Shown: piece by piece, positions 1 through 64,000 of the stretch
Numbering within the stretch: position 1 is the first letter of the stretch
How the letters are laid out: each line of letters starts with the position of its first letter
From: Sulfurospirillaceae bacterium
Lineage (GTDB): Bacteria; Campylobacterota; Campylobacteria; Campylobacterales; Sulfurospirillaceae
Reading direction: 5' to 3'
DNA: 64,000 nucleotides
NCBI GenBank assembly: GCA_033723415.1
Contig: JAWVXD010000001.1
Span: 256,001-320,000 of the forward strand
Notes under the pieces: model-generated
Told to the model about the DNA's origin: nothing
The model's input: only the letters and a program-made list of their open reading frames with translations
Databases searched by the model: none
Position numbers and translations under genes: made by a program

Positions 1-104
1 AAGAAGAAGCCGAAGAGAGCTTGAAACTCTATGATGAGATCGTGGAGCAGATGAATAACTTAGATATAAGCCCTGAAGAGGGAGACAGCAACTATGCAAC
101 CTGA
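1..104 (+). CDS. hypC: Hydrogenase maturation chaperone HypC, 3' fragment (truncated by window edge)
   Basis: Frame 3 reads EEAEESLKLYDEIVEQM...NYAT* (TGA 102-104) and overlaps the hypD start; HypC-like C-terminus and hypC-D-E order. Confidence 0.75.
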   Translation, partial: EEAEESLKLYDEIVEQMNNLDISPEEGDSNYAT

Positions 105-1212
105 TTTGATCGAGAGTTTTAGAAATCCCGAACATATTAAAGCCCTGGCGGCTCTCATAAAAAAAGAATGCAAAACAAAGCTCAATGTTATGGAAGTCTG
201 CGGGGGGCATACGCATACGATTATGAAATTTGGATTACCTCAGATTTTGCCCGATCTCATAGAGTTTATCCACGGTCCGGGCTGTCCTGTTTGTATCATG
301 CCAAAAGAGCGGATCGATCACGCCATCGCTCTGGCTTCTATGGACAATACGATACTTGCGACACTAGGAGATATGATACGAGTACCGGGAAGTAAAACGT
401 CACTGCAGAAACTTCGAGCCGAGGGCAAAGATATACGCTCTTTGTATTCGCCACTTGATGTTATAAAAATAGCTAAAGAAAATCCCGATAAAAAAGTTGT
501 ATTTTTTGCGATAGGTTTTGAGACGACAACTCCGATGACATCGGTTTTGATAGATGAAGCACTCAAAGCAGATTTGAAAAATCTCTATTTTCACATCAAT
601 CACGTCAGTGTCCCCGAACCCATAGATGCCATCATGTCAAGCGGTGATTCAAGAATTCATGCCTTTTTAGGGCCTTCTCATGTGAGTGTCATCACGGGTT
701 ATGGGATATTTGAGCCTATAGTTGAACAGTACAAGACTCCTATAGTCGTAGCAGGGTTTGAACCGGTCGATGTCATGGAAGCTTTATTGATGTTGGTACG
801 ACAAGTCAATAATGGTGAGCAAAAAGTAGAAAATCAATACAAGCGTGCCGTCTCCAAAGAGGGCAATGTCAAAGCACAAAATCTCATCAACCGTTACATG
901 AAAAAACGAAACCATTTCAGATGGAGAGGTATCGGAGATATTGCAAACAGTGCGTTGAAGTTGAGAGATGAATTTTCACATTTGGATGCTGAAGTCGCTT
1001 TTGACGAAATCTTGCCAAAAGGCAAGATAGACGACCACAAACTTTGTATTTGCGGCGATATACTCAAAGGCAACGCCAAACCTTTTGACTGTAAAGTATT
1101 TGGCAAAGCTTGTGTACCAAGCAATCCTATGGGTTCTTGCATGGTTTCCAGCGAGGGTGCCTGTGCCGCTTATTATAAATACGGTAAATTTACCGGAAAA
1201 GGTATGAAATAA
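94..1212 (+). CDS. hypD: Hydrogenase maturation protein HypD
   Basis: MEVCGGHTH, GPGCPVC, GFETT and GSCMVSSEGACAAYY motifs. Confidence 0.97.
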   Translation: MQPDLIESFRNPEHIKALAALIKKECKTKLNVMEVCGGHTHTIMKFGLPQILPDLIEFIHGPGCPVCIMPKERIDHAIALASMDNTILATLGDMIRVPGSKTSLQKLRAEGKDIRSLYSPLDVIKIAKENPDKKVVFFAIGFETTTPMTSVLIDEALKADLKNLYFHINHVSVPEPIDAIMSSGDSRIHAFLGPSHVSVITGYGIFEPIVEQYKTPIVVAGFEPVDVMEALLMLVRQVNNGEQKVENQYKRAVSKEGNVKAQNLINRYMKKRNHFRWRGIGDIANSALKLRDEFSHLDAEVAFDEILPKGKIDDHKLCICGDILKGNAKPFDCKVFGKACVPSNPMGSCMVSSEGACAAYYKYGKFTGKGMK

Positions 1213-2219
1213 TGAGTCATAGAAAGATCATGTTATCTCAAGGCGGCGGCGGTGAAGAGACGCAAAGCTTGATCAAAGAACTTTTTTTCAAATATTTTGA
1301 CAATGAAATTTTATTAAAAATGGAAGATGCGGCAGTTTTGAGCTTAAACTCTAAAAAAATAGCGTTTACTACGGATTCCTTTACCGTAAGCCCGATCTTT
1401 TTCAATGGCGGTAATATAGGCAAACTTGCCATCGCCGGTACGGTCAACGACATTGCCATGATGGGAGCTAAACCGTTGTATCTGACGTGCTCATTTATGA
1501 TAGAAGAGGGTTTCTCTTATGATGAGCTCGAGAGTATCGTCAAAAGCATGAGCGAAGAGCTAAAAGTAAGCGGCGCTAAAATCGTCTCAGGAGATACAAA
1601 AGTGGTTCCAAAGGGCGGCGTTGACGGGCTCTTTATCAACACTTCGGGAATCGGCGAGATCATGATGGAACATATCTCTGCGCATAACCTCTCAAACGGC
1701 GATTCGATCATCGTCTCCAACGAAGTCGGTAATCACGGAGCTTGTATCTTGGCAAAGAGAGAAGATATACAACTTGAAACTGAACTAAAAACAGACTGTG
1801 CTACGCTTTGGCCTATGATCGAAGCGATGATAGAAGAGGGTGTGAAAATCAAGTCGCTTAGAGATGCTACACGTGGCGGATTGAGTGCGGTGTTAAATGA
1901 ATGGTGTGAGACTTCGGGTGTTTGTATCGAAGTCGATGAAGATAAAATTCCTGTTTCAAATGAAGTTAAAGGTATCTGTGAAATGTTGGGATTTGAGCCT
2001 TATGAATTTGCAAATGAAGGCACGATGCTTATCTGCGTAGAAGCCGGAGAAGAAGAAAAAGCCTTAAATATCCTGAGGAAGTTTGATAAAACACATAAAG
2101 CTTCTTTGATCGGAAAAGTATCTAACAAATACAACAATAAAGTCATCCTCAATACGCCTTGGGGCAGTAGTCGCTACTTAGAGCCTCCAAAAGGCGAGCT
2201 TTTGCCGAGGATCTGCTGA
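1212..2219 (+). CDS. hypE: Carbamoyl dehydratase HypE
   Basis: GGGG N-terminus, TTDSFTV, RDATRGG, C-terminal LPRIC. Confidence 0.97.
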   Translation: MSHRKIMLSQGGGGEETQSLIKELFFKYFDNEILLKMEDAAVLSLNSKKIAFTTDSFTVSPIFFNGGNIGKLAIAGTVNDIAMMGAKPLYLTCSFMIEEGFSYDELESIVKSMSEELKVSGAKIVSGDTKVVPKGGVDGLFINTSGIGEIMMEHISAHNLSNGDSIIVSNEVGNHGACILAKREDIQLETELKTDCATLWPMIEAMIEEGVKIKSLRDATRGGLSAVLNEWCETSGVCIEVDEDKIPVSNEVKGICEMLGFEPYEFANEGTMLICVEAGEEEKALNILRKFDKTHKASLIGKVSNKYNNKVILNTPWGSSRYLEPPKGELLPRIC

Positions 2220-2560
2220 TGCACGAATATTCTATAGTCAGTTCGCTTATTGAGATGTGCGAAGAGCATGCCAAGAAAGAAAACGCAACAAGGATCACAA
2301 AAGTAGAAGTAAAGATAGGAAAACTAAGCGGAGTAGAGCCTTATTTACTTGAGAGTGCTTTTGAAACGTTTAAAGAAAAATCGATATGTGATAAGGCAGA
2401 GTTTGTCATGAATATACAAGATGTTGTAGTCTATTGTCATAATTGCGAGAGAGAATTTGTGCTGGAAAAAAATGAATTTTTTTGTCCTGATTGCAGAAGT
2501 TTGGATATTAAAACAATAGACGGAACTGATATGTATTTGATGAAAATTGAGATGGAATAG
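2219..2560 (+). CDS. hypA: Nickel metallochaperone HypA
   Basis: MHEYSI start, two CxxC motifs. Confidence 0.96.
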   Translation: MHEYSIVSSLIEMCEEHAKKENATRITKVEVKIGKLSGVEPYLLESAFETFKEKSICDKAEFVMNIQDVVVYCHNCEREFVLEKNEFFCPDCRSLDIKTIDGTDMYLMKIEME

Positions 2561-2604
2561 CTGTTTATTTATGATATAATTTTCGCGTTTGAAAAGGATT
2601 ATAC

Positions 2605-3099
2605 ATGATTAAACAATTTAGAGTGGCCGAAATAGATGATTTGCCCGAAATAATAAATATTTATAATGATGCAATTAATGATGGCATATCTACAGTACAC
2701 AGTGACATAATAACACCGGATAATAAAATTGAATGGTTCAAGTCTCATGACAAAGACACAAGACCGATTTTAGTAAAAGAATATAAAAATAAAATAATAT
2801 CTTGGATAGATTTTCAGCCTTTTGATGAAAATGCGGCATATAAAAACAGTGCTAGGGTCAGTATTTATATAGAGAGAAATTTTAGAGGCCAGAAACTTGG
2901 TCAAAAGTTTTTGCAAGAAGCTATAGATAAAGCTGATATTTACGGTATAAAAACACTTTTGGCATATATCTTTTCCGATAATATAGCAAGTTTAAAATTA
3001 TTTAAAAAGATGCATTTTAGAGAGTGGGGACATTTCCCAAATATTGCTCAAATCAACAATGAAAGCAAAGATTTGATCATCCTAGGGTGTTCTATTTAA
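2605..3099 (+). CDS. GNAT N-acetyltransferase (phosphinothricin/YncA-like)
   Basis: IYN..I, SIYI...RGQKLG, N.ASLKLFKK motifs. Confidence 0.85.
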   Translation: MIKQFRVAEIDDLPEIINIYNDAINDGISTVHSDIITPDNKIEWFKSHDKDTRPILVKEYKNKIISWIDFQPFDENAAYKNSARVSIYIERNFRGQKLGQKFLQEAIDKADIYGIKTLLAYIFSDNIASLKLFKKMHFREWGHFPNIAQINNESKDLIILGCSI

Positions 3100-5620
3100 A
3101 AAGTTTAAAAGGAGATTCTATAGCTCTTTTAAAAATATTTACTGGAGTCATAACGGAATCTTTGAACATTTGAGTCTTGATCTGCGGATTTGTCAAGGCT
3201 CCTGTTACTTTTATGTTGGTAGAGATACTTTTGTCATCACCTAGAACGATGTAGCCTAGTAGCGGTATGTTTTTTACAACATTACTGACGTCTTTAAGAG
3301 TTTTGACCTGCAAATCCAAATCTATACTTTTGCTATCTAGATTTATATATCCATATCCTGATATATCAGTATTATAGCCATGTAATTCAATTTTACTAAA
3401 AGAGACTATTTGATTGATCCGTTTAAAATCAATTTCTCCATCTTTTATAACATATCCGTTTTCATTGAAGCTTGGGTTTCGAAGTAGGACCAAGGAAGGT
3501 ATTGTATTGATTATGGCCATCATATTATTAAATACGGAAGATCCCACAAGAGTAGAATCGCTTATATAAACTTTGCCATCAAATATACCTTCATTGCTTC
3601 CATTGACAGTTAGCACAAATGAACCGTCTTTGAAAATATCACTGTTTAGGGCTTTGTTTACAAATGTATCATTAAGTTTTGTGGCTTCAAGTGAAAAATT
3701 GCCGTTATATTCTTCATATCCTATTTGAGAATTTTTGTATATGCTTATGAAACTAGTGTGTTTCTTTTCTATATTTAGAGTAAAATGATCGCTTAATATT
3801 GTTGAATTAAAATCTTTTATTTTAAAATTTACATTTTTACCATTTATTAAAATCATATTTTTGGCATTGCTCTGGTGATTCATGTCAGCAACTCTGATAT
3901 CTAAATCTGCTAGATTTACCACCAAGTCCTTATCATAGAAAAGTTGGAGTTTTTTGTCATTTGTAAATGCTTTTATCTTATCTGCTTTTGTACTTATATT
4001 GATATCTAGGTCTTTGATGTTTTTATTTTTATAGTAAAAAGGCGTGGATACATCATCAAGTTTTAAATTTGCATCAAAATTTTGGAATTTTTTTGTTTTT
4101 ATCTCAACCTTACCCGTACTAAGATTATAATCTTTTATAAGTGGTGAAAAATCTTTGTATTTTGAAATGTCATCTATCTTTATTTTATTATTATTTGGTG
4201 CAAAGGACAGTGTAGTGTTTAAGTCATGAAATGAGAATATACTTGTGTTTTTATTTAGCATAAGGCTAAAAGGCTGATTTCGTAAGTTTTTTATTGCCAA
4301 GAGAGATTTATTTTTTAATCCTATATTCAATGCATTGATATTTGCAAATCCATCATATTCTTTAGTATTTGTGTTAAATACTCCTGTGGTATTTGCATTG
4401 AAAATATTTTTATAGCTTATGTTGCTGTTTGTGATAAATACTCTGTTATTATCAAGTCTGATTTTTGCATGTTTTGTAAAGAAATCAACTCCTTCTATAT
4501 TTAAAAGGGAATTTTCAACCAGAAAGTTCCCTTTTGCGTTTATTGCGTATGGATAAAATTTTATATCCAAAGCGATATGAGATTTATTTGTACCGCTTTT
4601 TTGCGTTATAGGTAGATTGATTTTAAATGCTTGCAGTATAGATTGAACAGGCTGATCTAGCAATGAAGTAGAATTTAGATCCACAATGATACCTGTATTT
4701 GTTGTTAAAAGATTATATATATGTATGTCATTGACGTGAATTTTTTTCTTTTCATAGGTAGGATTTGTTAGTTTAAAAGAAAGTGTATTGTCATTGAGTT
4801 CTACATTTATCTTATCAGCAATAGCAGGAGTGACGTTCGGATGAAATTTGATAGTAGCATCTTTGACTGTGGCATCTCCTTTCATGAGAAAAGGGAAAAA
4901 CTCTTCTGTTTTTAGATTAAACATGCCTTCTAAATGATTGAGTTTATACTCTTTTGCAACAATATTTTTATATATCCATGCACTGACAATTGGTTCTATA
5001 TAAACTTTTGATTCTATATATTTCATAATTGGAGCAAGAGTTGCAAAGTTTTGAGTACTTATTCGGTAGTAAACTTTTTCTTTTTCCATATAAAGGTTTA
5101 GCTTGCCATTGATATTTAAAATATCAAACTTGCCGGCATAATTATAGATATTTTTCTTCATATCCAAGATTACTTTTCCTGACAGTTCCATACCATAATC
5201 TTTCAATATCATTTGCTTCAGGTCGATATCCAAATTACCTTTGTTTACTTCTTTTAGTCTAGCATCTATGGTCAGATAATTACTGTTTAGATAAAAAATA
5301 TCATTCTTATACAAGATATTCACGATTTCATTTTCATATTTAATGTTTTTTAGTGAGATCATTTGAAAAAATTGGTTTAAGTATTTTCCATATTTTGCAA
5401 GTTTATAAATCTCATACGTCGAGTTTTTGGCGCGTGATTCTCTTTTTATCTCTATTTGATTTGCTTCAACAATTAATTTTTTATCTAATTTTATATATAA
5501 TTCTCTAATTTTTAATTTTGGCATACTGATAGATTCTATATTTATGCCATGCATTAAAGATAAAATTAGTATGATAAGAGTTAATATGATAACTAAGAAA
5601 GCTACCCAGATTTTTCTCAT
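3092..5620 (-). CDS. AsmA-like/YhdP-type (DUF3971) envelope protein
   Basis: N-terminal TM helix, long beta-rich body, C-terminal IPLLGYIVLG..ISTNIKVTG.LTNP; start moved to ATG 5620 (uncertain). Confidence 0.75.
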   Translation of the reverse strand: MRKIWVAFLVIILTLIILILSLMHGINIESISMPKLKIRELYIKLDKKLIVEANQIEIKRESRAKNSTYEIYKLAKYGKYLNQFFQMISLKNIKYENEIVNILYKNDIFYLNSNYLTIDARLKEVNKGNLDIDLKQMILKDYGMELSGKVILDMKKNIYNYAGKFDILNINGKLNLYMEKEKVYYRISTQNFATLAPIMKYIESKVYIEPIVSAWIYKNIVAKEYKLNHLEGMFNLKTEEFFPFLMKGDATVKDATIKFHPNVTPAIADKINVELNDNTLSFKLTNPTYEKKKIHVNDIHIYNLLTTNTGIIVDLNSTSLLDQPVQSILQAFKINLPITQKSGTNKSHIALDIKFYPYAINAKGNFLVENSLLNIEGVDFFTKHAKIRLDNNRVFITNSNISYKNIFNANTTGVFNTNTKEYDGFANINALNIGLKNKSLLAIKNLRNQPFSLMLNKNTSIFSFHDLNTTLSFAPNNNKIKIDDISKYKDFSPLIKDYNLSTGKVEIKTKKFQNFDANLKLDDVSTPFYYKNKNIKDLDINISTKADKIKAFTNDKKLQLFYDKDLVVNLADLDIRVADMNHQSNAKNMILINGKNVNFKIKDFNSTILSDHFTLNIEKKHTSFISIYKNSQIGYEEYNGNFSLEATKLNDTFVNKALNSDIFKDGSFVLTVNGSNEGIFDGKVYISDSTLVGSSVFNNMMAIINTIPSLVLLRNPSFNENGYVIKDGEIDFKRINQIVSFSKIELHGYNTDISGYGYINLDSKSIDLDLQVKTLKDVSNVVKNIPLLGYIVLGDDKSISTNIKVTGALTNPQIKTQMFKDSVMTPVNIFKRAIESPFKLFK

Positions 5621-6533
5621 AATATGTGATGTGATTTTAATTATCATTTTGTCGCTTGTCTTTCATATGGCCAGTCCAATAAATTCTTCAAAAGTTGTAT
5701 ATATACCAAAAGGTTCTGTATCTCAAATTATATCATACTTGCAAGAAAATAATTTTGCTATTTCAAAAAAAGTTGATAAATATCTCTTATATTTTATAGG
5801 ACAACCGCAATATGGGTGGATTGATATTGGATCAACTGAGTTAACAAGGGCCGACTTCTTTTACAAGCTATCTCATGCAAAGGCAGCTATCAAGATACTG
5901 ACTCTTATCCCCGGAGAAACTACAGCAATATTTTTAGAAAACTGTGCTAAAGAATTCAATCTTTCTTATGAAAAACTATATAATTTATTTGATAAGATCT
6001 CTCCATATAAAGAAGGATTATTGATCCCTGACACCTATAATATCCCTATGGGCATAAGTGAAAAACATCTGATATATTATCTTGTAAATGAGAGCGAAAA
6101 ACGTCAAAAAGAAAATTCATATAAAATATTCGGTGAATATAGACAGTCTAGATGGTATAAATATTTGATTGTTGCATCTATAATCCAAAAAGAATCTGCC
6201 AATAAAAATGAAATGCCGATTGTCTCTTCCGTTATCTATAACAGACTGAAAAAGAACATGAGATTGCAGATGGATGGCGCCTTAAATTACGGCTTGTATT
6301 CTCATAAAAAAGTTACCCCTCAAAGAATTAAAGAAGATAAAACTAAGTATAATACTTATAAATGGGCAGGTTTACCGGATGACCCTGTTTGCAATGTCGG
6401 TATGGATGCTATTGCAGCTGCAATATTTCCTAAAAAAACGAACTATTTATATTTTGTAAAAAACAAAGAAGGAGTGCATTCTTTTTCCGAAACATTTAGT
6501 CAACATAAAATGAATGTTAAAAAGTTGCATTAA
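5586..6533 (+). CDS. mltG: Endolytic transglycosylase MltG
   Basis: ASIIQKES, VIYNRL..M.LQMDG, YNTY...GLP, YLYFV; start moved to ATG 5586 (uncertain). Confidence 0.92.
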   Translation: MITKKATQIFLIICDVILIIILSLVFHMASPINSSKVVYIPKGSVSQIISYLQENNFAISKKVDKYLLYFIGQPQYGWIDIGSTELTRADFFYKLSHAKAAIKILTLIPGETTAIFLENCAKEFNLSYEKLYNLFDKISPYKEGLLIPDTYNIPMGISEKHLIYYLVNESEKRQKENSYKIFGEYRQSRWYKYLIVASIIQKESANKNEMPIVSSVIYNRLKKNMRLQMDGALNYGLYSHKKVTPQRIKEDKTKYNTYKWAGLPDDPVCNVGMDAIAAAIFPKKTNYLYFVKNKEGVHSFSETFSQHKMNVKKLH

Positions 6534-6660
6534 TGTAATTATTTTAGAATTATTTCTATTATTTTTATAAATTAATTAGAATTTTATAATTATTTTTATA
6601 CATTAAAATGATACTATAACCAATACTTGTTTTTGCAGGTCTTGATTATGCTATCCATAA

Positions 6661-8913
<2,253 letters not shown>

Positions 8914-8947
8914 AGAATTTATATAGAGATTACTTGAAGGAGACAAA

Positions 8948-9919
8948 ATGAGTATCAATAGTAAAGTGTCTATTATAGGAGCAGGCGGCAATGTCGGTGG
9001 AATTGTTGCGTACTCTATAGCTATGCAAGGGTTAGCGCATCAAGTGATCTTAGTAGATAGAGATATGGACAGAGCTAGAGGAAAAGCACTGGACATGAAT
9101 CAAGCAGCTGCAGCTATGAGATCACACTCAGTAGTTAGAGCAGCTGAGAGTTACGAAGATGTAAGAGACAGCAAGATTGTTGTCATTACGGCTGGATTTC
9201 CAAGAAAAGAAGGTATGAGTAGAGACGATTTGCTGATTAAAAATGCAGAGATCATGAGGGAAGTCATAGCACAAGTCAAAGTTGTGGCACCAGATTGCAT
9301 TTTAATCATCGTTTCTAATCCTCTGGATATTATGACATATGTTGCTCTAAAAGAATCCGGTTTCCCAAAAGAGAGAGTCATTGGAATGGCAGGTATATTG
9401 GATAGCTCTAGAATGACACATTTTATCCAAGAAAAACTAGGATTCGGTGCGGGACAAATAAGAGCCAGTGTTATTGGCGGACATGGAGATACTATGGTCT
9501 TGCTTCCAAGATTTTCTACCGTTGCAGGAGTTCCTCTTCATGATCTTCTCAGTGATGCCGAGATCGAAGAGATCGTAACTAAAACCAAACATGGAGGGGC
9601 AGAGATCGTAAAATATCTTGGCACTTCTGCTTATCTTGCACCTGGTAAAGGTGCTGCTATCATGATAGAGTCTATTTTAAGAGATTCTAAAAAGATATAT
9701 TCTTGTTCAACACTATTAGAAGGTGAATACGGATACTCAAATGTGACTACGGGTGTCCCTGTCATGCTTGGAGCTAACGGTGCGGAGAGGATAATAAAAG
9801 TTACTCTGGATCGTTGTGAAAAGCAACAGTTTGATAATAGTGTAACAGCAGTTAAAAACATAATAGATGTATTATATAAAAATAATTTTTTCGGGGAGGA
9901 AAAATATGAGAGAGATTAA
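8948..9919 (+). CDS. mdh: Malate dehydrogenase (LDH-like)
   Basis: IGAGG, TAG.PRKEGMSRDDL, GMAG.LD, GGHGD; TCA cluster context. Confidence 0.93.
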   Translation: MSINSKVSIIGAGGNVGGIVAYSIAMQGLAHQVILVDRDMDRARGKALDMNQAAAAMRSHSVVRAAESYEDVRDSKIVVITAGFPRKEGMSRDDLLIKNAEIMREVIAQVKVVAPDCILIIVSNPLDIMTYVALKESGFPKERVIGMAGILDSSRMTHFIQEKLGFGAGQIRASVIGGHGDTMVLLPRFSTVAGVPLHDLLSDAEIEEIVTKTKHGGAEIVKYLGTSAYLAPGKGAAIMIESILRDSKKIYSCSTLLEGEYGYSNVTTGVPVMLGANGAERIIKVTLDRCEKQQFDNSVTAVKNIIDVLYKNNFFGEEKYERD

Positions 9920-10757
9920 GTATGATGACATTGTCAAAACTATTCGTGACACTATCATCTATAGCGGTACTGTTTTACCAAAAGATGCATACAAAGCTTT
10001 GAGCGATGCTCATGAAAATGAAAAAAGCCCAGTATGTAAAGAGGTTTTGAGACAACTTTTAGAAAATGCAGACATTGCTGCAAATGAAACAAAACCTTTA
10101 TGTCAAGATACTGGATTGGCAGTTTTTTTTGTTAAAGTAGGAGAAGACGTAAAAGTAGTTGGCGGCTCACTTAAAGCTGCTATCAACGAAGGAACTAGAC
10201 AAGGTTATACAGATGGTTATCTTAGAGCATCGACTTGCCATTGGGATACAAGAGCGAATCTCAAAGATGAGATAGGTTACAATTTACCTGCTGTCATTCA
10301 CTTTGATTTGGTAGAAGGTGATGAGTTAGAGATAGAATACGCTGCAAAAGGCGGTGGAAGTGAAAACGTAAGTCGTGCTATAGTATTGGCTCCTGCGAAA
10401 GGAAGAGCCGGTATAGTTGAATTTGTTAAGCAAGTTATCTCAGATGCAGGTCCGAATCCTTGCCCACCGCTTACGGTTGGAGTCGGAATCGGCGGTACAT
10501 TTGAAAAAGCAGCAGTTTCAAGTAAACACGCATTATTTAGAACGCTCGGAAGTAAAAATGAAGATCCTACCCTTGATTCTATGGAACAAGAATTATTGAC
10601 TGAATTAAATAAACTTGGAATCGGTGCTATGGGTATGGGCGGTACTCAAACAGTTTTAGGCGTACATATAGAAAAAAACCCTTGCCATATAGCAAGTTTG
10701 CCGGTTAGCGTCAATGTACAATGCCACAGCAGTAGACATACTGTTATAAAACTTTAA
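9906..10757 (+). CDS. Class I fumarate hydratase, alpha subunit
   Basis: PLCQDTG, KGGGSEN, NPCPP, HIASLPV..QCH; start ATG 9906 after GGAGG. Confidence 0.9.
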   Translation: MREIKYDDIVKTIRDTIIYSGTVLPKDAYKALSDAHENEKSPVCKEVLRQLLENADIAANETKPLCQDTGLAVFFVKVGEDVKVVGGSLKAAINEGTRQGYTDGYLRASTCHWDTRANLKDEIGYNLPAVIHFDLVEGDELEIEYAAKGGGSENVSRAIVLAPAKGRAGIVEFVKQVISDAGPNPCPPLTVGVGIGGTFEKAAVSSKHALFRTLGSKNEDPTLDSMEQELLTELNKLGIGAMGMGGTQTVLGVHIEKNPCHIASLPVSVNVQCHSSRHTVIKL

Positions 10758-10767
10758 GGAGTACGCC

Positions 10768-11328
10768 ATGAGTAAAACATATCATTTAACAGCTCCTCTA
10801 AGCGATGCGGATGTTGTTCAGCTAAAAGTAGGGGATATCGTATATTTAAGCGGGATCATTTACACAGCAAGAGATGCAGCACACAAAAAATTGGTTGATT
10901 TATTGGATGCAGGAAAAGAATTGCCTTTCGATATGAAAGGTGCAGTTATATATTTTGTCGGACCTACTCCTCCAAAACCAGGTGATCCTATAGGAAGTGC
11001 CGGACCGACTACAAGCTATAGAATGGATTCTTATTCTCCTAGGCTTATCAGCATAGGACAAAAAGGGATGATCGGTAAAGGGAAAAGAAATCAAGAAGTC
11101 ATAGATGCTTGTGTTAAGCATAAAGCTATATACTTTGGTGCTACAGGCGGTGCCGGTGCTTTGTTGGCTCGTCAGATCAAAAGTGCAGAAGTTATAGCAT
11201 ATCCTGAACTTGGACCTGAAGCAATCAGAAAATTAGAAGTAGTTGATTTCCCGTTGACAGTAGTTAATGACTCTTACGGAGATGACCTATATAAGATAGG
11301 TCGCGCTCAATACGAGATAAAAGCTTAA
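10768..11328 (+). CDS. Class I fumarate hydratase, beta subunit
   Basis: TARDAAHK, GPTTSYRM, MIGKG, ELGPEAI. Confidence 0.9.
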   Translation: MSKTYHLTAPLSDADVVQLKVGDIVYLSGIIYTARDAAHKKLVDLLDAGKELPFDMKGAVIYFVGPTPPKPGDPIGSAGPTTSYRMDSYSPRLISIGQKGMIGKGKRNQEVIDACVKHKAIYFGATGGAGALLARQIKSAEVIAYPELGPEAIRKLEVVDFPLTVVNDSYGDDLYKIGRAQYEIKA

Positions 11329-11337
11329 TTAAATCAT

Positions 11338-11373
11338 AGTTTAAGCGCAATAGTTTTTATATGCGCTTAAACT
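11338..11373 (+). terminator. Stem-loop after fumarase genes, probable terminator
   Basis: 12-bp perfect inverted repeat AGTTTAAGCGCA/TGCGCTTAAACT. Confidence 0.6.
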
Positions 11374-11530
11374 TAAATTTTTATAAATATATTTTATACA
11401 AATATATTTTATTAATAAATATAGAAAAAAAATTATAAAGTTACGGAAATATTTTTGTTTGCTAGATTAATAAATAAAGGCATTCGCCGTTTTATTTATT
11501 AATGTGCTAATCAATTAATTAGGAGACTAT

Positions 11531-12703
11531 ATGAATATTCACGAATATCAGGCAAAAGAGATTTTCGCTAAATATAATGTACCTGTTCCCAGAGGAAAAG
11601 TTGCATTTAGTGTTGATGAGGCAGTTCAAAATGCAAAAGAACTCGGTGGTAAGATATGGGTTGTAAAAGCTCAAATACATGCAGGAGGACGAGGACTGGG
11701 AGGTGGTGTTAAGCTTGCTAAAAGCCTTGATGAAGTTAAAGCTTTGGCTTCTGAAATACTTGGCATGACCTTAGTGACTCACCAAACTGGACCAGAAGGT
11801 AAACTAGTTCAAAAAGTTTATATAGAAGAGGGTGCAGATATAGCTGATGAGCTTTATCTTGGGGTTGTCTTAGATAGAGCAAAAGAGATGCCTGTAATCA
11901 TGGCTTCAACTGAAGGTGGTATGGAAATAGAAAAAGTAGCTGCTGAAACTCCAGACAAAATTGTAAAAGTAGCAGTTGACCCGACCATCGGTTTTCAAGG
12001 TTTTCATGGTAGAGAATTAGCATTTGGTCTTGGACTTCCAAAAGAAGAAATAGGCAAATTTATAAAATTTGCTGCAGCTTTATATAAAGTTTATATGGAA
12101 AATGACGCTGAAATGATCGAAATCAATCCACTTGTCAAAACTGGTTCCGGTGACTTTATCGCACTAGACGGTAAGATGGGATTTGATGATTCAGCACTTG
12201 GAAGACATCCTGATATTGAAGCTATGAGAGATATAAGTGAAGAAGACGCTGATGAGAGAGAAGCGGGAAAATATGGACTCAGTTATGTTTCACTTGACGG
12301 TGAGATAGGTTGTATGGTAAATGGTGCAGGACTTGCAATGGGTACTATGGATACTATCAACTACATGGGTGGAACGCCTGCAAACTTCCTTGATGTCGGT
12401 GGAAAAGCAAATGCAGAAACAGTAGCAAAAGGTTTTGAAATTATTTTAAAAAATCCAAATGTCAAAGCAATTTTTGTAAATATTTTCGGTGGAATCGTAA
12501 GATGTGACAGAATTGCAAACGGAATTTTGGAAGCTACTAAAATGGTAAACGTTCATGTGCCGGTAATTGTTAGACTTGACGGTACAAATGCACCGGAAGC
12601 GGCAGAAATTTTAAGAAATGCAAATATAAGCAACGTAATCGCAGCAACTGATCTAGGTGATGGCGCAGCAAAAGCCGTAAAAGCTGCTAAGGGAGAGATA
12701 TAA
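11531..12703 (+). CDS. sucC: Succinyl-CoA synthetase beta subunit
   Basis: [36 protein letters not shown]. Confidence 0.98.
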
Positions 12704-13575
12704 TGAGTATACTAGTAAATAAAGACACAAAAGTAATAGTTCAGGGTTTCACTGGCAAAGAAGGTACATTTCACGCTGAACAATGTATCGCATACGGCAC
12801 AAAAATTGTTGGTGGTGTAACTCCAAACAAAGGTGGACAAACTCACCTAGATTTACCGGTTTTTAATACAGTATCAGAAGCAGTTGCAGCAACAGGTGCA
12901 ACGGTCAGTATGATCTTTGTTCCACCTGCTTTTGTAGGTGATGCAGTTATGGAAGCCGCAGATGCCGGAATCGATCTAGCTGTGATCATTACAGAAGGCG
13001 CTCCTGTTAGAGATATGATGATGGCAAAAGCATATGCTGTTAAAAAGAATATGAAAACAATAGGACCAAACTGCCCGGGAATCATCACGGCAGAAGAGTG
13101 TAAGATAGGAATTATGCCGGGTATGGTATTTAAAAAAGGAAAAGTTGGACTTATATCAAAATCCGGAACACTTACATATGAAGGTGCAAACCAAGTATGT
13201 AAAGAAGGTTTTGGTATTACAACAGCTGTTGGAATCGGTGGAGATCCTATTATCGGTCTCAGCTATAAACAACTTTTACCGCTTTTTGAAGCAGATCCTG
13301 AAACTGAAGCTATCGTAATGATAGGAGAAATCGGTGGAGATCTTGAGATTCAAGCAGCAGCATTTATAAAAGAAAATATAACAAAACCGGTTGTTGCTTT
13401 CATCGCGGGTCAAACTGCGCCAAAAGGTAAAAGAATGGGACATGCAGGCGCTATTATTAGCGGAAGTGCAGGAACAGCTGCTGAAAAAATGGCAGCGCTT
13501 GAAGAAGCTGGAGTTTTTGTTGTGAAGTCTCCTGCCGAAATTGGCGCAAAAGTTGCCCAAGTATTAAAAAAGTAA
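12703..13575 (+). CDS. sucD: Succinyl-CoA synthetase alpha subunit
   Basis: QGFTG, GPNCPG, RMGHAGA. Confidence 0.98.
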
Positions 13576-13587
13576 GGAGAAATTAAT

Positions 13588-13905
13588 ATGAGTAATGTAA
13601 CGGCTCCGGAGAACACACCTGTTTGGGTTGATGTAAAAAGATGTAAAGCTTGTGATATTTGCGTAAGCGTTTGTCCAGCTGGTGTTTTAGCAATGGTCGT
13701 AGCACCTAACTCAACTTTAGGTTCTATGATCGAGGTAGAAGTACCTGATGCTTGTATTGGTTGTAGAGATTGTGAACTTCATTGCCCGGATTTCGCTATA
13801 TATGTAGCAGAACGTGGTGAATATAAGTTTGCTAGGATTACTGATGAGGCCAAAAAAAGAGCCGAAGATGTTAAGAAAAATAAATATAGAAAATTAAGTG
13901 CATAG
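13588..13905 (+). CDS. oorD: 2-oxoglutarate:acceptor oxidoreductase ferredoxin subunit
   Basis: Two CxxCxxCxxxCP motifs; first gene of oorDABC. Confidence 0.92.
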   Translation: MSNVTAPENTPVWVDVKRCKACDICVSVCPAGVLAMVVAPNSTLGSMIEVEVPDACIGCRDCELHCPDFAIYVAERGEYKFARITDEAKKRAEDVKKNKYRKLSA

Positions 13906-13915
13906 GGGGAAATAA

Positions 13916-15046
13916 ATGGCAAGAGAAGTAATCTCAAGTGGTAATGCACTTGTAGCTAAAGCAGCAGCGGAATGTGGTTGTAAATTTTTTGGAGGCTATC
14001 CTATTACCCCATCTAGTGAAATTGCACATGAGATGAGTGTATTGTTGCCAAGAGAAGGCGGACAGTTTATACAAATGGAAGACGAAATAGGCGGAATTTG
14101 TGCTGCTCTTGGTGCATCTATGAGTGGTGTAAAATCAATGACAGCTACAAGTGGTCCCGGTATTTCTTTAAAATCAGAGCAAATCGGTTATTCGTTCATA
14201 ACTGAAGTTCCTCTTGTTATCGTAAATGTTATGAGAGGCGGACCAAGTACAGGACTTCCTACCCGTGTTTCTCAAGCAGATATCGGTCAAGCAAAATATC
14301 CAACTCATGGTGATTATGCTTCTATAACTCTTTGTCCAGGTAGTTTGGAAGAGTGTTATACAGATACAGTAAAAGCGTTCAATTTAGCTGAAAAATATAT
14401 GACACCGGTATTTGTTCTTTTAGATGAGACTTTAGGACATATGTTAGGTAAAGCGATTCTTCCTGATCTAGAAGAAATAGAAAAAAGTGTAGTTAAAAGA
14501 GCTGAATTCACAGGCGATCCAAAAGATTATAAGCCATATGATGCGAAGATGAATGAACCTGCGGTTTTAAATCCTTTCTTTAAAGGCTACAAATACCACG
14601 TTACAGGCTTACATCATGGTCCAACCGGTTTTCCAACAGAAGACGGTGCTATATGTGAGTTTAATATTGAAAGATTAGTAGGAAAAGTCAACAATGCAAC
14701 AGACTTGATCGAGTATGAAGAATTTATGCTTGATGATGCAGAAGTTTGTATCATAGCTTATGGAAGTATAAGTAGAGGTGCAAAAGAAGCAGTTTCTAAA
14801 CTCAGAAATGATGGAATAAAAGCAGGTCTTTTTAGACCTATAACTCTATGGCCAAGTCCGGTTGAAAAATTAAAAGAAATCGGAAATAAGTTTGACAAAG
14901 TGATGGTAACAGAATTAAATATGGGACAATATTTAGAAGAGATACAAAGAGTTACCAAAAGAGATGACTTTGCAACGCTTCTAAAAGCGAATGGTCGTCC
15001 TATAGCGCCAGTTGAAATGGTTGCCAAAGTTAAGGAGATGATGTAA
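13916..15046 (+). CDS. oorA: 2-oxoglutarate:acceptor oxidoreductase alpha subunit
   Basis: GYPITPSSEI, QMEDEI, ATSGPG, RGGPSTGLPT. Confidence 0.95.
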   Translation: MAREVISSGNALVAKAAAECGCKFFGGYPITPSSEIAHEMSVLLPREGGQFIQMEDEIGGICAALGASMSGVKSMTATSGPGISLKSEQIGYSFITEVPLVIVNVMRGGPSTGLPTRVSQADIGQAKYPTHGDYASITLCPGSLEECYTDTVKAFNLAEKYMTPVFVLLDETLGHMLGKAILPDLEEIEKSVVKRAEFTGDPKDYKPYDAKMNEPAVLNPFFKGYKYHVTGLHHGPTGFPTEDGAICEFNIERLVGKVNNATDLIEYEEFMLDDAEVCIIAYGSISRGAKEAVSKLRNDGIKAGLFRPITLWPSPVEKLKEIGNKFDKVMVTELNMGQYLEEIQRVTKRDDFATLLKANGRPIAPVEMVAKVKEMM

Positions 15047-15047
15047 T

Positions 15048-15881
15048 ATGGCTTTTAATTATGATAAATACCTTAGAGTAGAAAAGATGCCGACACTTTG
15101 GTGTTGGGGATGTGGAGACGGTGTTATTTTAAAATCCGTAATTCGTGTTATTGACAAAATGGGATGGAATATGGATGATGTTTGTATAGTTTCAGGCATT
15201 GGATGTAGTGGAAGATTCAGCTCATATATAGACTGCAATACAGTTCATACTACACACGGTCGTGCTATAGCTTATGCAACAGGTATTAAATTGGCAAATC
15301 CAGAAAAACACGTGATTGTTGTAACTGGTGATGGTGATGGTTTAGCAATTGGCGGAAATCATACTATCCACGGTTGTAGAAGAAACATAGATTTAAATCA
15401 TATAGTTATAAACAACTTTATATATGGTCTAACAAATTCACAAACTAGTCCGACTACACCTAAGGGTATGTGGACAGTTACTGCACAATACGGCAATGTT
15501 GATCCTACATTTGATGCTTGTAAATTGGCAGAAGGTGCAGGAGCTTCTTTTATAGGTAGAGAATCAGTTCTAGATCCAAAGAAACTAGAAAAAGTTTTAT
15601 TTGAAGGCTTTTCACACAAGGGATATTCATTCTTTGATATTTTTTCAAATTGCCATATAAATCTTGGTAGAAAAAATAAAATGGGAGAAGCTGTTCAAAC
15701 ATTGAATTGGATTGAAGAGATGTGTGTATCTAAGAAAAAATTTGATGACTTGAGCGATGAAGAAAAAGTTGGCAAGTTTCCATTGGGTGTATTGAAAAAA
15801 GATGAAGACGCACTAGAATATTGTGAAGCATACGGCAAAGTTATCGAAGCTGCACAAAACAAAACAAAAATTCAACTGTGA
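15048..15881 (+). CDS. oorB: 2-oxoglutarate:acceptor oxidoreductase beta subunit
   Basis: WCWGCG, SGIGCS, GDGD TPP motif. Confidence 0.95.
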   Translation: MAFNYDKYLRVEKMPTLWCWGCGDGVILKSVIRVIDKMGWNMDDVCIVSGIGCSGRFSSYIDCNTVHTTHGRAIAYATGIKLANPEKHVIVVTGDGDGLAIGGNHTIHGCRRNIDLNHIVINNFIYGLTNSQTSPTTPKGMWTVTAQYGNVDPTFDACKLAEGAGASFIGRESVLDPKKLEKVLFEGFSHKGYSFFDIFSNCHINLGRKNKMGEAVQTLNWIEEMCVSKKKFDDLSDEEKVGKFPLGVLKKDEDALEYCEAYGKVIEAAQNKTKIQL

Positions 15882-15893
15882 GGTGGGCTTAAC

Positions 15894-16445
15894 ATGAGAA
15901 GACAATTAAGATTTGTTGGAGTTGGTGGTCAAGGTGTTATTCTTGCAGGTGAAATTTTAGCTGAAGCAAAAATTGATGATGGCGGATATGGTGTAAAAGC
16001 ATCAACGTACACATCACAAGTTAGAGGCGGTCCTACAAAAGTTGATATTTTGTTGGATGACAGTGAAATCTTATTCCCATACGCAAATGAAGGCGAGATC
16101 GAGTTTATGATAGCAACAGCTCAAGTAAGCTACGATCAGTTTAAAGAAGGCGTAAAAGAGGGTGGCATCATCGTTGTAGAGCCAAATCTTGTAACACCAA
16201 GTGAAGAAGATAGAAAAAAATGGACTATCTATGATATTCCTATAATCACAATAGCAAAAGAAGAGGTTGGTAATGTTATTACTCAATCTGTTGTTGCTCT
16301 TTCTATTACTGTAGAAATGACACAAGTTCTTGATCATGAGCTTGTAAAAAAGATAATGCTAGAAAAAGTACCACAAAAGGTACACGCAGCTAACTTAAAA
16401 GCTTATGAGTTAGGTGTAAAATACGCAAAAGAAGCACTAGCTTAA
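15894..16445 (+). CDS. oorC: 2-oxoglutarate:acceptor oxidoreductase gamma subunit
   Basis: GVGGQGV, YTSQVRGG. Confidence 0.95.
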   Translation: MRRQLRFVGVGGQGVILAGEILAEAKIDDGGYGVKASTYTSQVRGGPTKVDILLDDSEILFPYANEGEIEFMIATAQVSYDQFKEGVKEGGIIVVEPNLVTPSEEDRKKWTIYDIPIITIAKEEVGNVITQSVVALSITVEMTQVLDHELVKKIMLEKVPQKVHAANLKAYELGVKYAKEALA

Positions 16446-16452
16446 TTTTTCA

Positions 16453-16486
16453 TTTGGCACTGCAGGATTTTTCTTGTAGTGTCAAA
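16453..16486 (+). terminator. Probable intrinsic terminator after oorC
   Basis: 15-bp stem with three G-U pairs (TTTGGCACTGCAGGA/TCTTGTAGTGTCAAA). Confidence 0.65.
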
Positions 16487-16673
16487 TCAACTTTCTCTCT
16501 GTATCAAATTTATTATAATCTACTCTAATTTTTCATTTTCATTTTGTTAAATAGCTAAATAAAAAATATTTGTATTTAATACAAATTAGTTACTAAGCTA
16601 AAAAGTTATAAAATATATATTCTTGAAAATGAGAGATCAAAAATATAAAAGAATTAACTAAAGGAATATTACG

Positions 16674-17279
16674 ATGAGAAATGATTTTGAAAAAGCTATG
16701 CACTTTCGTCATGCATGTAAACTATTTGATGCGACCAAGGCGATGAGTAAAGAAGACCTAGATTTTATTTTAGAAGCAGGGCGTTTAAGTCCTAGTTCTT
16801 TTGGCATGGAGCATTGGCATTTTTTTGTTATAAAAGATAAAAAGATGCGTGAAGCGATACAGAAATTTTCTTGGGATCAAAAACAAGTTACAACTTCCTC
16901 TGAACTCGTTGCGATAGCTTATAAAAAACAAGTTCGCAGTACAGATTCCTATATTCAGAATGAATTTGACAAATTTAGCTATTCAGATTATGCACGCAAT
17001 ATGTACAAGCAATCTATAGATGCAAGAGATGATGAAACTTTGGAATGTTGGTCTGCCAAGCAAGTCTACATCGCAGCCGGTAACATGATGACAGCAGGTG
17101 CATCTATCGGAATAGACTCATGTCCTATGGAAGGATTTGATAAAGATAGCGTTGAGCAGCTCATAGGGCTAGATACAGATAAATACGCCTTAGCACTTCT
17201 TATCCCGTTTGGATACCGTATTAACGAACAATCACCGCTGAAACGCTCAGAACTCTCTGAAATCGTTACCTATATTTAA
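16674..17279 (+). CDS. Nitroreductase family (NfsB/RdxA-like)
   Basis: R.ACK.FD, LSPSSFG.E.W.F, IDSCPMEGF, FGYR. Confidence 0.92.
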   Translation: MRNDFEKAMHFRHACKLFDATKAMSKEDLDFILEAGRLSPSSFGMEHWHFFVIKDKKMREAIQKFSWDQKQVTTSSELVAIAYKKQVRSTDSYIQNEFDKFSYSDYARNMYKQSIDARDDETLECWSAKQVYIAAGNMMTAGASIGIDSCPMEGFDKDSVEQLIGLDTDKYALALLIPFGYRINEQSPLKRSELSEIVTYI

Positions 17280-17286
17280 CTTCATT

Positions 17287-17306
17287 CCGGCGATAAGCAT
17301 CGCCGG
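17287..17306. terminator. GC-rich hairpin between convergent genes
   Basis: CCGGCGAT-AAGC-ATCGCCGG. Confidence 0.6.
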
Positions 17307-17395
17307 GTAATTTTTCATCAGTGCTAATATTTTCATTTCATTTATATAACTACCACCACCGCAGGCTTTTTCTTAAAAGACAAGATGCGAAAATA

Positions 17396-17980
17396 TCAAT
17401 TTTTTTGTATTTTAGTTTTCTTTTTTATGGCTATGGCTGTATCATAAAGAAGTTCAAAGTAGTTGTTATTGTTGTATGAAAATTCCTGTATCACGGTAAG
17501 TCCCAGTTTCTTAGTATGTGCTGCGAAGGAGCGCGGATTGATCTTGTTTATGAAAGTCACGAGAATCGGGTATCTCTTTGACATCTCTTCTCTTGCAAAG
17601 TCAAATATCATCTCTAACATTCCGCTTCCTCGAACACTTTTGTCGATGCAGATTGGTCCATATTGGTACGAGTTATCGACGCTGAGTCTTTGCCCTAAAA
17701 ATTCCAGATTGGGTAAATCCTCTATCATGTAAGCAAACATAGGCCATTTTGACCAAAACTGCCAGGATGCCGCCATAACGTAGGCTACGACTTCATCATC
17801 TTTGATAGCGATGAAAAGACCTTGTTCTTGCTCTATGAGTTCGCTTAGCTGCTTTTTTGTAAAAGGTGTGGTGACAAAACCGTCTTTTTTGTCATTTTCG
17901 TCTATGGAATCCACCTGATATCTAAAGTGAAGTTCTAAAACTTTGTCGATATCGCTAAGCTCTGCTATTTTTAGTTTCAT
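17396..17980 (-). CDS. GNAT-family acetyltransferase
   Basis: YQYGPICID..VRGSG, FINKIN.RS.AAH; start ATG 17980 coupled (ATGA) to the upstream stop. Confidence 0.8.
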   Translation of the reverse strand: MKLKIAELSDIDKVLELHFRYQVDSIDENDKKDGFVTTPFTKKQLSELIEQEQGLFIAIKDDEVVAYVMAASWQFWSKWPMFAYMIEDLPNLEFLGQRLSVDNSYQYGPICIDKSVRGSGMLEMIFDFAREEMSKRYPILVTFINKINPRSFAAHTKKLGLTVIQEFSYNNNNYFELLYDTAIAIKKKTKIQKN

Positions 17981-18816
17981 TGATTCTCCTGATTGATTGA
18001 TTCGTAAGCTATTAGTATCTTTTTGCGCTCGATTCCCCACCTGTATCCACTCATCGCACCGCTTTGTGCGATGACTCTGTGACAAGGGATAAGATAACCG
18101 ATGTGATTCTTTCCTATGGCACTTGCAACGGCTCGTACGGCTTTTGGTTTATCGAGAAAATTTGCCATGTCTTGGTAGGTTGCGACGATTCCGTTTGGAA
18201 GATTTAAAAGGGCTTTCCAGACGTTTATCTGAAAATTGGTGCCTTTTACAAAAAGATTGTACTTTTTGTTTTTGATAAAGATATTTTCAAAATATTCACG
18301 CGCTTTTGCGTCATCATGATAAAGATTTGCATTTTCCCAAAGTTCCTTAAATCGCTCAAAGATCAACTCTTTGTTATTGTCGATAAATCCTAGATAGCAG
18401 ATGCCTTTATCCGTGTATGCTATCAACGCTTCACCAAAAGGCGTCTCTCCAAAACCGTAAGTGATGGGCACGTCTTTGCCTTTTTCGCGCCACTCTCTTG
18501 GAGTCACGCCGATTAGGTTGACAAACAGCTCATGTAAACGACTCGAACTTGAAAGCCCGATGTCCAAACTGCTCTCAAGTATGGATTTGGACTCTTTGAT
18601 ATGTTCTTTGGCGTAGTTGAGCGTCACAGAGTGCAAAAACTGCTTGGGAGTCACGCCGACATACTCTTTGAAGATACGGATAAAATAAAACTTGCTCATA
18701 CCGATATTTTTGGCTATGTCATCGATAGAGGGCTGCTCTTTGAAGTGATGGTCTATATACCGAATCGCTTTTTCGATTTGTTTGTAATGGGTATTTAAAT
18801 TTGCAAAATCATTCAT
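17977..18816 (-). CDS. AraC-HTH / O6-methylguanine-DNA methyltransferase (Ada-like, no N-terminal Zn domain)
   Basis: AraC HTH (F.R.FK..VGVTPK), GTNFQ..VW, PCHRV active site. Confidence 0.92.
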   Translation of the reverse strand: MNDFANLNTHYKQIEKAIRYIDHHFKEQPSIDDIAKNIGMSKFYFIRIFKEYVGVTPKQFLHSVTLNYAKEHIKESKSILESSLDIGLSSSSRLHELFVNLIGVTPREWREKGKDVPITYGFGETPFGEALIAYTDKGICYLGFIDNNKELIFERFKELWENANLYHDDAKAREYFENIFIKNKKYNLFVKGTNFQINVWKALLNLPNGIVATYQDMANFLDKPKAVRAVASAIGKNHIGYLIPCHRVIAQSGAMSGYRWGIERKKILIAYESINQENQ

Positions 18817-19294
18817 ATACAAACCTTATATCATTTTCCAAAAGTATAACGCAAAGACAATAAAGATGCAATCCAAAAATTGCTAAATTTTTGGAATGTC
18901 GTTGCATATATTTTTAAAAGAAATCGATGAAGCATCCAACTCCATTACAGCTTCCTATCTTGCTAATTTTTGGTAAAACCATACTGCAGATATGCTAATT
19001 ACTGAGTGCATAGTATGATCATGATTCCAAGACGAATACCTTACGAATACTGACACTTTATAGTTTCATTTTCATCTTTTATAATTTTGGTATCTAGAGC
19101 TATCATACTATTTAAGACTTTAAATGTCGAGCAGGGATTCATCCTCTCATCCGCGCGAGTACTAAAAGTGCTTCGTTGTGAACTATTGACATCCAAAAAA
19201 TTAAAGTGCCCAAAGTTTGGCTATAGCGCAAAAAGAGGCAACATAACCATTAACTGTTATGGCTTGGTCATTTCTTCATTTATTTTTTGTATTA

Positions 19295-22200
19295 TTAATA
19301 TGTTAACTTTCCTTCAAAATCAACCATCCTAAAACCAAGACGACTGGAAAGCTTTTCAATTGTTTCTAGAAATAAACCTTTAATGTTGTGATCAGATGAA
19401 TTATTATATATGTCTATTAACTTTATGGCAGTGTTTTTATCTGCAATTTTTACTAACTGGCTCAAAGAATAATGTATAAGATTAAATTCGTTTAATAATA
19501 TAACTCGCATTAAACTATCTTCTGAAAGTTGAAGTTTTTCTATTTCACATAGATAGAGAAGACTAGATATAGCCCATTCAAACTCTTTTCCTTTTTCAAT
19601 ATTCTTTTTTTCTATAGCAACATAGCTAGAAACGAGTTTATTTAATAGTGCTTCAATATCATATTCAATTCTTTCAGATGAAATTAGTGAAATGTAACTT
19701 AATATTTTAGATTGTTCTATATCATTATATTTATATTTTGTAGATTGTTCTATAAGCCAATTTGAAAACTCTGGTAATGCAGAATGAAGATGTTTTTTAT
19801 CTAATATTGCAAGTTGCGACAAGACAGGTTCTATTATATAAGTTAATCCAGCACTAAGAGATGAGAAAATTCCCATATAATCTTTTTTATCAAAGATTTT
19901 AGAAGATATTTTTTTTAATCCTTTAAGTGCAATTTCTCTATCTATATTACCAATTAAAAAACACCATAAGCTAATATTTTCAATGTCTTGAATATTTAGT
20001 TGTTCAACAGCATATATTTCATCAGTAAATTCTTCTTGACTTGAAAGTAAAAGGTTTAATTTAAACTTTATATTGTCAGTTAAAATATCAGAGTTATATA
20101 AATCTAGTAATAATTGTATGTGCTTTCCTTGCATTTTCAAAAGAAATAAACTGTGAAGCAAACTTTCAATTTGTTTATCAGTTAATACTTTTTCTTTAAT
20201 TAACGTAAAAAATTCACACTCATGCATCTGCCAAAAAATACCAGTAAATTCGTATGAATGAATGTAGTCTTCACCAAATTTTAGCCATTCTTCTTTTATT
20301 TGAACATATAGTTCTTTTAATTCTATATCTACTACACTTGGGATTTTCATAGCAACTACTAATCTAATAATCGAGGGGATTGCCTTATCTTTAACAATAC
20401 TTTCCCATTTTGATTGAGGAATTTTATTTTCATCTAACTTACTTATTAAAGTATGTAAAGTTGAAATCTCTTTTTCATTTGTATTGTTACTTAATGATCT
20501 CTCTAAATATAGATCTAAAGCTCTTTCGGCAATATTATCTACTGCCTCTTGCCAATCATGAAGATAACCCTTATGTTCTATATCCTTGCTTAACATCTGA
20601 ATCAACACTTTTTCTGTAAGAAGATTATCTTTTTTAGCAGTTAAAATTTTCGCACCACCATAATGTAATGCCCAACCATTTATAATATATTCTTCAGCTT
20701 TTTGAGGCAAATCTTTAACAAATCCATCTAATAATAAATTTCCAATACTCTCCCTAATAGATGATGAGTCACTTGTCCAAGCTTCAGCCAAAAGTTCACC
20801 TAAGTATTTACGTGTATCACTATCAATCTTAGCCCCATTTACAACACACCTTGCTATCAATCTAAGAGATGTAAAAAAAGCATCATCATCTTTTTGCATT
20901 TGTTCTTTTATTATTTCATTTGATTTTGAGTATGACTCTAATGCAAATTGAATAGTTTGAGCCCAAGGTCTTGAAATAATTTTTTCAAAACCATTAATTA
21001 TCTCTTCTTCTTTATTATCTCGAATGTATAGAGATGCTAAATACTCTTGAATGGTTGGATATGTAAATTGCCATCTGCTTGATACCTTTGATAAAATTCC
21101 ATACTTATGTAGGTTTTCTAAATATTCTTGTGGTTTGTCACAATATTCTAAACTTCGTAAATATCTTAAAATATCTTTTTCATTAAATCCTATGTGTTCT
21201 TGAGCTAATCCTTGATAAGCTAAATATTCTGCTACCTCTTGTAAATAAGGGGTATTGTTTGTTCCTTGACTTGGCTTATGTTCTGGTAAAAAAAGAATAT
21301 CTAAATATTGTTCTAGAATTTCAGTTCTTGATGTTGGCAAATTGGTATCTGCTTTAAAAGTAGCTATTACTAAAGATAAAAATAATGGGATCCTCAATAA
21401 ATGCATAAGTTCAGTGTTATATTTAGTATGCTCTAGTAACTTATCTCCATCAATCTTTGCACCAAACTGACTATAAGACTTTGAAAATTCTATTATCTTT
21501 TCATCAGCTAATCGTCTTATTTCAAGAGTTTTAACATCTAAACTTTTAGTTAATATTGAACTATCTCTAACTGTTAATAAAAAGTCTGTTTTTGGAAATC
21601 TTGCAATATGTTTGCTTACTTTATCTAAAACATTTTGTCTTTCAGTATTACTAAGTTCATCTAATCCATCAAAAAAGATAGATACACGACCAGCTGAACA
21701 CATATAACTCCAATCAATTTTAACATAATAAGTGTCATTTATTATTGTATTTAAATGACTCATAACAGAGCTACTTTCTATTAATGTAGAAAGAGGGATA
21801 AATGCAGGCAATTTAATTTTATCTTGACTTAATTTATAAGATATTGCTTTTAGTAATGTTGTTTTTCCTAAACCTGCTCCTGCATTTATAACAGCTTGTG
21901 ATATTTCACCATTTGGAAAGTCTTTTAATTCAAAAAAGCTTTTAGGTTTTATCTCTCTCCAACTTCTTAAATCTTCAAACTCAAAATCTTGATAATCAGA
22001 AGATGAGTTTTCATAAAGTTCAGGCCATAAAAAAAGTTCATCAATACCACCACAAAGTTTTGTTCCAGGTACTGATAACAAATGAAACTCATTTTTGATA
22101 GCTTCTTTATAAATAGACACTCCCCAATGTGGAGAATCTTCTACTTCAATTTTATAGTTTACTAAAAGTTCTTCTAATAACTGTGAACAAATAAAACTTC

Positions 22201-22825
22201 TTCGTATTCTTGCATGACCACCAATCATATCTCTTAATATAGAATATAAAGCTCTCTTTTCAACATTGCTATTTGGAATATAATTTGGACAATAATCTCT
22301 TTCAATATCAGATAAATGTTTTACATCTACTTTGACAAATTTTAATAAACCAAATATGGTTTCATTATCAGTCAAAATATCAGGTTGTTTTATTTTTTCT
22401 ACTATAGACAATTGTAAACTATTAAGACTTTCTATCCATTCATCTACATTTTCTTTTCCATTAGCTCTATCACAAAGTTCTTTTAACCCTTGCATAGTTG
22501 AATCAGTGTTGCTAATAGCAAGAATAAGAGAATAGCTTTGACCTGTACTCTGACAAATATCGGCTTGAGTTTTAAAGCTAGACCATAATTTTTTCCATTC
22601 TTCTGATGAGGCCTTTAAGCTTTCTTTAGCTTGAATATACTCTTTTTTTCCATTGGAATAAGTTACTACTACATCATCGACTGCTTCTGGTGCTTCAACT
22701 CGGACACTTTCTACAGTTTCTTCACTTGTTCTTGATGAGTCAACCAATTTTCCTAAATATAAAGCTGCAATTGAATTTTGATAATATATTCCTGATTGTG
22801 TTGTTGGTCCACCTGATTCTGCCAT
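19295..22825 (-). CDS. Cap4-like PD-(D/E)xK nuclease fused to NACHT/STAND NTPase; candidate anti-phage protein
   Basis: N-terminal GG..TQSGIYYQ..A, E...DDVV....YIQAK; Walker A AGAGLGKT, Walker B IFFDGLDE, LTVR, PLFLSL, FTYPTIQEYLAS; helical C-terminus; very AT-rich. Confidence 0.82.
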   Translation of the reverse strand: MAESGGPTTQSGIYYQNSIAALYLGKLVDSSRTSEETVESVRVEAPEAVDDVVVTYSNGKKEYIQAKESLKASSEEWKKLWSSFKTQADICQSTGQSYSLILAISNTDSTMQGLKELCDRANGKENVDEWIESLNSLQLSIVEKIKQPDILTDNETIFGLLKFVKVDVKHLSDIERDYCPNYIPNSNVEKRALYSILRDMIGGHARIRRSFICSQLLEELLVNYKIEVEDSPHWGVSIYKEAIKNEFHLLSVPGTKLCGGIDELFLWPELYENSSSDYQDFEFEDLRSWREIKPKSFFELKDFPNGEISQAVINAGAGLGKTTLLKAISYKLSQDKIKLPAFIPLSTLIESSSVMSHLNTIINDTYYVKIDWSYMCSAGRVSIFFDGLDELSNTERQNVLDKVSKHIARFPKTDFLLTVRDSSILTKSLDVKTLEIRRLADEKIIEFSKSYSQFGAKIDGDKLLEHTKYNTELMHLLRIPLFLSLVIATFKADTNLPTSRTEILEQYLDILFLPEHKPSQGTNNTPYLQEVAEYLAYQGLAQEHIGFNEKDILRYLRSLEYCDKPQEYLENLHKYGILSKVSSRWQFTYPTIQEYLASLYIRDNKEEEIINGFEKIISRPWAQTIQFALESYSKSNEIIKEQMQKDDDAFFTSLRLIARCVVNGAKIDSDTRKYLGELLAEAWTSDSSSIRESIGNLLLDGFVKDLPQKAEEYIINGWALHYGGAKILTAKKDNLLTEKVLIQMLSKDIEHKGYLHDWQEAVDNIAERALDLYLERSLSNNTNEKEISTLHTLISKLDENKIPQSKWESIVKDKAIPSIIRLVVAMKIPSVVDIELKELYVQIKEEWLKFGEDYIHSYEFTGIFWQMHECEFFTLIKEKVLTDKQIESLLHSLFLLKMQGKHIQLLLDLYNSDILTDNIKFKLNLLLSSQEEFTDEIYAVEQLNIQDIENISLWCFLIGNIDREIALKGLKKISSKIFDKKDYMGIFSSLSAGLTYIIEPVLSQLAILDKKHLHSALPEFSNWLIEQSTKYKYNDIEQSKILSYISLISSERIEYDIEALLNKLVSSYVAIEKKNIEKGKEFEWAISSLLYLCEIEKLQLSEDSLMRVILLNEFNLIHYSLSQLVKIADKNTAIKLIDIYNNSSDHNIKGLFLETIEKLSSRLGFRMVDFEGKLTY

Positions 22826-22916
22826 ATTCCTAAGTCCTTTTTATCTTGCTTTAATTGAATATTATCATATTTTATATATGTTTAATAAGTATATTTAATT
22901 TCATGTTAACATTAAT

Positions 22917-23333
22917 TTATAGATAACCATTTGCTAAAAGAGCGTAACAAAAAGCCAAATACAGACACAATGGTGAATAAAAAAGGGTGTCGTATCTTGC
23001 AAACAGAGTATTCGTAATTTTTTTAAGAAAGACTATAGAGCTAAACTCTCCAATACCTAAAATGGAAAATATGGCGGCGATTGCCCATCCCATATATGAG
23101 TAGATTTCATCTTTAAAATTACTCAAGCCAAGTTTGTATGCAACAAAGGCAAAACTCAGTATAGCAAAGAGCACAAGAGCAGAAAGAATTTTTCCAGGCT
23201 TCATGAGACGTTTACCATCTGGTGTTTTCGGCAGTGCTTTGTCTAAGCTTGTACTCCAACCAATCACCCAGTAAAAATGAATTTTGGCAATGAGGAATAA
23301 AATAATGATTACACTTAAAGCCACAAATTCCAT
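22917..23333 (-). CDS. DUF3995-like membrane protein
   Basis: HFYW, T.FARYDT..YSPLCL, four hydrophobic segments. Confidence 0.7.
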   Translation of the reverse strand: MEFVALSVIIILFLIAKIHFYWVIGWSTSLDKALPKTPDGKRLMKPGKILSALVLFAILSFAFVAYKLGLSNFKDEIYSYMGWAIAAIFSILGIGEFSSIVFLKKITNTLFARYDTLFYSPLCLYLAFCYALLANGYL

Positions 23334-23371
23334 GTTCTCTCCTTATCTGAAGATCATTATAGCGATATTAA

Positions 23372-23659
23372 TTACTCTTTTAGATTTTCAAACTCAGAAG
23401 AAGTCATACTTGGTATAAACTCCTGAATGTCGTAAGTCGCAAGATTTTCTCTGTTAAATGGATCTTTTTTGAGTACGGCTTTTAATTCTTCCAGTGAGTC
23501 CATTTTAGAGAGGATAATACCACCTGTTCTGGGGATCTTTCGCCCTGAAGCGATGAAGTTACCTGCCTTATATTGCTCTGTCAAATAGTTGACATGCTCA
23601 GTCAAATATTTGTCTATTTTTTCAAGTGGTTGGACATACGTTAACGATACAATAAACAT
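23372..23659 (-). CDS. YciI family protein
   Basis: H..YL, SGRK.PRTGG.I, DPF. Confidence 0.85.
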   Translation of the reverse strand: MFIVSLTYVQPLEKIDKYLTEHVNYLTEQYKAGNFIASGRKIPRTGGIILSKMDSLEELKAVLKKDPFNRENLATYDIQEFIPSMTSSEFENLKE

Positions 23660-23755
23660 GTTTATCCTTTTTATGAAATTATAACAAAATGTGCCAAACT
23701 TTGCTCTTTGTTTTTTTGCATATCTTTGGTAATATACAAATTTTAAAGGAGATTT

Positions 23756-24997
23756 TTGAGTACAGATAAAAGGTTTGATCTTATCGTTATCGGTTCCGGG
23801 GCTGCCGGGATGATGAGTGCCATAGTAGCTTCAAGGCATGGCAACAAGGTGCTACTAGTAGAAAAGCTCTCTAAGATCGGTGCGAAGCTCAAAGCAACAG
23901 GCGGCGGAAGATGCAACCTAACCAATACCTTGTCCAATGAAGACTTTATCGAACGATTTGGCAGGGAAGGACGTTTTATGAGAGATGCCCTTGAGCGCTT
24001 TGATCATAAAGCTCTGATAGACTTTTTTGCCCAGATTGGAGTCACAACTCATGCGCCCGATGGATACCGAGTCTTTCCAACCTCACACCAATCTGCTACG
24101 ATTATAGCTGCACTTGAAGAGGAGATGAACAAATTAGGCATTGAGATCTTATGTTCATGTGAAGCCAAAGAGATACACTTTGAGGCAGGACACATCAAAG
24201 GTATCAGCACGACTTTGGGTGACTTCTTTGCTTCCAATATCATCATCGCTACCGGAGGGCTGGGTTATCCGGTGCTTGGGGCTCATGGAGACGGATACCG
24301 ATTTGCTGAGTCTGTTGGACATCAAATCACAGAATTAAGTCCCGCGATGATGCCATTGAAGGTTCGGGAGGAGTGGGTAGCAAATTGCAGAGCTGATACG
24401 ATCCCTAAAGTGGAGATCAAAGTGGATTTGCCCAAAACAAAAAAACTACGCGCAAAGGGTGATCTTATCTTCACGAAAAACGGTATCAGAGGTCCGGTTG
24501 TGTTGGATTTTGCAAGATATGTGACACCTTTGCTAAAAGATCATGACGCCGTACCGATTTTGTTAAATCTTACAAAAGGGATGCATGAAGAGGAGATTTT
24601 TAATCATCTTAAAACTCAGGCAAAACAAAATCCAGGCCATACGATCTTGGAGCATATCATGACGTTATTGCCGCTTGCGATTTCAAAAGAGTTATGCCTT
24701 CAAGCTGACATCAATGAAACCTGTCAATATTCTGAGATAGAGGGATTTAAAAGAGACAAACTTATTAAACTTCTTGCTTGGACACCACTTAGCATCACAG
24801 GTCATGATGGATTTGAAAAAGCGATGATCACCAGAGGCGGAGTGAGTTTAAAAGAGATCGACCCCAAAACGATGCAAAGCAAGCTTGTAAAAGGTTTGTA
24901 TTTCTGCGGAGAGGTTATGGATTTGGATGGACCATGCGGCGGGTACAATCTGCAGTGGTCATTCTCAAGCGGCTATTTGGCCGGACAATTGAATTGA
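23756..24997 (+). CDS. HI0933/BaiN-family flavoprotein oxidoreductase
   Basis: GSGAAG, TGGGRCNLTN, T.GGV, GGYNLQ..FSSG. Confidence 0.93.
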   Translation: MSTDKRFDLIVIGSGAAGMMSAIVASRHGNKVLLVEKLSKIGAKLKATGGGRCNLTNTLSNEDFIERFGREGRFMRDALERFDHKALIDFFAQIGVTTHAPDGYRVFPTSHQSATIIAALEEEMNKLGIEILCSCEAKEIHFEAGHIKGISTTLGDFFASNIIIATGGLGYPVLGAHGDGYRFAESVGHQITELSPAMMPLKVREEWVANCRADTIPKVEIKVDLPKTKKLRAKGDLIFTKNGIRGPVVLDFARYVTPLLKDHDAVPILLNLTKGMHEEEIFNHLKTQAKQNPGHTILEHIMTLLPLAISKELCLQADINETCQYSEIEGFKRDKLIKLLAWTPLSITGHDGFEKAMITRGGVSLKEIDPKTMQSKLVKGLYFCGEVMDLDGPCGGYNLQWSFSSGYLAGQLN

Positions 24998-25034
24998 ACA
25001 AAAGTTTGTATATCATATTTGATTATAGTATAAT

Positions 25035-25949
25035 TTGATTATGGAAAAAGTAGAAAATATAGAGGATTTTTATAGAAATCAACTCAATTGGATGCCTGAT
25101 GATCTTAAAAACGGTATCGGGCATTTTAATATTTTTAAGATAGATGACTTTAGAAATTCTAAAAACAAACCAATCAATTATAGCAGAAGAGATTACTTCA
25201 AAATAACTCTTCTAAAGGGCAGGGTTCGAATTCATTATGCAGATAAAAGTGTTGAGAGTGATAAGTATGCATTGTTATTCTCAGATCCTTTGATACCATA
25301 TAGCTGGGAACCTTTAGATGGAAAGCAGTCAGGCTCATTTTGTATCTTTACTGAGGCATTCTTTTATAATCATGGTGTACTTAGGGATTACCCTGTTTTT
25401 CAGCCAAATCAAAATAAATTATTTTTACTAAATGATGAAAATCTAGCTGATGTCGAAGCGATCTATGCCAAAATGTTTAAGGAAATATCATCTGATTATA
25501 TCTACAAATACGATGTTTTGAGAAATTTGGCATTTGAGTTGATACATTATGCGCTGAAAATCGAACCAGCATCAGCGATCGTCTCCAAAGAATTAGGACA
25601 ATCCACAAAAATAGCTTCTTTATTTACAGAATTGCTAGAACGACAGTTTCCTATCCAATCGCCATACCAAAGAATCAAAGTGAAGTCACCGAGTGAATTT
25701 GCAAAAAACTTAAATATTCATACCAACCATCTAAACAGAACTCTAAAATATATAACTGGACAGACGACTTCTGAGTTGATCTCAAAGCGAATTTCGCAAG
25801 AAGCAAAGGTCTTACTAAAACATACGGATTGGAGCATAGCAGACATCTCTTTTGCTTTAGGATATGACGAACCTCCACACTTTATAAACTTTTTTAAAAA
25901 AAGATTTGATCAAACTCCTAAAAGATATAGAAATGAACTAAATGTTTGA
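25035..25949 (+). CDS. AraC-family transcriptional regulator
   Basis: C-terminal double HTH (NHLNR.LK...G, I...LGY....F..FFKK...TP). Confidence 0.92.
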   Translation: MIMEKVENIEDFYRNQLNWMPDDLKNGIGHFNIFKIDDFRNSKNKPINYSRRDYFKITLLKGRVRIHYADKSVESDKYALLFSDPLIPYSWEPLDGKQSGSFCIFTEAFFYNHGVLRDYPVFQPNQNKLFLLNDENLADVEAIYAKMFKEISSDYIYKYDVLRNLAFELIHYALKIEPASAIVSKELGQSTKIASLFTELLERQFPIQSPYQRIKVKSPSEFAKNLNIHTNHLNRTLKYITGQTTSELISKRISQEAKVLLKHTDWSIADISFALGYDEPPHFINFFKKRFDQTPKRYRNELNV

Positions 25950-26037
25950 ATTATGTAATTTTTTGATTGATTGAAGCACGTATAAAAAAACTTTTTTCAG
26001 TTATCATTATCGATATAAAATTTTATAGGAGATCATC

Positions 26038-27063
26038 ATGAAATATAACTATTTTGGCAAGAGTGGACTTTTAGTTTCTGAGTTATGCTTTGGTACCATG
26101 ACATTTGGCGGAAGCAGAGGCGGTTTTTGGGAACTTATCGGAAAGGTACAACAAGAAGAAGTCAATAATATAATCAAAATAGCATTTGAGAGCGGGATTA
26201 ATTTTTTTGATACGGCAAATATTTACTCTTTCGGTGAGTCGGAAAATCTTCTAGGACAGGCTATCAAGGACTTAAAGATAAACAGAGATGAATTGGTCAT
26301 AGCATCAAAAGTCAGAGGAAAGATGAGTGATAATCCAAACAGCTCCGGCTTATCTAGATATCATATCTTTAATTCTGTCGATGAAAGTCTGCAGAGATTA
26401 CAGCTAGACCATCTTGATATTTTGTATGTTCACGGAGTAGATGAAAATACTGATGTCGAAGATATAATGCGTTCTTTGAATGATATTGTTATGAGTGGGA
26501 AAGTGAGATATATAGCAGTTTGTAACTGGCCTGCTTGGATGGTGATGAAAGCAAATGCTATCGCATCAGCTAAGGGTTGGCATAAGTTTATTGCGATGCA
26601 ATACTACTACTCTTTGGCAACCAGGGATATTGAGCGCGAGATCATGCCATTGGCACTTGATCAAAAATTAGCAGTATTGCCATGGAGTCCTCTTGCAGGT
26701 GGCTTTTTAAGCGGTAAATACAAACGTCAAAGCGACCAAGAAGGAGATTCAAGAAGAGCAAATTTTGACTTTCCTCCAATAGATAAAGAAAAGACTTTTG
26801 ACATATTGGATATAGTCGGTGACATAGCAGTGAAAAAGGGTGTATCTGTAGCACAGATCGCGCTTGCTTGGGTTAGAGTACAAAATGGAGTCACCAGTAC
26901 TATAATCGGTGCTAAAAAGGCTGAGCAGCTACTAGATAATATTGATTCTTTAGAGATTGTTTTTAGTGATGAAGAACTAAAAAGGCTTGATGAGGCAAGT
27001 GCTCTAAAAGTAGAATATCCTGAGTGGATGATTGAGCGAGGTAAAGAAGCTGATGCTAAATAA
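26038..27063 (+). CDS. Aldo/keto reductase
   Basis: GTMTFG, DTANIY..G.SE, SL.RLQ.D..D, WSPLAGG.L.GKY. Confidence 0.95.
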   Translation: MKYNYFGKSGLLVSELCFGTMTFGGSRGGFWELIGKVQQEEVNNIIKIAFESGINFFDTANIYSFGESENLLGQAIKDLKINRDELVIASKVRGKMSDNPNSSGLSRYHIFNSVDESLQRLQLDHLDILYVHGVDENTDVEDIMRSLNDIVMSGKVRYIAVCNWPAWMVMKANAIASAKGWHKFIAMQYYYSLATRDIEREIMPLALDQKLAVLPWSPLAGGFLSGKYKRQSDQEGDSRRANFDFPPIDKEKTFDILDIVGDIAVKKGVSVAQIALAWVRVQNGVTSTIIGAKKAEQLLDNIDSLEIVFSDEELKRLDEASALKVEYPEWMIERGKEADAK

Positions 27064-27089
27064 GGGTAGAGAGAATTTCTCTCCCCTTA
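27061..27089. terminator. Hairpin between convergent AKR and yggS
   Basis: TAAGGG..GAGAGAA / TTCTCTC-CCCTTA inverted repeat. Confidence 0.55.
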
Positions 27090-27119
27090 TCTATGTGTAT
27101 CATAGTGCTTCAATAAAAT

Positions 27120-27797
27120 TTATCTAAAGAGTACACTTCCGAGCCTAAGCATATTTGCACCACATTCTACTGCTAATTCATAGTCGTTACTCATGCCCAT
27201 AGAACAGTATTTTGCACCTTTTGTGCCTAGCTTTTCAAATATCCCAAAAGTTGTTTCAAAACTTTTTTTTATCAGTGCTTCATCTTCACTGTGTGCCCCG
27301 ATACTCATGACGCCTTTTAGCTTTATATTCGGACAGGTTTCTATAATCTCACTATATATATCGACAGCACGCTCAGGATCGACTCCTGCTTTTTGCTCTT
27401 CATATGCACTATTGATCTGTAGCAAGACATTCATAGTTTTATTTTTTACCTGTAGTCTTTTTTCTATTTCTTTTGCCATTTCTAAAGAGCTGCAAGAGTG
27501 CATGAGAAAGGGGTTTACATCTATCAAAGCGTTTATCTTGTTTGTCTGCAGTCTACCTATAAAGTGCCATTCTATAGGTAAGTTTTCCAATATTTCAGAT
27601 TTATTTTTTAAGTCTTGAACCTTATTCTCTCCAAAAGCTCTTTGTCCTATGCTATACATATCTGAAATCGCCTCTGCATCAACACTTTTGCTGACCGCTA
27701 CTATTTTTATTATTTGGTGTTGATTTACTTTTACTCTAACATTTTCAATATTTGTCAATACTTCATCATACCTTTGTTCTAAAAAGGCTTTACTCAT
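27120..27797 (-). CDS. yggS: PLP homeostasis protein YggS
   Basis: VAVSK, FGENKVQ, WHFIG.LQTNK, SMGMS.D. Confidence 0.96.
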   Translation of the reverse strand: MSKAFLEQRYDEVLTNIENVRVKVNQHQIIKIVAVSKSVDAEAISDMYSIGQRAFGENKVQDLKNKSEILENLPIEWHFIGRLQTNKINALIDVNPFLMHSCSSLEMAKEIEKRLQVKNKTMNVLLQINSAYEEQKAGVDPERAVDIYSEIIETCPNIKLKGVMSIGAHSEDEALIKKSFETTFGIFEKLGTKGAKYCSMGMSNDYELAVECGANMLRLGSVLFR

Positions 27798-28855
27798 AAT
27801 TTTCCTCCGACTAATCTATATATATCATTAAAAATTGTAAATGACATCAAAGAGAGTAAAATCGCCCAACCAGTTAGTGTAAGGTAATATAAAACTTTTT
27901 CACTTGGTGCTCTTTTTGTTATCATTTCATATATGTTAAAAACAATATGCCCGCCATCTAGTGCAGGGATGGGAAGCAGGTTTAATACTCCAAGATTTAC
28001 AGAGATCAAAGCAGTTAACCCAAAAAGAGCTACTATTCCTATCTTGCTTGCTTCTGCTGTTACTTGAACAATGGAAACGATGCCTCCTAGGTCTTTTGCA
28101 GGGATGATACCCTCAATAAGCTTTTGTAGGCTTGTTACTATCATGGTCGTTGCCATTTTTGTCTGTTCAACTGCATAGGTGATACTTTGATAAAAATTCA
28201 ATCTTAAAGTCAACACTTCTCCGATAGGAGTGATACCTACCATCTTTTTTTGTAGTTTTTCACCAAACATACTTTTATAGCTATGTATCTTAGGTGTTAT
28301 TGAGATTTCTCTTATTTCATTTTTTCTTTTTATTTTAAATAAAAGAGTACCATTGCTATTTTTAATTTTATCACTCAATTCATCCCATGTTTTGATAGGA
28401 TTGTTATTTATAGATAGTACTTTATCCCCATGCATCAATCCGCTGATTTGTGCAGGAGAATTTTTACTTATATTCCCTATGGTAGGAACAAATTTGTTAA
28501 CACCTATATTTCCTATAGCGACATACAATAAAAAAGCTAAAAGAAAATTTGCAAAAGGACCAGCAAACAGTATGAGTATCCTCTGCCATGGCTTTTTTGT
28601 ATTGTAGCTATCTTCGTCATGACTTATTTTGGTTGGATCTGTGTCGTCTTGCCCTTTCATCTGTACATATCCGCCAAGAGGAATCATACTAATTCTGTAC
28701 TCTGTGTCGTTATACATCTTTGAAAATACTTTCTTGCCAAATCCGATACTAAAGACTTCTACGCTGACACCAAAGTATCTAGCCGCAATGAAATGTCCAA
28801 GCTCATGAAAAAATATCAAGAAAGATAAAACAAGTAATGAAGTGATGATACTCAT
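27794..28855 (-). CDS. rseP: RIP metalloprotease RseP
   Basis: HELGH, PDZ domain, NLLPIPALDGG. Confidence 0.96.
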   Translation of the reverse strand: MSIITSLLVLSFLIFFHELGHFIAARYFGVSVEVFSIGFGKKVFSKMYNDTEYRISMIPLGGYVQMKGQDDTDPTKISHDEDSYNTKKPWQRILILFAGPFANFLLAFLLYVAIGNIGVNKFVPTIGNISKNSPAQISGLMHGDKVLSINNNPIKTWDELSDKIKNSNGTLLFKIKRKNEIREISITPKIHSYKSMFGEKLQKKMVGITPIGEVLTLRLNFYQSITYAVEQTKMATTMIVTSLQKLIEGIIPAKDLGGIVSIVQVTAEASKIGIVALFGLTALISVNLGVLNLLPIPALDGGHIVFNIYEMITKRAPSEKVLYYLTLTGWAILLSLMSFTIFNDIYRLVGGKL

Positions 28856-29400
28856 AAGCTCTTCATCGCCTTTGCATAAGCCATAACGTACTCAAAACCG
28901 GAATATATAGTCAACGCCACTGCAAGCCACAAAAGTGTGTCAGCATATGGCCAAGCCATCATAAGAAAACCTATAGCGATCATCTGCATAACGGTTTTGA
29001 CTTTGCCTGCCATTGAAGCTGAGACATTGAAGCCTTTGCTGGCAGATGCAACTCTTAGACCGGTTATAAAAAATTCTCTTGTAAGGATAAGATAGATCGC
29101 CCAAGGGTTTGCTCTATCTATAAACATAAGACCTAAGAAAGCCGCAAGAACTAGCATCTTGTCAGCTAAAGGATCCAGTATCGCTCCAAGTTCTGTTTTT
29201 TGATTCCAGGTTCGTGCTATAAAGCCATCAAAGAAATCAGTAGTACTTGCGAGTACAAAAAACAATGCCGCAAAATAATCAAGCCATGATGTGTCAATTC
29301 CATCAAATAAAGGGTTGTTTCTATCCACTAAAAACCAGTACATAAGAGGTGCTAGAGCAACTCTGACCAACGCCAAGAAGTTTGGAAGATTAAGCATCAT
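28852..29400 (-). CDS. pgsA: Phosphatidylglycerophosphate synthase
   Basis: D..DG.IAR......G..LDPLADK. Confidence 0.95.
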   Translation of the reverse strand: MMLNLPNFLALVRVALAPLMYWFLVDRNNPLFDGIDTSWLDYFAALFFVLASTTDFFDGFIARTWNQKTELGAILDPLADKMLVLAAFLGLMFIDRANPWAIYLILTREFFITGLRVASASKGFNVSASMAGKVKTVMQMIAIGFLMMAWPYADTLLWLAVALTIYSGFEYVMAYAKAMKSL

Positions 29401-30179
29401 TGAAACGTAGTTCCGCCGTCAATCAGCAGAGTATGTCCTGTTATCCAAGAAGCTTTGCTTGAACACAAGAAGAGTGCAGCACCAGCCATATCTTCTGGTT
29501 TGCCCATACGATTTAATGGTGATAATTCTGCTGTTTTCTGTTTGACTTCTTCATAGTTTGTAAAAGCTCTGAGTGCATCTGTCTCTATAGGTCCACCGCT
29601 GATCGCATTTACTCTTATGCCTTTTTCACCAAGTTCTGCAGCAGCATATTTGACCATAGTCTCAACAGCAGCTTTTGCGGTTCCATGACCTGCATAATTT
29701 TCAATATGAACAAGATTTCCTGTTGAAGAAAGAGATATAATGCTACCTCCACCAACTTTTTCCATCCTTTTTGCAGCTTCTTGTGCGCCAACTACAAAAG
29801 CGTTGACGGTTGCCGTAAATATGTTATTGATGCCTCTTGGTTTCAGTTTCATGAATTTTGTGTATCCACCGACTACTGCTCTGCCTGATATGATTGCATT
29901 TGATATGAAAAAATCAATTCTATCAAAATCTTGATCGATCTCTAAGAACAAACCTTTATAAGTATCAGGCTCAAGTATATTTAGATGATATGCCTTTGCT
30001 TTGATACCAAATTCATCTTCTAAACTTTTTGCCATATCTTTTGCTAACTCTTCGTTTGAATTATACGTAAAGGCTATATTGACACCATTTGATGCAAATT
30101 CTCTTACAATTGCTTTTCCAATACCTCTTGTCCCGCCACTGATTACAAGAGTCTTTCCATTCATTTCAGATAACTTCAC
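29397..30179 (-). CDS. Short-chain dehydrogenase (enoyl-ACP reductase/HdhA-like)
   Basis: SGGTRGIG, Y..H..AK, GPIETDAL, DGG. Confidence 0.85.
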   Translation of the reverse strand: MKLSEMNGKTLVISGGTRGIGKAIVREFASNGVNIAFTYNSNEELAKDMAKSLEDEFGIKAKAYHLNILEPDTYKGLFLEIDQDFDRIDFFISNAIISGRAVVGGYTKFMKLKPRGINNIFTATVNAFVVGAQEAAKRMEKVGGGSIISLSSTGNLVHIENYAGHGTAKAAVETMVKYAAAELGEKGIRVNAISGGPIETDALRAFTNYEEVKQKTAELSPLNRMGKPEDMAGAALFLCSSKASWITGHTLLIDGGTTFQ

Positions 30180-31072
30180 TAAAATCCTTTTATGTCATAT
30201 TTTTTTATAACGTCTTCTATTTTTTTTAAATTTTCTGTACTAGGCTGCGTTAATGGAAGCCTATATTCTAAAGTATCAATAAGTCCGGCTATGTACATTG
30301 CTGCTTTTATAGGGATAGGATTGCTTTCACAAAAAAGAACCTTATTTATTTCATATAGAGAATCATTTATAGCTTTTGCTCCATGATAATCTCCCTCAAG
30401 CGCCAAGTTTGTCAATTGTGAAATTTGATCAGGTAAAATATTTGATGTTACAGATATAACGCCGCTTCCTCCATTTGACAGAATAGGGTAGTTTATAGCA
30501 TCATCGCCGCTTACTACAGTAAGATTTGGCTCATGGGCTAGCAAATCCACGCATCTTTCAATGGAGCCTGTCGCTTCTTTTACTCCAAATATATTTTCAC
30601 AATCATTAAAAAGTCTAAATATAGTTTCAGGTAGTAGGTCACAGGCAGTGCGTCCGGGTACATTGTATAACATCACTGGTATTTCAATACTCTGTGCAAT
30701 AGCTTTATAATGCTCGTAAAGACCTTCCTGCATAGGTTTATTATAATAAGGAGTTACGGATAAAATACCGTCAGCCCCATGTTTTTGTGCAAATTTTGCA
30801 AGATCTACTGCTTCCCAAGTTGCGTTACTTCCAGCACCAGCAAGAACTTTTGCGTTACTTCCTTTACAAGTATCTACTGCAATCTCGATACATCTTTTAT
30901 GTTCATTATGACTGAGTGTAGCACTCTCTCCTGTTGTTCCTACTGGAACAACAACATTGATACCGTTATTGATCTGTCTAGTAATTAAAGCAGAGTATTT
31001 TTCTTCATCCAGTTGTCCTTTTTTAAATGGCGTTATGATGGCAGTCATAGAACCTTTAAAACTTCTTGTCAT
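30179..31072 (-). CDS. dapA: 4-hydroxy-tetrahydrodipicolinate synthase
   Basis: GTTGES, PYYNKP, YNVPGRT, KEATG, NPIPIK. Confidence 0.97.
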   Translation of the reverse strand: MTRSFKGSMTAIITPFKKGQLDEEKYSALITRQINNGINVVVPVGTTGESATLSHNEHKRCIEIAVDTCKGSNAKVLAGAGSNATWEAVDLAKFAQKHGADGILSVTPYYNKPMQEGLYEHYKAIAQSIEIPVMLYNVPGRTACDLLPETIFRLFNDCENIFGVKEATGSIERCVDLLAHEPNLTVVSGDDAINYPILSNGGSGVISVTSNILPDQISQLTNLALEGDYHGAKAINDSLYEINKVLFCESNPIPIKAAMYIAGLIDTLEYRLPLTQPSTENLKKIEDVIKKYDIKGF

Positions 31073-32373
31073 TTGAAATCCTTTTTTAAAATTACTGTAG
31101 TCGAATGTGCGCTTATAAGGTATTTTTTAGCAACATTTACAATATCTTTCTTTTGCAATTTATTTATTTCATCTTCATAGTTAAGAAGAGGTGAGATATC
31201 TCCTTTTGCGAAGTAACCTCCAAACATATTAGCTAATTCGCTTGAACTTTCCAATGAAAAGATAAAGTCAGATTTTGTATTTGTTTTTATCTTCTCTATC
31301 TCTTTATCTCCAATTTGACCTTTTTTAATATTTGATATTATTTTTAAGATCTCTTTTTCTACGTCCTCTGCTTTTATTCCAGGATTGCAGACAGCTAAAA
31401 ATATAAAGAGTGATGGATCTTTTTGCTCCATATTATACGCATATACCTGATTTACCATTTTCTTTTCATCTACTAATACTTTTTGTAATACACTGCTCCT
31501 GCCACTACTTAGGAGTTCACTCAATGCCGACAATGCAACTTGATCAGGATTGTTAAACGCAGGGATTTTATAAGCAATAGCGAGCATCTGAACTTGAGAA
31601 TCTTTTTTTATCATGATTCTTTTTGCACCGTCTTGAACAGGTTCTACCTGATGTATCTTTGGTATTTTTACACGGCTGTTTTTGATATGTCCAAAGTATT
31701 TCTCTGCATTTTTGAAAACATCATCAGGCTTAACGTCTCCTGCGACTATGACGATTGCATTGTTTGGTCTATAGTACTTTTTATGAAAATCACGTATATC
31801 TTTTATAGTCCAATGTTTTATATCTTCTTTAAAACCTATCGGCGTCCAATGATATGGATGATATGTGAAGGCATTGTTAAAAAGTCTAAAATACAAATAT
31901 CCTGTCGGTGAGTTATCAGTTCTCCATCTTCTCTCTTCTAAAACAACTTTTCTCTCAGGCTGAAATTCTTTGTTTGTTAATTTGAGATTTTCCATAAGTT
32001 CTGCAAAAAGTTTCAAAGATTTACCTAAATTTTTTGTAGAACTTTTGATAAAATAATGAGTAAAGTCAAATCCGGTAGAGGCATTGTCTACGCCGCCAAA
32101 TCCTTTGACTATCTCATCAAATTCACCGGCTTTTAAATTTTTTGTGGATTTAAAGTTCATGTGTTCAAGCATATGTGCAATACCGCTTTTACCCATGATC
32201 TCATTTCTGCTTCCGACTTTATAAATTACGTCAGTTGTGATGACATCACTTCCGTTTTCCATTGGAATTGCAACGACTTGCAAACCGTTTTCTAATGTTT
32301 TTGTATAGTACTTTGGCAATGAATTAGCCATTAAAACTCCTGTCAATAATAAAAAATATATAAATCTAATCAT
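31069..32373 (-). CDS. M16 (pitrilysin) family zinc peptidase
   Basis: HMLEHM (HxxEH), EERR, signal peptide. Confidence 0.93.
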   Translation of the reverse strand: MIRFIYFLLLTGVLMANSLPKYYTKTLENGLQVVAIPMENGSDVITTDVIYKVGSRNEIMGKSGIAHMLEHMNFKSTKNLKAGEFDEIVKGFGGVDNASTGFDFTHYFIKSSTKNLGKSLKLFAELMENLKLTNKEFQPERKVVLEERRWRTDNSPTGYLYFRLFNNAFTYHPYHWTPIGFKEDIKHWTIKDIRDFHKKYYRPNNAIVIVAGDVKPDDVFKNAEKYFGHIKNSRVKIPKIHQVEPVQDGAKRIMIKKDSQVQMLAIAYKIPAFNNPDQVALSALSELLSSGRSSVLQKVLVDEKKMVNQVYAYNMEQKDPSLFIFLAVCNPGIKAEDVEKEILKIISNIKKGQIGDKEIEKIKTNTKSDFIFSLESSSELANMFGGYFAKGDISPLLNYEDEINKLQKKDIVNVAKKYLISAHSTTVILKKDFK

Positions 32374-33428
32374 CGATCACAACCTATGACTTCTGTTATT
32401 TGATGAAAACCATCTTGTTTCATTAGCTTTAAAATTCCTTCGTTAATCTCTTTTACCAGATTTGGACCGTGAAATATAAATGAACTATATATTTGAACCA
32501 AACTAGCTCCTGCTCTGATGCGTTTATATGCCTCTTCAGCACTGTCAATACCGCCAACTGAAATCAAGATTGTTTTGCCGTAGAATTCTTTTGCTATTTC
32601 TTCAAAAAGTTTAAAACTTTTTTCTTTCAAGACTTTTCCGCTGATACCGCCAAAGCTTTGTGCGTCTTCAAGCAAAGTATAGTCGATAGTCGTATTTGTA
32701 GCAATAATTCCACTAGCTCCGCTCTTGATAGCGATTTTACAAAGGGATATAGCATCATTTACCTCTAGATCAGGTGCAATTTTAAGTAAGATAGGTTTAT
32801 CTGTTATCTTTGTTGCCATCAAAAAAATATCTTTAATAAACTGTTCATTTTGTAAATCTCTAAGACCTGGAGTGTTTGGAGAAGAGATATTTATCACCAA
32901 ATAATCACAGATGTCTTTGAATTTTTCAATGAGTACTTTATAATCATCGAGTGCGAATTCAGAAGAAGTTACCTTGTTCTTACCTATATTTGCTCCAAGA
33001 GGCGTGACATATGGGTATATCTTTTTGACCCTGTTTACTACTTTGAGCATGCCATCGTTATTGAAGCCCATAGCATTTTGAATACTTTCTTGCTCCGGGT
33101 ATCTGAACATTCTTGGTTTTTTATTTCCTTCTTGTGCAAGAGGAGTGACAGTACCAAACTCTATATGTCCAAAACCAAAAGATGTCAAAGCCTTTGTCAT
33201 AGTGGCATTTTTGTCAAAGCCTGCTGCTAAGCCTACAGGATTTAAAAAAGTTACTCCAAAAATATCTTGTTCAAGTTCTTTTGAGGTTACAAAGTATTTA
33301 CTTGCTAGTTTAGCCATCACAAATTGACAATATTTTGAAAGCACTCTAAAAGTACATTCAGCAATATTGTGTGCATTTTCAGGGCTGAAGAAAAATAAAA
33401 ATTTTTTCAACACTTCGTATGTGAACAT
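32370..33428 (-). CDS. pyrD: Quinone-dependent dihydroorotate dehydrogenase
   Basis: GLAAGFDKN, N.MGFNN, NISSPNTPGLR, KIAPD. Confidence 0.97.
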   Translation of the reverse strand: MFTYEVLKKFLFFFSPENAHNIAECTFRVLSKYCQFVMAKLASKYFVTSKELEQDIFGVTFLNPVGLAAGFDKNATMTKALTSFGFGHIEFGTVTPLAQEGNKKPRMFRYPEQESIQNAMGFNNDGMLKVVNRVKKIYPYVTPLGANIGKNKVTSSEFALDDYKVLIEKFKDICDYLVINISSPNTPGLRDLQNEQFIKDIFLMATKITDKPILLKIAPDLEVNDAISLCKIAIKSGASGIIATNTTIDYTLLEDAQSFGGISGKVLKEKSFKLFEEIAKEFYGKTILISVGGIDSAEEAYKRIRAGASLVQIYSSFIFHGPNLVKEINEGILKLMKQDGFHQITEVIGCDR

Positions 33429-33567
33429 ATATACTCCATTAATAATTTAAGATTTTATTATACTCAAAAAAATATAAAAGGATGTTGATTAATACTTAGC
33501 GCTTATGCACAGAGAAGATTCATAGACTAGGTGTGAATCTTCTAAAGAGACATTAGAGCAACAACCT

Positions 33568-35289
33568 TTATGTTTGTAAACCCTTAAGCTTTAGATATTC
33601 ACTACAACTCTCTGTCAGTTCTTTATTATTTCCTATGGCTTCAACTTTACCATGCTTTAAGACAATGATCCTGTCTGCTTTTTGGATCGTGCTTAATCTA
33701 TGAGCTATTACAAATGTAATCTTATCTTTTATAATATTTTCGATAGCTTCACCAATCTTCTTTTCACTTTTTGAATCAAGTGCACTAGTGGCTTCATCAA
33801 GTATCAGAATCTTTGGATTTTTATAAATCGCTCTTGCTATGGCTATCCTTTGTCTTTGTCCTCCGGACAGATTTGTTCCAAATTCATCTAACTTTGTGTC
33901 AATCCCATCAGGCAGTGTTTCTATGAATTCATAAGCATTTGCTTTTTTCAACGCATCAATGATCCGCTCTCTATCTATCTCTTTCCCGTATGCAACATTC
34001 GCACTGACAGTGTCATTGAAGATATATACACGCTGAGTCACTATGGCTATTGAGTCTCTAAGACTTTGAAGAGAAAAATCTTTGATATTCATGCCGTTTA
34101 TGGCAATCTTACCCTCAGTAGTATCGAAAAATCTCACTAGCAGATTGACTAAAGACGTCTTGCCACCGCCGCTATCTCCGACTATTGCGATGAATTCACC
34201 ATGCTTTACTTTAAAATTTATACCATTTAGCGCAGTTTTGTCATCATCATACTTTAACACTACATCATTAAAGTCAATGCTGTTTATATCTTTAGGTACT
34301 GATTTGCTTCCGCCTTTGATCTTTGCCTCTTGATCAAGCAAAAAGAAAATTCTTTCACTTGCGGCTACGGCATCTTGCATTTTGTTATAAAGTCCTGATA
34401 TCCTCTTTATTGGAGTATATAGCATAAAAAGTGCAGTTAAAAAAGAGAAGAAACTTCCAACACTCATACCTCCTTCGATGACTTCACGTCCGCCGACTAT
34501 GATCACGACTGTCACACCGATAGAACCCAAAGTCTCCATGACAGGACTGATAAGTGCAGATACTTTAACGCTTTTCATAGTTAAGTGGAAATACTTTTGA
34601 TTTTCGTCTTTAAATTGTTTGTGTTCGTACGGTTCTGCCGAGTTTGCTTTTATGATCTCTATATTGTTGAAAATTTCACTTAATTTAGCAGTTATATCCG
34701 ATATCTTTTCTTGAGACATCCTTGAGATCTTTTTCATTTTTTTTGCTAATTTACTAAGCGGATATATAGCTAAAGGCATAACGACCAATGAATAAAAAGC
34801 TAATTCTTGACTTTGATATATCACGACTCCTGCCAAGCCGACGATAGTAAAGAACTCTCTAAAAAAATCAGGTATAAGATTTGATACTACGAGCTTAATC
34901 CTCTCGACATCATTTGTATTTCTACTTATCAACTCTCCTGAGCGATATTTGTGGAAGAAATAGATATCTAATGATAAAATATTTTCCAATAATCTGTCCC
35001 TAAATCTTCTTACTATATCTTGTCCTATGTATTCTGTGAAATATGTTTGTATGTAACGTCCACTCTCTTTTATAACATATACTAAAATGATAGCATACGG
35101 AAGCAGATCGAGCATATGTTTGTCTTTTGCTATAAAGACTTTATCAAGTAGAGGTTTGACTAGATAGGCAGTTGCGGAAGTTCCAACTGAAGTAAGAATC
35201 ATACCTAGGAATGCAAGCAAAAAATAAGGTACATAATCTTTAAAATACGGTGAAAACCTTTGCAGTATATATTTTGGATTATTGCTCAT
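33568..35289 (-). CDS. msbA: MsbA-like lipid ABC exporter
   Basis: TM domain plus GDSGGGKT, LSGGQRQR, LDEATSALD; position next to cysS. Confidence 0.85.
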   Translation of the reverse strand: MSNNPKYILQRFSPYFKDYVPYFLLAFLGMILTSVGTSATAYLVKPLLDKVFIAKDKHMLDLLPYAIILVYVIKESGRYIQTYFTEYIGQDIVRRFRDRLLENILSLDIYFFHKYRSGELISRNTNDVERIKLVVSNLIPDFFREFFTIVGLAGVVIYQSQELAFYSLVVMPLAIYPLSKLAKKMKKISRMSQEKISDITAKLSEIFNNIEIIKANSAEPYEHKQFKDENQKYFHLTMKSVKVSALISPVMETLGSIGVTVVIIVGGREVIEGGMSVGSFFSFLTALFMLYTPIKRISGLYNKMQDAVAASERIFFLLDQEAKIKGGSKSVPKDINSIDFNDVVLKYDDDKTALNGINFKVKHGEFIAIVGDSGGGKTSLVNLLVRFFDTTEGKIAINGMNIKDFSLQSLRDSIAIVTQRVYIFNDTVSANVAYGKEIDRERIIDALKKANAYEFIETLPDGIDTKLDEFGTNLSGGQRQRIAIARAIYKNPKILILDEATSALDSKSEKKIGEAIENIIKDKITFVIAHRLSTIQKADRIIVLKHGKVEAIGNNKELTESCSEYLKLKGLQT

Positions 35290-36688
35290 CTATTTTTTCC
35301 CATTGTGTCCCGTTGACCGTATCTTGAAGCTGTATTTTCATTTTTTTGAGTGTATCTCTTATCTCATCTGCTTTTGCATAATCTTTTGCTTGTTTGGCTT
35401 CTTTTCTATTCTCTATCAAGGCTTCGATCTTAGTTTTTTCATCATCCGTAACACCGATTTGAAAGTATTGATATGCATCTTGATAACCTATGCCCAAGAC
35501 ATCGTCTAAGTACTCAATATTTGCCATTATTGTTGATTTTAATTCTTTATTTTTTGTTTCAATATCTAATTTTTCATTTGAGCTAGACACCATATCGTCT
35601 ATAACCGCAAAAGCAACAGAAATGTTTAAATCATCGCTCAATGCATTCAATAATCCCTTTTTAAAATTTAATTGCACTACTGATGCTTTAACACCATAAA
35701 CTCTTTTTTTAAGTCTGTAAATTTTATCAAGGCGTTTTTTACAAACAAGCAGATCTTCTTCTGAAAAGTTAAAATTGGCTCGATAATGGGTAGATAGAAG
35801 ATAATATCTCAAGACCTCTCCATCATAAATCTTCAAGGCATCTTTTAAAAAGAAGCTATTTCCTAAGGATTTGCTCATCTTTTCGCCATTTATCGTGACA
35901 AATCCATTGTGCATCCAGTATTTTGACAACTCTTGACCGCTTTTACATCTGGTTTGAGATGCTTCATTCTCATGATGAGGAAATAGAAGATCAGCACCGC
36001 CGCCGTGTATGTCTATTTGAAAATCTCCGTCTTTATTTGCCAGATGTTTTTCTATCATGCAAGAGCACTCTATATGCCATCCAGGTCGTCCGTCGCCAAA
36101 CTTTGCTTTGTATGTCGGTTCATTATCTTTTGAGAATTTCCAAAGAGCAAAATCTTTTTGATTTTTCTTTTTGGTATTGATACCGACTCTGCTTTGCTGG
36201 CTTTCATCGTCAATTGACATATGACTCAGTTCCAGATAATGGCTATCCTTTGTCGTATCGAAATATACACCGTCATCTATAATATAAGCAATATCTCGAT
36301 CAAGTAGATTTTGTACAAAATCTACGATCTCATCTATACTTTGGGTAGCTTTTGGCTCTATATCCGCATCCTTAACACCCAGTTTATGCATCTCGTCTTT
36401 ATAGCTTTTTATATAAAAGTTTGTGATCTCTTCAAGAGTTTTTCCGCTCTCTTTCATTTTTTTGATTATCTTATCATCAATATCCGTGAAGTTTTTAACA
36501 AATGTCGTCTTATATCCCAACTCGATCAAAACTCTTCTTAGTAAATCAAAAGAGACAGAACTTCTAGCATGACCCAGATGAGCATCATCATACACGGTAG
36601 GACCGCATACATAGATCTTGGCTTCATTCTTGATTATAGGTTCAAACAGAACCTTTTTCCCAAGAACAGAATCATAAATATACATCAA
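35279..36688 (-). CDS. cysS: Cysteine--tRNA ligase
   Basis: CGPTVY..HLGH, GRPGWHIEC, KMSKS. Confidence 0.98.
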   Translation of the reverse strand: MMYIYDSVLGKKVLFEPIIKNEAKIYVCGPTVYDDAHLGHARSSVSFDLLRRVLIELGYKTTFVKNFTDIDDKIIKKMKESGKTLEEITNFYIKSYKDEMHKLGVKDADIEPKATQSIDEIVDFVQNLLDRDIAYIIDDGVYFDTTKDSHYLELSHMSIDDESQQSRVGINTKKKNQKDFALWKFSKDNEPTYKAKFGDGRPGWHIECSCMIEKHLANKDGDFQIDIHGGGADLLFPHHENEASQTRCKSGQELSKYWMHNGFVTINGEKMSKSLGNSFFLKDALKIYDGEVLRYYLLSTHYRANFNFSEEDLLVCKKRLDKIYRLKKRVYGVKASVVQLNFKKGLLNALSDDLNISVAFAVIDDMVSSSNEKLDIETKNKELKSTIMANIEYLDDVLGIGYQDAYQYFQIGVTDDEKTKIEALIENRKEAKQAKDYAKADEIRDTLKKMKIQLQDTVNGTQWEKIDEQ

Positions 36689-38090
36689 TAATTTCCTTAA
36701 TTTTTAACAAAACAACGATCTCTACTCCTGATAGTAAACACAGCAGCAGGATATTTTTAAATGAGATTATATCCAAAAACAATCGGATACCAAATGCTCT
36801 GATTGTAAAGATCAGAAGCACAAAGCCGGAAATAGAGCTTGCAAGAGCTAAGCCCTCGACTCCGTATGGCGATATCAATGCAAGAGATAGGATAACATTT
36901 GTAACCAGCGAATAGATCGAAATCTTTGCCGCTATATTTTGTTGGTTTTTTGAATAGAGCCATAATGAAAATATCTTTGATAATCCAAATGGCAAGAGAC
37001 CTATCAAATACATACTCAAAACACGTGATGTGTGGTATGCATTTTCTGCAGTAAACGAGCCTCTTAGAAAAAGTACTTTTACGATCTCTTGGCTAAATAT
37101 AAGTCCTGCTATCATTGAAACACTTAGCAGGAAAGTCAAAAACCAAAAAGAGTTTCTCATCAAAACCAATGCAGTCGCTTCATTTCCCGTTTTTAGCATT
37201 TTTGCAATTTTAGGGAAGATACCTACACTCAAAGCTATCGCAAAAAGGGCAAGAGGAAGTTGAAAAACTCTATTTCCGTAATATAGATAACTTATGCTGC
37301 CGCTTGCTAAAAAACTTGCCAGCCAAGTATCTAAAAATGCAGAAACCTGCGCCGTTGAGTTCCCCACAATAGCATGATAGAATGCTTTGAAAAATTTATC
37401 CGTTTGTTTATCATCTTTTGTTGATTTTGAAAATCTGTAGCCAACATAAAATATTTTTAACAAACCTTTATATTTTAACGCCAAGATATGAGCTGCTATC
37501 TGCAAAATCCCGCCAATCAAAACGGCATAGCTCATCCCATACACTATATCTATCTTTGGCATATTTTTGGTTATAAGCAAAGAAGATATGATAGCGATAT
37601 TTAAAAGTGTAGTTGAAAATGCGGTCGTAGCAAAATGATTTTTATATTGCAGTAGTGAAGCAAAAAATGAAACACAAAATATGATCGGCAGATAGTAAAA
37701 ATTGATAGCTACAAATGTTGAAGCCAGTTCAATATTTTGCTTATCAAATCCTATTGCTATGATCTTTGTGAAGAAATTACTAAAAAATGTTACAAATAAC
37801 GAGAGTACTAATAAAAAAAGAAAAAACTTGACAAATATACGATAAGTAAAAAGAGACTTTAATCTGGATTTTGTGAAGTTAGGAATAAAACTTTGAGCAA
37901 ATGCTCCCTCGGCAAATACTCTTCTAAATAAATTCGGCAATTTAAATGCTATAAAAAATATATCACTATATATATTTGCACCAAGTATTGATGCTGTTAG
38001 TAAATCTCTGATAAAACCAAAGATTCTAGAGACTAATATGCCTATGCTGTTTGTAAAAAATGATTTTAAGAACATTTTGAATTTTAGCAA
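36672..38090 (-). CDS. murJ: Lipid II flippase MurJ
   Basis: SRIFGFIRD, PNLFRR.FAEG, QLPLALF. Confidence 0.95.
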   Translation of the reverse strand: MLKFKMFLKSFFTNSIGILVSRIFGFIRDLLTASILGANIYSDIFFIAFKLPNLFRRVFAEGAFAQSFIPNFTKSRLKSLFTYRIFVKFFLFLLVLSLFVTFFSNFFTKIIAIGFDKQNIELASTFVAINFYYLPIIFCVSFFASLLQYKNHFATTAFSTTLLNIAIISSLLITKNMPKIDIVYGMSYAVLIGGILQIAAHILALKYKGLLKIFYVGYRFSKSTKDDKQTDKFFKAFYHAIVGNSTAQVSAFLDTWLASFLASGSISYLYYGNRVFQLPLALFAIALSVGIFPKIAKMLKTGNEATALVLMRNSFWFLTFLLSVSMIAGLIFSQEIVKVLFLRGSFTAENAYHTSRVLSMYLIGLLPFGLSKIFSLWLYSKNQQNIAAKISIYSLVTNVILSLALISPYGVEGLALASSISGFVLLIFTIRAFGIRLFLDIISFKNILLLCLLSGVEIVVLLKIKEIIDVYL

Positions 38091-38173
38091 ATCATCCGTT
38101 AAATAGAGCTTTTATTTTAATAATTGTATAATTATGACGATATGTATTTAAAATATTTTTTAAGGATTTTAAT

Positions 38174-40096
38174 TTGAGTTTATTCGGTTCGTCAAAAAAA
38201 GACACTAATGAAGTTAAAAATACCGAAGAAGATAATGAATTTAAATCAGTTATCATAGACACGGAAAATATTGTTGATGAAATTAAAAACCTTTCTTCGG
38301 CCTATAATGTTCATCCTAGAGATTTATTATTTAGATTGATCAAAGTAAGTACGTTATATAAAACAAATAAAGGTGACAATTATAAAGAAGTCAGCGATGA
38401 AGAGATGGAACTTTTCAACGACAATGACTTTCTTCTAAATCCAGAACTTCGCATTAAACAGCACTTTAAAGTTGAAATCTTCAAAAAAAATGACTCAACA
38501 AAAGATTCTCTTCCAGAGATAGTTCTAGGCGGCAATAAATCCTTAACCAAGATCATAGCTACGGTCAAACAAAATTTTGATATTAAATACACCAGCGACC
38601 TTGAAGAGCGTATAATTGATGATATAAATATCAAGAAAATCAAGTCAAATATATTGGTAGGTATCAGAGACTCAAGTATGCACCAAGAAGTGAAAAAACT
38701 TGTAGCTCAAATAAGAGTTAAAAACTTGATTGAAAACGATTCTACTTTTGTCGTTTGTCAAGGATTAGATAAAGTATCATCTATAAACGATGAGCTGATT
38801 TTTCACTACAAGAACAAAATAAAACGAAAAGATTCTAGTGACAGAGTAGACTACTCTAAGCGAGGATTTGTTTTGGCTGTTGCTGAAGGTGAAACTATTA
38901 TAGAATACACAAAACCTCAAAATGGTATACCGGGAAGAACCTGTCAAGGAAGATTTTTAAGTACCAGCGACCCACTGTCCGTATATGACGGCAATATAAA
39001 TCATTCTGAAAATATTATCAAAAAAGAAGATGACAACAAGATACTTTATGTTGCAAAGATAAATGGTTATGTCAATGTTGAAAACGGTGTATATGACATA
39101 AGAGACAATATGGAAATAGAGTCGGTCAATTTTAGATCTACAGGCTCTATCGAAACAGATATGAACTCAAATGTCAAAATAAATATAAAAGAAAATGACG
39201 CACTTAAAGATGCTATCGGACCAGGCATGAGCGTAGAAACATCAGAATTAAACATTGAGGGAAATATAGGAAGCGGTGCAAGTGTCAAAACAAAAAAAGT
39301 AACAATCAAAGGACAAACTCACAAGACTTCAAAAATTGAGTCAGACTATGCGAATATTTCTGTTCACAGAGGAGAAGTAACAGGGCAAAATATAGAGATA
39401 GATAGACTTGAAGGCGGTATTGTCTATGGAGAAACTGTTCACATAAAAAGTGCCATAGGAGGAGAAGTTGTAGCAAAAGAAATATTTATTGATGAACTTA
39501 CTTCAAATACGATACTAAAAGCAAGTAATCTGATAGATATCAAAAAGGTCAAAGGAAACAACAATAAGTTGTCCATTGATCCTACCTCCACAAAAGTATA
39601 CAATGAAAAAATAGCAAAGATCAATCATGAGATAAAAAAGCTAAAACTTGAGTTGGTACCTATACCAAAGATGCTAGAAGCTAAAAAAAGACTCATAGAC
39701 AATAACAGAATAGTAGTCACGGATATAAAAAGTAGAATTGCCGAATTAAAACAAGAAGGGAAAACTCCACCTATATCTTTGTTGAATAAACTAAAAGAAT
39801 ACACGCGAATGGTAAATGAATACAACGCATCGCTCAATGACTTTAAAAATAGAAAACAAAAACTCTTAGCCTTAAATGAAGATTTAAATTCTGTACAAAA
39901 TCAAGTTTTTTCATCAAAGATCATAAACAGAGGTATATGGAAAGAATTTAACGAGCTAAAATTTAGGCTTATATTACCTCCTGTAGAGGTAATATACAAC
40001 ACAAAAGACAATGAAATCATAAGAGAGGCTACATTGGTACAAAAAGGCGACAATAAATTTGAAATAAAAAAATCAAGTGAGTATCTTGCACAATGA
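38174..40096 (+). CDS. Flagellar assembly protein A (FapA/DUF342)
   Basis: RVDY...GF..V..GE, beta-solenoid segment, coiled coil; murJ/ruvA context typical of Campylobacterota. Confidence 0.75.
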   Translation: MSLFGSSKKDTNEVKNTEEDNEFKSVIIDTENIVDEIKNLSSAYNVHPRDLLFRLIKVSTLYKTNKGDNYKEVSDEEMELFNDNDFLLNPELRIKQHFKVEIFKKNDSTKDSLPEIVLGGNKSLTKIIATVKQNFDIKYTSDLEERIIDDINIKKIKSNILVGIRDSSMHQEVKKLVAQIRVKNLIENDSTFVVCQGLDKVSSINDELIFHYKNKIKRKDSSDRVDYSKRGFVLAVAEGETIIEYTKPQNGIPGRTCQGRFLSTSDPLSVYDGNINHSENIIKKEDDNKILYVAKINGYVNVENGVYDIRDNMEIESVNFRSTGSIETDMNSNVKINIKENDALKDAIGPGMSVETSELNIEGNIGSGASVKTKKVTIKGQTHKTSKIESDYANISVHRGEVTGQNIEIDRLEGGIVYGETVHIKSAIGGEVVAKEIFIDELTSNTILKASNLIDIKKVKGNNNKLSIDPTSTKVYNEKIAKINHEIKKLKLELVPIPKMLEAKKRLIDNNRIVVTDIKSRIAELKQEGKTPPISLLNKLKEYTRMVNEYNASLNDFKNRKQKLLALNEDLNSVQNQVFSSKIINRGIWKEFNELKFRLILPPVEVIYNTKDNEIIREATLVQKGDNKFEIKKSSEYLAQ

Positions 40097-40650
40097 TAAT
40101 AGGAATAGAAGGTAAAGTATTAAAAAAGGAGCCTACTTTTTTACATATTAAAATAAATTCAGGCTTAGTATATAAGGTTCAGGTTTCACTTTTCACATCT
40201 GCGAAGATCGATCATGACGAGGTCTTTTTACATACGACTCTTATAATCAGAGAAGATCATCACTCATTGTTTGGATTTTTGGATGTTGAAGAAAAAAATA
40301 TCTTTGACACGGTCGTTAAACTAAACGGCATAGGTCCATCAACTGCTCTTGCTATTTGTTCGACCTTAAGTCCAAGTGAGTTTGCTTCGGCATTGATTTC
40401 TCAAAACCTAACAGCATTTACCAGAGTTCCTGGGATAGGACCGAAAAATGCAAAAAGACTATTGGTAGAGCTTAGCGATTTTTCACTTGAGTCTATGCAA
40501 GAGAGCAGTGGGAACAGTGTTCAGATGGAAGCTATGCTGGCATTAGAGAGTCTTGGTTTTAAAAAGGACAGGATTAAAAAAGTACTCACAACATGTAAAT
40601 CTACAGAAACTACTACGCTTATAAAAGAAGCTTTGAAAAAATTAGGATAA
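40093..40650 (+). CDS. ruvA: Holliday junction branch migration protein RuvA
   Basis: IIRED...FGF, HhH motifs GIGP, AL.SLGF. Confidence 0.96.
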   Translation: MIIGIEGKVLKKEPTFLHIKINSGLVYKVQVSLFTSAKIDHDEVFLHTTLIIREDHHSLFGFLDVEEKNIFDTVVKLNGIGPSTALAICSTLSPSEFASALISQNLTAFTRVPGIGPKNAKRLLVELSDFSLESMQESSGNSVQMEAMLALESLGFKKDRIKKVLTTCKSTETTTLIKEALKKLG

Positions 40651-40690
40651 TAATGAAAAATAACCATAACATCAATCAAGGTGTAATCTC

Positions 40691-41725
40691 ATGAAAATTG
40701 CACTTCTTTTTGGAGCAAACAGCTTCGAACACGAGATTAGTATAGTAAGTGCGATTGCTCTAAAAAAAGTATTAAAGAGTGAATTAGTTTATATATTTTG
40801 CGACTATGAGCGGGATTTTTATCTAATCCCTACAGATAAGATAAATTCCAAGAGATTTAGTTCTGCAGAGTATAAGAAAGATAAAAAATTAGATATCAAA
40901 AGCGGAGGTTTTTATCATAAAGGTCTCATGAGCGAAAAGAAGATCGAGTTTGATATCTTATTAAATGTAATCCATGGAAAAGATGGAGAAGACGGAACAG
41001 TTTCTTCTTTACTTGATTTTTTTAAAATTCCATATATCGGGCCAAGGATCGAAGCAAGCGTTTTAAGTTACAACAAACTTTTGACAAAATTGTATGCCAA
41101 AGAGTTTGGAGTGAAAACACTAGATTACGTAACACTGCAAAAAGATTCGAGTAGAGACATTGAACTCACTTATCCTGTGATAGTAAAACCGACAAGGCTC
41201 GGTAGCTCTATAGGTATCAGTATCGTAAAAAGTAAAGCAGAATTGGATTATGCGCTTGATGTTGCATTTGAATATGACTTTCAAGTTGTGATAGAGCCGT
41301 TTATAGATGGAATCAAAGAATATAATCTTGCAGGATGTCGAAGTGATGATTATAACTTTTCTATTATAGAAGAACCGCAAAAAAATGAAATCCTGGATTT
41401 TGATAAAAAGTATCTCGACTTTTCACGCACTAAAAGAGTCAATGAAGCCGATATCAGTGAAGAGTTGGCAGATAAGATTAGAGAAAATTTTAAAAAATTG
41501 TATGAACCGTTTTTTGCAGGATCACTGATCAGATGTGATTTCTTTGTCTTGAACGATGAAGTTTACATTAACGAAATAAACCCAATCCCCGGTAGTATGG
41601 CAAATTATCTCTTTGATGATTTTGACGGAGTTATTAAAAAATTGGCAGATTACTTGCCAAAAAGTATAAATATTCCAAAAAACTACAAGTATATTAACGA
41701 AATTCAAGCTGCAAAAGGTAAATAA
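40691..41725 (+). CDS. ddl: D-alanine--D-alanine ligase
   Basis: S.EHEIS..SA, HG..GEDG, GSSIGI, NEIN.IPG. Confidence 0.96.
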   Translation: MKIALLFGANSFEHEISIVSAIALKKVLKSELVYIFCDYERDFYLIPTDKINSKRFSSAEYKKDKKLDIKSGGFYHKGLMSEKKIEFDILLNVIHGKDGEDGTVSSLLDFFKIPYIGPRIEASVLSYNKLLTKLYAKEFGVKTLDYVTLQKDSSRDIELTYPVIVKPTRLGSSIGISIVKSKAELDYALDVAFEYDFQVVIEPFIDGIKEYNLAGCRSDDYNFSIIEEPQKNEILDFDKKYLDFSRTKRVNEADISEELADKIRENFKKLYEPFFAGSLIRCDFFVLNDEVYINEINPIPGSMANYLFDDFDGVIKKLADYLPKSINIPKNYKYINEIQAAKGK

Positions 41726-41781
41726 TTTGATATAATACATAAAATTTTATGTATTATATCAAGACAACCAAAAGGGAATAA

Positions 41782-42000
41782 ATGATTTCTTATACTCAAG
41801 ACGAAATCGTCTCGGCAACAGATGCAGTGAGAAACTTCAGCTCCGTTCTAAAAAGTATCTCAAGCAAAACAAAAGAAAAAGTAGTAATCGTGAAAAACAA
41901 CAGATTTGAAGCAGTTGTATTAAGTGTTGAAAAATATGAGAAGATGGAAAAAGCCGTTGAGATACTTGAAAATATTTACAATAAAACAAAAATGAAATAA
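41782..42000 (+). CDS. Phd/YefM-family antitoxin-like protein
   Basis: SATD..RNFS.VL.......VIVKNN..EAV.LS...YE. Confidence 0.8.
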   Translation: MISYTQDEIVSATDAVRNFSSVLKSISSKTKEKVVIVKNNRFEAVVLSVEKYEKMEKAVEILENIYNKTKMK

Positions 42001-42012
42001 GAAAAAATATAT

Positions 42013-42741
42013 ATGGCAATAAAAGAGACAATATACAACGATCTAGTGTATCAAATCAGTTACGAGATCATCAATCAAGACAAACAAGAAGAGATAATTT
42101 TTCTGCATGGCTGGGGAAGCAATAAAGAGATAATGAAAAATGCATTTTCCAAGCATCTGAGCGAATATAGACAGATTTATATAGATTTGCCAGGATTTGG
42201 AAACTCTAGCATAACAAGAGCTATCACAACACAAGAGTATGCAAAGATAATCAATACTTTTCTAGACTCTATAAACTCTCAAAAAAAGATAATCTTCGGG
42301 CACTCATTTGGAGGGAAGGTAGCAACACTACTAAATCCTGAGATATTGGTACTACTAAGCAGTGCAGGTATTTTAAATAAAAAACCATTGAAGACCAAAG
42401 CAAAGATCCTGACATACAAACTTCTCAAACCAATAGCAGCAAGATCTCTATATAAATATTTTGCAACAAAAGATGTCAATGGCATGAGCCAGGTCATGTA
42501 TGAAACACTTAAAAACGTAGTTGATGAAAACTTTGAGAAGATATTTGCTGATTTTGAAGGCAAAGGTCTTGTGTACTGGGGAAGAGATGATACTGCCGTC
42601 CCGCTTTGGAATGGAGAAAAAATCGCAAATCTGATAAAAGATTCTAAATTTAGAGTCTATTATGGGGATCATTTCTTTTTTTTAAAGGATTGTAGACAGA
42701 TTTGTGATGATTTTAGAAAAGACTTGGAGAAGAGAATTTGA
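42013..42741 (+). CDS. Alpha/beta hydrolase
   Basis: FLHGWG, DLPGFG, GHSFGG, GDHFFF. Confidence 0.9.
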   Translation: MAIKETIYNDLVYQISYEIINQDKQEEIIFLHGWGSNKEIMKNAFSKHLSEYRQIYIDLPGFGNSSITRAITTQEYAKIINTFLDSINSQKKIIFGHSFGGKVATLLNPEILVLLSSAGILNKKPLKTKAKILTYKLLKPIAARSLYKYFATKDVNGMSQVMYETLKNVVDENFEKIFADFEGKGLVYWGRDDTAVPLWNGEKIANLIKDSKFRVYYGDHFFFLKDCRQICDDFRKDLEKRI

Positions 42742-44174
42742 TAAAATATTTTGATTTATTTGTACATGTTTTTTTAGTATTGAGTTTAGGATATTATTTT
42801 ATAAGCTCTATGCAGTGGTACAGCTATAGACTTGAAAGAGTGATATTTCACTTCAATAGATATGAATGGCACTTTTATTTTTTTATTATTCCCGTATTTA
42901 TTTACTACATAAGCGGTAACTATTTTGGTATTTACTTCTTCCTGATATATCTCCCGACTCTTTATCTGTGGTATAGAAAATTAGATAAAAAACTGATATT
43001 TACTCCAAGAATAAAAAGATTTTTTGCATTCTTGTTATTGGCAACTATTTTCCAAGATATATTATGCTTTTTAAGTAGTGAATGTCGTATATTTGGTGTG
43101 ATTCTCCCTCTGTTTTTATCATATCTGGCTTCGTATTTGTACGAAAAAATCTTATTTTATGATTTTAAGAAAAGAGCACAAAGAAAACTCTACGCAAATC
43201 CAAAACTGAAGATCATTGCGATCACGGCAAGCTATGGGAAAACCAGTATCAAGAACTTTTTGTATGAAGTATTGTCTACAAAATATAAGGTATATAAAAC
43301 ACCAAGAAGCGTAAATACTCTAGGCGGAATCATAAAAGACATAAATGACAACCTAAGTGACGATATTGATTTTTATATCGTTGAAGCAGGAGCTAGGGCA
43401 AAAGGAGATATACAAGAGATCGCAAGGTTTATAAATCCTCATATCTCCATAGTAGGTCAAATAGGAGAACAGCACATAGAGTACTTTAAAACACTGCAAA
43501 ATATAAGAGACACCAAAATGGAACTCATACAGAGCGACAGGTTAGAGCAGGCTTTTATACATGAGAGTGCGATGGTAAAGAAAGAAGATAATATAACGTT
43601 CTTTGGTGAAAATATAGAAAACATCAGATCAACTCTTGATGGTATAGATTTTGACTTGCTGATAGATGAAAAACCATATGCTTTTCATTCAAATCTGCTT
43701 GGGGCTTTTAATGCCCACAATCTAGATGTCGTGATTAGATGCGCTTTATATCTGGGCTTCAAGATAGAGGAAACGCAAAAGTGCATAGCAAATATTTCAC
43801 AAGTCGAGCACAGACTGCAAAAGATAGAAGCCGGTGGCAAGATTATCATTGACGATAGCTACAATGGAAATCTATCAGGGATGATCGGTTCATATGAGCT
43901 TGTATCGCAATATGATGGCAGAAAAGTGATAATAACACCGGGTATCGTAGAAAGCGATGAAAAATCAAATATAACTTTAGCAAAAAAGATAGATGATGTT
44001 TTTGATTTGGCTATTGTCACATCAAAAGTAAACTCTAAAATATTGGATGAACATATAGTAAAGACAGAAAAAATAATATTAAAAGATAAAAGCAAGATAG
44101 AAGAAATTTTAAGTGAAAACACAAGAGTTGGAGATTTGATTCTTTTCTCAAATGATGCTCCAACTTTTATGTAA
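42738..44174 (+). CDS. murF: Mur ligase (probable MurF) with N-terminal TM region
   Basis: IT.SYGKTS.K, VEAGA, HRLQ, IIDDSYN.N; ddl context. Confidence 0.8.
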   Translation: MIKYFDLFVHVFLVLSLGYYFISSMQWYSYRLERVIFHFNRYEWHFYFFIIPVFIYYISGNYFGIYFFLIYLPTLYLWYRKLDKKLIFTPRIKRFFAFLLLATIFQDILCFLSSECRIFGVILPLFLSYLASYLYEKILFYDFKKRAQRKLYANPKLKIIAITASYGKTSIKNFLYEVLSTKYKVYKTPRSVNTLGGIIKDINDNLSDDIDFYIVEAGARAKGDIQEIARFINPHISIVGQIGEQHIEYFKTLQNIRDTKMELIQSDRLEQAFIHESAMVKKEDNITFFGENIENIRSTLDGIDFDLLIDEKPYAFHSNLLGAFNAHNLDVVIRCALYLGFKIEETQKCIANISQVEHRLQKIEAGGKIIIDDSYNGNLSGMIGSYELVSQYDGRKVIITPGIVESDEKSNITLAKKIDDVFDLAIVTSKVNSKILDEHIVKTEKIILKDKSKIEEILSENTRVGDLILFSNDAPTFM

Positions 44175-44267
44175 TGTTTAAATTTTTTTTACATAGAAAA
44201 ATTTTTATTATATCTTTGTTATATTATTGTTATATTATTGTGAAAATATAATCAGGGGGTTGGTAAT

Positions 44268-46367
44268 ATGAAATCAGACAGTTTATATATCTCTTCGTTA
44301 GAAAAATCAGCAGGAAGCTTGATCATAACGATGGGTATAATGGAGCTACTCAAGGGGAAATTAAACAGGGTAGCTTTTTTTCGTCCGGTGATCTTAGATA
44401 CAAGAGTTCCGGACAATGATATCTCATTTGTTCTAGAGAAATACTCGTTAGATATGAAGTACGAGGATACATACGGTTTTAGCGTACATGAGGTAGAAAG
44501 TCTACTGGCAGAAAATAAATTTTCCTTTTTTATAGAGTCATTGTTGGAAAAATATAAAAAACTAGAAAATGAGTATGACTTTGTCGTTGTTGAAGGATTG
44601 AACAGCTCTTCTTTCTCTCAAACGGTTGATTTTGACATCAACTTGGCAATAGCACAAAATCTCGGTATACCATACGTCAGTATTTTAAAAGGCAAAGATA
44701 AAAGCGCTGAAGAGATATTGGATGAGATAACTATAGAAAGAGAAGCAATTAAAACATCAGGATGTGCTCATGTAGCTACCTTTGTGAATAGATTAGATTC
44801 AAAGATCATAAACAGACTGAAGGGTGATCTGATTTCTTCAGGGATGCAAGACTCTCCCGTTTACTTTTTAGAAGAACTAAAAGAGCTAGATACTCCGACA
44901 GTTTATGAAATCAAAAAAACTCTCAACTGTATGCAAATACTAGGAGAAGAAAAAGATCTTAGAAGAGTTGTAAGACAAAGTAAGATAGCTGCTATGAAGC
45001 TTGAAAACTTTTTAGAATACATAGAAGATGGCGATATGATCATTGTCCCAGGAGATAGATCTGATATCATCATAGGATCACTTGCATCTGTTTTTTCACA
45101 AAACTTTCCAAATATCTCCGGTATATTATTGACAGGAGGACTTCTGCCTCATAAATCTATAAAAAAATTATTTGATGGTTTTGATCACTGCAGCATGCCG
45201 ATTTTGAGTGTCGAAGAAGATACTTATACAACTGCTATGAAAGTCAAAGAAGTAAAAGCAACGATAACTCCTACAAGTGAAAGAAAGATAGCCCTTGCCA
45301 TGGGTCTTTTCTCTTCCAATGTAGACATAGGCTACCTCGGAAATAAAATAGTCTCAGACATTAGAAATGAAACGATAACTCCGATCATGTTTGAATTTGG
45401 CTTATTTGAGCGGGCTAGGGCAAACAAAAAAAGAATCGTACTGCCTGAAAGTGAAGATAACAGGATTTTGCGAGCTACAGAGATACTGCTTAGACGTGAT
45501 GTTGCAGACATAATCTTACTAGGCGATGAAAAACATATCTTAGAAAAAGCCTCTAAACTAGGTATTGATATATCAAAAGCCATATTTGTGGATCCAAAAA
45601 AATCAAAATTGATGGACAAATACGCAAAACTATTTTATGAGCTAAGAAAGAACAAGGGTTTGACCGAAGATGTTGCCAGACAGTCGATGGAAATGGACAG
45701 CTATTTTGCTACTATGATGGTTCACTGCGGTGATGCAGACGGTATGGTCTCAGGTGCGATTCATACAACTCAAGAGACTATAAGACCTGCATTGCAGATC
45801 ATAAAGACCAAACCTAGTGTTTCCATAGTCTCAAGTATATTTTTTATGTGCCTAGATACAAAAGTTCTAGTATACGGTGATTGCGCCGTGAATCAAGATC
45901 CAAATGCAGAACAACTAGCAGAGATCGCGATCACATCATCTAAAACAGCTTCGATGTTTGGCATAGAGCCAAAAGTTGCCATGCTCTCATATTCGACAGG
46001 AGATTCGGGCAAAGGAGAAGAGGTTGAGAAAGTCAGAAATGCTACTAAAATCGTACATGACAGAGAGCCTGAACTGCTTGTAGAAGGACCTATCCAATAT
46101 GACGCAGCGATCGATGCCAGTGTTGCACAAACAAAACTTCCTAACAGTAAAGTCGCGGGTAAAGCAACGATCTTTATATTTCCTGATCTAAACACAGGAA
46201 ATAACACATACAAAGCAGTACAACGAAGTTCAGGTGCCGTGGCGATTGGACCTGTTTTACAAGGTCTCAATAAACCGGTAAATGATTTAAGTAGAGGATG
46301 TTTAGTAGCAGATATAGTAAATACTGTGGCGATTACCGCAATTCAAGCAGGAGAGAATGATAAATGA
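44268..46367 (+). CDS. pta: Phosphate acetyltransferase (long form, DRTGG domain)
   Basis: PGDRSD, GDCAVN, GNNTYKAVQR, PVNDLSRG. Confidence 0.97.
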   Translation: MKSDSLYISSLEKSAGSLIITMGIMELLKGKLNRVAFFRPVILDTRVPDNDISFVLEKYSLDMKYEDTYGFSVHEVESLLAENKFSFFIESLLEKYKKLENEYDFVVVEGLNSSSFSQTVDFDINLAIAQNLGIPYVSILKGKDKSAEEILDEITIEREAIKTSGCAHVATFVNRLDSKIINRLKGDLISSGMQDSPVYFLEELKELDTPTVYEIKKTLNCMQILGEEKDLRRVVRQSKIAAMKLENFLEYIEDGDMIIVPGDRSDIIIGSLASVFSQNFPNISGILLTGGLLPHKSIKKLFDGFDHCSMPILSVEEDTYTTAMKVKEVKATITPTSERKIALAMGLFSSNVDIGYLGNKIVSDIRNETITPIMFEFGLFERARANKKRIVLPESEDNRILRATEILLRRDVADIILLGDEKHILEKASKLGIDISKAIFVDPKKSKLMDKYAKLFYELRKNKGLTEDVARQSMEMDSYFATMMVHCGDADGMVSGAIHTTQETIRPALQIIKTKPSVSIVSSIFFMCLDTKVLVYGDCAVNQDPNAEQLAEIAITSSKTASMFGIEPKVAMLSYSTGDSGKGEEVEKVRNATKIVHDREPELLVEGPIQYDAAIDASVAQTKLPNSKVAGKATIFIFPDLNTGNNTYKAVQRSSGAVAIGPVLQGLNKPVNDLSRGCLVADIVNTVAITAIQAGENDK

Positions 46368-47560
46368 AGATATTAGTATTAAATAGCGGCAGTTCTTCTA
46401 TAAAATTTCAGCTTTTTGAGATGTTGCAAAACAAGTCTCTAGCTACAGGAATAGTAGAACAGATAGGTGAAAGCACAGCTCATGCAGAGATAAAATTTAA
46501 AGATCTATCGGGTAAAGATATAGAGATACAAGAAGATAGAGTTATCGCTAATCATAAAGAAGGACTTGATGTAGTCAACTCTCTTTTGATCATGACAGAA
46601 CTCATAGATAGCTTATCCAGCTTGGATGGAATAGGGCACAGAGTAGTTCACGGCGGAGTAAATCTATCGAAGCCTGTTATCATCGATGAGTATGTCATCA
46701 GTGAGATCAAGAGATTGATCCCTCTTGCACCGCTTCATAATCCGGCGCATTTGGACGGGATTATCAGCGCATTGGAGCATTGTCCCAAAGTCCCTCAAGT
46801 TGCTGTATTTGATACGGCATTTCATAGTACGATCCCTCAACATGCTTATATGTACGCGCTGCCTTATGAAGTATATATAGAAAATCGTGTCAGAAGATAT
46901 GGATTTCACGGTACTTCTCATCACTATGTTGCAAAAGAAGCGGCAAAGTTTCTAAATATTGATTATGATAAGCTCAATGCGATCACACTGCATCTAGGCA
47001 ACGGTGCGAGCATGAGTGCCATCAAAAACGGCAAAAGTGTCGATACTACTATGGGACTCACACCTCTTGAGGGCCTCATCATGGGAACAAGGTGCGGGGA
47101 TATCGATCCTGCGATCTTGCCGTATCTATCAAGGATGAAAGATATGAGCATTGGCGAACTAGATAATATGCTCAACAAAGAAAGCGGCTTAAAAGGCATC
47201 TGCGGCAACAATGACATGAGAACAGTCGGTGAGATGGCAGAATCAGGCGATGAGCGCGCAAAGCTAGCCTTAGATATGTTTAATTATCGTATCAAGAAAT
47301 ACATCGGCTCATATTCTGCCGTACTCGGTAGAGTAGATTGCTTGATATTTACAGGCGGTATCGGTGAAAACGACATAGATGTGCGAAAAAACAGCTGCTC
47401 TGATCTAGAAAATATGGGAATCTCCATAGATGAAACACTCAATAACCAAAGAGCAAAAAAAGCCATAGAAATAAGCGCAAAAGATAGCAAAGTCAAAGTC
47501 TTAGCAATCCCGACAAACGAAGAACTAGAAATCGCGCTGCAAGTAAAATCACTGATTTAA
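46364..47560 (+). CDS. ackA: Acetate kinase
   Basis: LNSGSSSIK, GHRVVHGG, APLHNP, FTGGIGEN, TNEE. Confidence 0.98.
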   Translation: MKILVLNSGSSSIKFQLFEMLQNKSLATGIVEQIGESTAHAEIKFKDLSGKDIEIQEDRVIANHKEGLDVVNSLLIMTELIDSLSSLDGIGHRVVHGGVNLSKPVIIDEYVISEIKRLIPLAPLHNPAHLDGIISALEHCPKVPQVAVFDTAFHSTIPQHAYMYALPYEVYIENRVRRYGFHGTSHHYVAKEAAKFLNIDYDKLNAITLHLGNGASMSAIKNGKSVDTTMGLTPLEGLIMGTRCGDIDPAILPYLSRMKDMSIGELDNMLNKESGLKGICGNNDMRTVGEMAESGDERAKLALDMFNYRIKKYIGSYSAVLGRVDCLIFTGGIGENDIDVRKNSCSDLENMGISIDETLNNQRAKKAIEISAKDSKVKVLAIPTNEELEIALQVKSLI

Positions 47561-47575
47561 ATATGAATTTTTCAA

Positions 47576-47603
47576 GATGGAAGAGGGTCACTCCTCTTTC
47601 ATC
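47576..47603 (+). terminator. Probable terminator after ackA, left boundary of cassette array
   Basis: GATGGAAGAGG/CCTCTTTCATC stem followed by T-rich tract. Confidence 0.6.
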
Positions 47604-47639
47604 CTTAGTATTTTTTATTTGGTTTATATTGTATTTTAG

Positions 47640-47736
47640 AGATAACGTTTGATTTAAATTAAATCAAATATTTTATCCTTAATCTATCTTATCTCGTTTT
47701 AGTTAAAACTACAAAATGCACTAGGGTGACTTATCT
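47640..47736 (-). repeat. Degenerate terminal attC
   Basis: Minus strand AGATAAG (expected AGATAAC) overlapping the ORF stop, then AAAC-GTTATCT as in other sites; inner arms eroded. Confidence 0.45.
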
Positions 47737-48279
47737 CTCTTCCAAGGATTTGTTGTCTTCTGGATATTTAAAATCTAAATATGTGAATCCAAACTTACTT
47801 TTTAATCCAAAAATATCTATTTTTTGTCCTTTGTGTAATTTTAAATGTCTATTGCCTTTAAAGACATATACCGTATTAAATGGCTGGTTATAGTTTTTAA
47901 TTCTGATCTCTTCCCAAGCACCTCGCCTCATGACATGTTCGGAGACAACTTTTGTAATTTGTGTTTTTAATATATAAGGTTTTTTATCTGAAAGCAAATG
48001 TAAAACGACTATTGTTTCCCTATTGAAAAATAAATACAAAATAAATATCCAAAACACAATACCTATGACTGTTTTATAAAGCTTACCCTTTTTATTTTTA
48101 TACATCAATATCGCGCCATATATGTAAAATAAAGAGACAAAAGCTATAAATACATACTGCCATAAAGTATCTGTATATACTTCTTCAATGATAATATGAG
48201 AAAAAAAGTCAACGAGCAGAGTTATGGCTATCAAAATATAAAATAACGCAAAAGCTGGTAGGAAAATATATTTTTTTAT
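47731..48279 (-). pseudogene. Cassette membrane protein, probable ATG>ATA start loss (may still initiate at TTG 48234)
   Basis: AAGGAA RBS then in-frame ATA-KKYIFLPAFALFY at 48279; three TM segments. Confidence 0.5.
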
Positions 48280-48295
48280 AATTTGTTCCTTTTAA

Positions 48296-48364
48296 AGATA
48301 ACGTTTAAAATGAGCCGATGAATTGCACGCAGGGCAATTTATTGGCTCCTCTGATTTGTTAACT
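48296..48364 (-). repeat. attC site (69 bp)
   Basis: AGTTAAC-AAATCAGAGGAGCCAATAAATTGC...GCAATTCATCGGCTCATTTTAAAC-GTTATCT; R'' overlaps AbiV stop. Confidence 0.9.
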
Positions 48365-49036
48365 TTTTGCATGATGTACTTTATTCCATTTTCTAGACTT
48401 CAAACTTGTTTTGTATGACCATGTAAAAAGTATTGGATAGTCATTTTCATTAATAATGCCATCCATTTCCCAAACACCCCAATATCCATCATTTTTTGTA
48501 ACCAAATCATGTACCTCAAGAAATTCATGATTTAAGAGAGAAATCATCTGTTTTGCATTTGCTAGTTTTATTTTTTTCGTAGGAATCGACACCCTACTTG
48601 AAGTGTCAATTTTTCTCTTTGAACGCTCAAGTCCCACATAAATTGCTTCTTGCTTTTGAATTTCTAGTTTTTTCTCTTCTACCTTAGATACGAATGCAGG
48701 AGCATAGTCAAATATTTCACTTGCAATAAATGCGAATTGCTTTTTCGGATGCAAATACAATAGTTTTAACCAGTTTTGTTCAAATGTTACATACTCCTCG
48801 TATTCTGCATCACCTTCTTTTGGGAACCCATTATTTGTAATTGTTGAATAGTAATAATGGTCTACCCATTTAGCTTTTGCAAATTCTTCTAAAGCCAATA
48901 CTGAAAGTTGAAAAGCTGATGGAAAAGATTCATTGTTGTAAAGTAGGATTGAATCTTCATGCAATCGTAATGCATTACGCAAGGATTCTTCTGCAATCTT
49001 TTTGAACTTGTATTGACTTAATCCCTTCAAATTCAT
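48359..49036 (-). CDS. AbiV-family (HEPN) abortive infection protein, cassette-borne
   Basis: NALRLHEDSILL....SAFQLSVLALEEFAK, H.KKQ, KQEAIYVG match AbiV pattern. Confidence 0.82.
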   Translation of the reverse strand: MNLKGLSQYKFKKIAEESLRNALRLHEDSILLYNNESFPSAFQLSVLALEEFAKAKWVDHYYYSTITNNGFPKEGDAEYEEYVTFEQNWLKLLYLHPKKQFAFIASEIFDYAPAFVSKVEEKKLEIQKQEAIYVGLERSKRKIDTSSRVSIPTKKIKLANAKQMISLLNHEFLEVHDLVTKNDGYWGVWEMDGIINENDYPILFTWSYKTSLKSRKWNKVHHAKS

Positions 49037-49052
49037 TACCTCTTTCTTGTAT

Positions 49053-49122
49053 AGTTAACGGTTGTCGTGAACAATAATTCTCCCGCTAGGGTAAATTATT
49101 GGTCTCCTCGTACTTGTTATAA
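49053..49122 (-). repeat. attC site (70 bp)
   Basis: TTATAAC-AAGTACGAGGAGACCAATAATT..CCC-TAGC-GGG..AATTATTGTTCACGACAACC-GTTAACT. Confidence 0.9.
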
Positions 49123-49677
49123 ACCTTTTAATTTATAAGCATAGTGACTATTTTTAAAAGTTTCATTTACTAAGCCTTTTCTTGGTGATGTTTCAATGTC
49201 TTTGGACTCTATATCAATGTTTTTAAATTTAATTTTTTCATTAGTTTCTACCATAGCTAAAAAATCTTCTTTTGAAGATGGTTTTAATATATCTATTAAT
49301 TCATCAATAAATTTTGATTGTGAAAATTTCTTATTGCTTTCAATACAAATTACTTCTTTTATTAAAATGCCACCAAAACTTGTTCCATTGCCAAAAGTAA
49401 AATCTAAACCTTTATGCTTATAGTTTGGATTTATGCTAATTTTATGAAGGTACCATACTGCATTCAGTAATTGCCTGTTTTTTGCACGTTTGTATTTTAA
49501 AGCATGACTGTTTTCATCTTGATGATTAGTATTATTATAATAGTAAAACTCAATATTTGAGATTCTATATTTTTTCGAATTTACTAATAAAATATGTTCA
49601 TTCAAAATTTCATTTGCAATTCTGTAGAAATCTTGTTCAATTGTTTTTATACTTGTATCATTTATTGTTAAGTCCAA
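49117..49677 (-). CDS. Hypothetical cassette protein, AAG/MPG DNA-glycosylase-like
   Basis: YRISNIEFY, D.NSH, GGILIK, SPRKGL align by eye with AAG motifs RIVETEAY, D.ASH, VLIRA, PRIGI; TTG start after AAGGAA. Confidence 0.55.
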   Translation of the reverse strand: MDLTINDTSIKTIEQDFYRIANEILNEHILLVNSKKYRISNIEFYYYNNTNHQDENSHALKYKRAKNRQLLNAVWYLHKISINPNYKHKGLDFTFGNGTSFGGILIKEVICIESNKKFSQSKFIDELIDILKPSSKEDFLAMVETNEKIKFKNIDIESKDIETSPRKGLVNETFKNSHYAYKLKGL

Positions 49678-49692
49678 GAAGTTCCTTTTTGT

Positions 49693-49776
49693 TTATAACG
49701 GGGGCGCGGGTGAGTGACTGCCGTTGGAAAATCTTTGGATTTTCCAACGGTTGATTGCTCCTCCCGCTTGTTATCT
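49693..49776 (-). repeat. attC site (84 bp) of gene-less cassette A
   Basis: AGATAAC...13-bp perfect central stem CCGTTGGAAAATC/GATTTTCCAACGG...GTTATAA. Confidence 0.88.
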
Positions 49777-49851
49777 GGTGCGAAGCTCCGGATGACTAGC
49801 GGGTGTTCAACCTGCGCCCCCGTTATCTCGGATGCGTAGCGTCCAAGATAA
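49699..49851 (-). other. Gene-less, highly structured integron cassette, copy A (153 bp)
   Basis: Starts GTTATCT, own R'' AGATAAC; no credible ORF; GC-rich nested inverted repeats; paralogous to 53510-53652. Confidence 0.85.
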
Positions 49852-49917
49852 CGTTTAAAATGAGCAATCAAAAAGCCGCTTGCGGGTTTTTGATTGGAGT
49901 GCAAGGTTTTGTTATGC
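49846..49917 (-). repeat. attC site (72 bp)
   Basis: GCATAAC...CAATCAAAAA.CCGC-AA-GCGG.TTTTTGATTG...GTTATCT; 20 bp at R' end identical to 48296-48315. Confidence 0.9.
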
Positions 49918-50679
49918 TTTTTTATTAAATAACAACTCAGTTTTTTTGGGGTCATAGCCACTACACTGGACACAATGTAAACAAAACAGAGGCGATTCAC
50001 CATATGTAAACTTGTTGAACTCAAAATCATTTTTCAAAGATTCTAGAATCAATTCTTTCGAATATGGAATCTTTGTTATTCTTGTATATACCATTTCTGG
50101 ATCTTTAACAACATCAAATGTGACTAAATCAATCTCATGAACTATTTTGGTTGCAACAACATTGTTATATTTTTCATTTTCTATATGGTCACATTCTTCA
50201 AAATTGCGTAAACATATGTTACATGTTCCATCAATACTGTTACAAGTAACTTCATTGTAGATATTGTTTGTGATATGCTCACATTCCAAAGGTTCTTTAC
50301 CACAGATTGAACATAAATATTTTTCAGTACCTCTCATACTGAAACCAAAATCATGATGTAAAAGTATATTTGGGCAGTCAGAGTAGTAGTTTTCACCATC
50401 AAATTTACATTGGCATTCATATTTTTCACATAATATTTCTCCAATTTTATGCATTTTTTTCGATATTTCTACTCTTTTGTCTCTATAAAACCAAAAACAA
50501 TTTAGATACTCTTTTAAAACGGATTGCAAATCTTTTTTAACATCATCACTTTTTTTGTTATTAATTTTTTCAATTAGGGCATTTACCTTTATTGAGCTAT
50601 CTTGCGCGACTTTTGGTGGGCTGTCACTATTTATTATCATCATGATTGCTTCAAATGCTGGCTGTTCTGATTTATGCAT
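49912..50679 (-). CDS. Cys/His-rich hypothetical protein, tandem CxxC-x6-CxH modules; possible prohead-protease-like domain
   Basis: CSICGKEPLECEH...Y and CNICLRNFEECDH...Y, C-terminal CLHCVQC; second gene of a two-gene cassette. Confidence 0.6.
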   Translation of the reverse strand: MHKSEQPAFEAIMMIINSDSPPKVAQDSSIKVNALIEKINNKKSDDVKKDLQSVLKEYLNCFWFYRDKRVEISKKMHKIGEILCEKYECQCKFDGENYYSDCPNILLHHDFGFSMRGTEKYLCSICGKEPLECEHITNNIYNEVTCNSIDGTCNICLRNFEECDHIENEKYNNVVATKIVHEIDLVTFDVVKDPEMVYTRITKIPYSKELILESLKNDFEFNKFTYGESPLFCLHCVQCSGYDPKKTELLFNKKA

Positions 50680-51113
50680 TAGAAATCTTTTAGTGAGTCA
50701 AGTATAGTTTTAATCTCATTTTTATCACCTTCAATTTCTATTTCCACATATTTCCCATCTTTCTTTTTTTTTGTAAATCTTAATTTAATTATTGATTGAG
50801 TGTCAAAATTGTTTTTTATCCAATCATAAATAAAGCTCGACAATATTGAAAATGGAATACCAATGATTAAAGGTAAGATGACAGTTGCGTCTCTTAGAGA
50901 TAAATATTCATAACTTTCTCTCTTTACAACTATATTATTGACTTGATTTTGTTTTAGAACTTTATGTATATCAGGTGTGTACTCGTTGAGAATATCACTG
51001 CTTTCTGAGTATCCTTCTGGCATGATAAAAATTCCATTTTCTGTAAACTGAATATTTCTTTTCTTTAAAGTTTCAGCCACTTCATTAATATCAATGGTTA
51101 TTTCTTTAATCAT
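50679..51113 (-). CDS. Hypothetical protein with one hydrophobic helix
   Basis: RBS AAGGAG/AAGGA, VILPLIIGIPFSILSSFIYDW segment; TAATG coupling to downstream gene. Confidence 0.75.
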   Translation of the reverse strand: MIKEITIDINEVAETLKKRNIQFTENGIFIMPEGYSESSDILNEYTPDIHKVLKQNQVNNIVVKRESYEYLSLRDATVILPLIIGIPFSILSSFIYDWIKNNFDTQSIIKLRFTKKKKDGKYVEIEIEGDKNEIKTILDSLKDF

Positions 51114-51140
51114 TTCCTTGCTCCTTTATTTCAACTCTTA

Positions 51141-51197
51141 GCATAACGGTTGACTTCACCAACAGGATTACCTGTTTGGTGCTAGGATTTGTTAGCT
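51141..51197 (-). repeat. attC site (57 bp)
   Basis: AGCTAAC-AAATCCTAG-CACCAAACAGG-TAAT-CCTGTTGGTG-AAGTCAACC-GTTATGC. Confidence 0.9.
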
Positions 51198-51198
51198 T

Positions 51199-53481
51199 TT
51201 ATCTTTCAAAAAGATCGTCAATATCATTTGAAAGTAATTGACGTTCTCTATATCTATCTTCATCATAACCATCACCTTGACTTGAAAAATATGAATTAAT
51301 TAGACTGTCTATGTCAATGGAATCAACAATATCATCCGAATTAATATTTATTGTATCGGTGTCAAATTCTATAACCAAATCATCAATGAAGTCATGCAAA
51401 ACATCTTTAATTGATGATTCATCTATATCAAAATCATAGTAATCAAGTGGACTTCTTGTAATGTACGCTGAAATATCTATTTCTGAATGGGCGAAGTCAG
51501 ACAATGCATCTATTAAAGCATCTTGAAGACTATTTTCAAAGTCTGTTATGAATGTCTTATCTGTTAAATTCAAATTGTTAAATATTTCTATTATAAGTGG
51601 AAGATCATCAATTTCATCAATTGAAGTACTGTTTAGTAGTTCTTTTAAATCTATTTGATAATTAAATTCTTTTGTTGCATATACTAATAGTTTTAGCAGA
51701 TCAGTGAAATATATCCCATTATTTGAAACTATATCTATAGTATTTAAAAATGCTTTTATTTTATTATCAAATTCAACTTTATGATCTATATATTTGTCTC
51801 TTATAATTAGCAATGACATACTAAGGAAATATTCATTTTTATTGTCCTTAATATCATATTCCTGAAACAAATAACTAAGGATTTCTTGATAAGTTTGTTT
51901 ATCTATAAAATTATTTTTTTCTAAACTAATTAAATTTGAAATTGATGATTTTGTTTGAAGAGATAAATAAATAAGTTTCAAAAGTTCAATATCTCCTTTA
52001 TATCTATTCATTATGAAATCTGCCAATGATGGATTGAAAAGAGTGTAATTTATGTTACTAGGAGATTGCATATTTCTATTGACAAAGTATTTCACTGTAG
52101 TCTTTATTACATTATTGAACTGATTGTTGATATTGCTTGTAGAAGTGGCTTTTGTGATTTTATTGAGATAGTTATACGATTCATTTAATAACTTCTCGTC
52201 AATACTATTGTTATTAAAAACAATAAGCAAAATTATATTTCTGATAAAATCATCACTTTGACAATCAAATGTATGACTCCAGACCTCTGATGGATTACTT
52301 AAAATACTTAACACATAATTCCAAAAGTTTGACGGCTCTATATCTTCAAAGTTGTTTTTGTTTGTAATGAATGCAATAAGTCTTGGATTGAAGTTTTTAT
52401 GCTTAATAATTTGCATATATCTTCTGTTTTCGTAGATCACATCAATAAAAGATTCAGGTAAAGAACTAAACCAAATATGGTTATATAGTATTTCAGCTTT
52501 ATTAAAATCTGTAAGTCCATCAATTGTCAGGACAAACTCATTTTGATGAATATTTTTATTTTTAAAAATACTACTAATCATATATGCTTGATTGATTATG
52601 TTTGTTCTACTAGTTAAAATAAATTTTTTAGTGCTATCTTTTTTTACTCTGCTAATAAATTGCATAATACTAGAATCATGTTTATGCTCAATGGCATTTA
52701 AAAAGTTACTTCCTAAAAAATCATCAAAGTAAAATACTTGTTTTGTATCTTTGGAGTAAATATTTTCTACTTCTTCTATATCTTTATTAATTAGATAGAA
52801 CTTGTAACCTTGGCTTGAATAAAAGTAACATAAATTTTCTGTTAAAGTGGTTTTTCCTATCCCAGGCTCACCTGTAATTATTAATGCATTAGATTCTTTT
52901 AATATCTCAAGCGCATTTTTATGATTACTAGTATTTACATATAGATGTAGCTTTTCATTTATATCTTCTAGATAACTTTCACTTCTTCCTTCAATAGCAT
53001 TATTTAGTAATCTCATTAATACATTTGTACTACTCAACCATAATTTATAATGATTTTTTTCAATATCAGGAAACTTTTTTAATAAATCATTTAAGTCTTC
53101 CTGTCCATAAATATCATTGTCATTTTTGATAAATGGAGTAAATAGATTTTTAATAGTTTTTTTATTCTCAGAAGATAATGGTAATGAGGTAATAAAATAA
53201 TAGTTTTTTGGTTTTAATAGCTTGACCTTTTCAACTTCATTAATACCTTTATTATTTTTCCTTTTTAGAGATGATATTAATCCTTGAAAACCTGTCTGTA
53301 AATAATGCTTGCACTGAATTATATCTTCTAACCCATTGTTATTGTAATATCGTCCATCTATCCCTCTGTCGCGCCCAGCCTTAAACCGTTCAAATCTTTT
53401 ATTTTTATCTGTTGAAAGTATGTCTATTGATAAGTTTTCAAACTCTTTATCATTTAAACTTGAAAATGTGTAATCAACCAA
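51199..53481 (-). CDS. Mrr-like restriction endonuclease fused to nSTAND3-type NTPase; candidate defence protein
   Basis: EFE.L..D.L, D.GIDG, IIQCKHY; GEPGIGKT, FYFDDFLG, ILTSR, NPRLI; acidic C-terminus. Confidence 0.82.
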   Translation of the reverse strand: MVDYTFSSLNDKEFENLSIDILSTDKNKRFERFKAGRDRGIDGRYYNNNGLEDIIQCKHYLQTGFQGLISSLKRKNNKGINEVEKVKLLKPKNYYFITSLPLSSENKKTIKNLFTPFIKNDNDIYGQEDLNDLLKKFPDIEKNHYKLWLSSTNVLMRLLNNAIEGRSESYLEDINEKLHLYVNTSNHKNALEILKESNALIITGEPGIGKTTLTENLCYFYSSQGYKFYLINKDIEEVENIYSKDTKQVFYFDDFLGSNFLNAIEHKHDSSIMQFISRVKKDSTKKFILTSRTNIINQAYMISSIFKNKNIHQNEFVLTIDGLTDFNKAEILYNHIWFSSLPESFIDVIYENRRYMQIIKHKNFNPRLIAFITNKNNFEDIEPSNFWNYVLSILSNPSEVWSHTFDCQSDDFIRNIILLIVFNNNSIDEKLLNESYNYLNKITKATSTSNINNQFNNVIKTTVKYFVNRNMQSPSNINYTLFNPSLADFIMNRYKGDIELLKLIYLSLQTKSSISNLISLEKNNFIDKQTYQEILSYLFQEYDIKDNKNEYFLSMSLLIIRDKYIDHKVEFDNKIKAFLNTIDIVSNNGIYFTDLLKLLVYATKEFNYQIDLKELLNSTSIDEIDDLPLIIEIFNNLNLTDKTFITDFENSLQDALIDALSDFAHSEIDISAYITRSPLDYYDFDIDESSIKDVLHDFIDDLVIEFDTDTININSDDIVDSIDIDSLINSYFSSQGDGYDEDRYRERQLLSNDIDDLFER

Positions 53482-53503
53482 ATTATTCCTTAGTACTGTT
53501 GTA

Positions 53504-53586
53504 AGCTAACGGGGGCACGGGGGAGTGACTACCATTGGTAAACCTTTAGGTTTTCAATGGCTGATTGCTCCTACCGCGTGTTATCT
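53504..53586 (-). repeat. attC site (83 bp) of gene-less cassette B
   Basis: AGATAAC...CCATTGAAAACC-TAAA-GGTTTACCAATGG...GTTAGCT; paralogue of 49693-49776 with compensatory changes. Confidence 0.88.
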
Positions 53587-53652
53587 GGTGCGAAGCTCCG
53601 GATGACTTGCGGGTGTTCAGCCAGCGCTCTAGTTATCTCGAATGCATAGCGT
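53510..53652 (-). other. Gene-less structured cassette, copy B (5'-truncated)
   Basis: Colinear with copy A (39/40 identity over 53580-53619 vs 49770-49809); similarity stops at 53652, before the leading R' box. Confidence 0.8.
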
Positions 53653-53668
53653 ATTTATTAATGCTAAT

Positions 53669-53674
53669 ATTATA
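53669..53674 (-). promoter_or_regulatory. Candidate -10 box (TATAAT) reading into the cassette array
   Basis: Perfect TATAAT on minus strand just upstream of cassette B; AT-rich context makes a chance match possible. Confidence 0.35.
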
Positions 53675-53884
53675 ATTAGATAATTCTTATATATAGTATA
53701 AACACAATTTTATGTAGTATTTAAACTACAATATAAAGTTTAGTATTACTTTTTAGCCTAGATAAACTATTGTTTTGTGATAAAAAGACATTGATTTTAA
53801 GAAATATTTTGCAATAAGATAACAAGTTACTTGATATTTACTCAAATATAATATCAATAAACAACTCCAAAGCTATGATAAAAA

Positions 53885-53973
53885 TTATAGTATAATTCAA
53901 TTAAAAAAGACTGGATACCTATACTTTTTCTGAAAAAATATCCTACATCTTATCATCCTGACTCCTATATTTA
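53885..53973 (+). pseudogene. Degenerate duplicate of the promoter and 5' end of the histidine kinase gene
   Basis: 24-bp and 27-bp exact matches to 54875-54898 and 54939-54965; ATG replaced by ATA. Confidence 0.8.
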
Positions 53974-54229
53974 AAAGAAATAAAAGGATAAAAAAGACAA
54001 TCCTCACTCCCAGAAGTGTATTTATCATGCTACTTTAAATAGGCTCATTTTTCTACTATATTGGACTATTAGGTGCAATACTGATTTTTATTTTAGATTA
54101 ACATTAGTAATGTAACAATTCTGGGAAGATATAGGTGCCCTCGTCAAAATTAATTTAATTATAAGTTTCAATCAAGTAACATTATAAGATTTTATTAATA
54201 AAATTATAAAAATTAAGGAAGGATGTAGA

Positions 54230-54766
54230 ATGGTTAAAAAACTTTCTATAGTGGGCGTGTTGGTTTTATGTGTTGGTATGAGTGTATATGCTAAAGATTT
54301 TTATGTAAAAATCGGTGCCGGGATGGCAAATGTATCTGAGAAAAGTGCCTATAATTACAATGTAGATTTTAGTAATGCCAAGCTTTATACCGCAGCAATC
54401 GGCAAAAATTTTGGAAATTTTGCTGTTGAAGCGGAATATTCTCATGAAAGTTGTGATTGGAACAACAAAAGTCTCAATTTAAGTGGCAAAGGAACTACAA
54501 ATGGATATATGATAAATGGATATTATAACTTTCCTTTGAATTCAAAATTTGCTCCATATATAGGAGCAGGTATAGGGCATACTAACTTTACGGACGGTGG
54601 ATATACCTCAAGCGGTACTACAGCATATCAAGGGATTTTAGGAGTATCGTATCCAATAAATAACAACTTTAACCTAAATGCTGAATATAGATACAAATAT
54701 GCGAGTTATAAATCAGTTGATTTAACATCAAATAATCTTTTAGTTGGTTTAACTATAAAATTTTAA
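54230..54766 (+). CDS. Small 8-stranded outer-membrane beta-barrel protein
   Basis: Signal peptide, NGYY, PYIGAGIG, EYRY, terminal Phe. Confidence 0.9.
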   Translation: MVKKLSIVGVLVLCVGMSVYAKDFYVKIGAGMANVSEKSAYNYNVDFSNAKLYTAAIGKNFGNFAVEAEYSHESCDWNNKSLNLSGKGTTNGYMINGYYNFPLNSKFAPYIGAGIGHTNFTDGGYTSSGTTAYQGILGVSYPINNNFNLNAEYRYKYASYKSVDLTSNNLLVGLTIKF

Positions 54767-54793
54767 TTTAGAGAATTACAACGCATCATTCAA

Positions 54794-54838
54794 TAGATTG
54801 GTAGGTAATGCAGAATTGCGATTTTTCCTACCAATCTA
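54794..54838 (+). terminator. Stem-loop after OMP gene
   Basis: 12-bp perfect IR TAGATTGGTAGG/CCTACCAATCTA. Confidence 0.55.
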
Positions 54839-54910
54839 CACTTCTAGGACATGAAGAAAAATTAGACTCCAAATTTATAGTATAATTCAATTAAAAAATA
54901 TTGGATAAAT

Positions 54911-56419
54911 ATGCTATTTTCAGAGAAGAACATACCGAATCTTATCATCCTGACTCCTATATTTACGATCATCATACTTACGTCTCTCATCACATTTTTC
55001 TTTGTGGATTCTCAGTACAAGTACTTTAAAGAACAAAGCGTGACCTTGGAGAAAAACTATATACAAAAGCAAAGAACGCTACTTAAAAACGAAGTCAACC
55101 GTGTGATCAATTACATAGCTTTTCATAAAAAAAATCTAAAAAATTTAAGTGACAAAGAACTCAAAAAGACGATAGCTGCCTATATCGAGACTATTAGGTA
55201 CGGTGACAACGGCTATATCTGGGTACATGACACGAACTATTATCTCGTCGCGCATCCATTTAGGAAGGATATGATCGGTAAATACGACATCAACTTAAAG
55301 GATGAATCTGGTGCATTTATAACCAGAGCGTTTATCAATATAGCCATCAGCAAGCCTGAAGGCGGTTTTTTGGAGTATTATTGGAAGAAGCCGAGCAACG
55401 GCAAGGTTGAAAAGAAGCTTGGATTCTTGAAGCTTTACGCACCATGGAAATGGGTCATCGGAAGTGGTTTGTACATGGATGACATCTCACACTCTATCAA
55501 GATCGAGAAAAAGCACCTGGAAGAGAAGATCAACAAACAGATCCAGGTCATCATGCTCATAGCTTTTACGTTTATGTTCCTAGTCGGTATGATCTCATTT
55601 GTGATCTCTAGAAATATCATCAATGCTCTTAATTCTTACAAAGAAAAAGTCAGAGACAATGAACTCACACTAAAGACAAAGATCGCAGAGGCGATTAGCG
55701 AATCGCAAAAAAAAGATCAAGCGCTATTGTACCAGTCCAGACTCGCTCAAATGGGAGAGATGATCAGTATGATCGCACACCAGTGGAAACAGCCTCTCAG
55801 TGAAGTGAGCGGGATCTTCATGGAACTGGAGACTATAGGCAAATTTGACGAACTTGATAAAAATTATGTCTTGGAATGTGCAAAAGACGGAGATAAGATC
55901 ACAGAGTACATGAGCAGGACGATAGAAGACTTTAGGAATTTTTTTAAACCTGACAAGAAGAGGGAGAGATTTGATATACAAACTGCATTAGATGAGACCT
56001 TAACACTGGTTGATGCTTCGATTAAAAATTCACATATCCAAATAATTTCCGATATTTCTGAGCACATTTATATAGAAGGATACCCAAATGAATATTCCCA
56101 AGTCATCTTAAATATATTGATGAATGCCAGAGATGCACTGATATCGAGAAATATAGCAAACCCGGAGATTCATATAAAAGTGTATCAGAAAAAGGATCAA
56201 GCGATCTTAGAGATCATTGACAATGCAGGAGGGATAGACGAAGAGATACTAGATAAGATCTTTGATCCATACTTCAGCACCAAAGACAATGTAAACGGTA
56301 CAGGTTTGGGACTGTACATGTCTAAAATGATCATAGAAAAAAGCATGAACGGAAGATTGAGCGTACAAAACACCGATAGCGGTGCAAGTTTTAAAATAGA
56401 AGTAAAGATATGCAACTAG
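54911..56419 (+). CDS. Cache-domain sensor histidine kinase
   Basis: Two TMs, single Cache domain (RYG.NGY.W, Y.W.KP, W.IGSG.Y), HQWKQPL, DNAGGI, GTGLGL. Confidence 0.94.
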   Translation: MLFSEKNIPNLIILTPIFTIIILTSLITFFFVDSQYKYFKEQSVTLEKNYIQKQRTLLKNEVNRVINYIAFHKKNLKNLSDKELKKTIAAYIETIRYGDNGYIWVHDTNYYLVAHPFRKDMIGKYDINLKDESGAFITRAFINIAISKPEGGFLEYYWKKPSNGKVEKKLGFLKLYAPWKWVIGSGLYMDDISHSIKIEKKHLEEKINKQIQVIMLIAFTFMFLVGMISFVISRNIINALNSYKEKVRDNELTLKTKIAEAISESQKKDQALLYQSRLAQMGEMISMIAHQWKQPLSEVSGIFMELETIGKFDELDKNYVLECAKDGDKITEYMSRTIEDFRNFFKPDKKRERFDIQTALDETLTLVDASIKNSHIQIISDISEHIYIEGYPNEYSQVILNILMNARDALISRNIANPEIHIKVYQKKDQAILEIIDNAGGIDEEILDKIFDPYFSTKDNVNGTGLGLYMSKMIIEKSMNGRLSVQNTDSGASFKIEVKICN

Positions 56420-57084
56420 AAGAAAATCTAAAAAAACTCTCCATCCTCTGTGTCGAAGATGACGAGGGCGTAAGAAAGAGACTGGCAAATACCTTGAAGT
56501 ACTACTTTAAGGAAGTGATCGAAGCCGATGATGGCAAAGAGGCATATGATATTTACCAGACACAAAAGATAGACATCATCATCACGGATATTGATATGCC
56601 AAAACTAAACGGCATCAGTCTTGTAAAGAAGATAAGACAGCAAAATACCAAGATACCGATCATAGTATTGAGCGCATACAGCAATGAAGAGTACTTGATG
56701 GAGCTGATCAACTCAAAGATAGATAATTTTATACTAAAACCTATAAACAGCACCAAGCTCTTAAATGCTCTGGAGAGCATCAATAAAGATATCTTTATCT
56801 CTCAAGTTGAAATACCACAAGGAATCACGATCAATTTTGATACTTTAGAGATCATTTACAAAGATGAAAAGATAAAAATAACAAATAGAGAAAAGTTGTT
56901 TTTAGAGCTTCTTACACAAAATAAGAACAAAGTATCAAAATATGAAGAGATAGACGAATTTGTATGGAGAAATGATGAGATGAGTCACGCGGCACTGAAG
57001 ACTTTTATCAAAAGTTTGAGAAAAAAACTACCTCACAATATCATAGAAAACGTATCTGGAGTAGGCTATAGATTTTGTAACTAA
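56410..57084 (+). CDS. OmpR-family response regulator
   Basis: VEDD, TDI.MP, KP, winged helix LRKKL...GVGYR. Confidence 0.94.
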   Translation: MQLEENLKKLSILCVEDDEGVRKRLANTLKYYFKEVIEADDGKEAYDIYQTQKIDIIITDIDMPKLNGISLVKKIRQQNTKIPIIVLSAYSNEEYLMELINSKIDNFILKPINSTKLLNALESINKDIFISQVEIPQGITINFDTLEIIYKDEKIKITNREKLFLELLTQNKNKVSKYEEIDEFVWRNDEMSHAALKTFIKSLRKKLPHNIIENVSGVGYRFCN

Positions 57085-57133
57085 AAGTTACAAAATAGTT
57101 TTAAATTCACAAATATTTTTTGTTTTGAATAAG

Positions 57134-57166
57134 TCTCACTTTTTTCTCACTCTTAATTGCTAGTAT
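57134..57166 (+). promoter_or_regulatory. Tandem direct repeat plus extended -10 upstream of dctP
   Basis: TCTCACT-N4-TCTCACT (11-bp period) then TGcTAGTAT. Confidence 0.55.
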
Positions 57167-57193
57167 GAATTAAATCATATCAAAGGAGTCGAC

Positions 57194-58150
57194 ATGGTAA
57201 AGAAGATTATAGTTGCGGCAAGTATCGCTTCATGTATGTTTGCGGCAAATGTTAAGATGGATTTAAATGCAAAGTATGGAGCTACGAACTTTCACACTAT
57301 CGGTGCTGAAAAGTTTGCCGATTTGGTCAAAAAATATACCAACGGTACAGTTCAGATCACAGTTCATCCGGGAAGTTCTCTAGTCAAAGGGAATCCTCTA
57401 AAGGCTGTCAAAGACGGAGTTGTGCCTATGACAGATATGTTTATACCTTTTACTGCAGGCGGAGGTAAGGTGTTTGGTATCTCAGCACTTCCTTTTATAG
57501 CAAAATCATATGATGATGCGTATAGATTATATCAACTGTCTAAGCCTGCATATGAAGCAACTGCGAAAAAATGGAATCAAAAACTTCTATATGCGGTAAC
57601 TTGGCCGCCAAGTGGACTTTATACCAAGAAAGCCGTAAATTCTACTGCTGATTTTGCAGGTATTAAGGCAAGAACATACGATAAAAACTCAGCTAACTTT
57701 GTAAATATGGCTGGAGGAAGTGCAGTTGCATTGCCTTGGGGTGAAGTCTACTCAGCTTTAAATACAGGTTTGGTAAATGCGGTAGTAACATCATCTGCAT
57801 CTGGAAAAGACGGTAAATTTTGGGAAGTATTAACTCACTTTACAAAGATCAACTATGCTTATCCATTGCAAGCTGTGACTATCAATCTTGATTATTGGAA
57901 GAGTTTAACCAAACAACAACAAACTGAGATGTTAAAAGCAGCAAAAGAGATTGAAAAATCACAATGGGAAGCATCAAAAAAAGAAGACAAGATCGCACTT
58001 AAAATGCTAAAAGATCATGGTATGGTCATCTCTGAAGAGAGCCCAAAACTAGCTGCCCAGCTTGATGTCGTGGCTAAAAAGTTGCTTGATGAATATTTAA
58101 AAGATGCGAGTCCAGCAGTCAAAAAAATATTTAAAGAATATAGAAAATAA
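57194..58150 (+). CDS. dctP: TRAP transporter substrate-binding protein (DctP family)
   Basis: Signal peptide, LPF, K.R, LPWGEVYSAL.TG.V. Confidence 0.92.
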   Translation: MVKKIIVAASIASCMFAANVKMDLNAKYGATNFHTIGAEKFADLVKKYTNGTVQITVHPGSSLVKGNPLKAVKDGVVPMTDMFIPFTAGGGKVFGISALPFIAKSYDDAYRLYQLSKPAYEATAKKWNQKLLYAVTWPPSGLYTKKAVNSTADFAGIKARTYDKNSANFVNMAGGSAVALPWGEVYSALNTGLVNAVVTSSASGKDGKFWEVLTHFTKINYAYPLQAVTINLDYWKSLTKQQQTEMLKAAKEIEKSQWEASKKEDKIALKMLKDHGMVISEESPKLAAQLDVVAKKLLDEYLKDASPAVKKIFKEYRK

Positions 58151-58151
58151 G

Positions 58152-58643
58152 ATGTTAAAACAATATTTTATGAAATTTGAAAAGGGCCTCAATAAATTTG
58201 GGGTCTTTCTTTCATCACTGTTCGTCATCGCGTTGGTTGCTCTTATTTTATTGGAGATCTTTTTAAGAACTTTTTTCAACAAATCAACTATGATCTCAGA
58301 TGAATACAGCGGCTATTTTTATCTTGCTTCAGTATTTTTTGGACTTGGATATACATTTAAAGAAAAAGCACATATTAGAATCAATATAATAACGACCAGA
58401 TTAAATCCAAAATTTCAGAAGATCATGAATATATATGCAGGCACCGTTACATTTCTGGTTATCTCATTTATACTTTACAGAGTTACTCTCATGACTATTG
58501 ACTCGTATAATTTTGACATACTTTCAGAAGGGGTATCTGCAACGCCAATATATCTGACACAAATACCTATGATCATAGGTACGTTCATATTTGCAGTTTC
58601 AATTTTGGCATTTATCTTGAAAAGGATTGGGCATGATAGCTGA
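58152..58643 (+). CDS. dctQ: TRAP transporter small permease
   Basis: Four TMs, DEYSGY, HIRI; start ATG 58152. Confidence 0.9.
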   Translation: MLKQYFMKFEKGLNKFGVFLSSLFVIALVALILLEIFLRTFFNKSTMISDEYSGYFYLASVFFGLGYTFKEKAHIRINIITTRLNPKFQKIMNIYAGTVTFLVISFILYRVTLMTIDSYNFDILSEGVSATPIYLTQIPMIIGTFIFAVSILAFILKRIGHDS

Positions 58644-59967
58644 TCCTCTTGTACTGACCGTTGTTTTATTGTTTGTAATGTTTGCTTTATTGCTATCATC
58701 CATATGGATCGGTGCCTCTTTGATGCTGACAGGTATATTTGGTATGTTGATCTTCAAAAGTCATCTGCCAGCTTCCATCAGTATCTTTGACAAGATCGGA
58801 GATCTACTGTCTTCATCACTGTATGATTCGCTAAACTCATGGTCTTTGGCAGCGCTTCCTATGTTTATACTGATGGGAGAGCTTTTATATAAATCTTCCA
58901 TATCATCCAAGTTGTTCAACGGACTGATCCCTTGGTTAAATAAAGTTCCGGGTAGATTGCTTCATATCAATGTTGCAGCTTGTTCACTGTTTGCAGCAGT
59001 TTCTGGCTCGTCCGCTGCAACTACGGCAACGGTCGGTAAAATCACTCTAGCAGAGCTTAAAAAAAGAGGCTACAGTAAATCTCTGGCGATCGGTTCACTC
59101 GCAGGAAGTGGAACTTTAGGATTTTTGATCCCGCCTAGTTTGATCATGATCATTTACGGTGTTTTATCCAACGTATCTATAGGGCAGCTTTTTATAGCAG
59201 GGATCTTCCCTGGTCTCTTACTAGCAAGCTCATATGCTATCTATATCATGATAGCAGCATCCATAAAGAAAGATGCCGTACCTGTAGAAGACGAAAAGAT
59301 AACTTGGCAGGACAAAGTAAACTCACTCAAAGATCTAGCTCCTATTATATTTTTGATCACATTGGTACTTGGCAGTATATACGCAGGATTTGCAACACCG
59401 ACAGAGGCTGCAGCTCTGGGCGTGTTGGGTTCGATGCTACTCGGATTTTATTTTAAAAGTTTAGATTTTGAGGTATTTAAAACAGCTATCTTAAATTCTA
59501 TAAAAACAACCGTCATGATCAGCTTCATCATAGCAGGGGCTGGATTTTTATCTCAGGTAGTCGGATTTTTGGGAATCGCAACGGCACTGAGTGAATATAT
59601 AGCATCATTGCATTTGTCTCCTTATATGCTTATCTTTGTAGTCGGTATTATGTACATGATACTCGGCATGATGTTGGATGGCATATCTATGGTCGTCATG
59701 ACGTTACCGATCGTCTTGCCTATCATCACTTTAGCAGGATTTGATCCGCTTTGGTTTGGTATATTTTTGGTCTTTATGGTTGAATTGTCACAGATCACTC
59801 CGCCTGTAGGATTTTCTTTATTTGTAATTCAGAGCATTTCAGGTGAAAAAATCGACTATATTTTAAAGGCAACTTTCCCATTTTTTGTTATAATGATACT
59901 TGTGGTTGTCCTTGTGACAGCTTTTCCTGAAATAGCATTTTACCTACCGAGGAGAATGATACAATGA
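58633..59967 (+). CDS. dctM: TRAP transporter large permease
   Basis: ALPMFILMG, SGSS.AT, LIPPS, TPTEAA, ITPPVG. Confidence 0.95.
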   Translation: MIADPLVLTVVLLFVMFALLLSSIWIGASLMLTGIFGMLIFKSHLPASISIFDKIGDLLSSSLYDSLNSWSLAALPMFILMGELLYKSSISSKLFNGLIPWLNKVPGRLLHINVAACSLFAAVSGSSAATTATVGKITLAELKKRGYSKSLAIGSLAGSGTLGFLIPPSLIMIIYGVLSNVSIGQLFIAGIFPGLLLASSYAIYIMIAASIKKDAVPVEDEKITWQDKVNSLKDLAPIIFLITLVLGSIYAGFATPTEAAALGVLGSMLLGFYFKSLDFEVFKTAILNSIKTTVMISFIIAGAGFLSQVVGFLGIATALSEYIASLHLSPYMLIFVVGIMYMILGMMLDGISMVVMTLPIVLPIITLAGFDPLWFGIFLVFMVELSQITPPVGFSLFVIQSISGEKIDYILKATFPFFVIMILVVVLVTAFPEIAFYLPRRMIQ

Positions 59968-60695
59968 TAAAACTAAACTGTGATATGGGCGAGAGCTTTG
60001 GAACCTGGAAAATGGGCTTGGATGAAGAGATCATGCCTCTTGTGGACATGTCAAATATAGCTTGTGGATTTCATGCAAGTGATCCAGTCACTATGAATAA
60101 AACAGTAAAAATGGCAAAAAATCATAGAGTGACTATAGGAGCTCATCCGGCATACCCTGATCTAGTCGGTTTTGGAAGAAGAAGTCTAGCATGCAGCAGT
60201 GAAGAGATAAAAGACATGCTTCTTTATCAAATAGGCGCATTAGCAGGGATTTGCAAAGCAAATAATACAAAAGTAGAATATGTCAAGCCTCATGGTGCAT
60301 TGTACAATGACATGATGAGAGATAGCGCTATTTATGAGACTGTTTTAAAAACTATCTCGATGTATGACAAAAACCTGAAACTGATGATCTTGAGCTCAGG
60401 TAAAAATGAAGAGTATGAAAAGATTGCAAATACTTACGATATAGAACTTATATATGAAGTTTTTGCTGATCGTGCTTATATGGATGATGGAGCCTTGATG
60501 CCAAGAAGCATGCCAAATTCTGTACTTGAATCTAGCAAAGATGTACTGGAAAGATTGGAGTATTTGATCAAAAACGGTGCTATAAAATCACATACGGGCA
60601 AAGTATTGGAATTAAAAGCAGATTGTATATGTGTGCATGGCGACAATGCCCATGCTGTTGAACTTGTAAAAACTATGAGAGAATATTTGAATTGA
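59964..60695 (+). CDS. pxpA: 5-oxoprolinase subunit A (LamB/YcsF)
   Basis: LNCDMGESFG, NIACGFHA, KPHGALYN, EVFADR, CVHGD. Confidence 0.95.
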   Translation: MIKLNCDMGESFGTWKMGLDEEIMPLVDMSNIACGFHASDPVTMNKTVKMAKNHRVTIGAHPAYPDLVGFGRRSLACSSEEIKDMLLYQIGALAGICKANNTKVEYVKPHGALYNDMMRDSAIYETVLKTISMYDKNLKLMILSSGKNEEYEKIANTYDIELIYEVFADRAYMDDGALMPRSMPNSVLESSKDVLERLEYLIKNGAIKSHTGKVLELKADCICVHGDNAHAVELVKTMREYLN

Positions 60696-61372
60696 TAGAG
60701 TATAAAACAGCATCAGCAGACAGCGTCATCGTATATTTTGGCAATGCGATATCCAGAGCCAACATAGATATAGTTTTAAATAATTATCTTCACTTGAAGC
60801 ATATGAAAATTGAAGGGATCATAGATATCATCCCTTCATATACTACTATATTGTTTCATTATGATCTGAAGATCTTTGATGAAAGTTCCATCATAGCGCT
60901 TTTGAAACAACATATCTCATTAGATATACAAATTGTAAAAGAAGAGGGTAGATTGGTTGAAGTACCCATTTATTACGATGAAGAAGTTGGATTTGATCTA
61001 GGAAGGATTTCTGAGTTATCAAACCTTAGCGTAGAAGAAATCATAGATATACACTCTAGTACGGAATATCTAGTATACACTATAGGATTTTTACCAGGAT
61101 TTGCGTATCTCGGAGAAGTTGACAAAAGAATTGCAACACCTAGACTAACAAGTCCACGAACAAAAATCCCAAAAGGAAGCCTAGGTATAGCAGATAACCA
61201 AAGTGCCATATATCCTGTTCAAAGTCCTGGTGGATGGAATATTATCGGACGGACCTATCTTGATATGTTTGATAAAAACTTAGATGGATTTTCATATTTA
61301 AATGTTGGAGATCGGGTGAAATTTGTGAGAATAAGCAGAGAAGAGTTTCTGAAAAACGGCGGTGTTATTTGA
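60692..61372 (+). CDS. pxpB: 5-oxoprolinase subunit B
   Basis: GFLPGF.YL, PR..PR, SPGGWNIIGRT. Confidence 0.94.
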   Translation: MIEYKTASADSVIVYFGNAISRANIDIVLNNYLHLKHMKIEGIIDIIPSYTTILFHYDLKIFDESSIIALLKQHISLDIQIVKEEGRLVEVPIYYDEEVGFDLGRISELSNLSVEEIIDIHSSTEYLVYTIGFLPGFAYLGEVDKRIATPRLTSPRTKIPKGSLGIADNQSAIYPVQSPGGWNIIGRTYLDMFDKNLDGFSYLNVGDRVKFVRISREEFLKNGGVI

Positions 61373-62289
61373 GTTCTTTTAAAGTATTGGCAGGTGGACT
61401 TTTATCATTGATAGAAGATTTTGGAAGATTTGGATTGTGTGATAAAGGTATTTCAAATTCCGGTGTTATGGATGAGTATGCATATCAGATTGCAAATAAT
61501 CTACTGCAAAATCCACCAAATACAAACTGTATAGAAATCACTCTTGGCGGCCTTAAGTTGGAATGTGATGATTCTTGTACGATCAGTGTGACCGGAGCCG
61601 ATGCAAAATTTAGTATAAATTCTCAAGAAGTAGGTATCTGGAGAACGCACAATATCAAAAAAGGCGATATCTTAGAGTTCAAATTTGCTAAAGAAGGTGT
61701 TAGAAGCTATCTTTGCGTAAAAGGCGGATTTAACATAGCCAAAGAATTAGGAAGTAATTCTACAACGGTAAAAGAAGGTATCGGCGGCTTAAATGGTACT
61801 GGCTTGCAAAAAGATGACATATTGGAATTTACACAAACGAAAATACAAAGTTACAATACACTTTTCAAACATGACCTTGTACCTGTATATGAGGATAATC
61901 TAACCTTGAGAGTCGTCCTTGGCTATCAGGATTCATACTTTGACGATCAAGAGATTGAAAAGTTCTTCTCTCAAACATATACTATATCACCGGAAAACAA
62001 TCGGATGGGATATAAGCTAAAATCTGAGCCTATAGCATGTCAGATAGATGGGATCATATCGGAAGGTATCAGTTTTGGAGCCATTCAAATTCCAAAAGAC
62101 GGCCAGCCTATCATCTTACTAAAAGATAGGCAAACTATCGGTGGATACCCAAAGATCGGCTCAGTTTTGCCGATTGATTGTTTCAAACTTGCACAGATGA
62201 AAACAGGTTCTACTCTAAGATTTGAGAAGATAGGTATAAAAGATGCTCAGAACAAAATGAAAAAGTTCTATGATAGTTTAAAGTTTTAA
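61369..62289 (+). CDS. pxpC: 5-oxoprolinase subunit C
   Basis: D.GR.G, EITLGG, RMGY.L, GQPIIL..D.QT.GGYP. Confidence 0.94.
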   Translation: MSSFKVLAGGLLSLIEDFGRFGLCDKGISNSGVMDEYAYQIANNLLQNPPNTNCIEITLGGLKLECDDSCTISVTGADAKFSINSQEVGIWRTHNIKKGDILEFKFAKEGVRSYLCVKGGFNIAKELGSNSTTVKEGIGGLNGTGLQKDDILEFTQTKIQSYNTLFKHDLVPVYEDNLTLRVVLGYQDSYFDDQEIEKFFSQTYTISPENNRMGYKLKSEPIACQIDGIISEGISFGAIQIPKDGQPIILLKDRQTIGGYPKIGSVLPIDCFKLAQMKTGSTLRFEKIGIKDAQNKMKKFYDSLKF

Positions 62290-62735
62290 GCTTGTAGTTC
62301 TTCAAATCTTGTTTGTAAATCTTCTCTCATTTTCTCAGCGATAATATCACCGTTTTGTATGAAATCCTTCACAAACGTATCAAGATCGATAAGTATTTGC
62401 GCTAATTCAGACTCTAATTGTTCTTTGGTTCTATTCTTTGCCATAGCTGTTTCAAAAAATACCAGTTTTCTTATAAAATCAGATAATATCTCACCGGCTT
62501 CGTCCAATTTACTCATATCTTTTAATGAAAATATTACTTCATCTTGAGAAGCTTTATTTATATCTGCCCTGATATCTCTGATATAATCTTGTATATGAGC
62601 AGAGAAATCTCCGTATGCCTGACTTGGATTTATCAGTGTTTGCATGTCTATAGTATCAGTTACTTTTTTTATATTTTTTAGCATAATAAATACAATTAAG
62701 ATAGAGATAAAAATAACCGGTATAAGATTATTCAT
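62286..62735 (-). CDS. Hypothetical protein with N-terminal membrane anchor
   Basis: 149-aa ORF with RBS, hydrophobic N-terminus, helical body. Confidence 0.7.
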   Translation of the reverse strand: MNNLIPVIFISILIVFIMLKNIKKVTDTIDMQTLINPSQAYGDFSAHIQDYIRDIRADINKASQDEVIFSLKDMSKLDEAGEILSDFIRKLVFFETAMAKNRTKEQLESELAQILIDLDTFVKDFIQNGDIIAEKMREDLQTRFEELQA

Positions 62736-62777
62736 GATAAACCTTTTTTATATAATTTGATTAATTATAGCAATAAA

Positions 62778-62811
62778 TATAAAAAGTTGTCTTAGAAGAC
62801 AACTTTTTATA
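62778..62811 (-). terminator. Intrinsic terminator after ABC ATPase gene
   Basis: 16-bp perfect IR TATAAAAAGTTGTCTT/AAGACAACTTTTTATA. Confidence 0.7.
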
Positions 62812-62814
62812 AGA

Positions 62815-63561
62815 TTAATGTGAGAGAATTTGACTTAAAAATAGTTTCAATCTATCTGATTGAGGATTCCCAAAAAATTCTTCTGGATTATTTTCTTCTA
62901 TGATCTGTCCTGACTCCATAAAGATAACTCGATCAGCAACTTTTTTTGCAAATCCCATTTCATGAGTTACACAAACCATCGTTTTATCGCCTTTTGCCAA
63001 CTCTATCATAACATCCAACACTTCAGAGATCATTTCCGGATCAAGAGCACTTGTAGGCTCATCAAAAAGCATAATAGATGGATTTTTACAAAGACTTCTA
63101 GCTATAGCAACCCTTTGCTGTTGTCCACCTGAGAGTTGATTTGGATATTTTTTGGCTTGATCGGCTATACCGACTCTCTCCAAAAATTTCATAGCTGTTG
63201 CTATTGCTTCTTTCTTTGGTGTTTTTTTCACCCAGATCGGTGCAAGTGTCAAGTTATCCAATATTGTCAAGTGAGGGAAAAGGTTGAAGCTTTGAAATAC
63301 CATAGCAACATCTTCACGTATTGCTTTGATCTTTTTAACATCATCGCTCAATTCCACATCATTTACAACAATTTGTCCTTCTTGAAATTGTTCAAGATAG
63401 TTGATACATCTAACTAGTGTTGATTTTCCGCTTCCCGAAGGACCTGCTATGACAATAATCTCACCTTTTTTGACATTTAAATTTATATCTTTTAGTACGT
63501 GAAAATCACCATACCATTTGTTTAAATTTCTTATTTCTATGACATCATTTTTATTTTCCAT
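62815..63561 (-). CDS. Polar amino-acid ABC transporter ATP-binding protein
   Basis: [37 protein letters not shown]. Confidence 0.95.
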
Positions 63562-63569
63562 AATTTTCC

Positions 63570-64000
63570 CTAATTATTATTTGTATTAAATCTTTTTTCT
63601 AATGAATTGCTAAATCGTGACATTGCATAACAAAATGCCCAGAATATTATCGTTACAAATACATATCCTTCAGTTTCATGACCGAGCCAATGGGAATCAC
63701 TACTAGTCAACTGAACCATAGCCAATAAATCAAAAAGACCGATAATCATGACCAAAGTGGTATTTTGAAATAGCGATATAAATATACCGACTAAGTTTGG
63801 AATAGCGACCTTTAAAGCTTGAGGCATTATAACCAAAAGCATTTTTTGCCAGTATGACAATCCAACAGCATCTGCTGCTTCATATTGACCTGTCGGTATC
63901 GCTTGTATTCCACCTCGAATTGCTTCTGCGACATATGCTGATTCAAAGATAATCAAACCGACGAGTGCACGAAGTAGTTTGTCAAAAGTCACTCCTTCAG
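63570..64000 (-). CDS. Polar amino-acid ABC transporter permease (AapM-like), 3' part
   Basis: SAYVAE.IRGG.QAIP.GQYEAA; truncated by window edge. Confidence 0.92.

Follow-up and report, generated by a model that had tools for sequence, protein, structure and literature searches.

Introduction

MITEs, and the REP/REPIN sequences moved by RAYT, are short, gene-less, palindromic and multicopy non-autonomous elements that are mobilised in trans. At the leader end of CRISPR arrays, variable units are separated by a constant palindromic repeat. Integrons also contain cassettes that encode nothing. The gene-less cassettes of Vibrio superintegrons are 491-666 bp long, have an ordinary attC and mostly exhibit promoter activity, according to the accessible text of PMC11014356, in which a section title states that cassette promoters cannot be identified in silico. 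The question of whether gene-less cassettes are selfish or regulatory dates from 2006. Thus, Boucher et al. raised both "selfish element" and "regulator" for the Vibrio examples and, in the accessible part of that paper, selfishness is suggested only (PMC1382264). ORF-less promoter cassettes of Treponema, and sRNA cassettes of Xanthomonas, couple a classical attC to a promoter or sRNA body and have been proposed to regulate arrays (accessible part of PMC8876359). Some attC sites of low pfold, including some VCRs, adopt branched misfolds that cut the recombinogenic fraction and excision; in those sites the VTS itself misfolds, with pfold reaching 1e-5 to 1e-7 (excerpts of PMC5371416).

In this work, we describe a family of gene-less cassettes whose body is antisense to the cassette's own attC. 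The starting point was a first-pass annotation of one stretch of DNA, hereafter the window, comprising 64,000 nucleotides from a Sulfurospirillaceae bacterium.

Results

A cassette made of arms that pair with its own attC

The cassette occupies positions 49699-49851 (153 bp), within an array on the minus strand whose genes are of defence type or unknown (Table 1). The crossover lies between 49698 and 49699, and the first six bases of the R' box are those of the downstream gene cassette. The first-pass annotation saw no credible gene, and the family bears this out. Among 55 copies, length modulo 3 was distributed 16/23/16, 22 had no fully open frame, and no ORF or reading frame was conserved. 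The motif TATAAT was absent from the top strand in 55 of 55 copies, and a sequence scan of the element body found no promoter.

Three pairings had been proposed for the + strand and all were confirmed. Segments 49763-49781 and 49785-49803 align over 19 positions with 15 Watson-Crick pairs, 2 G.T pairs and 2 T/T mismatches. Segments 49695-49707 and 49814-49826 are Watson-Crick paired at 13 of 13 positions, and 49822-49828 is complementary to 49846-49852. The + strand of 49690-49856 was predicted to form a three-way junction plus a terminal hairpin at -51.8 kcal/mol (z -10.6), a stability that none of 200 shuffles reached; the - strand fold scored -42.5. The element body (69 nt) contains nothing but arms pairing with its own attC and a terminal hairpin, at whose ends lie the R boxes of the cassette itself. 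Descent of the element from an ordinary attC is apparent in its sequence.

Table 1. Coordinates of the element and of neighbouring features in the window.
Feature	Position	Strand	Details
Composite R' box (RYYYAA|C)	49693..49699	+	Complementary to downstream cassette's R'' at 49116-49122
5' arm: G-rich spacer of 9 nt (49700-49708), then L'-like heptamer (49709-49715)	49700..49715	+	Pairs with outer arm
P2: long hairpin, AT-rich apex, inner attC stem	49712..49760	+	In both folds; 19/20 pairs compensatory
Inner 3' half-site, canonical register	49757..49776	+	L'' 49757-49764, extrahelical C 49761, 5-nt spacer, R'' 49770-49776
P3: anti-R'' arm burying inner R'' box	49763..49803	+	P=0.997; 97.5% of cells paired
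Outer anti-arm and second (outer) R'' box 49822-49828	49810..49828	+	Closes fully paired 136-bp site, no unpaired spacer
H: terminal hairpin	49822..49852	+	Box, 17-nt body, GNA triloop 49836-49838, complementary box
Neighbouring ordinary attC, of two-ORF cassette 49912-51113	49846..49917	+	
Downstream gene cassette, 186 aa	49117..49677	-	No Pfam match
Gene cassette, HEPN_AbiV, same array	48359..49036	-	
Gene cassette, nSTAND3 NTPase, weak Mrr-like N-terminus, same array	51199..53481	-	
Second, decayed element copy, first position of array	53504..53662	+	CM 107.9 bits
Degenerate attI-like array head with TATAAT hexamer	53654..53700	-	Motif matches intI-adjacent attI of relatives

The apex of P2 is 82% AT, compared to 38% elsewhere. 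P3 is a near copy of the terminal hairpin in which the AAC has mostly decayed, being kept in 13 of 55 copies. With the neighbour included, pairing between R' and the outer box had a probability of 0.94. Helix 1 was paired in 98.1% of cells, with compensatory changes between the 5' arm and outer arm at columns 11-13. Across 93 sequences, the outer box was shared between R' and the terminal hairpin (means of 0.64 and 0.31), a split that we regard as almost even. The terminal hairpin of the window copy has a mismatch at 49845. There were 29 different terminal hairpin sequences, every one palindromic, and a GNA triloop was present in 85 of 93. Such triloops are typical of DNA mini-hairpins. The single bases of the window copy may represent an assembly mixture of repeats, because contigs from the best-matching sequencing run do not span the element and carry a different base at 49748.

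The first-pass annotation described 49693-49776 as a canonical attC. This was correct for the 3' half, which ends at 49776 and comprises 4 nt, the extrahelical C, 3 nt, a 5-nt spacer and GTT. It was incorrect for the other half, where the L'-like motif is 9 nt, rather than 6 nt, from R'. Hence, the inner site of the window copy has 9/5-nt spacers and not the 6/5 arrangement. Among parsed copies the spacers were 9/5 in 85 of 92, 8/5 in 6 and 10/5 in 1; the 3' spacer was always 5 nt. The inner site of this commonest form, type 1, does not have the unpaired 5-6 nt spacer on each arm of a canonical attC. It does have the L box, with the extrahelical base 9 nt from R'' (a C in 92/92) and L'/L'' complementarity at 6-7 of 7 positions in most parsed copies. 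The outer 136-bp site has neither an unpaired spacer nor single extrahelical bases: its spacer is paired at 9/9 positions in 77 of 92 copies, and the P3 arm occupies the extrahelical position. The ends and the setting of the window-type element are those of an integron cassette, yet neither of its sites is a canonical attC.

Covariation points to selection on the attC bottom strand

The 93 distinct full-length sequences formed 56 clusters at 94% identity. The alignment had 55 rows, since one deleted representative was left out, and the window copy was substituted for a near twin. As the first-pass annotation would have it, pairing is conserved in homologues: in these 55 divergent copies, 95.4% of cells in the four helices pair, compared to 38-44% for slid controls. 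Changes on both sides of a pair occurred in 35 of 57 pairs, and 0 of 500 shuffles matched any measure.

The wobble pairs were strongly biased, with 244 G.T and 22 A.C. In addition, the attC bottom strand folded more stably than the top strand in 93/93 sequences. The G.T bias therefore identifies the attC bottom strand, from sequence comparison, as the strand under selection. For attC sites, a bias of G.T over A.C that favours the bottom strand in energy terms is described in the accessible part of PMC5027507.

The conserved bases of the element are the R boxes, the L box and the extrahelical C, which are integrase signals. The inner and outer boxes change together and are identical over six bases in 83/93 sequences. 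They match the cassette's own R' at 5.87/6 (inner) and 5.93/6 (outer) positions; the inner box matched its P3 partner at 4.84/6 (n=86).

The inner attC is predicted to be shut in single-stranded DNA

We calculated pfold as in the accessible text of PMC5371416; the values are predicted for equilibrium and take no account of integrase, SSB or supercoiling. The proposal that the body silences the inner attC was upheld in this model. For the window copy, predicted pfold was 0.57 for the site alone and 1.1e-11 inside the cassette. The medians for 55 type 1 copies were 0.23 and 4.6e-11, respectively, and the highest value in context was 1.2e-5, so that the recombinogenic fold is predicted not to be populated. 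Types 2 and 3 (see below) gave values of no more than 1e-11 in the cassette. Blocking one arm raised pfold to 3e-5 or 4.5e-4 and blocking both raised it to 0.42. Thus, both arms contribute to the predicted loss. If the cassette is exposed progressively in the 5'-3' direction, only about 25 nt are predicted to pass before the lock closes. In an unconstrained fold of the excised circle, the mean paired fraction was 0.82. We found the GC skew of 20-kb loci too noisy for assigning the bottom strand to a replication template.

A further suggestion, that the element hides the R' box of the neighbouring attC, was not borne out in that form. The median ratio by which neighbour pfold changed was 0.31 (n=45) for the element versus 0.58 (n=40) for ordinary attC sites (p=0.059), and the absolute medians were equal. 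Strong shielding of the neighbouring attC was not supported, the effect on pfold being small.

The element is a family with at least three types

The first-pass annotation offered the element as a possible cis-acting lock or tuner of excision. Rather than a single oddity acting in cis, it represents a family in which three or more types can be told apart by sequence. There are seven copies in the source genome, all on contig C1: three are full-length and well conserved, two are at array heads with altered ends, and two are deletion forms. The source genome has no intI gene, and its copies are therefore now static. Elsewhere we found 93 distinct full-length sequences, nearly all in Campylobacterota integrons, and in relatives the element sits in arrays next to true intI genes. 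Carriers are vent- and sediment-type epsilon bacteria. DNA searches located the element in 10/61 relatives and 19/401 genomes of the phylum; a covariance model located it in 14/151 genomes of the order, representing 8 of 26 families. A pattern scan of GTDB returned 117 stretches and, among the named matches, most were from Sulfurimonas and other Campylobacterota.

A few short contigs (2.5-8.3 kb; L098, L114, L119, L122, L123, L131, L140, L151 and L157) had genome labels from elsewhere: Alteromonadaceae, Gracilibacteria, Muiribacterium, Peptostreptococcaceae, Clostridiaceae and Bacteroidetes. These copies may result from mis-binning or transfer. The element was not found in 150 other genomes of a gammaproteobacterial order in which 120/251 genomes have intI. 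A scan for the architecture only matched 0/30 intI-flanking loci in that order, versus 9/61 in Campylobacterota, 1 of the 9 being an artefact. Plasmid and phage collections contained no match to the element, and Rfam 15 gave none above the gathering score.

Elements are 147-158 bp in length, with one deleted copy of 119 bp. Types 2 and 3 are distinct in sequence, have the same arms, and were found by the same model at E values of 4.5e-13 to 3.3e-6. Their inner site is fully canonical (6/5 spacer, L box and extrahelical base) in 8/9 bottom-strand copies; the ninth (L312) was missed by the parsing pattern. At L015:321-1659, two type 3 copies are found in one array and one directly abuts a type 1 copy. 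The terminal hairpin module was common to different types at L137:2773, L054, L310 and L338, with one of these copies having a hairpin of roughly 60 nt in its place. This pattern suggests that terminal hairpin modules are exchanged at the outer R'' box.

Junctions and array positions indicate mobility

The four bases to the left of AAC matched the next cassette's R'' at 4/4 positions in 49 of 64 cases; several of the others were long spans that probably passed over an attC. Shuffling gave 3.4 perfect junctions, with a maximum of 10. Because of this difference, we assign the element's left end, from its sequence, to an integrase crossover. All 119 flanked contexts had the array orientation expected: on the side predicted, attI was present in 45 and an attC arm in 74, with 30 of the 119 assigned by eye. 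Left flanks were varied, with 119 different flanks among 121 contexts, and one identical element sequence recurred in up to 5 places. Tandem copies of the same type occurred in 0/121 contexts, but we draw no conclusion from this count because tandem repeats are prone to collapse, both in cells and in assemblies.

Position with respect to attI was scored at 62 intI-flanking loci of one family (f16) that were picked by intI and not by the element. Twelve had no attI match and five, ending too near attI, were left out. In the remaining 45 integrons, the element was first at attI in 13 (10 full type 1, 1 deleted and 2 of other types, by eye). At internal sites of ten long arrays, it was present at 7/68. 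The enrichment at first position had a Fisher p of 0.02 for all types and 0.11 for full-length type 1 alone, the kin not being independent. In some arrays the element (E) alternates with gene cassettes (C) from the attI end: IECECECEC (L283), IECECEC (L285) and IECECEC (L204). Many other alternation strings came from loci chosen for holding two copies. A link to one class of downstream gene was rejected, no class being favoured (75 vs 75 ORFs). Contigs from four sequencing runs contained no joint cleanly skipping the element.

The picture of a plain lock on excision is not supported by these observations. The element is not simply locked: it has recombined many times, it exists in several copies of identical sequence, and it is enriched at the position beside attI.

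Deletion forms and rearrangements

Forms without the inner site, which speak for use of the outer site, are common. Arrays L145 and L103 each contain two, and 20 metagenome loci were found with a pattern built for such forms. In L289, L162 and L120, other cassettes have an outer-only form as their attC. Around position 4005 of L162 (- strand), a short outer-only site is the attC beside an opposite-direction Phd/RelE-like toxin-antitoxin pair. The geometry of the inner site, conserved in all types, speaks for use of that site, although inner-only forms were sighted only twice and were never multicopy. Short forms can arise repeatedly via slippage between internal direct repeats.

Crossovers mapped to the AAC of P3 in L014 and L120, and an inverted attC was joined at the inner box in L340. 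These three cases, read by eye, suggest an interaction of the integrase with P3. In L287, L304 and L164, either a loop or the terminal hairpin was inverted, which could be due to template switching. In the window, the ordinary attC junctions at 48295-48301 and 47639-47648 open with the element's R' heptamer, which the cassette's R'' does not match; possibly, these are scars of lost element copies.

Array heads and neighbouring genes

The attI-like head in Table 1 adjoins no intI. The same genome has four attI-like heads with a conserved AT-rich leader (window 53654-53800; G000 C1 about 7750, 8725 and 86014); the arrays seem to have dispersed with their attI and promoter attached. In Campylobacterota, attI has a conserved octamer beside the crossover and, in 86/129 sequences, a -10-like hexamer ending 15-16 nt before it. 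Because of this arrangement, the array promoter may overlap attI.

Other features were seen nearby. A Y1 (IS200-like, RAYT-type) transposase gene (Y1_Tnp; L001:455-1114) terminates one array of the source genome, and a 578-aa reverse transcriptase ORF (RVT_1; L002:1759-3495) lies at the distal end of a second array. Similar ORFs, judged by sequence only, flank the array and intI in G334 (L206). In the window, a promoter-like stretch of roughly 90 bp is duplicated around an outer-membrane beta-barrel gene (53881-53973 and 54871-54965).

Discussion

We favour, with a probability of about 0.5, a selfish origin: a non-autonomous, integrase-mobilised, self-folding mini-cassette that parasitises the Campylobacterota integron integrase. 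In single-stranded DNA, the ordinary site would be shut and the fully paired outer site presented. The terminal hairpin would zip two R boxes together, such that element and neighbour form a four-way junction, which the integrase could resolve in one exchange despite a 15-18-nt gap. The excised circle would be a closed, three-armed single-stranded DNA, about 82% paired, that should resist nucleases and SSB and would reinsert at attI. An element at position 1 could not excise. However, each new gene cassette would push the element to position 2, from where a copy would jump back to the front, generating attI-E-C-E-C-E. P3 would probably be a second, mostly uncleavable, integrase-binding arm.

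The selfish reading is consistent with the covariation and strand bias, the junction test, the varied flanks, the enrichment at attI, the alternation, the lack of a favoured downstream gene class and the absence of TATAAT or an ORF. The repeated deletion forms, the crossovers at the P3 AAC and the extensively paired circle also count in its favour. Against it, a paired spacer lowers recombination by IntI1 (accessible part of PMC5027507), and single extrahelical bases are missing from the outer site. Furthermore, the inner half-site is canonical in all three types, which would be needless for a purely outer-site parasite, the enrichment at first position is modest, and the alternating arrays were partly chosen for having two copies. 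Residue P109 of IntI1 has been linked to paired spacers (same excerpts of PMC5027507). In 6 Campylobacterota integrases, the aligned residue is E or Q; the comparison is uninformative because IntI3 also has E.

The main rival, which we consider rather unlikely, is a recombination gate of benefit to the host that senses whether DNA is single- or double-stranded. The AT-rich apex of a supercoiled duplex would extrude a cruciform, forming the inner attC while the anti-arms remain double-stranded, and the gate would be on. If the whole cassette were single-stranded, as at forks, in the SOS response or in incoming DNA, the arms would shut the inner attC. The element would then be glued to the next cassette and loss would be limited. 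The predicted fall in pfold of about 10 orders with the body, reversed when both arms are blocked, fits such a gate, as do the AT content of the apex, the canonical inner half in types 2 and 3 (8/9 parsed), the identity of inner and outer boxes, and the better fit of the inner box to its own R' than to its P3 partner. Both single- and double-stranded folding routes are established (accessible text of PMC8946536). However, the commonest type has the 9/5 inner spacer, inner-only deletions were never multicopy, and a lock alone does not explain gain of copies or first-position enrichment. Moreover, the lock would close after some 25 nt of 5'-3' exposure. The selfish and gate readings are not mutually exclusive. 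We also entertain, as a possibility that we think doubtful, a combination in which the gene-less cassettes are DNA conformational switches: the hidden attC would open only from cruciform-extruded duplex and close once the DNA is single-stranded, and a four-way junction formed in advance would let the unit copy back to attI after each capture.

Position next to attI has another potential explanation. Some 150 untranslated, structured nucleotides after the array promoter could damp or insulate expression and so tune costly defence cassettes, with selection keeping the element in front. The -10-like hexamer at attI, and the many neighbours that are defence-type genes, are in line with this idea, and untranslated first cassettes exert polar effects (accessible part of PMC11511950). 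Yet the transcribed top strand has the weaker fold in every sequence, the wobble bias and the GNA loops indicate that what folds is DNA of the bottom strand, no terminator-like site was found, and control cassettes are equally defence-rich; we judge damping to be unlikely. Strong covariation would equally be expected of a structured non-coding RNA, made from the + strand and carried as a cassette. This is very unlikely given that the conserved bases are integrase signals, the loops are of the DNA mini-hairpin type, Rfam has no match, and no promoter for the + strand is conserved, since the upstream neighbour changes. An ssDNA promoter like Frpo was rejected, there being no -10 motif, by eye, in the arm that would have to contain it. 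Finally, the element could be neutral, a by-product of template switching at palindromes that enlarged an empty attC and is kept only by high turnover. Inversions and palindrome-perfecting rearrangements (L164, L192, L287, L304 and L340) are compatible with this, and template switching could maintain pairing. Conversely, the three-way architecture, invariant extrahelical C and matched boxes recur in three types and 8 families, and the wobbles are strand-biased rather than corrected, leaving this the least credible account.

The family is short enough to synthesise and, together with natural arm variants, deletions and three types, makes the long-standing selfish-or-regulatory question directly testable. 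It implies either a natural integrase using a site outside the accepted attC rules, with a paired or 9-nt spacer and a whole hairpin at the extrahelical position, or recombination gated by a switch in DNA fold. If the combined view were true, this would be a riboswitch-like ssDNA device that regulates a site-specific recombinase and also relies on it to replicate, writing a repeat between successive acquisitions. The family would also alter the reading of array order as acquisition history. A ready-made switchable recombination site would also be available for engineering.

In the main text of mostly open-access papers, we found no description of this family or of a cassette with a body antisense to its own attC. 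Like the MITE and REPIN elements, the family is short, gene-less, palindromic and multicopy, and RAYT-like genes adjoin some arrays. Unlike them, it ends on integron crossovers with matched R boxes, and target duplications or terminal transposase repeats were not seen. The resemblance to the CRISPR repeat is an analogy only: alternation is incomplete, most arrays have no element, and the enzyme is a tyrosine recombinase. As with the Vibrio superintegron cassettes, there is no gene, copies are multiple, and the sequence is conserved across species and restricted to a lineage (accessible parts of PMC1382264 and PMC11014356). The differences are the much smaller size, the absence of TATAAT, and a body antisense to its own attC with covarying pairs. 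Self-sequestering arms are likewise not reported for the Treponema and Xanthomonas cassettes in the accessible part of PMC8876359. Low-pfold attC sites lose their recombinogenic fold in a similar way to that predicted here. Compared to the VCRs, however, the element has dedicated arms outside the site, a predicted pfold of about 1e-11, and builds a second, fully paired site.

Follow-up and report, generated by a model that had tools for sequence, protein, structure and literature searches.

A two-gene cassette joining a relative of phage prohead proteases to a small hydrophobic-helix protein as a possible anti-phage module

We describe a two-gene cassette in a 64,000-nucleotide stretch of a Sulfurospirillaceae genome (the window), whose 255-aa product is, as judged from profile comparison, homologous to the C-terminal half of the S78 prohead proteases, and whose 144-aa product accompanies it across several bacterial phyla. 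The pair is a real, widespread and apparently undescribed two-part module. We tentatively propose that it serves anti-phage abortive infection, in which the host Ser114 would cut the partner after a phage trigger and free a membrane toxin, a reading to which we give a probability of about 0.4. Its cut site, membrane toxicity, trigger and defence role are the parts that we infer. The features concerned are as follows (window positions).

49912..50679, minus strand: gene of the 255-aa prohead-protease-derived protein, from its ORF and homology
50679..51113, minus strand: gene of the 144-aa partner with an EACC1-like layout, from its ORF
49846..49917, minus strand: attC-like site closing the two-gene cassette and including the stop codon of the 255-aa gene
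51141..51197, minus strand: attC-like site of the upstream cassette, the GTT core of which is the start of the two-gene cassette
51199..53481, minus strand: context, cassette for a 760-aa restriction-nuclease-like/nSTAND3 protein matching PADLOC PDC-S73 over its full length
48359..49036, minus strand: context, HEPN AbiV abortive-infection cassette
49694..49850, minus strand: context, non-coding, strongly paired repeat directly downstream of the two-gene cassette

An array of minus-strand genes occupies 47.6 to 53.7 kb of the window, and a TAAC...GTT hairpin follows most of these genes; the four hairpins checked gave z-scores of -2.8 to -4.9 against base shuffles. Judged by eye, the surrounding housekeeping genes resemble those of Campylobacterota. 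The two-gene cassette spans about 49852-51146, between the STAND gene PDC-S73 and the AbiV gene, and the attC-like hairpins that flank it gave z -2.8 (51141-51197) and z -4.9 (49846-49917). Its two ORFs, both on the minus strand, overlap by one base via TAATG, and no attC-like site was found between them. As expected of an integron cassette, the unit has a TAAC...GTT attC hairpin after its genes and different neighbours elsewhere. The attC-like sites are also present in a second array of genome G000 (17 contigs, 100% complete by markers), in which the integron integrase model TIGR02249 stayed below the cut-off, and we therefore regard the array as integrase-less (CALIN-like). In metagenome run X2, a 1285-base contig with 35 differences spans 49906-51148, and hardly any depth falls on the upstream STAND gene; the pieces in run X5 have their ends at 51143 and 49906, adjoining other attC-like sequence. 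The same left and right ends of the unit thus occur in two other metagenome studies (P2 and P3, runs X2 and X5), a count that leaves out run X1 as the possible source sample. The coupling, the flanking hairpins and this recurrence bear out the first-pass annotation, which had described two translationally coupled genes in one cassette that move as a unit.

Several further elements were noted in the array and around it. A non-coding repeat of ~130-170 bases lies between cassettes at 49694-49850 and 53507-53652 of the window and folds at -48.5 kcal/mol (z -10.6); there are two copies in the window, four in the second array and one partial (G000:C1 4675-7709 and 84018-84076), and the candidate identities for it are an empty cassette, an RNA and a REP-like element. 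The second array of G000 occupies C1 455-7700, with scattered attC-like sites at C1 ~84 kb, C9 ~64.4 kb and C11 ~72.9 kb, and includes a 219-aa ORF (C1:455-1114) that we take to resemble REP-associated tyrosine transposases. A 186-aa cassette protein of the window (49117-49677, minus strand) gave no family match and has a diverged copy in run X2; its motifs presumably resemble those of 3-methyladenine glycosylase-like proteins. An upstream region of ~90 bases is duplicated (53881-53973 and 54871-54965) and flanks an outer-membrane beta-barrel gene (54230-54766).

The relationship of the 255-aa protein to the C-terminal half of HK97-type prohead proteases carrying a zinc knuckle had been proposed from its motifs, and all of these (GFSM..YLCSICG..CEH..Y, CNIC..CDH..Y and IVHEIDLVTFDVVKDP) are in the translation where they had been placed. 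The proposal was supported by profile comparison, in which the family aligned with three viral proteases from Ser114 to T202 (hhalign 96.7%, E 3.3e-10). The three viral proteins came from a pattern scan of viral contigs and their knuckle match is built into the pattern; the E-x-S-x-V-x-x-P strand downstream of the knuckle, common to the viral proteases, was not part of it. All three pass the Pfam S78 (PF04586) cut-off, each of their genes adjoins capsid-like genes with terminase- or portal-like genes nearby, and one of the two scanned matches phrog_16951 over residues 43-201. Among the 135 aligned members of the 255-aa family, 85 match phrog_16951 and 7 match phrog_80 (head maturation protease). 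Ser114 lies in a strand of the G/x-x-S-x-G type and aligns to the viral Ser. S78 prohead proteases with the same zinc knuckle and a scaffold-like tail are encoded on viral contigs L127-L129, and these are candidate models for the ancestral donor as well as candidate triggers.

The alignment ends toward the N-terminus at about residue 113, and the His-bearing half is absent. In the viral relatives a His precedes the Ser by 53 residues, and the triad order for T4-type enzymes is given as His-Ser-Asp in the accessible text of PMC5694885. No catalytic His was found well upstream of Ser114 in the 255-aa protein, where the model has a three-helix bundle, in agreement with the earlier description of the N-terminus as helical and unrelated to prohead proteases. 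Since helices stand in place of the N-terminal half and its catalytic His, the protein is not an S78 member; the window protein has no PF04586 match, and two of 46 relatives reach E 0.006-0.007, below the cut-off. The protein thus shares with Peptidase_S78 (PF04586; HK97/herpes assemblin-type clan) the S-x-G nucleophile strand, the CSICG..C.H knuckle and the E-x-S-x-V-x-x-P strand, whereas it differs in the three helices replacing the His-bearing half, the second knuckle, the C-terminal Cys cluster, the missing scaffold tail and its location in bacterial accessory DNA rather than in head modules. No head genes were present among 130 neighbour proteins from 18 family loci, and the window gene sits in a cassette array. 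Viral contigs, INPHARED phages and PLSDB plasmids yielded no family members, the single match showing no family ORF. Searches of Pfam, PADLOC, PHROGs and NCBIfam gave no real match for either gene of the pair, and PDB sequence searches nothing relevant. Fold searches with no match at E<=0.001 in PDB or BFVD bear neither for nor against the fold: the whole model retrieved generic helical bundles alone (best Z 6.8), and the core model gave a best E of 0.044, a prohead-protease-named row at E 0.83 and TM 0.28, and a best VIA Z of 2.4.

A six-sequence profile of the 255-aa family retrieved 335 representatives at E<=0.001, the best 150 of the 335 being listed, and the family alignment holds 135 sequences, with short pieces and three long cysteine-repeat proteins left out. 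S114, C123, C126, C133 and H135 are invariant in 135/135, and P194 is conserved in 132/132; with 335 representatives and Ser114 in every aligned sequence, conservation is therefore far beyond chance. In the model (pLDDT 95), three helices (21-87) precede the Ser114 strand (112-123) and the long strands 178-191, which runs into V-x-x-P194, and 201-206, with small zinc knuckles formed by C123/C126/C133/H135 and C153/C156/C163/H165. The other conserved residues C89, C102, C233, C236, C239, H77 and H108 probably provide further zinc sites. H108 is kept in 120/135 relatives, and C239 is missing as well from each of the 14 full-length relatives without H108 (106/12/0/14 of 132), a sequence pattern by which H108 is more likely a zinc ligand. 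We also considered H108 as the catalytic His, with an internal deletion, given its P-x4-H spacing as in the viral proteases, and rejected this for the same joint loss with C239. At the third triad position, 187, 73 of 132 sequences have E and 38 have H; the window protein has T187 with D189. When the catalytic residues were checked as the first-pass annotation had proposed, the Ser was found and the His was not.

Ser is also kept in all eight sequences of a variant subfamily, which lacks H108 and has one knuckle and an H-x-x-x-V-x-x-P strand. This subfamily (L005 = G212, L166 = G1209, P0168-P0178) combines the same partner with a 248-aa protein that has a longer helical N-terminus, an N-S-x-G motif and, in the third position of the triad, an invariant His. 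The CNIC..CxH knuckle was also observed as tandem repeats in the long proteins P0100, P0135 and P0160, which carry PT-TG, RES or M23 domains and look like polymorphic toxins.

The 144-aa partner has 12 close homologues. It consists of an N-terminal alpha/beta part, a docking helix (41-55), a strand (69-75), a hydrophobic helix (77-95), a beta hairpin and a C-terminal helix. The stretch 77-95 is its one hydrophobic stretch (mean Kyte-Doolittle 2.18), followed by a basic beta-rich segment, just as had been stated from the sequence.

The two genes are closely associated. In 26 relatives of 386-467 aa, the partner profile matches the N-terminus (hhalign 98.1%, E 8.3e-14) and the protease-like domain forms the C-terminal end, so the two genes also occur fused; such one-chain fusions come from at least two separate branches of the tree. 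A genome pattern scan for the 255-aa protein gave at least 120 matches, and the 80 with flanks comprised 62 true members and 18 chance matches. Among the 62 genome loci listed, the partner is fused or directly upstream in 59, namely directly upstream on the same strand in 53 (two of which look like frameshifted fusions) and fused in six. Of the remaining three, one lies at a contig end, one is on a contig of 200 bases and one is disrupted by a transposase gene, and an intact protein of the family was never seen without its partner at these 62 loci. With all three metagenome loci also carrying the partner, the expected co-occurrence of the two genes was borne out. Variations on this arrangement were observed as well. 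In L025, L041 and L070 two different protease-like genes stand in tandem behind a single partner gene, an arrangement that hints at dimers or two triggers per effector. In L057:3964-6354 (minus strand) a single ORF combines the protease-like domain with a KAP-like P-loop NTPase, and a KAP NTPase gene adjoins the pair in L022:7380-9362; these NTPases are possible added sensors. Broken copies include L084, which has lost its 5' end beside a transposase gene, and the frameshifted L168 and L080.

The 335 clusters at 50% identity belong to Actinomycetota, Bacillota, Acidobacteriota, Pseudomonadota and others, and the closest genome-locus relative among the matches listed is in a Lachnospiraceae genome. 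Among 401 genomes of the window's phylum, each profile matches the same two (with the G212 partner in the second profile). In another phylum, one of 351 genomes was found via the partner profile, with a variant protease-like gene directly downstream. The partner profile gave two weak matches in 401 genomes from the phylum of G466, in ORFs of ~495 aa with no protease-like gene in the loci retrieved, and these are taken as chance or another context.

Modelling of the pair as a complex, which the first-pass annotation had suggested, gave a score of 0.77 against a best of 0.00 for three controls. The mark for this score is reached by 116/157 solved and 2/215 mismatched pairs, and holds roughly here, where our own alignments were used. 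The runs agree in at least 88% of contacts, with a partner pLDDT of at least 86. Fused-gene halves may score through likeness to solved structures; no solved relative was found in this case. The prediction supports binding of the 144-aa partner by the 255-aa protein, with residues 114-121, 130-138, 178, 182-184 and 195 facing partner residues 41-55, 62, 69-75 and 101-102. In the model, partner strand 69-75 runs beside the Ser114 strand and immediately precedes the conserved hydrophobic helix, and the best-scoring contacts are those of partner residues 69-70 with 119-121, so that the predicted complex looks like a protease with its substrate.

In herpes proteases the substrate runs antiparallel to the Ser strand. 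If the same orientation applies here, R74 would be P1 and the cut would fall at 74/75; a cut at 73/74 is possible instead. Position 75 is S/G/D/A in 83/89 partners and position 76 is A in 58/89. A hydrophobic window of at least 1.6 follows the presumed cut in 58/89 partners, as compared with 20/23 for EACC1, and precedes it in 0/89. Covariation across 81 natural pairs places five of the top 25 inter-gene position pairs in the interface, with 0.4 expected and at most two in 100 shuffled pairings; the count is inflated by kinship and was 4/25 after thinning to 50. We rejected charge pairing of partner positions 73/74 with residue 195 as a sign of co-evolution, as E73/R195 represents one clade of 34 rows and hence one event. 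The partner strands fall into Lys/Arg and Glu classes. Among phage proteases, that of HK97 cuts after Lys and that of T4 after Glu.

The layout of the pair resembles that of the EACC1-caspase protease-effector defence module outlined in the accessible text of PMC7159879. There, according to the available part of PMC12642450, a phage-triggered protease cuts the small protein once and the toxic 7.1-kDa C-terminal piece forms membrane pores. In both systems a protease-type gene has on its 5' side a small gene whose product carries a single hydrophobic helix flanked by alpha/beta parts, and the cut, as predicted here, lies just before the helix, giving pieces of 8.7 and 8.1 kDa versus 5.7 and 7.1 kDa for EACC1. 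The pair differs from EACC1-caspase in that its protease is of the prohead type and not a caspase (no caspase match was found for the window protein or 46 relatives), its genes are often fused, and there is as a rule no STAND or other sensor domain. EACC1 is the nearest named family to the partner in the ESM Atlas (0.82), which serves as a lead only. None of 41 partners matches PF19953 (EACC1) at E<=0.05, and there was no match for that of the window. Comparison of the partner with 23 EACC1 domains gave hhalign probabilities of 3-11%, limited to the C-terminal hairpin and helix; the score of 21 exceeds those of 30 shuffles (at most 12.5) and a reversed control, and common ancestry with EACC1 is weakly suggested by these sequence comparisons. 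The partner is thus built like EACC1 without demonstrated membership, and the module belongs to neither S78 nor EACC1. Further forms of the module may be represented in the ESM Atlas by two clusters, one of 268 aa from Bacteroidota whose fold is partner-like (TM 0.52) and one of 142 aa; Peptidase_S78 is present on 13% and 12% of their members, respectively.

The neighbours of the family (130 proteins from 18 loci) include integrases, a relaxase, an OLD-nuclease/UvrD pair, a KAP NTPase, CHAT, HEPN, RES-Xre and PIN proteins, and many ordinary genes. The anticipated enrichment in defence islands did not emerge clearly from raw PADLOC counts, with matches at 11/20 family loci (138 of 160 ORFs submitted) versus 7/17 chance loci (124 of 142 ORFs submitted). 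The matches at family loci include Cas3, Lamassu B/C, PDC-S53/S54/S65/S07, SoFic and type IIG restriction, and those at chance loci are mostly partial matches to housekeeping-like helicases and enzymes. Enrichment of defence genes near the homologues is suggested by near full-length matches to dedicated defence models, a criterion picked afterwards (7/20 versus 2/17). Anti-phage cassettes in sedentary integrons have been reported (bioRxiv 10.1101/2024.07.02.601686); in its accessible text these resemble the present unit as small cassettes in attC arrays, some with membrane proteins, whereas the terms protease, prohead, peptidase and zinc are absent from that main text and the pair is not described.

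The proposed abortive-infection module could work as follows. It would have been built from a captured phage prohead protease, of which the Ser strand and the next strand were retained, and the zinc sites and helical bundle may hold the 255-aa protein in shape. Partner strand 69-75 would be bound along the Ser114 strand like a substrate, and the complex, having no general base, would stay latent. The trigger, made by the phage and most plausibly a protein of late head assembly, would complete or switch on the active site, upon which Ser114 would cut near R74/D75 and free an 8-kDa C-terminal piece starting with the hydrophobic helix. This piece may then enter the membrane, oligomerise and stop the infected cell. 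In one form of this scheme, a split-enzyme sensor that we consider quite improbable, the host Ser half is preloaded with the pro-toxin, and the phage protease or another head protein supplies the catalytic His.

Cutting by the host Ser is favoured by: i) retention of Ser114 in 135/135 family members and 8/8 of the divergent variant subfamily; ii) the S78 homology, the pairing or fusion in 59/62 and 3/3 loci and the predicted complex; iii) the interface covariation, the small residue after the cut and the helix following it; and iv) the match of gene order and layout to EACC1-caspase and the position of the cassette between PDC-S73 and AbiV. Against it stand the missing catalytic His, with H108 resembling a zinc ligand and T at the third triad position of the window protein; the weak similarity to EACC1 (3-11%; 0/41 in Pfam) and the raw PADLOC counts (11/20 vs 7/17); the kinship that inflates covariation, with E73/R195 confined to one clade; and the fused forms, in which the freed piece would remain linked to the protease half.

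The other explanations can be weighed on three points: that Ser is invariant speaks against a dead enzyme, that His is absent against a self-sufficient one, and that fusions exist against simple release. The 255-aa protein might be a pseudo-protease that binds the cut strand of the partner and shields it as long as the cell is uninfected, until a phage prohead protease displaces this guard or cuts the partner itself and so frees the membrane toxin. The absence of a catalytic His from the host protein fits this idea, as does the resemblance of the Lys/Arg and Glu classes of the partner strand to phage protease specificities. It also has a precedent in CBASS, where, according to the accessible text of PMC12991175, phage prohead proteases trigger defence by cutting a host loop; prohead-protease activity is likewise linked there to abortive defence, whereas what is cut in the host is a nucleotide cyclase and no protein derived from a protease takes part on the host side. 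A dead enzyme would not, however, be expected to retain Ser in 135/135 and 8/8 divergent sequences, and we consider this explanation rather unlikely. The pair could instead act without proteolysis, as a toxin-antitoxin or chaperone pair in which the zinc protein sequesters the partner and releases it intact upon competition by a phage protein or its own decay. Toxin-antitoxin cassettes are common in integron arrays, and the translational coupling and the tight predicted complex, which involves partner helix 41-55 and the first zinc knuckle, would suit such a role. One-chain fusions in at least two parts of the tree, however, cannot free an intact toxin by dissociation, and the invariant Ser and the small residue after the presumed cut would go unexplained, which makes this reading unlikely.

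The first-pass annotation had also raised direct sabotage of head assembly, in which the half protease would enter proheads or bind the scaffold or protease and spoil head maturation, with the partner as a membrane anchor. The head-protease origin is compatible with this, but in the model the partner already occupies the strand to which a phage substrate would bind, and no intact copy of the protein lacking its partner was seen at the 62 loci. Given this substrate-like position at the Ser strand, a protease-gated toxin fits better, and sabotage appears highly improbable. A role outside defence, such as a proteolytic switch responding to stress or metals or a cassette-maintenance module, would agree with raw counts of defence neighbours that are not clearly enriched and with the many neighbours that are ordinary or mobile-element genes. 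It is at odds with the patchy distribution across phyla (2/401 genomes in the window's phylum, with the closest listed relative in Lachnospiraceae), the defence-rich cassette array and the phage ancestry, and is very doubtful.

The literature searched contained no description of a prohead-protease-derived defence pair, in keeping with the earlier view of the two-component system as undescribed, and supplementary tables of prediction studies could hold unnamed candidates. Such a pair is absent from the accessible texts of PMC7159879, 10.1101/2025.01.08.631966, 10.1101/2024.07.02.601686 and PMC10052503, and the terms prohead, assemblin and S78 from that of PMC12642450, according to which the protease in the known protease-effector defence modules is a caspase, trypsin or subtilisin. 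If cutting by the host Ser is true, the clan of phage head-maturation proteases would join the proteases of defence modules, taken from the enemy and reduced to half a fold, in which Ser is invariant and no general base is visible. If, in addition, the phage supplies the missing His, infection itself would assemble the enzyme that kills the cell. More generally, the finding bears on the means by which bacteria detect the late assembly of phages and on the question whether a pathogen can complete an enzyme.
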